Part shown: positions 1 through 12,481 of the stretch, piece by piece | How the letters are laid out: the number at the start of each line of letters is the position of its first letter | Position numbering within the stretch: position 1 is the first letter of the stretch | Source: a virus | Taxonomy: Duplodnaviria > Heunggongvirae > Uroviricota > Caudoviricetes | DNA length: 12,481 nt | IMG/VR virus record: IMGVR_UViG_2617270959_000010 | Strand: one strand, 5' to 3' | Notes under the pieces: generated by a model | Databases searched by the model: none | What the model saw: the letters and a program-made list of their open reading frames with translations, nothing else | What the model was told of the DNA's origin: nothing | Position numbers and translations under genes: made by a program

Positions 1-270
1 ATGAAAGAGCTTGAGTTAAAGAAACCGATTACCGCTCATGGCGAGACACTCTCCGTACTGGAGTTTGATGAGCCCACCGGGAAAGATGTCCGCGAGCTGG
101 GGTATCCCTACCAGATGAATCAGGATGAGTCCGTCAGACTTCTGGCGCATGTGGTATCGAAATACATTGTGCGGCTGGCGAAAGTGCCGCAAAACTCTGT
201 CGACCAGATGTCTCCGGCAGACCTGAATGCAGCGGCGTGGCTTGTGGCTGGTTTTTTCCTCCAGGCCTGA
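1..270 (+). CDS. Phage tail assembly chaperone (lambda gpG-like / Mu gp41-like), 0-frame product; may be 5'-truncated by the window edge
   Basis: 89-aa ORF immediately upstream of and overlapping-coupled to the tape-measure gene; slippery heptamer 4 codons before its stop; position typical of chaperone genes. Upstream context not visible. Confidence 0.55.
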   Translation: MKELELKKPITAHGETLSVLEFDEPTGKDVRELGYPYQMNQDESVRLLAHVVSKYIVRLAKVPQNSVDQMSPADLNAAAWLVAGFFLQA

Positions 271-419
271 CGGCTGAATACCTCACTGATCGCTTCTTTG
301 ACTGCGCCAGCTACTGGCGCATTAATCCCTTCGAATTGCTGAATATGCCGATCAGTGAAATTCCCTTGCTGGTCAGTCAGGCAAACAGGATAGAGCAGGA
401 GAAACGCACACATGGCTGA
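1..419 (+). CDS. Tail assembly chaperone -1 frameshift fusion product (gpGT-like), about 139 aa if the slip occurs at 252-258
   Basis: Overlapping ORFs 1..270 (frame 1) and 237..419 (frame 3) in the -1 relationship; the frame-3 ORF ends at 419, overlapping the tape-measure ATG at 412. This is the conserved arrangement upstream of tape-measure genes in tailed phages. Confidence 0.45.
252..258 (+). other. Candidate programmed -1 ribosomal frameshift site (slippery heptamer T_TTT_TTC)
   Basis: Frame-1 codons GGT TTT TTC at 250-258 give an X_XXY_YYZ heptamer at 252-258; the -1 frame (frame 3) stays open from 258 to the TGA at 417-419. Confidence 0.5.
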
Positions 420-2253
420 ATTTGAGCTTAAGGCGTTGATCACCGGTGTCGACAGGCTTTCTCCCGCGCTGTCGAAAATGCAAAAGAAAATCCGGGGATT
501 TAAACGCCAGGCGGAAGAAGCGTCACAGGGTGGGCTGGCGCTTGGTGGCGGACTGGCAGCGGGTCTGACGCTTTCCCTGAAATCTTATGCCGATCAGGAA
601 AACGCCGCCACCGGGCTGAAAGTCGCCATGATGGATGCGAATGGCGAGGTTGGAAAGAGCTTTCAGGACATCAATAAACTGGCTATTGGCCTGGGTAACC
701 AGCTACCCGGTACAACGGCTGATTTCCAGAACATGATGCAGATGCTGGTGCGTCAGGGGATCCCGGCAGAAAACATTCTGGGTGGTGTGGGTAAAGCGAC
801 AGCTTATCTTGCGGTACAACTGAAAAAAACACCGGAAGCGGCTGCTGAGTTTGCTGCAAAGATGCAGGATGCTACCGGAACGGCGTCAGAAGACATGATG
901 GGGCTGTTCGACACTATCCAGAAGGCGTTTTATCTGGGCGTTGACGATACCAACATGTTGTCCTTCTTCACTAAAACCAGTTCTGTTCTGAAGATGGTGA
1001 ACAAGGACGGTCTTCAGGCTGCACAGAGCCTTGCCCCCATCAGCGTCATGATGGATCAGATGGGGATGAACGGGGAGTCGGCAGGTAATGCCCTGCGAAA
1101 AGTTATCCAGTCCGGATTAAGCGTTAAGAAAATCAGGGACGTCAATAAAGTCATGGCCCGCCAGAAACTCGGGGTACAGCTCGATTTTACTGACGGCAAA
1201 GGAAGTTTTGGCGGTCTTGATAACATGTTCAGGCAACTGGCAAAGCTGCGAAAACTGACCGACGTTAAGCGAACAGGTGTACTTAAGGCAATATTTGGTG
1301 ATGATGCCGAAACCCTTCAGGTGGTCAATGCACTAATCGATAAAGGAAAGGATGGCTACGATCAGATCCAGCAGAAGATGAATAAACAGGCCAGCCTGAA
1401 TAAACGTGTTCAGGCCCAGCTTGGTACGCTGTCCAACCTGTGGGAGGCAATGACGGGGACCGCAACTAACGGCCTTGCGGCTATTGGCGGCGCATTTTCT
1501 GGTGACGCCAAAAATATCACGCAATGGCTGGGGGAGTTAGGGGAAAAATTCACGAAGTTTGCGGATGAAAATCCCCGGGTTATTCGCGGCGTCGTCGGGC
1601 TTGCTGCCGGTCTTGCGATTCTGAAACTGGGATTGATGGGCGTTGGCGGGGCCATCAGTATTGTCAGCAGGATCATGTCGATGACGCCGATTGGAATGAT
1701 TGCGACGGCGATAGCCCTGGCTGCGGGATTAATTATCACTAACTGGGATGTTGTCGGACCTTATTTCAAGAAGCTCTGGGAAACCATTGGTCCTTATTTT
1801 GAGGCTGGCTGGGAACTTCTGAAGAAGGTTTTTGCCTGGTCGCCGCTGGGGATGGTAATCAATAACTGGGGACCGGTTGTTAAGTGGTTTCAGGATATGT
1901 GGGACAAGCTGAAGCCGATTATTGAATGGTTTACCGACAGTTCCGGTGACACGGTCGATGCCATTAACTCTGCGCAGTGGGGCGCGGGTGCTTATGATGC
2001 TTATGGGACGGGATTCCCGGCGCGGGGATACACACCTTATCCGGCGATGGATCCGGCTCAGGCAAACAACGCCTCCGATGCCACAGGCCCGAATCCCTTC
2101 ATGATTAACAAAGCTTCTGCGCCAAAAGTTGACGGTGAGATCAAGGTCTCTTTTGTGAATTCGCCTCCGGGTATGCGGGTTATGGAAACGCGATCCAGCG
2201 GTATCGACGTGAATCACGACGTTGGCTACACCCGATTTGGTATGGGGGGCTGA
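412..2253 (+). CDS. Tail tape measure protein
   Basis: 613-aa ORF; N-terminal region predicted helical (A/L/K/Q-rich), central Gly/Ala-rich hydrophobic segment, C-terminal Trp-rich repeats (WDVVGPYFKKLWETIGPYFEAGWELLKK...WGPVVKWFQDMWDKL); located between chaperone and baseplate genes. Confidence 0.8.
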   Translation: MAEFELKALITGVDRLSPALSKMQKKIRGFKRQAEEASQGGLALGGGLAAGLTLSLKSYADQENAATGLKVAMMDANGEVGKSFQDINKLAIGLGNQLPGTTADFQNMMQMLVRQGIPAENILGGVGKATAYLAVQLKKTPEAAAEFAAKMQDATGTASEDMMGLFDTIQKAFYLGVDDTNMLSFFTKTSSVLKMVNKDGLQAAQSLAPISVMMDQMGMNGESAGNALRKVIQSGLSVKKIRDVNKVMARQKLGVQLDFTDGKGSFGGLDNMFRQLAKLRKLTDVKRTGVLKAIFGDDAETLQVVNALIDKGKDGYDQIQQKMNKQASLNKRVQAQLGTLSNLWEAMTGTATNGLAAIGGAFSGDAKNITQWLGELGEKFTKFADENPRVIRGVVGLAAGLAILKLGLMGVGGAISIVSRIMSMTPIGMIATAIALAAGLIITNWDVVGPYFKKLWETIGPYFEAGWELLKKVFAWSPLGMVINNWGPVVKWFQDMWDKLKPIIEWFTDSSGDTVDAINSAQWGAGAYDAYGTGFPARGYTPYPAMDPAQANNASDATGPNPFMINKASAPKVDGEIKVSFVNSPPGMRVMETRSSGIDVNHDVGYTRFGMGG

Positions 2254-2334
2254 TACCCCGCTTAAACACGGGTTTTGTCGTTTAGCAGGTTCTTGGTAGG
2301 ATTAGTCCGATACTTTAATGATGGGAATAGGGAT

Positions 2335-3012
2335 ATGAAAGTCTTAACAATTTATTCAGTTGTCGGCATGGCTCTTTTACTCGGGGGATGTACCTCTCCG
2401 AAGTACAATTATTTACCAAAAACAGAAAATTATAGTGAACCTCCTGTAGGAAGCATTAATACAGCTTATGTCGGTGATTCAATGATTAAGCAGGGGGTGT
2501 CACAGAGGTTTGAAGGTCTGAAGGTTAATGCTCCTGCGAGAATTTCCTGGGCGTATACGATCACTCCGGGGATGCTGAAAAAGGTTGGTGAGGATAACAA
2601 GGCTGATTATTACTTTCTCACAAACGGTGCTGATTCAGCCAATGTGGAAAAGGCAGCCCTTGCCGATATGTGGCAGGGCATCATGGTAGAAAAGAAAAAG
2701 AATGCCTTATGTGTAATAACAGTTTTCGGTGTTACCAACTGTGAAACTAACATGCCTATCGAAAAGGTTACTCTGAATATCAGTGGTGATTCATCTTTCC
2801 AGCAAGCTCTGCTTTACAACGGAAGGGTCGGAAACAAAATCAACATTGGATATCGTGAATTTTCATCGAATACAGCACGCCCGGCCTTCAACAACGATGT
2901 TGAGTATGATCTCGCGGAGTCTAAAACAATTGGCTATAAAGGGGCTAAATTCGAAGTACTTGATGCGAGTAACCAAAGCATAAGGTATCGGGTAATAAGT
3001 AACTTTAGATAA
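2335..3012 (+). CDS. Predicted outer-membrane lipoprotein of unknown function (moron); start revised to ATG 2335
   Basis: ORF track starts at a TTG (2275), but the ATG at 2335 gives a typical signal peptide MKVLTIYSVVGMALLLGG-C with lipobox LGGC and Thr at +2; GGGA 8 nt upstream; visibly AT-richer than flanking tail genes; followed by a strong intrinsic terminator. Confidence 0.7.
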   Translation: MKVLTIYSVVGMALLLGGCTSPKYNYLPKTENYSEPPVGSINTAYVGDSMIKQGVSQRFEGLKVNAPARISWAYTITPGMLKKVGEDNKADYYFLTNGADSANVEKAALADMWQGIMVEKKKNALCVITVFGVTNCETNMPIEKVTLNISGDSSFQQALLYNGRVGNKINIGYREFSSNTARPAFNNDVEYDLAESKTIGYKGAKFEVLDASNQSIRYRVISNFR

Positions 3013-3026
3013 GCGATAATTTAATG

Positions 3027-3050
3027 AAACCCGCTTCGGCGGGTTTTTTT
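3027..3050 (+). terminator. Rho-independent terminator after the lipoprotein gene
   Basis: AAACCCGC-TTCG-GCGGGTTT hairpin followed by T7 tract (3044-3050), 15 nt after the lipoprotein stop. Confidence 0.75.
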
Positions 3051-3065
3051 ATATCCGGAGTTTAT

Positions 3066-4295
3066 ATGACGTGGAAAGACAGACTTCAGGACGCGTCATT
3101 TCGCGGCGTGCCGTTTAAGGTTGAAGAAGAAAGTGCGGGAACCGGTCGTCGTGTGGAAACGCACGAATACCCGAACCGCGACAAACCCTATACCGAAGAC
3201 CTGGGGAAAATCACTTTCCGCCCGTCCATCACGGCTTATGTGGTGGGAGATGACTGCTTTGACCAGCGCGATCGCCTGATTGACGCGCTGAATAAACCCG
3301 GTCCCGGCACGCTTGTCCATCCGACTTACGGTGAGCTGAAAGTCTGTGTTGACGGAGAAGTTCGGGTCAGCACATCGAAGAGTGAAGGGCGTATTGTCCG
3401 CTTTGACCTGAAGTTTGTCGAAGCAGGAGAACTCTCTTACCCCACATCAGGTGCGGCGACGGCGCAGACGCTGATGTCATCCTGTTCTGCACTGGATGAC
3501 TGCATCAGTGACAGCTTCAGCGGTTTCAGTATCGATGGTGTGGCGGATTTCGTGCAGAACGACGTTATCGGTAATGCCAGCATAATGCTGGGGTATGTTT
3601 CTGATGCGATGAAAGTGGTGGATTCTGCCGTATCGGATGCCGCCAGGCTGTTGCAGGGGGATATCTCGGTACTTCTGCCGCCGCCATCGTCAGGCAAAAA
3701 TTTCGTTGAGCAGGTGCAGAAAATGTGGCGTACCGGGAAACGCCTTTATGGTAACGCCAGCGACCTGGTCACCATGATCAAAACGCTTTCCGGTGTCAGC
3801 CTCGGCAGCGATCTGCAACCGCGCGGCGTCTGGAAAACGGATAGTAAAACCACCGCCACGGCGACGCAGCAGAGTAACGTGGTTGCCAGCACCCTTCGTA
3901 CGACCGCAATCAGCGAAGCGGCGTATGCCGTCACCCGATTGCCTGCGCCAACAACTTCCGCGGTGATGCAGAATGCCGCAGTGGAGCAGGCAACAACACC
4001 TGCGCAGAGCACTGGCTGGCCTTCCGTCACGCATCCGGCACTGAACAATGCACCGGCGGTGAAAAACACGGTTGACCTGCCGACGTGGGAAGAACTGACT
4101 GACATTCGCGACACACTGAATACGGCAATTGATAAGGAGTTGTCCCGTACAACCAGTGATGCGCTGTTTCTGGCGCTGCGCTGGGTGAAAGCAGATCTGA
4201 ATGCGGATATCAACACGCGCCTTGAACAGTCTGCACGGATCATTCAGCGCACACCGGATGAGGTTTTACCCGCGCTGGTGCTGGCGGCGACCTGA
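3066..4295 (+). CDS. DNA circularization protein N (Mu gp43-like); start revised to ATG 3066
   Basis: N-terminus MTWKDRLQDASFRGVPFKVEEE...GRRVETHEYPNRDKPYTEDLG matches my recollection of the conserved Mu N N-terminal domain; GGAG 5 nt upstream of ATG 3066; the ORF-track start at 3024 would place the terminator hairpin inside the CDS. Confidence 0.8.
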   Translation: MTWKDRLQDASFRGVPFKVEEESAGTGRRVETHEYPNRDKPYTEDLGKITFRPSITAYVVGDDCFDQRDRLIDALNKPGPGTLVHPTYGELKVCVDGEVRVSTSKSEGRIVRFDLKFVEAGELSYPTSGAATAQTLMSSCSALDDCISDSFSGFSIDGVADFVQNDVIGNASIMLGYVSDAMKVVDSAVSDAARLLQGDISVLLPPPSSGKNFVEQVQKMWRTGKRLYGNASDLVTMIKTLSGVSLGSDLQPRGVWKTDSKTTATATQQSNVVASTLRTTAISEAAYAVTRLPAPTTSAVMQNAAVEQATTPAQSTGWPSVTHPALNNAPAVKNTVDLPTWEELTDIRDTLNTAIDKELSRTTSDALFLALRWVKADLNADINTRLEQSARIIQRTPDEVLPALVLAAT

Positions 4296-4330
4296 TTTGA
4301 TAACGCGGCGCGTGACGCGGACATTATCCG

Positions 4331-4347
4331 GCGTAATGCCATTACGC
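4331..4347. promoter_or_regulatory. 17-bp palindrome (GCGTAATG-C-CATTACGC) in the 95-bp gap upstream of the hub-like gene; candidate regulator-binding site or late promoter element
   Basis: Perfect 8-bp inverted arms with 1-nt spacer, read directly; lies in the only sizeable intergenic gap within the tail operon. Confidence 0.3.
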
Positions 4348-4390
4348 ATCACGGCTTTGTGCCGGTGATCCCTCTGAAGGTGCCAGTGCA

Positions 4391-4912
4391 ATGAACGATA
4401 ACGTCACGCTACGGGTAAATGGCCGGGAGTGGAATGGCTGGACATCGGTGCGCATCGGTGCCGGTATTGAACGGCTGGCGCGGGATTTCAGCGTGGAGAT
4501 CCCCCGCCAGTGGCCGGGAGATGAGGGTATCACCACGCTTCAGCCGCGCATTAAAAATGGTTCAAAAGTGGAAGTGCTGATTGGTGATGAGCTGGTGATC
4601 ACCGGCTGGGTGGAGGCGACCCCCGTTCGTTACGATTCCCGTTCGGTCAGCACCGGTATTGCCGGACGTAGTCTGACTGCTGACCTGATTGACTGTGCAG
4701 CCGAACCGACACAGTTTAACGGACGATCGCTGGTACAGATTGCGCAGGCGCTTGCTGCGCCTTTCGGCATTGAGGTGGTGAACAGCGGTGCGCCGTCGGG
4801 TGTTATTCCTGATGTCCAGCCTGATCACGGTGAAACGGTGATCGAGGTGATTAACAAAATACTCGGTCAGCAGCAGGCGCTGGCTTATGACGACCCGCAC
4901 GGCAGTCCGTGA
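4391..4912 (+). CDS. Baseplate hub-like protein (Mu P/gp44, P2 gpD-like), N-terminal-type domain only; 173 aa, much shorter than typical hubs
   Basis: N-terminus MNDNVTLRVNGREWNGWTSVRIGAGIERLARDFSV...IAGRSLTADLIDCAA resembles what I recall of gpD/gp44 hub N-terminal domains; position after the gp43-like gene. Confidence 0.5.
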   Translation: MNDNVTLRVNGREWNGWTSVRIGAGIERLARDFSVEIPRQWPGDEGITTLQPRIKNGSKVEVLIGDELVITGWVEATPVRYDSRSVSTGIAGRSLTADLIDCAAEPTQFNGRSLVQIAQALAAPFGIEVVNSGAPSGVIPDVQPDHGETVIEVINKILGQQQALAYDDPHGSP

Positions 4913-5145
4913 CGCTGACCCGGGCGGGTATCGTGGTGGACGGCGGCGGGAAAACGCTCACGTTTCGCAATGCGCCCAGAGCACGTTTTGAAATGGACCT
5001 GGAAGTGACCGGACAGGTGAAAGACCTGTGCGACTCCGGCGGCACCACCATGTCAGCGATGCGGCTTGCCTATAACGGGCATCGTCACAGAGAGAACGGT
5101 CAGGGCAGTAACACCGACAAACCTGATAAAGCGATGGAGGCATGA
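4909..5145 (+). CDS. Small ORF (78 aa) with GTG start overlapping the upstream stop (GTGA) in the -1 frame; possible hub/spike remnant or small baseplate protein
   Basis: GTG 4909 overlaps TGA 4910-4912; ends ATGA-coupled to the GP46-like gene. Together with 4391..4912 it occupies only about 0.75 kb where Mu-type modules usually carry hub plus spike genes. Confidence 0.35.
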   Translation: MTLTRAGIVVDGGGKTLTFRNAPRARFEMDLEVTGQVKDLCDSGGTTMSAMRLAYNGHRHRENGQGSNTDKPDKAMEA

Positions 5146-5570
5146 TGGAACTGTGGCTGACGGTGAACGGTAAACGCACCTGTGCCAGCGCACCGCTGGA
5201 GCCGCTGACCCGCGCTGTGGTGATTTCCCTGTTCACCTGGCGGCGGGCGGAGCCTGATGACAACGCCGACGTCCCGATGGGATGGTGGGGGGATACCTGG
5301 CCTGCGGTACAGAATGACCGTTACGGCTCCCGACTGTGGCTGCTTCAGCGCAGCAAACTGACCAATCAGCTGGTGCAGACAGTAAGGGGGTATATCCGCG
5401 AATGCCTGCAATGGATGATTGATGACGGCGTGGTGTCCCGTATTGATCTGGATATCCGCCGCACCGGGATTAATGAACTGGGTAACAGTATCACTCTCTG
5501 GCGTCGTGACGGACCGGTAATGATTTCTTTTGATGATCTGTGGAGTGCGATAACGCATGGCGGACAGTGA
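5142..5570 (+). CDS. Baseplate protein, phage GP46 family (Mu gp46-like)
   Basis: 142-aa ORF, ATGA-coupled to the upstream gene and overlapping the downstream Baseplate-J-like gene; size and position match Mu gp46. Confidence 0.7.
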   Translation: MMELWLTVNGKRTCASAPLEPLTRAVVISLFTWRRAEPDDNADVPMGWWGDTWPAVQNDRYGSRLWLLQRSKLTNQLVQTVRGYIRECLQWMIDDGVVSRIDLDIRRTGINELGNSITLWRRDGPVMISFDDLWSAITHGGQ

Positions 5571-6615
5571 ATTTCAGCGCCCGACGCTGGCAGAAAATAT
5601 CAGTATGCTCCGTAACGATTTATTCGCCAGGCTGGACGTCAGCGACACGCTCCGGCGCATGGATGAAGACGTGCGGGCAAAGGTGTATGCGGCGGCGCTG
5701 CATACGGTTTACGGGTACATCGATTATCTGGCAATGAACATGCTGCCTGACCTGTGCGATGAGTCCTGGCTGGCGCGACATGCTGCGATGAAACGGTGTC
5801 CGCGCAAGGGGGCCACGACTGCCAGCGGGTATATGCGCTGGGAAGGTGTCAGCGATGGCCTGAAGGTGACCGCCGGGAGCGTGATTCAGCGCGATGACCT
5901 GGTTCAGTACACGGCAACTGCCGATGCAACCAGCTCCGGTGGTGTCCTGCGCGTGCCGATCGCCTGCTCAAGTGCAGGCGCGGTCGGTAACGCTGACGAC
6001 GGTACGTCATTAATCCTGGTCACGCCGGTGAATGGTCTGCCGTCTTCCGGCGTGGCAGATACCCTGACAGGTGGATTTGATACTGAAGAGCTGGAAACGT
6101 GGCGCACCCGCGTCATTGAGCGGTATTACTGGACGCCTCAGGGCGGGGCTGACGGGGACTATGTCGTCTGGGCTAAAGAAGTGCCCGGCATTACCCGCGC
6201 ATGGACATACCGTCACTGGATGGGAACGGGAACTGTCGGTGTGATGATTGCCAGCAGTGACCTGATTAATCCCATTCCGGAAGAATCAACGGAAACGGCG
6301 GCAAGACAACATATCGAGCCACTGGCCCCGGTGGCAGGCTCTGATTTGTATGTGTTCAGGCCGGTGGCACATACGGTGGATTTTCATATCCGCGTGACGC
6401 CGGACACACCGGAAATACGGGCTGCCATCACCGCGGAGTTGCGTTCGTTCCTGCTGCGTGATGGTTATCCGCAGGGAGAACTGAAGGTATCGCGTATCAG
6501 TGAGGCGATTTCCGGTGCGAACGGGGAATACAGCCATCAGTTGCTTGCACCGGCAGACAATATCTCCATTGCAAAAAATGAACTGGCGGTTCTGGGGACG
6601 ATTTCATGGACGTGA
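5557..6615 (+). CDS. Baseplate J-like protein (Mu gp47 / P2 gpJ-like wedge protein)
   Basis: 352-aa ORF in the canonical position between the GP46-like and DUF2313-like genes; overlapping starts and stops indicate translational coupling. Confidence 0.8.
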
Positions 6616-7190
6616 CAAACGATGATTACATCCGTCTGTTGTCGGCACTGTTGCCCCCCGGTCCGGCGTGGTCAGCCAGCGATCCGGCGATTGCCGGTGC
6701 GGCACCGTCATTAACCCGTGTTCATCAGCGTGCGGATGCCCTGATGCGGGAGCTGGATCCGCGCACCACCACTGAACTGATAAACCGCTGGGAGCGTCTG
6801 TGCGGTCTGCCGGATGAATGTATTCCCGCAGGGACAAAGACCCTTCGTCAGCGTCAGCAACGGCTGGATGCGAAGGTTAACCTGGCGGGCAGCATCAACG
6901 AGAATTTTTATCTTGCACAGCTTGCTGCCCTGGGCAGACCAGATGCCAACATCACGCGATACGACAAAAGCACGTTCACCTGCTCATCGGCCTGTACTGA
7001 CGCGGTGAATGCGCCGGAATGGCGGTATTACTGGCAGGTCAACATGCCAGCTGCCACCAACACCACCTGGATGACATGTGGCGATCCCTGTGATTCCGCA
7101 CTGCGTATCTGGGGCGACACCGTTGTCGAGTGTGTGCTTAACAAACTCTGCCCGTCGCATACCTACGTAATTTTTAAATATCCGGAGTAA
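6606..7190 (+). CDS. Baseplate/tail protein, Mu gp48 / P2 gpI-like (DUF2313, YmfQ-like)
   Basis: 194-aa ORF; N-terminus with ...[12 protein letters not shown]... recalls YmfQ/gp48 family proteins; lies immediately upstream of the tail fibre gene. Confidence 0.8.
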
Positions 7191-7193
7191 TCC

Positions 7194-8126
7194 ATGCATC
7201 GTATAGACACGAAAACCGCGCAGAAGGATAAGTTCGGCGCGGGTAAGAACGGTTTTACCCGTGGTAACCCCCAGACCGGCACACCTGCCACCGATCTGGA
7301 TGATGACTACTTTGACATGTTGCAGGAAGAACTTTGTAGCGTGGTGGAGGCCTCCGGTGCCAGCCTGGAGAAGGAGCGGCACGACCAGTTGCTTACCGCG
7401 CTTCGTGCGCTGCTGTTAAGCCGCAAGAATCCGTTTGGTGATATCAAATCGGATGGCACGGTGAAAACGGCTCTCGAAAACCTTGGTTTGGGAGATGGCT
7501 CGGGGCGTTACAGCAAAACTGTCGTTTTTTCATCGTCGGGTTCATATACGTGGCCAGCTGACGTAAAACGAATTGACGTTATTCTGACTGCGGGGGGCGG
7601 CGGTGGCGGTGGATGTAACGCGGAGAACGCAAATCAGACATTTTCAGGGGCTGGCGGAGGAGCCGGAGGTACTGTTTTTGCCACTATTTATGCGACAGAC
7701 AACGATGCCGGGCCAGGGACCTATACAGTGACAATTGGTAGCGGTGGTAGTGGTGCCAATGGGCCAGGGTCTGGAAATAATGGCGGTCATAGTTCGTTCA
7801 TGACATTAACTGCGCTCGGCGGCCAGGGTGGGCAATGGGGCGGCGCTACAAATACCGCTGGCGGGCGCGGTGGCTCAGGCTCTGGCGGTTATAAAACTGA
7901 ACAAGGCGGAGACGGTTCAGACGGACAGGCGGGCCAGGCGCTATTAGTAGGCAATGGGGCATCGAGCTATTGGGGTGGCGGCGGCCGCGCTGGGCAACTG
8001 AGCGGTAATCCTGGAGTTTGCTCTGGCTCCGGCGGCGGGGGTGCATACGATAATAGCTATTCACACACGTCAGGACGTGGCGGGCACGGAGCTAATGGCG
8101 TGCTGGTAATTCGGGAGTACATGTAA
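7194..8126 (+). CDS. Tail fibre protein with a glycine-rich C-terminal domain
   Basis: N-terminal domain [55 protein letters not shown] typical of side-tail-fibre N-termini; residues about 130-300 are extremely Gly-rich ([32 protein letters not shown]...); GGAG 6 nt upstream of ATG; followed by a Tfa gene. Confidence 0.75.
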
Positions 8127-8531
8127 ATGAATGATATCTATGCAGTTGTTGATAATAACGTTGTTATTAATGTCATTATCTGGGACGGAATTTCTGAATG
8201 GAAACCAGAGGCTGGTAATTTAGTTCCGTTAAACGGCGATGCTGGCATCGGTTGGTCATATTCAGACGGAGTATTTACCGCGCCACCTCCCCCAGAACGC
8301 TCTCACAACGCGTTAGTTGCGGAGGCTGAGCTGCAGAAATCAGCACTATTGACCGTAGCAAATAACGCAATAGCACCGCTGCAGGATGCCGTTGATTTGG
8401 AAATGGTGACAGACGATGAACAGGCGTTACTGCTGGCGTGGAAAAAATACAGGGTACTGCTGAACCGTGTTGATACCTCAGCGGCACCCGAAATAGAGTG
8501 GCCTACGCAACCGGGGGAGCGGGCCAGTTGA
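8127..8531 (+). CDS. Tail fibre assembly protein (Tfa)
   Basis: C-terminus ...[48 protein letters not shown] closely matches the conserved lambda-Tfa C-terminal motif as I recall it; N-terminal third is AT-rich and unrelated. Confidence 0.8.

Positions 8532-12481: not shown

What the first reader, a model, noticed from the sequence alone, without database searches (positions are those of the whole stretch)
237..419. Programmed -1 frameshift site T_TTT_TTC in the tail assembly chaperone gene
The heptamer at 252-258 lies 4 codons before the stop of ORF 1..270, and the -1 frame remains open to position 419, overlapping the tape-measure start. This reproduces the conserved G/GT-type chaperone frameshift of tailed phages and is read directly from the sequence. 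It would yield a short product of about 89 aa and a fusion of about 139 aa at a fixed ratio.
Basis: partly seen in the sequence, partly recalled or inferred. Interest (0 to 1): 0.45.

Follow-up and report, generated by a model that had tools for sequence, protein, structure and literature searches.

The report
Tail chaperone frameshift site, P2-type
This is a genuine but ordinary example of the programmed -1 ribosomal frameshift that tailed phages use to make a short and a long tail-assembly chaperone from one gene; here it sits in an SfV-like prophage of E. coli/Shigella and has simply never been annotated.

Summary
Codons GGT TTT TTC put the heptamer T_TTT_TTC (252-258) in the right phase. 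The 0 frame stops at 268-270. The -1 frame stays open to TGA 417-419 and overlaps the tape-measure ATG (412) by 8 nt. The products would be 89 and 139 aa.

A heptamer alone means little: in-phase heptamers occur at chance rate in this window. Comparative evidence decides the case. Of 106 distinct related sequences, 104 keep an in-phase U-rich heptamer at the same Phe-Phe codons. The extension keeps its length (50-57 aa) and a motif, while the 0-frame stop moves (9, 30 or 63 nt downstream). Codon periodicity switches frame at the slip site. Six relatives have no start codon that could begin the extension.

The upstream gene belongs to Pfam Phage_TAC_7, as does P2 gpE. P2's proven E/E+E' shift (ggT_TTT_TTG, 91/142 aa, same 8-nt overlap with gene T) is in register with this one. 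No stimulatory structure lies 5-9 nt downstream, as reported for P2. The ratio of products cannot be computed.

Verdict: interpretation supported. It is a new, unannotated member of a well-known kind. Low interest.

The parts
1..270 (+). Tail assembly chaperone gene, 0-frame product of 89 aa (the short, presumably abundant form; equivalent to P2 gpE)
   Evidence: Pfam PF10109 Phage_TAC_7, E=3.6e-16, residues 4-86. RefSeq names it 'phage tail assembly protein' in E. coli C1 at 100% identity, directly after the tail tube gene.
252..258 (+). Slippery heptamer T_TTT_TTC (U_UUU_UUC), phased ggT TTT TTC
   Evidence: Conserved in phase, as TTTTTTC or TTTTTTT, in 104 of 106 distinct related sequences. 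The preceding codon is GGT, CGT, AAT or AGT, always with wobble T. It is in register with P2's annotated slip site ggT_TTT_TTG.
268..270 (+). 0-frame stop codon TGA, ending the short product
   Evidence: The distance from heptamer to 0-frame stop differs between lineages (9, 30 or 63 nt), whereas the -1 extension length is constant.
258..419 (+). -1 frame extension of 53 codons plus TGA. Joined to residues 1-86 it gives the 139-aa fusion (equivalent to P2 gpE+E')
   Evidence: Variable sites in 271-411 fall 24/14/39 on -1-frame codon positions 1/2/3. The synonymous fraction of codon differences is 0.59 in this frame against 0.10 and 0.09 in the other two. The motif [YF]W[RK][ILV][ND]P..(IS)..A.R[IV] is conserved. 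Six relatives have no start codon before the conserved residues.
303..321 (+). 8-bp hairpin UGCGCCAG-CUA-CUGGCGCA, 44 nt after the heptamer. Its role is unknown and it is not at stimulator distance
   Evidence: It is invariant in 10 SfV-subgroup sequences, including 4 unforced wobble positions; only loop base 311 varies. The Hamiltonella relative keeps 5 of 8 pairs with one compensatory change. It is absent in the ST64B/SfIV lineage.
397..401 (+). Shine-Dalgarno AGGAG of the tape-measure gene, lying inside the end of the extension
   Evidence: Read from the sequence. Conserved in alignment A1.
412..2253 (+). Tail tape measure protein gene. Its ATG overlaps the stop of the -1 extension by 8 nt (ATGGCTGA)
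   Evidence: Pfam PF10145, E=9.9e-27; annotated as such in records. P2 has the same 8-nt overlap (ATGAGTAA).

Best explanation
A programmed -1 ribosomal frameshift in the tail assembly chaperone gene of an SfV/SfII/SfI-type prophage (Mu-like contractile tail). Most ribosomes read 1-270 and release an 89-aa chaperone. A minority slip back one base when the two tRNA-Phe sit on UUU (P site, 253-255) and UUC (A site, 256-258). They re-pair on UUU/UUU (252-257), continue at CCU (258) in the -1 frame, and end at UGA 417-419 on top of the tape-measure start codon. The result is a 139-aa fusion. By analogy with lambda G/GT and P2 E/E+E', both forms bind the tape measure protein through the shared N-terminal domain, and the extension recruits the tube subunit. 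The low slip rate would set the ratio of short to long form. Shown here: the anatomy, protein-family membership, coding status of the -1 frame, lack of independent initiation, and conservation. Inferred: that slippage happens on the ribosome, its rate, and what the two proteins do.
For: Anatomy.
Context: the gene is PF10109 and the next gene is a tape measure; the tube gene is immediately upstream in identical and near-identical records.
Conservation: 11 enterobacterial relatives at 75-99% identity keep the heptamer, its phase and the -1 stop position, while the -1 frame upstream of the heptamer closes at varying points.
Distant lineages: ST64B, SfIV, phiP27 and F1055 (about 41% identity) have in-phase T_TTT_TTT at the same Phe-Phe codons although their 0 frame runs about 20 codons further. 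Burkholderia phage BgVeeders33 has G_GGT_TTT_TTC. A Hamiltonella prophage has ggT_TTT_TTC.
Survey: 104 of 106 distinct sequences from 191 loci have the heptamer; extensions are 50-57 aa.
Selection: third-position excess moves from pos%3=0 (1-251: 31/19/75) to the -1-frame third position in 271-411 (24/14/39) and back in the tape-measure gene. The synonymous fraction is 0.59 against 0.10 and 0.09. Within-population polymorphisms agree, with 5 of 6 sites in 271-411 on -1-frame third positions.
No independent start: L007-L011 and L014.
X position: it stays T under four different preceding amino acids.
P2 comparison: annotated -1 shift at ggT_TTT_TTG, gene position 249-255, products 91/142 aa, 8-nt stop/start overlap with gene T. 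PF10109 ends at the slip codon in both proteins. The profile alignment keeps the slip sites in register. The extension profile against P2 E' gives hhalign E=4.8e-4.
Motif: U_UUU_UUC and U_UUU_UUU are shift-prone in E. coli at 0.12% and 0.33% unstimulated, against 0.046% background, and 7.6% and 10.2% with a pseudoknot (PMC4066793 Table S3).
SfV itself, an isolated phage, has the identical site.
Against: No experiment exists for this element, and no record annotates a slippage. There is no stimulatory hairpin or pseudoknot at 5-9 nt: the fold of 259-300 has z=+0.13, and the weak 4-bp stem at 264-275 is not conserved. No SD-like element is readable upstream. The bare motif gave only about 0.12% in a reporter, so the native rate is unknown and could be very low. 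Two of 80 near-identical contigs carry a synonymous T252G that spoils the X position. The extension does not reach Pfam's P2 E' model PF06528. This particular prophage copy has lost part of its baseplate genes, so the site may no longer be in use in this genome.
Confidence: 0.88

Rival explanations
1. The shift occurs during transcription. RNA polymerase slips on the T6 (T7 in the ST64B lineage) run and adds one U to a fraction of mRNAs, which ordinary ribosomes then translate into the fusion.
For: The site is a homopolymer run (T6 here, T7 in the ST64B, SfIV and phiP27 lineage). Conservation of the wobble T before the Phe codons lengthens the run and fits this model equally well. UUUUUUU is avoided in all three frames of E. 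coli genes, possibly because of transcriptional slippage (PMC4066793). One contig with T8 shows the run is indel-prone.
Against: From general knowledge, productive transcriptional slippage in E. coli usually needs runs of about 9 or more A/T; six is short. The homologous P2 site is TTTTTTG and is annotated as a translational frameshift (PMC3091744). The motif is a perfect tandem-slippage heptamer in phase in every lineage. The sequence cannot separate the two models.
Confidence: 0.06
2. There is no recoding. 237-419 is an independent small gene (as one GenBank record calls it), or 271-411 is a non-coding spacer, and the heptamer is coincidental.
For: ON470584 annotates a stand-alone 'hypothetical protein' at the equivalent of 237-419, and phrog_32181 collects such calls. 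In-phase heptamers occur at chance frequency in this window. RefSeq leaves 271-411 unannotated.
Against: The GTG at 237 is absent in most relatives. In L007-L011 and L014 there is no ATG, GTG or TTG in the -1 frame before the conserved residues, and no SD precedes 237. The stretch evolves as coding sequence in the -1 frame only. The heptamer is conserved at 40% protein identity and in P2.
Confidence: 0.02
3. The site is a real recoding signal in the family but is dead in this copy. The prophage is a decaying remnant, and the intact heptamer merely reflects recent descent.
For: Relative to E. coli C1, the window lacks about 0.86 kb spanning the end of the gp44/P-like gene and the start of the gpV-like baseplate gene. 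Only 4 of 5426 complete E. coli genomes share this junction.
Against: This concerns present use, not what the element is. The slip site, extension, hairpin and stop/start overlap are base-for-base those of phage SfV. The chaperone and tape-measure ORFs are intact.
Confidence: 0.5

Closest known systems
Bacteriophage P2 gpE / gpE+E' -1 frameshift (Christie et al. 2002; Xu, Hendrix & Duda 2004; as summarised in PMC3091744)
   Same: Same Pfam family for the N-terminal domain (PF10109), which ends at the slip codon in both. The slip is at the homologous codons after V-x-G (ggT_TTT_TTG in P2, ggT_TTT_TTC here; gene positions 249 and 252). Product sizes are 91/142 aa against 89/139 aa. The fusion's stop overlaps the tape-measure ATG by 8 nt in both. 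Neither has a downstream hairpin at stimulator distance (PMC3091744).
   Different: The Z base is C (Phe) rather than G (Leu). The extension does not reach Pfam's P2 E' model PF06528; only a weak profile match exists (E=4.8e-4, probability 32%). The surrounding tail module is Mu-like (DNA_circ_N, gp44-, gp46-, gp47- and gp48-like genes), not P2-like.
Phage lambda gpG / gpGT -1 frameshift (Levin et al. 1993; Xu et al. 2013, 2014; reviewed in PMC5009743)
   Same: Same gene position (between the major tail gene and the tape measure gene). Same logic of a short product plus a -1 extended product from an X_XXY_YYZ heptamer near the end of the first ORF. Neither product is expected in the virion.
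   Different: The heptamer is G_GGA_AAG in lambda. Lambda is a siphovirus. No sequence similarity was detected here (no lambda G or T family among the Pfam hits). Lambda's ratio of about 30:1 cannot be transferred.
Phage Mu gp41 tail assembly chaperone (-2 frameshift; Xu et al. 2004, cited in PMC2628397 and PMC5009743)
   Same: Same position in a syntenic Mu-type tail module (sheath, tube, chaperone, tape measure, DNA circularisation protein N, baseplate genes). Mu gp41 also touches PF10109 weakly (E=2.5e-5, just below the 25-bit cut-off).
   Different: In Mu the frame that reaches the tape-measure gene is +1/-2; its -1 frame closes early. Here the +1 frame is open only over 227-277 and the -1 frame is used. 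Mu gp41 is 144 aa and belongs to PF23746, which the window protein does not hit.
Stimulated bacterial -1 frameshift cassettes (dnaX, IS3/IS911 transposases)
   Same: Tandem-slippage heptamer. U_UUU_UUC is itself used by some IS elements (PMC4066793).
   Different: Those have a hairpin or pseudoknot 5-9 nt downstream and often an SD-like element upstream, and they reach tens of percent. Here neither element is present.

Membership tests
Tail assembly chaperone programmed frameshift (lambda G/GT and P2 E/E+E' class) | The gene pair lies between the tail tube / major tail gene and the tape measure gene | tested here: met
   The tape measure gene (PF10145) starts at 412. The tail tube gene ends at the chaperone ATG in SfV, vB_EcoM-689R6 and E. 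coli C1. The tube gene itself lies outside the window.
Tail assembly chaperone programmed frameshift (lambda G/GT and P2 E/E+E' class) | The upstream ORF is a tail assembly chaperone family protein | tested here: met
   PF10109 Phage_TAC_7, 59.4 bits against a cut-off of 25, E=3.6e-16.
Tail assembly chaperone programmed frameshift (lambda G/GT and P2 E/E+E' class) | The second ORF overlaps the end of the first in another frame and has no initiation signal of its own | tested here: met
   The -1 frame is open 129-419. No start codon precedes the conserved residues in L007-L011 and L014. No SD lies upstream of GTG 237.
Tail assembly chaperone programmed frameshift (lambda G/GT and P2 E/E+E' class) | A correctly phased slippery heptamer lies in the overlap | tested here: met
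   ggT TTT TTC at 250-258.
Tail assembly chaperone programmed frameshift (lambda G/GT and P2 E/E+E' class) | The slip site and the extension are conserved among diverged homologues, and the extension is under protein-level selection | tested here: met
   104 of 106 distinct sequences; lineages at about 40% identity; periodicity and synonymous fraction.
Tail assembly chaperone programmed frameshift (lambda G/GT and P2 E/E+E' class) | Both products are made, at a low fusion-to-short ratio, and both are needed for tail assembly | not testable with these tools
   Needs a reporter assay, western blot or mass spectrometry, and phage genetics.
P2 gpE / gpE+E' family | The slip is at the homologous codon at the end of the PF10109 domain | tested here: met
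   PF10109 ends at residue 86 (window) and 85 (P2). GGTTTTTT is identical in both. The slip sites are in register in hhalign.
P2 gpE / gpE+E' family | The extension is the P2 E' domain (Pfam PF06528 Phage_P2_GpE) | tested here: inconclusive
   No PF06528 hit at E<=10 for the window extension or any of 11 family members. The extension profile against P2 E' gives hhalign E=4.8e-4 and probability 32% over 42 columns, with shared W..P.EL..M.(L/I)(T/S)E(L/I).
P2 gpE / gpE+E' family | The stop of the fusion overlaps the tape-measure start | tested here: met
   ATGGCTGA here and ATGAGTAA in P2, 8 nt each.
Mu gp41-type chaperone (-2 frameshift) | The extension is encoded in the +1/-2 frame, and the protein carries the Gp41_Mu domain PF23746 | tested here: not met
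   The +1 frame is open only over 227-277. The window protein hits PF10109 only. Mu gp41 hits PF23746, and its +1 frame reaches the tape-measure gene.
Stimulated -1 PRF cassette (dnaX / IS3 type) | A stable hairpin or pseudoknot begins 5-9 nt after the heptamer | tested here: not met
   259-300 folds at -5.4 kcal/mol, z=+0.13. The 4-bp stem at 264-275 loses pairs at variable positions 272 and 275. The first strong hairpin starts 44 nt downstream.
Stimulated -1 PRF cassette (dnaX / IS3 type) | An SD-like element lies 6-17 nt upstream of the heptamer | tested here: not met
   235-246 reads gcgtggcttgtg with no GGAG, GAGG or AGGA, and the stretch varies among relatives.

The most novel reading that the evidence does not exclude
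The 142-nt stretch between the chaperone's stop and the tape-measure start, which only the rare shifted ribosomes translate, may be a selected RNA fold and not merely coding sequence. It holds a hairpin 44 nt downstream that is invariant even at wobble positions. In the predicted fold, the slip site itself (UUUUUCCU, 253-260) pairs with the tape-measure Shine-Dalgarno (AGGAGAAA, 397-404). If real, this fold could tune the frameshift rate from a distance, couple tape-measure translation to chaperone translation, or shield the ribosome-poor spacer from Rho or RNase E.
Probability: 0.12. Interest if true: 0.45.

Novelty: new member of a known kind. Interest (0 to 1): 0.17.

Why it matters
The biology is textbook: the conserved tail-chaperone frameshift. 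The practical value lies in annotation. About one in six complete E. coli genomes (918 of 5426) carries this module. RefSeq and GenBank either leave 271-411 blank or call a spurious stand-alone ORF, so the 139-aa fusion, probably essential for tail assembly, is missing from protein databases and from Pfam and PHROG family definitions. The site also shows that a Mu-type tail module can use the P2-type -1 solution rather than Mu's own -2 shift.

Tried and rejected
(1) Apparent 'naturally fused' proteins P0001-P0006 from the protein search. Their frames switch at scattered places on low-coverage singleton contigs, so they are indel artefacts and not evidence.

(2) Two E-value classes among viral contigs suggested an in-frame fused lineage. 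Inspection showed normal T6/T7 sites. Only two singleton contigs read through, one with T8 and one with another indel.

(3) Repeat proteins P0123-P0125 in the exhaustive search are false positives caused by summed weak repeats.

(4) Stimulatory structure at 5-9 nt: none found. Downstream folds were compared across lineages: z=-4.6 here, -3.1 in P2, -3.7 in BgVeeders33, but about 0 in ST64B and SfIV and +1.4 in Hamiltonella. No universal element exists.

(5) Solved structures: no PDB relative.

(7) Literature: no paper in the held library describes this site in SfV, ST64B or phiP27. Xu et al. 2004 and Christie et al. 2002 are not held, so I could not check whether SfV is in their tables. The conserved prophage clusters of Sharma et al. 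2014 do not include this one.

(8) NCBIfam has no model for the fusion or the extension.

Full report
WHAT THE WINDOW IS. The first 2.2 kb are 97.5-97.8% identical to the Shigella serotype-converting phages SfV, SfII and SfI and to E. coli phages SKA5 and vB_EcoM-689R6. The first 450 nt occur in 918 of 5426 complete E. coli genomes. ORF 1-270 is a Pfam Phage_TAC_7 protein (PF10109, E=3.6e-16) and ORF 412-2253 is a tape measure protein (PF10145). Downstream lie Mu-type tail genes: DNA_circ_N, gp44-, gp46-, gp47/J- and gp48-like. In the records, the tail tube gene ends exactly where the chaperone ATG (window position 1) begins.

THE OBSERVATION. The frame-1 codons are GGT(250) TTT TTC(258) CTC CAG GCC TGA(268-270). 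T_TTT_TTC at 252-258 is therefore a correctly phased tandem-slippage heptamer. The -1 frame is open to TGA 417-419, and the tape-measure ATG is at 412, so the two overlap in ATGGCTGA. The short product is 89 aa and the fusion is 86+53 = 139 aa. The finding's start at 237 is just a GTG in the -1 frame that most relatives lack.

IS IT MORE THAN CHANCE? The heptamer alone is not. The window's genes contain 16 in-phase X_XXY_YYZ heptamers in 3808 codons, against 14.9 expected. The 252 site is, however, the one with the longest open -1 frame, it sits at the end of its gene, and its -1 frame closes on the next gene's start. Comparative data settle the matter.

(i) Eleven enterobacterial relatives at 75-99% protein identity (Edwardsiella, Buttiauxella, Citrobacter, Atlantibacter, Scandinavium, Kluyvera, Pantoea and others) all keep TTTTTTC in phase and the same -1 stop. 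The -1 frame upstream of the heptamer closes at varying places (129, 198, 204, 207, 222, 231).

(ii) Variable alignment columns show third-position excess in frame 1 up to the heptamer (31/19/75). In 271-411 the excess moves to the third position of the -1 frame (24/14/39), and it returns to frame 1 in the tape-measure gene. The synonymous fraction of codon differences in the extension is 0.59 in the -1 frame against 0.10 and 0.09 in the other two. Polymorphisms among 35 distinct near-identical viral contigs behave the same way.

(iii) In L007-L011 and L014 no ATG, GTG or TTG exists in the -1 frame before the conserved residues, so the extension cannot be initiated on its own.

(iv) ST64B, SfIV, phiP27 and F1055 (about 41% identity) carry in-phase T_TTT_TTT at the same Phe-Phe codons. 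Their 0 frame continues about 20 codons further there, yet the -1 frame again runs 52 codons to the tape-measure start. Burkholderia phage BgVeeders33 has G_GGT_TTT_TTC, and a Hamiltonella prophage has ggT_TTT_TTC.

(v) Over 191 loci (106 distinct sequences), 104 have the in-phase U-rich heptamer. The extension is 50-57 aa in nearly all of them, while the 0-frame stop lies 9, 30 or 63 nt downstream depending on lineage. The codon before Phe-Phe is GGT, CGT, AAT or AGT: the amino acid differs but the wobble base is always T, which points to selection on the X position of the heptamer. The two exceptions have a synonymous T252G.

(vi) Five more distant stand-alone calls of the same frame (35-50% identity to the extension) were found by the exhaustive search. 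Four of them begin with '(G/R/S)FF', meaning a T-run at the same place.

WHAT IT IS RELATED TO. Phage P2's record annotates gene E (91 aa), E+E' (142 aa) and the -1 shift site. The P2 sequence reads gtc ggT TTT TTG at gene position 249-255, against gct ggT TTT TTC at 252-258 here. The peptide context is VVGF-L against VAGF-F. PF10109 ends at the slip codon in both proteins. The fusion's stop overlaps the tape-measure ATG by 8 nt in both. A family profile aligns with P2 E+E' over 118 columns with the slip sites in register, though only weakly (E=0.011). The extension-only profile against P2 E' gives E=4.8e-4 and probability 32%. No member of this family reaches Pfam's E' model PF06528. Homology is therefore established for the chaperone domain and the slip site, and only suggested for the extension.

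Mu is the model for the surrounding tail genes but differs at this point. Its -1 frame closes early, and it is the +1/-2 frame that reaches the tape-measure gene. This agrees with the literature (-2 in Mu: PMC2628397; PMC5009743).

MECHANISM. The best-supported reading is tandem -1 slippage of the two tRNA-Phe on U_UUU_UUC. In E. coli reporters, UUUUUUC gave 0.121% with no stimulator, 0.89% with the IS911 stimulator and 7.6% with the IS3 pseudoknot. UUUUUUU gave 0.326, 0.446 and 10.2%. P2's UUUUUUG gave 0.118, 0.247 and 0.765%. Lambda's GGGAAAG gave 0.277, 3.8 and 43%. Background was 0.046% (PMC4066793 Table S3).

I found no stimulator at the canonical place. The fold of 259-300 has z=+0.13, a 4-bp stem at 264-275 is not conserved, and no SD-like element lies upstream. 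The same absence is reported for P2 and its Burkholderia relatives (PMC3091744). The rate in the native context is therefore unknown, and the 'fixed ratio' is inference by analogy with lambda, where it is about 30:1 (PMC5009743). Transcriptional slippage on the T6/T7 run cannot be excluded from sequence alone. I rate it unlikely because the run is short.

A SIDE OBSERVATION. The spacer that only shifted ribosomes translate is unusually structured: 259-360 has z=-4.6. The hairpin UGCGCCAG-CUA-CUGGCGCA (303-321) is invariant in ten SfV-subgroup sequences, including four unforced wobble positions, although 39 of 47 wobble positions of the extension vary. Its only variable base is in the loop. The Hamiltonella copy keeps 5 of 8 pairs with one compensatory G-C to A-U change.

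The RNAalifold consensus has 94.9% of cells paired, and 5 pairs changed on both sides against 1.3 in shuffles. That structure was derived from the same alignment, so the comparison is biased. One of its helices pairs the slip site (253-260) with the tape-measure Shine-Dalgarno (397-404). P2 and BgVeeders33 also have strong hairpins 50-60 nt downstream, but ST64B, SfIV and Hamiltonella do not. This is not a general feature of the family, and I do not claim a function for it.

STATE OF THIS COPY. Relative to E. coli C1, the window has a 780-nt insertion after the tape-measure gene (2241-3020). It also lacks about 0.86 kb spanning the 3' part of the gp44/P-like gene and the 5' part of the gpV-like gene, with 20 nt shared by both flanking alignments at 4886-4905. 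Only 4 of 5426 genomes share that junction. This prophage is probably tail-defective. The slip site, extension, hairpin and overlap are nonetheless base-for-base those of phage SfV.

NOVELTY. The kind is well known (Levin 1993; Christie 2002; Xu 2004). For this phage group, no GenBank or RefSeq record annotates the slippage, and I found no paper in the held library that describes it. I could not read Xu et al. 2004, which may list SfV. I file it as a new, unannotated member of a known kind, of low interest apart from annotation.

Noticed in passing
window 303-321: The 8-bp hairpin UGCGCCAG-CUA-CUGGCGCA inside the extension is nucleotide-invariant in 10 diverged SfV-subgroup sequences, including 4 unforced wobble sites; only loop base 311 varies. 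This suggests selection on RNA or DNA structure beyond coding. It lies 44 nt after the heptamer, too far for a classical stimulator, and is absent in the ST64B/SfIV lineage.
   Followed up: partly
window 253-260 with 397-404 (consensus fold of 245-425): The predicted conserved fold of the ribosome-poor spacer pairs the slip site UUUUUCCU with the tape-measure Shine-Dalgarno AGGAGAAA. Overall 94.9% of cells are paired, and 5 pairs show compensatory changes against 1.3 in shuffles, but the structure was derived from the same 10-sequence alignment.
   Followed up: partly
window 2241-3020 (ORF 2275-3012, + strand): A 780-nt insertion between the tape-measure and DNA-circularisation genes, relative to SfV and E. 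coli C1. It encodes a 245-aa protein of unknown function (phrog_1353, E=2e-98; no Pfam or PADLOC hit). It is present in 55 of 5426 complete E. coli genomes. Possibly a moron or accessory gene.
   Followed up: partly
window about 4886-4912 (ORFs 4391-4912 and 4909-5145): A deletion of about 0.86 kb relative to E. coli C1 removes the C-terminal half of the gp44/P-like baseplate hub gene and the N-terminal part of the gpV-like gene. 20 nt (4886-4905) are shared by both flanking alignments, consistent with a short direct repeat at the junction. Only 4 of 5426 genomes share this junction. The prophage is probably tail-defective.
   Followed up: partly
window 8815-11556 (- strand) and 12005-12481 (- strand): An O-antigen glucosylation (serotype-conversion) cassette: GtrA-like flippase (11194-11556, PF04138), GtrB-like family-2 glycosyltransferase (10283-11197, PF00535) and a 488-aa type-specific Gtr candidate (8815-10281; no Pfam, PHROG hits only). 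It is followed by a PBP-family gene (PF01161), probably a host gene. ARAGORN finds no tRNA in the window.
   Followed up: partly
L073 and L104 (viral contigs), equivalent of window 252: Two of 80 near-identical contigs carry a synonymous T252G (GGG TTT TTC/T) that breaks the X position of the heptamer. These may be decaying prophages or tolerated weaker sites.
   Followed up: no
L008, L012 (Citrobacter, Kluyvera), L021 and L108-L119 (Burkholderia phages), equivalent of window 249-258: These relatives have two overlapping in-phase heptamers, G_GGT_TTT followed by T_TTT_TTC, because the preceding codon ends in G and the Gly codon is GGT.
   Followed up: no
database level (phrog_32181; ON470584 CDS URC08943.1; P0122, P0126-P0129): Gene callers sometimes call the -1 extension as a stand-alone 53-70 aa 'hypothetical protein', and a PHROG family is built from such calls. 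RefSeq PGAP leaves the stretch empty. The real 139-aa fusion is absent from the protein databases searched.
   Followed up: yes
P0001-P0006, L016, L017, L120, L121: Low-coverage metagenome or viral contigs with indels give spurious single-frame 'fusion' proteins. One of them has T8 instead of T7 in the slippery run.
   Followed up: yes
window 3041-3050 (start of the DNA-circularisation gene): A second in-phase G_GGT_TTT_TTT run lies near the 5' end of ORF 3024-4295. Its -1 frame closes after 22-23 codons, so there is no sign of recoding.
   Followed up: no

Follow-up and report, generated by a model that had tools for sequence, protein, structure and literature searches.

An AT-rich lipoprotein gene inserted in the tail operon of an SfV-like E. 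coli prophage as a candidate superinfection-exclusion factor

The window, i.e., the whole stretch of 12,481 nucleotides of viral DNA analyzed here, is part of an SfV-like, serotype-converting prophage which is integrated beside ybhB in E. coli and which also carries gtrABX (O-antigen modification). In its tail operon, the tail tape-measure gene on the left (412 to 2253, plus strand; PF10145, phrog_17727) and a gene for a Mu N/gp43-like DNA-circularization/baseplate hub protein on the right (3066 to 4295, plus strand; PF07157, phrog_184) are separated by an insert of 812 bp (2254 to 3065, plus strand), which is composed of a leader, a lipoprotein gene, and a terminator and which starts and ends directly next to the tape-measure stop (2253) and the N/gp43 start (3066), respectively. 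Downstream of N/gp43 the Mu-like baseplate genes gp44, gp46, gp47, and gp48 are located; Rfam families and tRNAs were not detected in the window. A position between tape-measure and gp43-like genes had been proposed from the nucleotide sequence, together with a composition richer in AT than that of the neighboring genes, and both proposals agree with the annotated flanks and the measured values: the GC content is 0.416 for the insert as a whole, with values of 0.41–0.43 along it and of 0.50–0.61 in the flanks, and the lipoprotein gene (GC content 0.416) has a GC3 of 0.407, while the GC3 of the tape-measure gene, of N, and of gp44-48 is 0.58–0.65.

The leader contains a candidate extended −10 promoter element, TGgTAGGAT (2294 to 2302, plus strand; pattern TGnTAGGAT), which was recognized by its conservation. 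Six upstream regions, representing the SfV-like myophage and three siphophage contexts, were aligned; in these, the TG and TAGGAT columns are invariant and the element lies about 33–38 nt 5′ of the ATG, while the remaining flanking DNA is unrelated. This conservation suggests that the lipoprotein gene may possess an extended −10 promoter of its own; a scan for the two-hexamer sigma-70 consensus called no promoter upstream of the gene. A conserved leader motif, TAGGATTAGTCCGA (2297 to 2310, plus strand), includes the near-palindrome GGATTAGTCC (2299–2308), which overlaps the −10 element and could be an operator. The pattern TAGGATTARTCCGA is present in 15 of the 108 loci fetched, as a single copy in each, and in every locus checked it is situated about 26–38 nt 5′ of the lipoprotein start codon. 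A probable Shine-Dalgarno sequence, GGGA (2323 to 2326, plus strand), was read from the sequence 8 nt 5′ of the ATG, and the GGGAATAGGGAT block at this region is conserved in the upstream alignment.

At the other end of the unit, hairpin and folding analysis identified an intrinsic terminator, AAACCCGC-TTCG-GCGGGTTT plus seven T (3027 to 3050, plus strand), and thus the strong hairpin with a T7 run that had been noted at the end of the gene. The hairpin (9 bp) consists of a stem at 3027–3034/3039–3046 and a TTCG loop, with the seven T at 3044–3050, and has a folding energy of −14.9 to −18.3 kcal/mol (z about −3 against shuffles); the ribosome-binding site of N/gp43, GGAG (3057–3060), follows directly 3′ of it. 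A second terminator just 3′ of the tape-measure stop was considered and rejected, the hairpin there being no better than shuffles (z −0.27). Related siphophage cassettes likewise end in hairpin/T-run structures. The original prediction had counted the terminator among the hallmarks of an acquired gene. This part of the argument did not hold: the terminator exists, but alone it is no evidence of acquisition, because the empty junction found in SfII and many E. coli prophages has an equally strong one (−14.8 kcal/mol, z −3.4), which was already annotated by the SfII authors. A terminator of the same architecture occurs in every forward-oriented state of the junction, the empty one included. The view that the junction is normally tight needs a correction as well: the empty state is an intergenic region of 60 bp which contains this terminator and is not strictly tight.

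The lipoprotein gene (2335 to 3012, plus strand) was defined by its open reading frame, its lipobox, and a match to phrog_1353. Its product of 225 aa starts with MKVLTIYSVVGMALLLGGC followed by TSPK; residues 1–18 form a signal peptide with a PROSITE-type lipobox, in which LLGG precedes Cys19 (cleavage region MKVLTIYSVVGMALLLGG before C19) and Thr20 occupies position +2. The lipobox pattern was found in 232 of 251 full-length relatives, and the +2 residue over the family is Ala, Thr, Val, or Ser, but in no member Asp. The lipobox and the lack of Asp at +2 predict an outer-membrane lipoprotein, and the 225-aa protein with Cys19 and Thr at +2 that had been proposed initially was confirmed by the PROSITE-type pattern. 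The mature protein of about 207 aa is all-beta in a confident predicted model, in which the invariant loop A181-R-P-A-F-N-N is of lower confidence. Invariant in the family alignment are also C19, C126, and C136, and a conserved motif, YREF...ARPAFNNDVEYD...IGYKGA, is located toward the C terminus. With respect to an E. coli allele of 92.6% identity, a dN/dS of 0.115 was obtained, which shows that the lipoprotein gene is under purifying selection. The gene is intact in a prophage with damaged N, gp44, and gp45 genes, the N/gp43 gene of the window being shortened by a nonsense codon (W410* relative to strain M7424), and together with the dN/dS value this intactness indicates that the gene is functional.

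The insert is an accessory element. Among about 1,094 E. coli genomes that have the tail module, 47 (~4%) contain it, whereas SfI, SfII, SfV, and most E. coli SfV-like prophages lack it and have the 60-bp empty junction. Other prophages carry at the same junction a gene for a secreted protein of 170 aa, a bPH-domain protein, or a membrane-anchored OB-fold protein. The tape-measure/N junction is thus a newly documented hot spot for cargo in a prophage type that is present in about a fifth of the complete E. coli genomes. In a comparison of C-terminal variants, the last codons of the tape-measure gene varied with the cargo state, which places the left recombination boundary there. The leader with TGnTAGGAT and the lipoprotein gene are common to SfV-like myophages and unrelated siphophages. 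Absence from the same site in relatives, deviant composition, and a terminator of its own are among the properties of a moron as defined by Juhala/Hendrix (PMC3594210), and these data support the classification of the insert as a moron, i.e., an acquired, accessory, and self-contained unit; the original proposal of an acquired moron is upheld by the absence from SfI, SfII, and SfV, by the deviant GC content, and by the leader, which accompanies the gene in unrelated phages.

The same distribution bears on the question whether the protein could be a structural, tail-assembly, or lysis component of the phage, e.g., a spanin-like lipoprotein. Its gene lies inside the tail operon and shares the orientation of the tail genes, but the viable phages SfI, SfII, and SfV lack it, as do about 96% of the related prophages, and the reading as a structural component, which would require the gene to be conserved in all related tail modules, is effectively refuted by these functional relatives without the gene. 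Moreover, a lipoprotein signal peptide exports the protein, whereas tails are assembled in the cytoplasm, and members of the family are found in ICEs and on bare chromosomes. The traits of spanins (Rz1/u-spanin) are lacking, since the gene is located in the tail module and outside the lysis cassette and encodes a protein of 225 aa that is all-beta and has no C-terminal membrane helix; O_Spanin_T7 matched 1 of 50 relatives with an E value of 0.32. We regard a role of this kind as highly improbable.

The protein family had not been recognized in the original proposal, and homology and structure searches of the kind suggested there likewise led to no characterized family. Neither Pfam (E ≤ 0.01) nor NCBIfam contained a family for the lipoprotein, no defense model of PADLOC-DB 2.0 was matched at E ≤ 0.1, and LPAM_1 was the only recurrent match when 50 relatives were compared with Pfam at E ≤ 1. 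The sole PHROG match was phrog_1353 (E 1.5e-98), a phage orthologous group of which the protein is a full-length member and which carries no functional annotation. The predicted all-beta model matched none of the solved and viral structures with which it was compared; among solved structures, a single-sequence search was empty and a profile search yielded only a thioesterase (E 0.25). Several apparent leads were discarded: an NCBIfam match to a prepilin-type pilin is noise (17 bits vs a cut-off of 138 bits), the UniRef name 'DKNYY family protein' of relative P0053 was not reproduced by the Pfam scan, and longer matches suggestive of domain fusions turned out to be miscalled starts and one capsid-lipoprotein chimera. 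The lipoprotein system of Vassallo et al. (2022) is a different family, judged by the lack of a PADLOC match. In the literature on STM2726, WP_000866660, EcHS_A0921, and phrog_1353, only an incidental mention in a microarray study was found.

The family is large, with thousands of members that form about 3,000 clusters at 50% identity across diderm phyla and range from Enterobacterales to Nitrospirota and Planctomycetota MAGs. Phages that infect Acinetobacter, Moraxella, Klebsiella, Salmonella, and E. coli carry members, and others reside in ICEs and genomic islands; relatives of 45–72% identity occur not only in Acinetobacter, Moraxella, and Klebsiella phages but also outside phages, in elements of Geobacter and of other phyla. 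Of the 51 non-SfV viral contigs that could be evaluated, 40 have an ORF of 700 aa or more on the same strand, the start of which is no farther than 2.6 kb downstream of the gene, and the long downstream ORFs that were checked encode tape-measure proteins (TMP_2, TMP_3, or Tape_meas_lam_C). The siphophage members are thus situated just upstream of the tape-measure gene, while the gene of the window is situated immediately downstream. As the siphophage tape-measure proteins beside the gene are distant relatives of one another, this positional association may be partly inherited rather than recurrent. Neighboring cargo in the siphophage slot encodes signal-peptide or membrane proteins. The small ORFs between the lipoprotein gene and the siphophage tape-measure genes were rejected as candidates for a co-travelling partner, being mutually unrelated.

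A second type of location is the old/tin defense hotspot of P2-like phages, where an STM2726-type member of Fels-2 is inserted between gpA and portal Q. It represents a distant and divergent subfamily of the same family (27% identity over the full length, tblastn E 3e-12) and shares with the window protein the invariant Cys of the lipobox and the YREF...AR.AF...YKGA core, and the invariant family columns persist when the Fels-2 member is included in the alignment. Like the lipoprotein gene of the window it is single-gene cargo with a signal peptide, but it is not located beside a tape-measure gene. Table S5B of Rousset et al. (2022) gives it as system #44, with a signal peptide and 84 occurrences, and beyond this listing no record of an activity test was found. 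Defense hotspots hold non-defense cargo, too, such as the CDT toxin in P2. Further members are located in ICE cargo beside Shedu and, in another case, beside an integrase together with a reverse transcriptase and PRTase gene pair.

Many other members are lone chromosomal genes outside any recognizable mobile element, with which a housekeeping role in the envelope agrees equally well. A factor for lysogenic conversion or envelope fitness without relation to phages, acting for example in serum or stress resistance like Bor or TraT, in envelope homeostasis, or in the exclusion of conjugation, has to be considered. Bor of lambda (Bor/Iss) and TraT of F-like plasmids are outer-membrane lipoproteins which are encoded by mobile elements, expressed in the carrier cell, and act on host fitness; TraT, which mediates surface exclusion, is also similar in size to the window protein. 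One family member is located in ICE cargo two genes after a TraG_N gene, and sequence conservation as high as in this family is unusual for proteins engaged in an arms race. On the other hand, neither the window protein nor the 50 relatives had a Pfam match to TraT, Bor, or other such families, and the all-beta model resembles no solved structure. Resistance to serum would be irrelevant for the free-living bacteria from soil, marine habitats, and sediments in which the family is also found, and the genes have been placed repeatedly in known exclusion and defense slots. On balance we consider a function unrelated to phages to be unlikely, though by no means negligible. Bor is also cited in the moron literature (PMC3594210).

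Among phage-encoded outer-membrane lipoproteins, to which the window protein belongs by prediction, Cor (phi80, HK022, N15) and Llp (T5) invite a direct comparison. These proteins, the genes of which are situated close to tail genes, are produced by infected cells or lysogens; they comprise about 60–80 aa, are linked to a receptor-binding gene, and are specific for FhuA. By analogy, the lipoprotein could inactivate the outer-membrane receptor of the prophage's own virion and thereby block adsorption of the same or related phages, and the presence of an outer-membrane lipoprotein within the tail module of a temperate phage is in line with this idea. Seven of nine SfV-like contigs with the identical allele furthermore share the same fiber tip and tail-fiber assembly gene. 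This linkage is confounded by clonal descent, however: the tip occurs in 67 genomes, and every fiber-tip genome examined contains one and the same prophage lineage at ybhC-ybhB, including three remnants without the lipoprotein gene. Other tips accompany an identical protein (locus L031) and one of 95% identity (L036), and at least three different fiber tips co-occur with the lipoprotein gene. The window protein is three times larger than Cor and Llp, its gene adjoins tape-measure genes rather than receptor-binding genes, and the hosts of the relatives with 45–72% identity have no specific phage receptor in common. Homology to Cor or Llp, or kinship to other annotated exclusion families, was not detected in Pfam, NCBIfam, or PHROGs, the only match being phrog_1353, and with gtrABX the prophage already has genes that modify the O-antigen. 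Masking of one specific receptor is thus improbable. The conservation of 40–50% identity across phyla instead implies a conserved target, and blocking of genome delivery is more likely than receptor masking.

The predicted extracytoplasmic location would also suit an orphan immunity protein or inhibitor, i.e., a periplasmic lipoprotein directed against a T6SS or bacteriocin effector or against a muralytic enzyme, e.g., a tail lysin, the protein being comparable to T4 Spackle in the last case. The invariant loop could then be an inserted inhibitory loop, and some members belong to arrays of small genes that are unrelated and lie on the same strand (L026-L028). Yet no cognate toxin gene adjoins the lipoprotein gene in any context examined, the conservation is far above that typical of immunity proteins, and the tape-measure protein encoded beside the gene in Klebsiella matches tape-measure families only and has no muralytic domain; we assign this possibility a low probability.

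The reading that we tentatively favor, with a confidence that falls somewhat short of an even chance, is that of an envelope-level superinfection-exclusion or defense factor which acts alone against a conserved step of envelope crossing. It draws on the conservation across phyla and on the repeated placement in slots of known exclusion or defense cargo, the tape-measure slot and the P2 old/tin hotspot. The missing PADLOC match, the non-defense cargo of defense hotspots, and the many lone chromosomal members speak against it, and so do decayed copies of the same prophage, which have kept the gtr genes but lost the lipoprotein gene, so that selection for the lipoprotein is not universal. The nearest precedent is gp15 of HK97, a moron in the tail operon whose gene is located upstream of the tape-measure gene and which confers superinfection exclusion dependent on the tail of the incoming phage (Juhala et al. 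2000; Cumby et al. 2012; via PMC3594210). Like the gene of the window, it is a single-gene, AT-shifted, self-contained unit that directly adjoins the tape-measure gene; the siphophage members of the lipoprotein family occupy the same slot upstream of that gene, whereas the lipoprotein gene of the window lies downstream. HK97 gp15 resides in the envelope and is presumably produced from the prophage, as proposed for the lipoprotein, and it blocks genome entry in a manner dependent on the incoming tail, a mechanism which we also propose here. The two proteins show no sequence relationship: HK97 gp15, a small protein of the inner membrane, is YebO-like and limited to Enterobacteriaceae, whereas the lipoprotein is an all-beta protein of 225 aa distributed across diderm phyla; Pfam and PHROG searches gave only phrog_1353, and size and predicted fold differ.

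Expression, localization, and anti-phage activity of the lipoprotein are inferred from the features described above, and the envelope-level exclusion that we favor could proceed as follows. In the lysogen, the gene would probably be transcribed from its own putative extended −10 promoter, and the terminator would stop the transcript before the tail genes, whereas during lytic growth the Q-antiterminated late transcript would read through it; a Q antiterminator of the SfV family has been described (PMC3851460). The product would be exported, lipidated at Cys19, and, having no Asp at +2, sorted by Lol to the outer membrane, where the all-beta domain, probably stabilized by a disulfide, would face the periplasm. 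Incoming phages might then be hampered at the transit of the tail tip or tape-measure protein and at genome delivery. In a more speculative form, which we consider doubtful at present, the protein would represent a new class of single-protein envelope immunity, in which an outer-membrane-anchored periplasmic lipoprotein, common to temperate phages, ICEs, and defense islands across diderm phyla, blocks phage genome delivery by engaging a conserved component of the envelope route, be it the channel formed by tape measure or tail tip or the conserved partner of this channel in the host. Engagement of this route would explain the frequent location beside tape-measure genes.

Superinfection-exclusion proteins of phages of Gram-negative bacteria are few and mostly of narrow range; they include Cor and Llp, which act on FhuA, HK97 gp15 and P22 SieA at the inner membrane, and Imm and Sp of T4. 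Judged by its locations in mobile elements, the lipoprotein is a good candidate for keeping other phages out. If it blocks infection, it would constitute a widespread one-gene barrier at the envelope and a handle on the poorly understood passage of phage tails across the periplasm, and it would matter for host range in phage therapy, since at least 1,000 contigs of E. coli and Shigella encode exactly this protein. If it does not, what is left is still a large, conserved, and unannotated lipoprotein family that merits a Pfam entry. The family differs from the known exclusion proteins in scale, with its thousands of members and a confidently predicted fold that has no solved relative.

The window represents the tail half of a prophage which resembles SfV/SfII, is regulated in a lambda-like manner, and has a contractile tail like that of Mu. 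Genes for the tail assembly chaperone (1-270), the tape-measure protein (412-2253, + strand; PF10145), the lipoprotein (2335-3012, + strand), and the Mu N/gp43-like DNA-circularisation protein (3066-4295, + strand; PF07157; here N) are followed by the baseplate genes gp44, gp46, gp47, and gp48, a glycine-rich tail fibre and its assembly protein, the gtrA-gtrB-gtr(type-specific) O-antigen modification cluster on the other strand, and finally the host gene ybhB. The original prediction of an AT-rich lipoprotein gene between the tape-measure and gp43-like genes, ending in a strong hairpin and a run of seven T, agrees with our analysis, and its coordinates are exact. The 225-aa product begins with MKVLTIYSVVGMALLLGGC-TSPK and carries a signal peptide of the standard lipoprotein type, Cys19 being followed by threonine at position +2. 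The insert (2254-3065) comprises exactly the bases from the tape-measure stop to the start of N; its GC content is 0.41-0.43 compared to 0.50-0.61 on both sides, and the GC3 of the lipoprotein gene is 0.407 compared to 0.58-0.65 in the tail genes. The terminator at 3027-3050, AAACCCGC-TTCG-GCGGGTTT followed by seven T, has a folding energy of -14.9 to -18.3 kcal/mol (z about -3 against shuffles).

The lipoprotein is one of several cargoes of a hot spot at the tape-measure/N junction, since at least five junction states with defined left and right boundaries were found when the window was compared with the fetched loci L001, L002, and L015-L019. States were read directly from sequence, and their frequencies were obtained by sampling the ranking at even intervals. 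An empty junction of 60 bp was the most frequent state (about half of the sample); the others contain the window lipoprotein (812 bp; its two alleles share about 93% identity), a signal-peptide protein of 170 aa and of the phage SKA5 type (GC 0.31), which accounts for about a fifth of the sample, a bacterial PH-domain protein of 125 aa, or a membrane-anchored OB-fold protein encoded on the opposite strand. The cargo is bounded on the left by the last codons of the tape-measure gene and on the right by TAT(A/G)T(C/A)CGGAGTTTAT, directly followed by the ATG of N. In a megablast comparison of region 1900-3400 with phage genomes, the flanks alone matched in SfI, SfII, SfV, and vB_EcoM-689R6, where they are spaced by 743 bp compared to 1,501 bp in the window. 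The tail module was present in 1,094 of 5,426 complete E. coli genomes and the insert in only 47 of these, which rules out the structural component of all related tail modules that would have refuted the original prediction; a structural or lysis role is considered highly improbable. Three of the four cargo types at this junction are envelope proteins.

The terminator had also been regarded as a hallmark of acquisition. This argument does not hold, because the empty junction state ends in one too: the SfII junction has an equivalent hairpin (-14.8 kcal/mol, z -3.4), which was annotated as a terminator by the SfII authors. All forward-oriented junction states, including the empty one, possess a GC-rich tetraloop hairpin and a T-run directly 5' of the ribosome-binding site of N. 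The stems differ between the states, similar hairpins also end homologous cassettes in unrelated siphophages, and each cargo probably arrives with, or preserves, a terminator of its own. Acquisition of the moron as such is supported by the rarity of the insert (47/1,094), its deviant GC content, and a leader motif kept across unrelated flanks.

A consensus promoter scan upstream of the lipoprotein gene yielded no site. For an alignment of the upstream regions, the SfV-like context and three siphophage contexts were used, which have otherwise unrelated flanking DNA and encode proteins 88%, 79-81%, and 71% identical to the window protein. The sequence TGnTAGGAT, an extended -10 motif (2294-2302 in the window), was invariant; it overlaps the near-palindrome GGATTAGTCC, and a conserved GGGAATAGGGAT-ATG is located downstream. 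The 14-mer TAGGATTARTCCGA occurs as a single copy in each of 15 of the 108 fetched loci, about 26-38 nt upstream of the lipoprotein gene in every locus where it could be placed. The near-palindrome, which with the overlapping TGnTAGGAT lies within 2294-2310, has the perfect form GGATTAATCC in loci L039 and L040. It could be an operator, in which case the moron would be regulated rather than constitutive. As the leader motif is common to contexts with otherwise unrelated flanking DNA, the transferred unit consists of leader, gene, and terminator and would be a moron in the strict sense; conservation points to a putative promoter in the leader, from which the gene would be transcribed. Late transcription in the SfV family is driven by a lambdoid Q antiterminator (PMC3851460), and the Q-antiterminated late transcript would read past the moron terminator during lytic growth.

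A word-indexed search retrieved 1,067 relatives of the lipoprotein, and an exhaustive profile search 3,056 clusters at 50% identity with E≤0.001 (1,902 with E≤1e-10). Nearly all members are single-domain proteins of about 225 aa; longer matches were miscalled starts or one chimera, and no domain fusion was found. In protein P0160 (446 aa), the last 150 residues of the E. coli lipoprotein variant are fused to a phage major-capsid domain (PF05065), most likely through chimeric assembly or an extensive deletion in a prophage. A lipobox is present in 232 of 251 full-length members, none of which has aspartate at +2. Invariant are C19, C126, and C136 as well as a C-terminal core composed of Y161, G163, G166, Y173-R-E, A181-R-P-A-F, N187, V-E-Y-D192, S196, Y201-K, N213, and F224. 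Between the two E. coli alleles there are 24 synonymous and 11 non-synonymous substitutions (dN/dS 0.115). A confident AlphaFold2 model (pLDDT 90, pTM 0.71), computed from 50 relatives, predicts an all-beta fold of 19 strands, the invariant ARPAF loop being among the less confident parts of the model. The family had not been recognised in the original prediction, and only phrog_1353 (unknown function) matched the window protein, over its full length; no match was obtained in Pfam, NCBIfam, PADLOC, or PDB sequences, and the exact protein is named "hypothetical protein" on every one of at least 1,000 contigs. Among species-level genomes, members occur in alpha-, beta-, gamma-, and deltaproteobacteria and in MAGs whose assignments are Nitrospirota, Pirellulales, Gemmatimonadetes, Omnitrophica, Sedimentisphaerales, Puniceicoccaceae, and Terrimonas; they typically share 40-50% identity with the window protein. 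The family is thus patchily distributed and highly conserved, and its gene always stands alone. Morons in tail operons and outer-membrane lipoproteins on mobile elements are known kinds; new is this unannotated lipoprotein family, which has no solved-structure match, is unrelated to Cor, Llp, TraT, Bor, and gp15, and is a good experimental target.

Several family members are located near tape-measure genes. In Acinetobacter Ab1656-2-type phages, a 48%-identical member follows a DUF4258/HTH gene pair one small gene 5' of the tape-measure gene; in a Klebsiella aerogenes siphophage, the member follows an arc/arc/antirepressor/pRha block, again one small gene before the tape-measure gene; and in Moraxella phage Mcat28, a 46%-identical member lies amid annotated tail-protein genes. 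Within 151 IMG/VR contigs, a same-strand ORF of at least 700 aa started at most 2.6 kb downstream in 40 of the 51 evaluable non-SfV contigs, and those checked encode TMP_2, TMP_3, or Tape_meas_lam_C tape-measure proteins. The adjoining siphophage tape-measure proteins are patchily related among themselves and gave no BLASTP match to the PF10145 protein of the window; the association may in part reflect common descent of related tail modules in siphophages. The small ORFs between the lipoprotein and tape-measure genes (loci L038, L042, L047, L058, L064, L076, and L087) are mutually unrelated and all encode signal-peptide or multi-pass membrane proteins, one type with a zinc ribbon between membrane helices, so that the slot 5' of siphophage tape-measure genes appears to be enriched for envelope-targeted cargo.

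This slot has a precedent. HK97 gene 15, the archetypal moron, is situated between the genes for tail chaperone and tape-measure protein, and gp15 is an exclusion protein expressed from the prophage which blocks genome entry, leaves the receptor untouched, and depends in its effect on the tail of the incoming phage (PMC3594210). The siphophage members of the lipoprotein family occupy the same slot. Members with 27% identity are found in Fels-2, RE2010, and many Klebsiella P2-like phages, that of Fels-2 between a gpA-like replication gene and the portal gene Q. The gpA-gpQ interval corresponds to the old/tin locus, which has been validated as a hotspot of defence genes (PMC9122126), and the Fels-2-type member is system #44 of its list, with no Pfam, 84 occurrences, and signal peptide "yes" (Rousset et al. 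2022, Table S5B). Outside phages, one member lies in the cargo of a gammaproteobacterial ICE (L020) beside a Shedu (SduA) gene, downstream of TraC, TraU, and TraG_N, and Geobacter members (L006-L008) near a PRTase-CE gene, a small gene, and a reverse transcriptase gene, beside an integrase and a resolvase; these Shedu and reverse transcriptase/PRTase-CE neighbours are candidate defence genes. Further members adjoin a TelA/PLD/AAA cluster, lie within arrays of small genes, or are lone chromosomal genes. Because of the two positions with precedent, the envelope location, the envelope-type neighbouring cargo, the defence-island neighbours, and the single-gene autonomy, an autonomous envelope-level exclusion or defence factor is our best hypothesis, held tentatively at slightly below even confidence. 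A role as orphan immunity protein or inhibitor appears quite improbable.

Among the exclusion readings, we rate interference with genome delivery above Cor/Llp-type masking of the phage's own receptor, which seems improbable: the gene is linked to tape-measure rather than receptor-binding genes and occurs with at least three fibre tips, and its apparent link to one of these is clonal. This tip is present in 67 genomes, every examined one of which harbours the same prophage lineage at the ybhC-ybhB site; three of the examined copies are remnants that lost the lipoprotein. As E. coli and Geobacter proteins still share 40-50% identity, the target is more likely a conserved component of the envelope or of injection than a lineage-specific receptor. 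Against exclusion in general count the non-defence cargo also carried by the hotspots and the decayed copies of the window prophage, which keep gtr without the lipoprotein; the reading is further limited by the many members without mobile-element context, a promoter suggested by conservation, and a tape-measure link that may be partly inherited. A phage-unrelated role in envelope fitness is unlikely, though a serious candidate.

The window prophage, integrated at the ybhC-ybhB site, which we take to be the lambda attachment region, looks defective. Compared to strain M7424, N/gp43 has a nonsense codon at 4293-4295 (TGG to TGA, W410*), and an 868-bp deletion between short GGCAG repeats at about 4901-4905 has truncated gp44 at its C-terminus and gp45 at its N-terminus; its junction is common to only 4 of 5,426 complete E. 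coli genomes. Despite this damage, the lipoprotein gene has remained intact. Prophage remnants in other genomes keep only the fibre tip, the tail-fibre assembly gene, gtr, and the adjoining int/xis. The window segments 8815-11556 (- strand) and 11557-12481 (compare loci L109-L111) cover the integration site and a gtrA-gtrB cluster with a 488-aa type-specific gene (GC 0.34), which had no Pfam, NCBIfam, or annotated PHROG match and fell into PHROG groups of unknown function only. In the near-identical regions of M7424 (L014) and EcPF15 (L109), the RefSeq annotation has, directly after the intact tail-fibre-assembly gene, a truncated fragment of such a gene on the opposite strand (8503-8631, - strand, in the window). 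It also divides the fibre between a partial stfP and a second, glycine-rich protein, whereas the window has one continuous 310-aa ORF (7194-8126); fragment and split annotation may be relics of an invertible or exchanged fibre segment.

Follow-up and report, generated by a model that had tools for sequence, protein, structure and literature searches.

Positions 4296-5145 of the prophage window analysed here, the window being the whole stretch of 12,481 nucleotides that makes up bases 39-12519 of draft contig JNQC01000011.1 (GCA_000704265.1), are almost certainly the scar of lesions, where the open reading frames (ORFs) are pseudogenes and a compact module is excluded. The scar in the hub and spike genes goes back to the loss of DNA between two GGCAG pentamers of a Mu-type tail module like that of SfV, and the best explanation of the locus as a whole, a scar within a patch that entered a gtr prophage by recombination, is held with good though lesser confidence. 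The type of feature is already known, prophage pseudogenes that result from deletion being a matter of routine prophage decay.

The window encodes a Mu-type contractile tail, with genes for the tail-assembly chaperone and tape measure first, then gp43-like, hub, spike, GP46, Baseplate_J, gp48, glycine-rich fibre and fibre assembly, followed on the minus strand by a gtrC-type gene, gtrB and gtrA, and then by chromosomal ybhB. The baseplate wedge genes GP46, gp47/J and gp48 (5145-7190, plus strand; Pfam GP46, Baseplate_J and Phage_Mu_Gp48) are intact. The Mu-type tail module is thus followed by gtrC-gtrB-gtrA beside an attachment site, and the lambda att core GCTTTTTTATACTAA is present as an exact copy at 11900-11914, between gtrA and ybhB. 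Relatives have the prophage inserted between ybhB and ybhC, with an integrase/excisionase pair. No tRNA gene is found within the window. Because of its gene order and the approximately 97% DNA identity of its tail module, the locus is, judged by sequence, a member of the SfV-like group of serotype-converting phages.

Several features of the flanking genes can be described alongside the tail module. At the left end of the window, an 89-aa tail-assembly chaperone ORF (1-270) is overlapped in another frame by a 60-aa ORF (237-419), and such a pair before the tape-measure gene is the usual layout of chaperones made by programmed frameshifting. In the fibre region (7194-8799), a 310-aa fibre ORF (7194-8126) with a glycine-rich domain is intact, whereas for the identical sequence in complete genomes PGAP annotates two proteins, a partial 'StfP' and one called 'glycine-rich domain'. 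The fibre-assembly gene (8127-8531) is followed in the complete genomes by an annotated fragment of a second assembly gene, inverted and decayed, which may be left over from an alternative or invertible fibre cassette. The gtr cargo (8815-11556, minus strand) has a G+C content of 39%, compared with about 57% in the tail genes. Its 488-aa gtrC-type protein has no match in Pfam, and the PHROGs that it matches are all of unknown function; by megablast the gtrC-type region does not match SfV gtrV, and alignment to SfV covers just part of gtrB/gtrA (about 78% identity), so the O-antigen modification is probably a different one. In the complete genome of E. coli EcPF15 (NZ_CP054227.1), the att-lambda prophage is reduced to int, xis, fragments of early genes, the fibre end and gtrABC, and this copy is a bona fide cryptic remnant that has kept its gtr cargo.

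The deletion can be read directly from the alignment to SfV. Window positions 3021-4905 align without gaps to positions 3501-5385 of the SfV locus, and positions 4901-7495 align without gaps to 6254-8848 (BLAST), with DNA identity of about 97% on either side. Between the two alignments the offset shifts by 873, with an overlap of 5 bp (GGCAG, 4901-4905), from which it follows that a single deletion of 873 bp separates the window from SfV. The pentamer is present at both breakpoints in intact relatives, and identical breakpoints are obtained against the intact ybhB-side prophages of strains 300033 and M00057. Deletion at so short a repeat would be consistent with replication slippage or illegitimate recombination. 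The missing DNA encodes hub residues 172-359 together with spike residues 1-102. A reading made from the sequence alone (below, the sequence-only reading) had proposed a frameshift plus a deletion of about 1 kb fusing the hub and spike remnants; the fusion by internal deletion stands, but the deletion is 873 bp long and there is no separate frameshift, the change of frame between the two ORFs being due to the different frames that the hub and spike genes occupy.

The hub remnant (4391-4912, plus strand) is a 173-aa ORF made up of codons 1-171 of a 359-codon gp44-type hub gene, followed by Ser-Pro-stop. Alignment to SfV identifies this ending as out-of-frame spike DNA, and after the deletion the hub frame thus reads two spike-derived codons before it terminates. 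The ORF contains the Pfam domains GpP-like_1st (7.8e-23) and Gp44-like_2nd (3.8e-24), the latter spanning profile positions 1-78 of 84, and by these matches its homology to gp44-type hubs is far beyond chance. The third and fourth hub domains are absent from the ORF in a Pfam search. In the intact SfV orf16, GpP_4th is found at hub residues 259-340 (1.7e-18), and NMB1110_3rd gives a weak match at 205-263 that is below the Pfam cutoff. The intact protein aligns over residues 1-348 to Mu gp44 (1WRU, 9KI1; E 1e-50) and also to MuSo2 gp44 (3CDD). The proposal that the first ORF is the N-terminal portion of a gpD/gp44-type hub is therefore borne out, both by the restriction of its Pfam matches to domains 1 and 2 and by its alignment to SfV orf16.

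The spike remnant (4909-5145, plus strand) is a 78-aa ORF with a GTG start and comprises codons 105-182 of a 182-codon gp45-type spike gene. It is identical to SfV orf17 residues 105-182 at 74 of 78 positions, and its start is the codon for Val105 of orf17; the C-terminus of the spike survives as an ORF because this internal valine codon is GTG. The spike frame is open from 4891, the GTG at 4909 is its first start codon, and no Shine-Dalgarno sequence is visible 5' of it. Searched alone, the 78-aa ORF has no match in Pfam, in the PDB (E<=10) or in PHROGs, and its identification as a piece of the spike therefore comes from the alignment to SfV orf17. The likeness of its C-terminal motif to the tip of gpV/gp45-type spikes, which the earlier reading had offered, likewise finds no counterpart in that PDB search with the 78 aa alone. 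The N-terminal domain Phage_Mu_Gp45 (PF06890) is missing from the ORF in the Pfam search; in the intact SfV orf17 it covers residues 17-84, all of which are deleted in the window, and residues 5-116 of the intact protein align to Mu gp45 (9KI1; E 3e-14). The description of two small ORFs of 173 and 78 aa at 4391-4912 and 4909-5145 is accurate, as is that of the second as starting at a GTG which overlaps the first as GTGA in the -1 frame (4909 as against a stop ending at 4912), and the gp43-like stop (4295) and the GP46 start (5145) are indeed about 0.85 kb apart.

A third lesion, which the earlier note had not mentioned, is a nonsense codon in the gp43-like gene. This gene (SfV orf15; 3066-4295, plus strand) encodes a tube-initiator/DNA-circulation protein (Pfam DNA_circ_N, 6.1e-34) and ends early at a TGA at 4293-4295, where SfV and both intact ybhB-side prophages have TGG, so that LAAT*FDN in the window corresponds to LAATWFDN in SfV. 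Positions 4296-4393, which had been taken as intergenic, are in fact the orphaned 3' end of the gene on the plus strand, with its last 32 codons in frame and the original stop in an ATGA overlap with the hub start; their translation, FDNAARDADIIRRNAITHHGFVPVIPLKVPVQ*, is the C-terminus of SfV orf15 with one substitution. The TGG>TGA change, about 600 bp upstream of the junction, thus shortens the gp43-like protein by 32 residues and uncouples the gene from the hub start.

The likely consequence for the tail can be gauged from phage Mu, where gp43 is a hexameric tube initiator, the C-terminus of gp44 has been shown by cryo-EM to contact the spike's N-terminus and the tape measure's C-terminus at the baseplate centre, and the C-terminal hub domains complete a trimeric, pseudo-hexameric hub and bind both spike and tape measure (PMC11915804). 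With inactivating lesions in virion-assembly genes, namely the gp43-like nonsense codon and the hub/spike deletion, a prophage bearing this allele is predicted to be unable to nucleate a baseplate or build a tail, because the deletion removes the hub-spike interface on both sides. The related phages retain the complete genes. In a megablast search against phage genomes, 12 records were found at 97-98% identity (SfV, SfI, SfII, SfIV and relatives), each of which aligns in two pieces over a span 872-873 bp longer than the query, and every one of these records carries full 359-aa hub and 182-aa spike genes; the short form occurs in 0 of the 12. Among them is SfI, whose record has the full-length hub/spike region and which is inducible, forms plaques and has a contractile tail (PMC3636060).

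The same allele is found in bacterial chromosomes as part of a different prophage. Among 5426 complete E. coli genomes surveyed with window positions 4600-5200 as the query, 1095 gave a match; about 1090 of these have split, intact-type matches, and the contiguous junction is present in only 4 of the 5426 records, which represent three genomes (300033, 300444 and CB209, the last deposited twice). In all three, the junction lies in a decayed remnant beside intS and tRNA-Arg (argW), the same chromosomal site as that of CPS-53/KpLE1 in K-12. The argW remnant carries an acyltransferase as cargo; its head genes are gone, and its sheath gene and gp48 are interrupted by stop codons. PGAP labels its copies of the three genes 'internal stop', 'incomplete' and 'frameshifted', and the gp43-like protein of the window is identical to the allele flagged there as 'internal stop'. 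Public assemblies have the exact 78-aa product in 105 indexed blocks, and of the eight contexts listed for it (24 contigs read), seven are the argW remnant. The argW remnant of strain 300033 also has, on the opposite strand between the antiterminator and the lysis genes (positions 4851-8003 of the extracted locus), a gene for a 1050-aa metallophosphoesterase, the CB209 copy of which is truncated by IS1; this gene may be an accessory or defence-type cargo gene.

These data bear on three other ways of reading the scar. The overlap of the two ORFs by 4 bases in different frames is what a 1-bp error might look like, and an indel near 4905-4912, introduced by sequencing or assembly and splitting one gene artificially, had been put forward for checking; the discontinuity is 873 bp rather than 1 bp, however, and the same junction recurs in the chromosomes of three complete genomes and in over 20 further contigs, among them many from independent isolates and metagenomes, which leaves this reading with a vanishingly small probability. 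The sequence-only reading had also allowed for a genuinely compact, functional module of two small hub and spike proteins. In favour of such a module, the two ORFs are open and the wedge genes that follow them are intact. Each ORF, however, is an exact piece of a longer gene, matched at about 97% DNA identity up to a defined deletion junction, the domains of the hub-spike interface are missing, all 12 phage records including that of SfI keep the long genes, and in the argW lineage the allele is accompanied by sheath and gp48 stop codons and by loss of the head genes; this alternative is refuted as far as such evidence allows and must be considered extremely improbable. A further reading, in which the remnants have been kept because they are useful, for instance because the hub fragment poisons the baseplates of superinfecting SfV-like phages, could draw on the two complete folding domains of that fragment and on an allele that stays the same, with 0-1 differences over 4.4 kb, across strains from Mozambique and Germany and a metagenome. 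The near-identity covers the whole remnant, however, and since it extends across obvious pseudogenes it reflects recent clonal descent and not selection; moreover, the upstream nonsense codon should lower coupled translation of the hub fragment, and the window copy has a private Thr38Pro change. Retention for use is accordingly very unlikely, and the scar is best read as a set of pseudogenes.

The scar lies in a patch of one prophage type set within another. Positions 3842-5386, which include all three lesions, are of the argW-remnant type, and the surrounding backbone is of the ybhB/att-lambda type. Strain 300033 provides the comparison, as it also has a complete SfV-like prophage between ybhB and ybhC, with gp43-like, hub (1080 bp) and spike (549 bp) genes all intact and a gtr end that is 100% identical to window 7000-12481; in M00057, the same gtr prophage likewise has intact hub and spike genes. 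Over 3842-5386 (1545 bp), the window has 2 mismatches to the argW remnant and 45 to the ybhB-side prophage of 300033, whereas over 5880-7495 (1616 bp) it has 33 mismatches to the argW remnant and 1 to the ybhB-side prophage. The left switch falls within 3360-3841 and the right one within 5387-5879. Positions 1-3062 are of the ybhB type and include a 781-bp insert that is missing from the argW remnant, and the window's gp48 is intact, unlike that of the argW remnant, which has a stop codon. Among the contexts listed for the 78-aa product, JNQC01000011.1 alone has the remnant beside gtr, and no other public contig encodes the 173-aa product exactly. The contig itself ends 38 bp to the left of the window, inside the tail tube gene, and its first base directly follows a site at which the two prophage types of 300033 differ; such an end has the appearance of a repeat fork and suggests a second SfV-like copy in the source genome.

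Two candidate observations on the patch were set aside. A right switch confined to 8 bp (5872-5879) had been considered as proof of a recombinant: none of the complete genomes has fewer than 3 mismatches to positions 5390-6200, but a tighter 161-bp query returns 111 records with at most 1 mismatch, and since these share the combination of alleles at 5739, 5871 and 5880, the combination is a common natural haplotype and the argument was dropped. Sites resembling the argW type in window 1-3400, considered as extra conversion patches, are mostly polymorphisms of the ybhB lineage, as M00057 shows. The bioA-bioB flank does not discriminate between lineages, being 100% identical in dozens of genomes. 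The 781-bp insert, which the window has relative to SfV at 2241-3020, between the tape-measure and gp43-like genes, contains an ORF at 2335-3012 (a longer ORF starts at 2275) for a 225-aa protein with a lipoprotein-like N-terminus (..LLGGC..) that has no Pfam match and matches PHROG 1353 (function unknown). The gene is probably a moron; in the argW remnant its place is taken by a different ORF of 176 aa.

If the contig is correct, the patch would have come by homologous recombination (gene conversion) from a co-resident argW remnant, and a tract of 1.5-2 kb from that remnant would disable the tail and leave gtrABC untouched. In-vivo recombination as a step has an even chance, and the full statement, in which the contig is correct and a dead argW remnant gave the lesion patch to a recent and otherwise intact gtr prophage, falls a little below that. 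The competing explanation is an assembly chimera, in which the isolate contains an argW remnant together with an intact att-lambda gtr prophage and the assembler was mis-threaded across stretches identical between them; the scar would then be real but part of the other prophage, leaving a gtr phage that may be fully functional. Its probability, too, is tentatively placed just short of even, and recombination and mis-threading are regarded as about equally likely. A chimera would account for the restriction of the exact 173-aa product, and of the lesions beside gtr, to one draft contig when the other listed contexts of the 78-aa product are the argW remnant. It is also in keeping with strain 300033, which holds both prophages and whose gtr copy is intact, with switch intervals that coincide with stretches (up to 779 bp and 352 bp) in which the two 300033 copies are identical, and with a contig start that resembles an assembly-graph fork between co-resident copies. 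Against it, the contig crosses a 532-bp identical stretch (6139-6670) and remains on the correct type, and about 45 consecutive sites switch together, so that two coordinated mis-joins would be needed. The patch furthermore differs from the three near-identical argW remnants at 4502, 5264 and 5818, of which 4502 (the site of Thr38Pro) and 5818 are private and 5264 has the ybhB-type allele, and these differences hint at real exchange or at a diverged donor.

The earlier claim of a cryptic prophage that keeps its gtr cargo is thus not established, because the lesion-bearing, argW-type patch may belong to a different prophage, the gtr prophage being intact in 300033 and M00057. The draft contig on its own is no safe ground for calling the gtr prophage defective, since its closest relatives in complete genomes are intact. 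Should transfer of the patch by gene conversion be correct, it would have immobilised the prophage in one step and preserved its O-antigen-modifying cargo, and resident prophage debris would be a source of inactivating alleles that domesticate incoming relatives. The mosaic would then be a clean natural example in which a defective remnant inactivates a co-resident functional prophage and the conversion genes remain intact.

Compared with known systems, the window is closest in layout to the SfV orf15-orf17 region (NC_003444 / U82619; likewise SfI, SfII and SfIV), with which it shares the order tape measure, gp43-like, hub, spike, GP46, gp47, gp48, fibre and gtrC-B-A. In SfV, orf15, the hub and the spike are 447, 359 and 182 aa long, whereas the window lacks 873 bp and has the orf15 nonsense codon; also unlike SfV, it has the 781-bp insert with its lipoprotein-like gene, a different fibre and a different gtrC. 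SfI, SfII, SfIV, SfV and SfX are reported to integrate at tRNA-thrW (PMC3636060), and in contrast to these characterised S. flexneri phages, the SfV-like prophage of the window is at att-lambda. Relative to Mu gp43/gp44/gp45 (1WRU, 9KI1) and MuSo2 gp44 (3CDD), the hub remnant keeps the first two gp44 domains, but unlike Mu, the window is without the C-terminal domains of gp44 and the N-terminal domain of gp45.

The argW remnant has the same junction and the same orf15 nonsense codon as the window, and its gp43-like, 78-aa and GP46 products are identical, but it has the acyltransferase and intS where the window has gtr and ybhB, and its sheath and gp48 stop codons and its loss of head genes are not seen in the window. 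In E. coli, the prophage pool of O157 is reportedly a setting for exchange between co-resident or defective prophages and functional phages, and capture from defective prophages is mediated by Rad52-type recombinases. The window resembles these exchange systems in having a patch of one type inside another, with the switches at high identity; unlike them, its putative patch would inactivate the recipient rather than rescue or diversify it.

Follow-up and report, generated by a model that had tools for sequence, protein, structure and literature searches.

The gene directly downstream of the tail fibre gene in this prophage is an ordinary, intact two-domain tail-fibre chaperone gene of a known family. 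We consider it highly probable that it belongs, as a functional-looking gene of the shortest two-domain form, to the lambda Tfa / Mu U / P2 G family, and is carried by an E. coli prophage with a Mu-like tail, with an N-terminal domain that would supply specificity and with a place, next to the fibre tip, in a mobile cassette. The reading frame is present in the window (the whole stretch of 12,481 nucleotides that we analyzed), with the translation that an earlier sequence-only reading of this DNA had quoted. Its product matches the Pfam family PF02413 (Caudo_TAP) with 112.7 bits, against a cut-off of 22.1, and phrog_188 of the PHROGs collection with an E-value of 4.8e-35. The corresponding RefSeq entry is WP_016240464.1, "tail fiber assembly protein", a name that is already correct, and for the annotation of genomes the finding is of little consequence. 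The Pfam match is limited to amino acids 42–129 (profile positions 41–130 of 131), and the conserved, lambda-Tfa-like C-terminus recognized in the sequence-only reading is thus confirmed.

The tfa gene has the same orientation as the fibre gene, and the TAA stop codon of the latter (8124–8126) adjoins the tfa start codon; together with a Shine-Dalgarno-like element upstream (Table 1), this suggests translational coupling. On the 5' side of the two genes, Pfam identifies Mu-like baseplate genes (gp44-like, GP46, Baseplate_J, and Mu Gp48), and on the 3' side, convergent gtrA/gtrB/gtrC-like genes of O-antigen modification. Positions 6600–9000 are 100% identical to an E. coli chromosome in which the prophage adjoins ybhB-bioA and the tfa ORF bears the annotation "tail fiber assembly protein". 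The tail operon and the 3' end of the gtrC-like gene, which converges on it, are separated by a candidate terminator, a strong hairpin of eight pairs (seven of them G-C) with a T-rich tail. The promoter and terminator scan gave nothing above chance within tfa, and the search of Rfam gave no match across the entire window. The fibre itself consists of a constant StfP/e14-like N-terminal part (approximately amino acids 1–100) and a glycine-rich tip (amino acids 114–307; Gly_rich_2, PF21722, 68.6 bits). PGAP/RefSeq splits this single ORF into an "stfP pseudogene, missing C-terminus" and an overlapping "glycine-rich domain-containing protein"; the split is an artefact that arises when a mosaic fibre is named by homology.

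Table 1. Positions of the features discussed in the text
Feature	Position	Strand	Remarks
Tail fibre gene, 310 aa	7194–8126	+	Intact ORF; presumed client of Tfa
Din-family (Hin/Gin/Cin/Pin) invertase crossover-like site CTCTCGAAAACCTTGGTTTGGGAGAT	7471–7496		Inside the fibre ORF
Shine-Dalgarno-like GGGAG	8113–8117	+	Read from the sequence; 9 nt before the tfa ATG
tfa, tail fibre assembly protein gene	8127–8531	+	ATG start, 134 aa plus stop, intact ORF
N-terminal domain, aa 1–52	8127–8282	+	Predicted all-beta; AT-rich coding
Proline-rich linker PPPPERS, aa 53–59	8283–8303	+	Unstructured in the model; old junction at its end, ~8292
Conserved C-terminal helical domain, aa 60–129	8304–8513	+	Helices 60–90 and 96–113 in the model
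tfa' remnant, last ~42 codons, in-frame stop	8503–8640 (approx.)	−	From translation; PGAP pseudogene 8503–8631
Terminator-like hairpin GCGGGTGCTTAGCACCCGC + T-rich tail	8788–8815 (hairpin 8788–8806)	+	Consensus scan only

The AlphaFold2 model of Tfa (pLDDT 90) predicts five short strands, the proline linker, and two helices. The strands (amino acids 3–9, 12–19, 31–34, 44–46, and 49–51) have pLDDT values of 83–92, and both helices have values above 92. The helical domain ends in the conserved ...RVDTS..P.I.WP and matches Mu gpU (PDB 5YVQ_B) with a profile E-value of 3e-17; indeed, Mu U (TfaMu) has the same C-terminal domain, with ...LQ.AV.L.MATDEE...W..Y.VL..RVDT...WP. DNA searches against phages and E. 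coli genomes match only nucleotides ~193/244–386 of tfa, and over nucleotides ~244–386 the identity to tfa genes of 5,020 of the 5,426 complete E. coli genomes, of lambda, and of Sf phages is 72–76%. At this level, the shared sequence of the C-terminal part reflects deep family conservation rather than recent transfer. The same ~65 C-terminal residues are ~65% identical in lambda Tfa and in the E. coli prophage proteins tfaQ/R/E/P/S. Lambda Tfa, with 194 amino acids, has an unrelated and longer N-terminal domain and serves a different fibre tip.

The modular design of Tfa proteins, with distinct N- and C-terminal domains, has already been described for the phages Mu and Pam3. In Mu Tfa, a nonconserved N-terminal domain binds the fibre, whereas the conserved C-terminal domain drives trimerization and assembly (PMC9608196). 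Mu U is likewise a two-domain protein, and its gene, which lies in an invertible segment, directly follows that of the fibre. Its N-terminal domain, however, is ~100 amino acids long and alpha/beta with extra helices, whereas ours has ~52 and is predicted to be all-beta; only the last W-x-[YF]-x-D-G hairpin of this domain can be aligned between the two, and the client tip of Mu is of a different type. In Pam3, a 55-residue beta-sandwich of gp25 grips the TNF-like/glycine-rich tip of the fibre gp24, and a helical domain trimerizes (PMC9608196). Our protein follows the same plan, with an N-terminal beta domain of ~55 residues, a short linker, and a helical C-terminal domain, and both fibres are short (280–310 amino acids) with a glycine-rich distal domain. 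The Pam3 fibre complex (7ypx_a, with a chain of 162 residues, the length of gp25) was also the only significant PDB match to the Tfa model in Foldseek (E-value 1.8e-4, probability 1.0, 125 aligned columns), with low TM-scores (0.38/0.32) and an rmsd of 8.1 Å; the domain orientation may differ. On the other hand, gp25 has four helices where our protein has two, the host and the tail module are unrelated, and a profile search of the PDB found no sequence-level homology between gp25 and our N-terminal domain.

Because of the Mu and Pam3 precedents, the match of the C-terminal domain to Mu U, and the pairing with glycine-rich tips described below, we read this protein as a minimal Tfa whose N-terminal domain is a specificity module. 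The all-beta N-terminal domain of ~52 residues would recognize the glycine-rich distal tip of the adjacent fibre, and the two-helix C-terminal domain, by analogy with Mu Tfa and Pam3 gp25, would trimerize and drive the folding and trimerization of the fibre; it is thus a putative trimerization and assembly domain. From such comparisons we infer direct binding of the N-terminal domain to the fibre, activity as a chaperone, and the direction in which genes have flowed.

The sequence-only reading took the N-terminus to be novel, and named full-length homologs with the same N-terminus in unrelated phages as evidence against its proposal. Such homologs do occur. Among 5.8 billion proteins, we found dozens of full-length Tfa homologs of 128–142 amino acids, with 93–100% query coverage and 43–70% identity. 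Their source genera include Enterobacter, Atlantibacter, Pantoea, Providencia, Yersinia, and Pseudomonas, and the tail modules that contain them are contractile, P2-like and Mu-like among others. From 1.84 billion representative proteins, a profile built on residues 1–57 retrieved 4,967 clusters at E ≤ 1e-3, of which 1,050 had E ≤ 1e-10. These form four groups: proteins of 57–70 amino acids that consist of the domain alone, proteins of 130–140 amino acids with a Caudo_TAP C-terminal domain, proteins of 170–200 amino acids with DUF4376 (PF14301), and tandem duplications. The N-terminal domain has no Pfam model of its own. It corresponds to PHROG 14370 (phrog_14370, 63 positions, function unknown), with amino acids 1–55 aligned to profile positions 1–59 at an E-value of 6.6e-15, and its pattern is Y-A-x-I-x(5)-V-x-N-x(3)-W-D-G ... 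G-I-G-W-x-Y-x-D-G-x-F-x-x-P-P. Searched with tblastn, the N-terminal 59 residues gave only a 19-residue motif match among 50,697 phage records, to the tfa of phage Goslar, and the profile of the domain found only chance-level matches in the PDB, none of them meaningful at E ≤ 10.

Using the full-length Tfa alignment as query, we then collected the loci of relatives and compared the fibres encoded upstream. At loci with this N-terminal domain, all 20 distinct upstream fibre tips are glycine-rich, with a glycine fraction of 0.19–0.35 over the last 180 amino acids of the fibre, and of at least 0.25 in 15 of them. For 58 tfa genes with N-terminal domains of other types, this fraction has a median of 0.10 and is at least 0.25 in a single case; this exception (locus L079) bears a divergent copy of the same N-terminal domain. 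By phmmer or Pfam, the glycine-rich tip was detected in 19 of 21 loci of our type, and the two that were missed are visibly glycine-rich, with tips ending in ...GIMVIEEYA and ...GIFIVEEFA. The pairing is a correlation across loci that are not phylogenetically independent. It nonetheless extends beyond proteins of the Caudo_TAP family, since the stand-alone N-terminal domain (L092) and the domain fused to DUF4376 (L093) are also encoded downstream of Gly_rich_2 fibres. Proteins with DUF4376, whose C-terminal assembly domain is PF14301 rather than PF02413, are themselves known as tail fibre chaperones, e.g., gp27 of Alteromonas phage V22 and gp9 of phage A5 (PMC10579305); some of them (P0147, P0155, P0160, and P0204; locus L093) have our N-terminal domain, again after a Gly_rich_2 fibre.

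These sequence comparisons suggest that the N-terminal domain is what makes the protein specific for the glycine-rich tip encoded next to it. It is joined to at least three assembly domains, namely two subtypes of the Caudo_TAP C-terminal domain and DUF4376, and also occurs alone or in tandem. We lean, if only slightly, toward a broader statement: that the domain is a module for client recognition, autonomous and portable, that is dedicated to Gly_rich_2 tips. If this is true, the type of the N-terminal domain alone could predict which chaperone is paired with which fibre. What is new here is modest, namely the large uncatalogued family of N-terminal domains and its strict pairing with Gly_rich_2 tips; it is of relevance for the engineering of host range in phages and tailocins, where a fibre and its cognate chaperone must move together.

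The region also carries traces of an invertible segment. The crossover-like site inside the fibre gene is an imperfect palindrome with an exact AAACCNNGGTTT core, and matches hixL, in the form that we take it to have, at 19 of 26 positions. Its half-site ATCTCCCAAACC adjoins a gene of the resolvase family in another locus (L005), and is present in a further one (L003) too. Moreover, the break of homology among E. coli fibre genes (7495–7501) coincides with the site. It appears, from these alignments, to be the left edge of an exchangeable cassette comprising the fibre tip and tfa. At the other end of the gene, the tfa' remnant overlaps the 3' end of tfa tail-to-tail. Its C-terminal domain is of the second Caudo_TAP subtype, ...LNAVLDYIDAV...INWP, which is also that of the homologs P0063 and P0073, and intact counterparts are found in both L003 and L005. 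The latter is an intact invertible segment with an invertase gene of the resolvase family: its first arm encodes a Gp53-like_C tip followed by a Tfa with another type of N-terminal domain, and its second, inverted arm encodes a Tfa with our type, paired with a Gly_rich_2 tip. By comparison, tfa' seems to be a relic of such a segment.

The shared features place the locus beside the invertible systems Mu G, P1 C, and e14 P (stfP/tfaP-tfaE/stfE-pinE), which likewise have a crossover-like site in the fibre ORF and tfa and tfa' tail-to-tail; the constant N-terminal part of our fibre is e14 StfP-like and is at least 96% identical in ~1,590 genomes. Unlike these systems, however, ours lacks an invertase gene, a right-hand site, and an alternative tip, and is thus frozen in one orientation. 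Indeed, we found no invertase gene among the ORFs or in the annotation of the window, no partner of the crossover-like site in an inverted-repeat search of 7100–9000, and no second alternative arm of tip and tfa in the window, where the only trace is the tfa' stump. We propose that the fibre tip and tfa form one host-range cassette, formerly one arm of a segment flipped by an invertase, and that this segment is now frozen, with the crossover-like site left, tfa' reduced to a stump, and the invertase gene gone. As a separate observation, a second exact AAACCNNGGTTT core is found at 9008–9019, in the AT-rich gtrC-like ORF (site 9001–9026, TTGATGTAAACCGAGGTTTGAATATA on the minus strand). This site matches gix, as we assume its sequence to be, at 18 of 26 positions, and the central dinucleotide of its core differs from that of the site in the fibre gene. 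By a rough estimate, an exact match to the core is expected ~0.01 times per window. The site is either a relic crossover site or a chance occurrence.

The loss of the invertase gene and the in-frame stop of the neighboring tfa' stump are also what might be expected if tfa were a decaying relic of a cryptic prophage, without present function. A further sign is a deletion at 4901–4906, of 868 bp that prophages with 99% identity elsewhere possess (positions 3434–4301 of the locus L001), with an overlap of 5 nt at the joint. It takes away the C-terminal portion of the gp44-like baseplate hub, together with the N-terminal portion of the gp45/V spike. The prophage in this copy is probably unable to build tails, so that its tfa may no longer serve the production of virions. 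Nevertheless, the other prophage copies have a complete baseplate, and both fibre and tfa are intact, translationally coupled by the arrangement of their stop and start codons, and at least 95% conserved in 67 complete E. coli genomes. We therefore regard the decay of tfa itself as rather unlikely, and retain the reading of a functional-looking chaperone gene.

The sequence-only reading also stated that the 5' part of the gene is AT-rich, and the base composition is indeed not uniform. The first 150 nucleotides of tfa have a GC content of 0.387 and a GC content at third codon positions (GC3) of 0.32, versus 0.553 and 0.53 for nucleotides 151–405. The lowest 120-nt window, near the start of the gene, has a GC content of 0.34; in the upstream tail genes (1–8126), windows of this size have a mean of 0.543 (sd 0.063), and only 0.3% of them are at or below 0.36. 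Part of this is explained by the protein itself. With the codon usage of the baseplate genes, amino acids 1–50 would be encoded with a GC content of 0.486 and a GC3 of 0.58, so that the observed values deviate by z = −4.5 and z = −4.0, respectively. About half of the deficit therefore comes from amino acid content (N, I, V, D, and Y), and about half from the choice of codons. Within tfa, GC3 differs between the N-terminal part (16/50) and the C-terminal part (45/84; Fisher's p = 0.02). The contrast of the N-terminal domain with the fibre tip gives p = 0.058, and with the rest of the cassette, p = 0.03. The GC3 contrast inside the cassette is thus only marginal. In weaker form, the low GC3 extends to the whole cassette: upstream, GC3 drops from ~0.63 to ~0.47 at approximately codon 100 of the fibre gene and remains low through tfa. 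For fibre amino acids 101–310, GC3 is 0.47, versus 0.62 in the baseplate genes, and when the fibre tip is pooled with tfa, the difference from the baseplate genes has p = 2e-5.

One could argue that the AT-richness has no evolutionary meaning, and is the outcome of amino acids typical of beta-strands (the five just named), of weak mRNA structure at a coupled start, or of both. The amino acids alone do lower the predicted GC content to the 0.486 given above, from ~0.57 in neighboring genes, and the start codon directly follows the fibre stop codon, with the Shine-Dalgarno-like element 9 nt upstream. Nor is the AT-richness intrinsic to the domain: in L093, from a host with 63% GC, the N-terminal domain has a GC3 of 0.68. 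However, the GC3 of 0.32 lies four standard deviations below what amino acids and local codon usage predict, and on this ground we rejected a pure amino acid effect as the whole cause. Moreover, the deficit spans ~150 nt, well past the region of initiation, and the reduction of GC3 concerns the whole cassette from about codon 100 of the fibre gene. An explanation of this kind seems to us quite improbable. The L093 value instead indicates that the AT bias belongs to the lineage rather than to the domain. Among homologs in Enterobacterales, mean GC3 is 0.37 for the N-terminal domain and 0.46 for the C-terminal domain, with the N-terminal domain lower in 12 of 16 nonredundant loci. In our preferred reading, that of a specificity domain within a mobile host-range cassette, about half of the AT-richness of the N-terminal domain would stem from the low GC3 of the lineage of such cassettes, and the C-terminal domain would be nearer to the resident composition, plausibly through recombination with the many resident tfa genes. 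The E. coli genomes have a median of three places that match tfa.

The history of the gene is nevertheless mosaic, as becomes evident when the two halves are compared separately, a comparison that had been proposed in the sequence-only reading. Identities to our protein in the N- and C-terminal halves are discordant: 94% and 73% for P0003, ~51% and 84% for P0006 and P0007, and 49–58% and 37–38% for P0063 and P0073 (58% and 38% for P0063), whereas in P0041, P0048, and P0055 the N-terminal half is unrelated and the C-terminal half is 86–92% identical (92% in P0041). The two halves of tfa have thus had separate histories. With respect to genes of the P0041 type, DNA identity rises from below 0.45 to above 0.67 at ~8292, in the proline linker, and the similarity continues to ~8575, through the inverted tfa'; position ~8292 is thus an old junction at the domain boundary.

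A more recent exchange is revealed by L088, an unrelated phage with a different baseplate (Sheath_initiator / Phage_Wedge1) and RecT/YqaJ genes downstream. It shares with our prophage a cassette of approximately 7450–8380, which spans the fibre tip and, in tfa, the N-terminal domain, the linker, and 25 codons at the start of the C-terminal domain. Identity is mostly 91–100% (mean ~96%), with a dip to 78–87% around 7675–7750. The right edge, at ~8380, falls in PLQDAVDL, a motif more strongly conserved than any other part of the family. The modular exchange that the sequence-only reading envisaged is therefore borne out, in that the fibre tip and the specificity part of the chaperone were exchanged together. 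On the left, ~1,590 of the 5,426 complete E. coli genomes have at least 96% identity over 6600–7495/7501 and then diverge, and the tip and tfa are present in only 64–67 of the 5,426. The cassette would move between phages through crossovers in conserved DNA, that is, in the linker of the fibre gene (~7420–7500) and in the part of tfa encoding the C-terminal domain, for which we suggest a role as a hotspot of homologous recombination. It thus offers a worked example of the break points of a host-range cassette, with the crossover-like site in the fibre gene at one end and the PLQDAVDL region of the Tfa C-terminal domain at the other. Many E. coli fibre genes that differ elsewhere share a stretch of ~80 bp (7419–7501) at 96–98% identity (matches H227–H231). 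The crossover-like site lies within this stretch, which probably acts as a homologous-recombination linker in the exchange of fibre tips as well.

The sequence-only reading had placed a recombination junction at the step in base composition (~8250–8290), which would make the gene a recent chimera, specific to this gene, of a foreign AT-rich 5' part of ~40 codons and the 3' half of a lambda-like tfa. The sharpness of the step speaks for such a fusion, as do the DNA matches limited to the 3' part, the Pfam coverage of the C-terminal part only, and the genes of the P0041 type, which share the C-terminal but not the N-terminal part and whose breakpoint lies near 8292. Yet the ~96% identity to L088 is unbroken across 8250–8290 and ends only at ~8380, so that the step lies within a block that was recently transferred as a whole, and a junction at the step is rejected. 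With dozens of full-length homologs in several genera and tail types, a DNA identity of only 72–76% between the C-terminal part and other tfa genes, and a GC3 that is lower in the N-terminal domain of the homologs as well, the recent fusion is already largely refuted, and we regard it as very improbable. What stands of the junction is that there are two modules with separate histories, joined at an old boundary at ~8292; what falls is its recent date and its position at the AT/GC step. Similarly, the comparison of halves upheld their discordance, and the supposedly novel N-terminus is a common one. Since this N-terminal domain is common and matched to the neighboring glycine-rich tip, what looked like a "chimera" is the modular design usual in this family, and not a new fusion. 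More generally, a compositional step within a gene need not be a recombination junction.

Several further observations concern the same prophage and its relatives. Beside the fibre cassette, at 8736–10258, the third gtr gene is not that of prophages which occupy the same ybhB-bioA site and are otherwise identical. In the window, this gene encodes a 488-residue protein with no Pfam match; in L002, the product is a "glucosyltransferase domain-containing protein". Of the other two gtr genes, gtrA is conserved, and in gtrB homology returns only at the extreme 3' end. The difference looks like the swap of a serotype-conversion cassette. Between the tape-measure and DNA-circularization genes, a 245-residue ORF (2275–3012), annotated as hypothetical, has a GC content of 0.415, the lowest of the tail module, and looks like an insertion of the moron type. 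Finally, the searches returned identical matches to a lambda-like tfa (65% identity to amino acids 64–129) in contigs of Veillonella, Bradyrhizobium, Kitasatospora, Leeuwenhoekiella, Paenibacillus, and others (L051–L072). Several of these contigs carry a coverage of ~1–2x in their names, and the matches are most likely contamination of the assemblies with lambda DNA.
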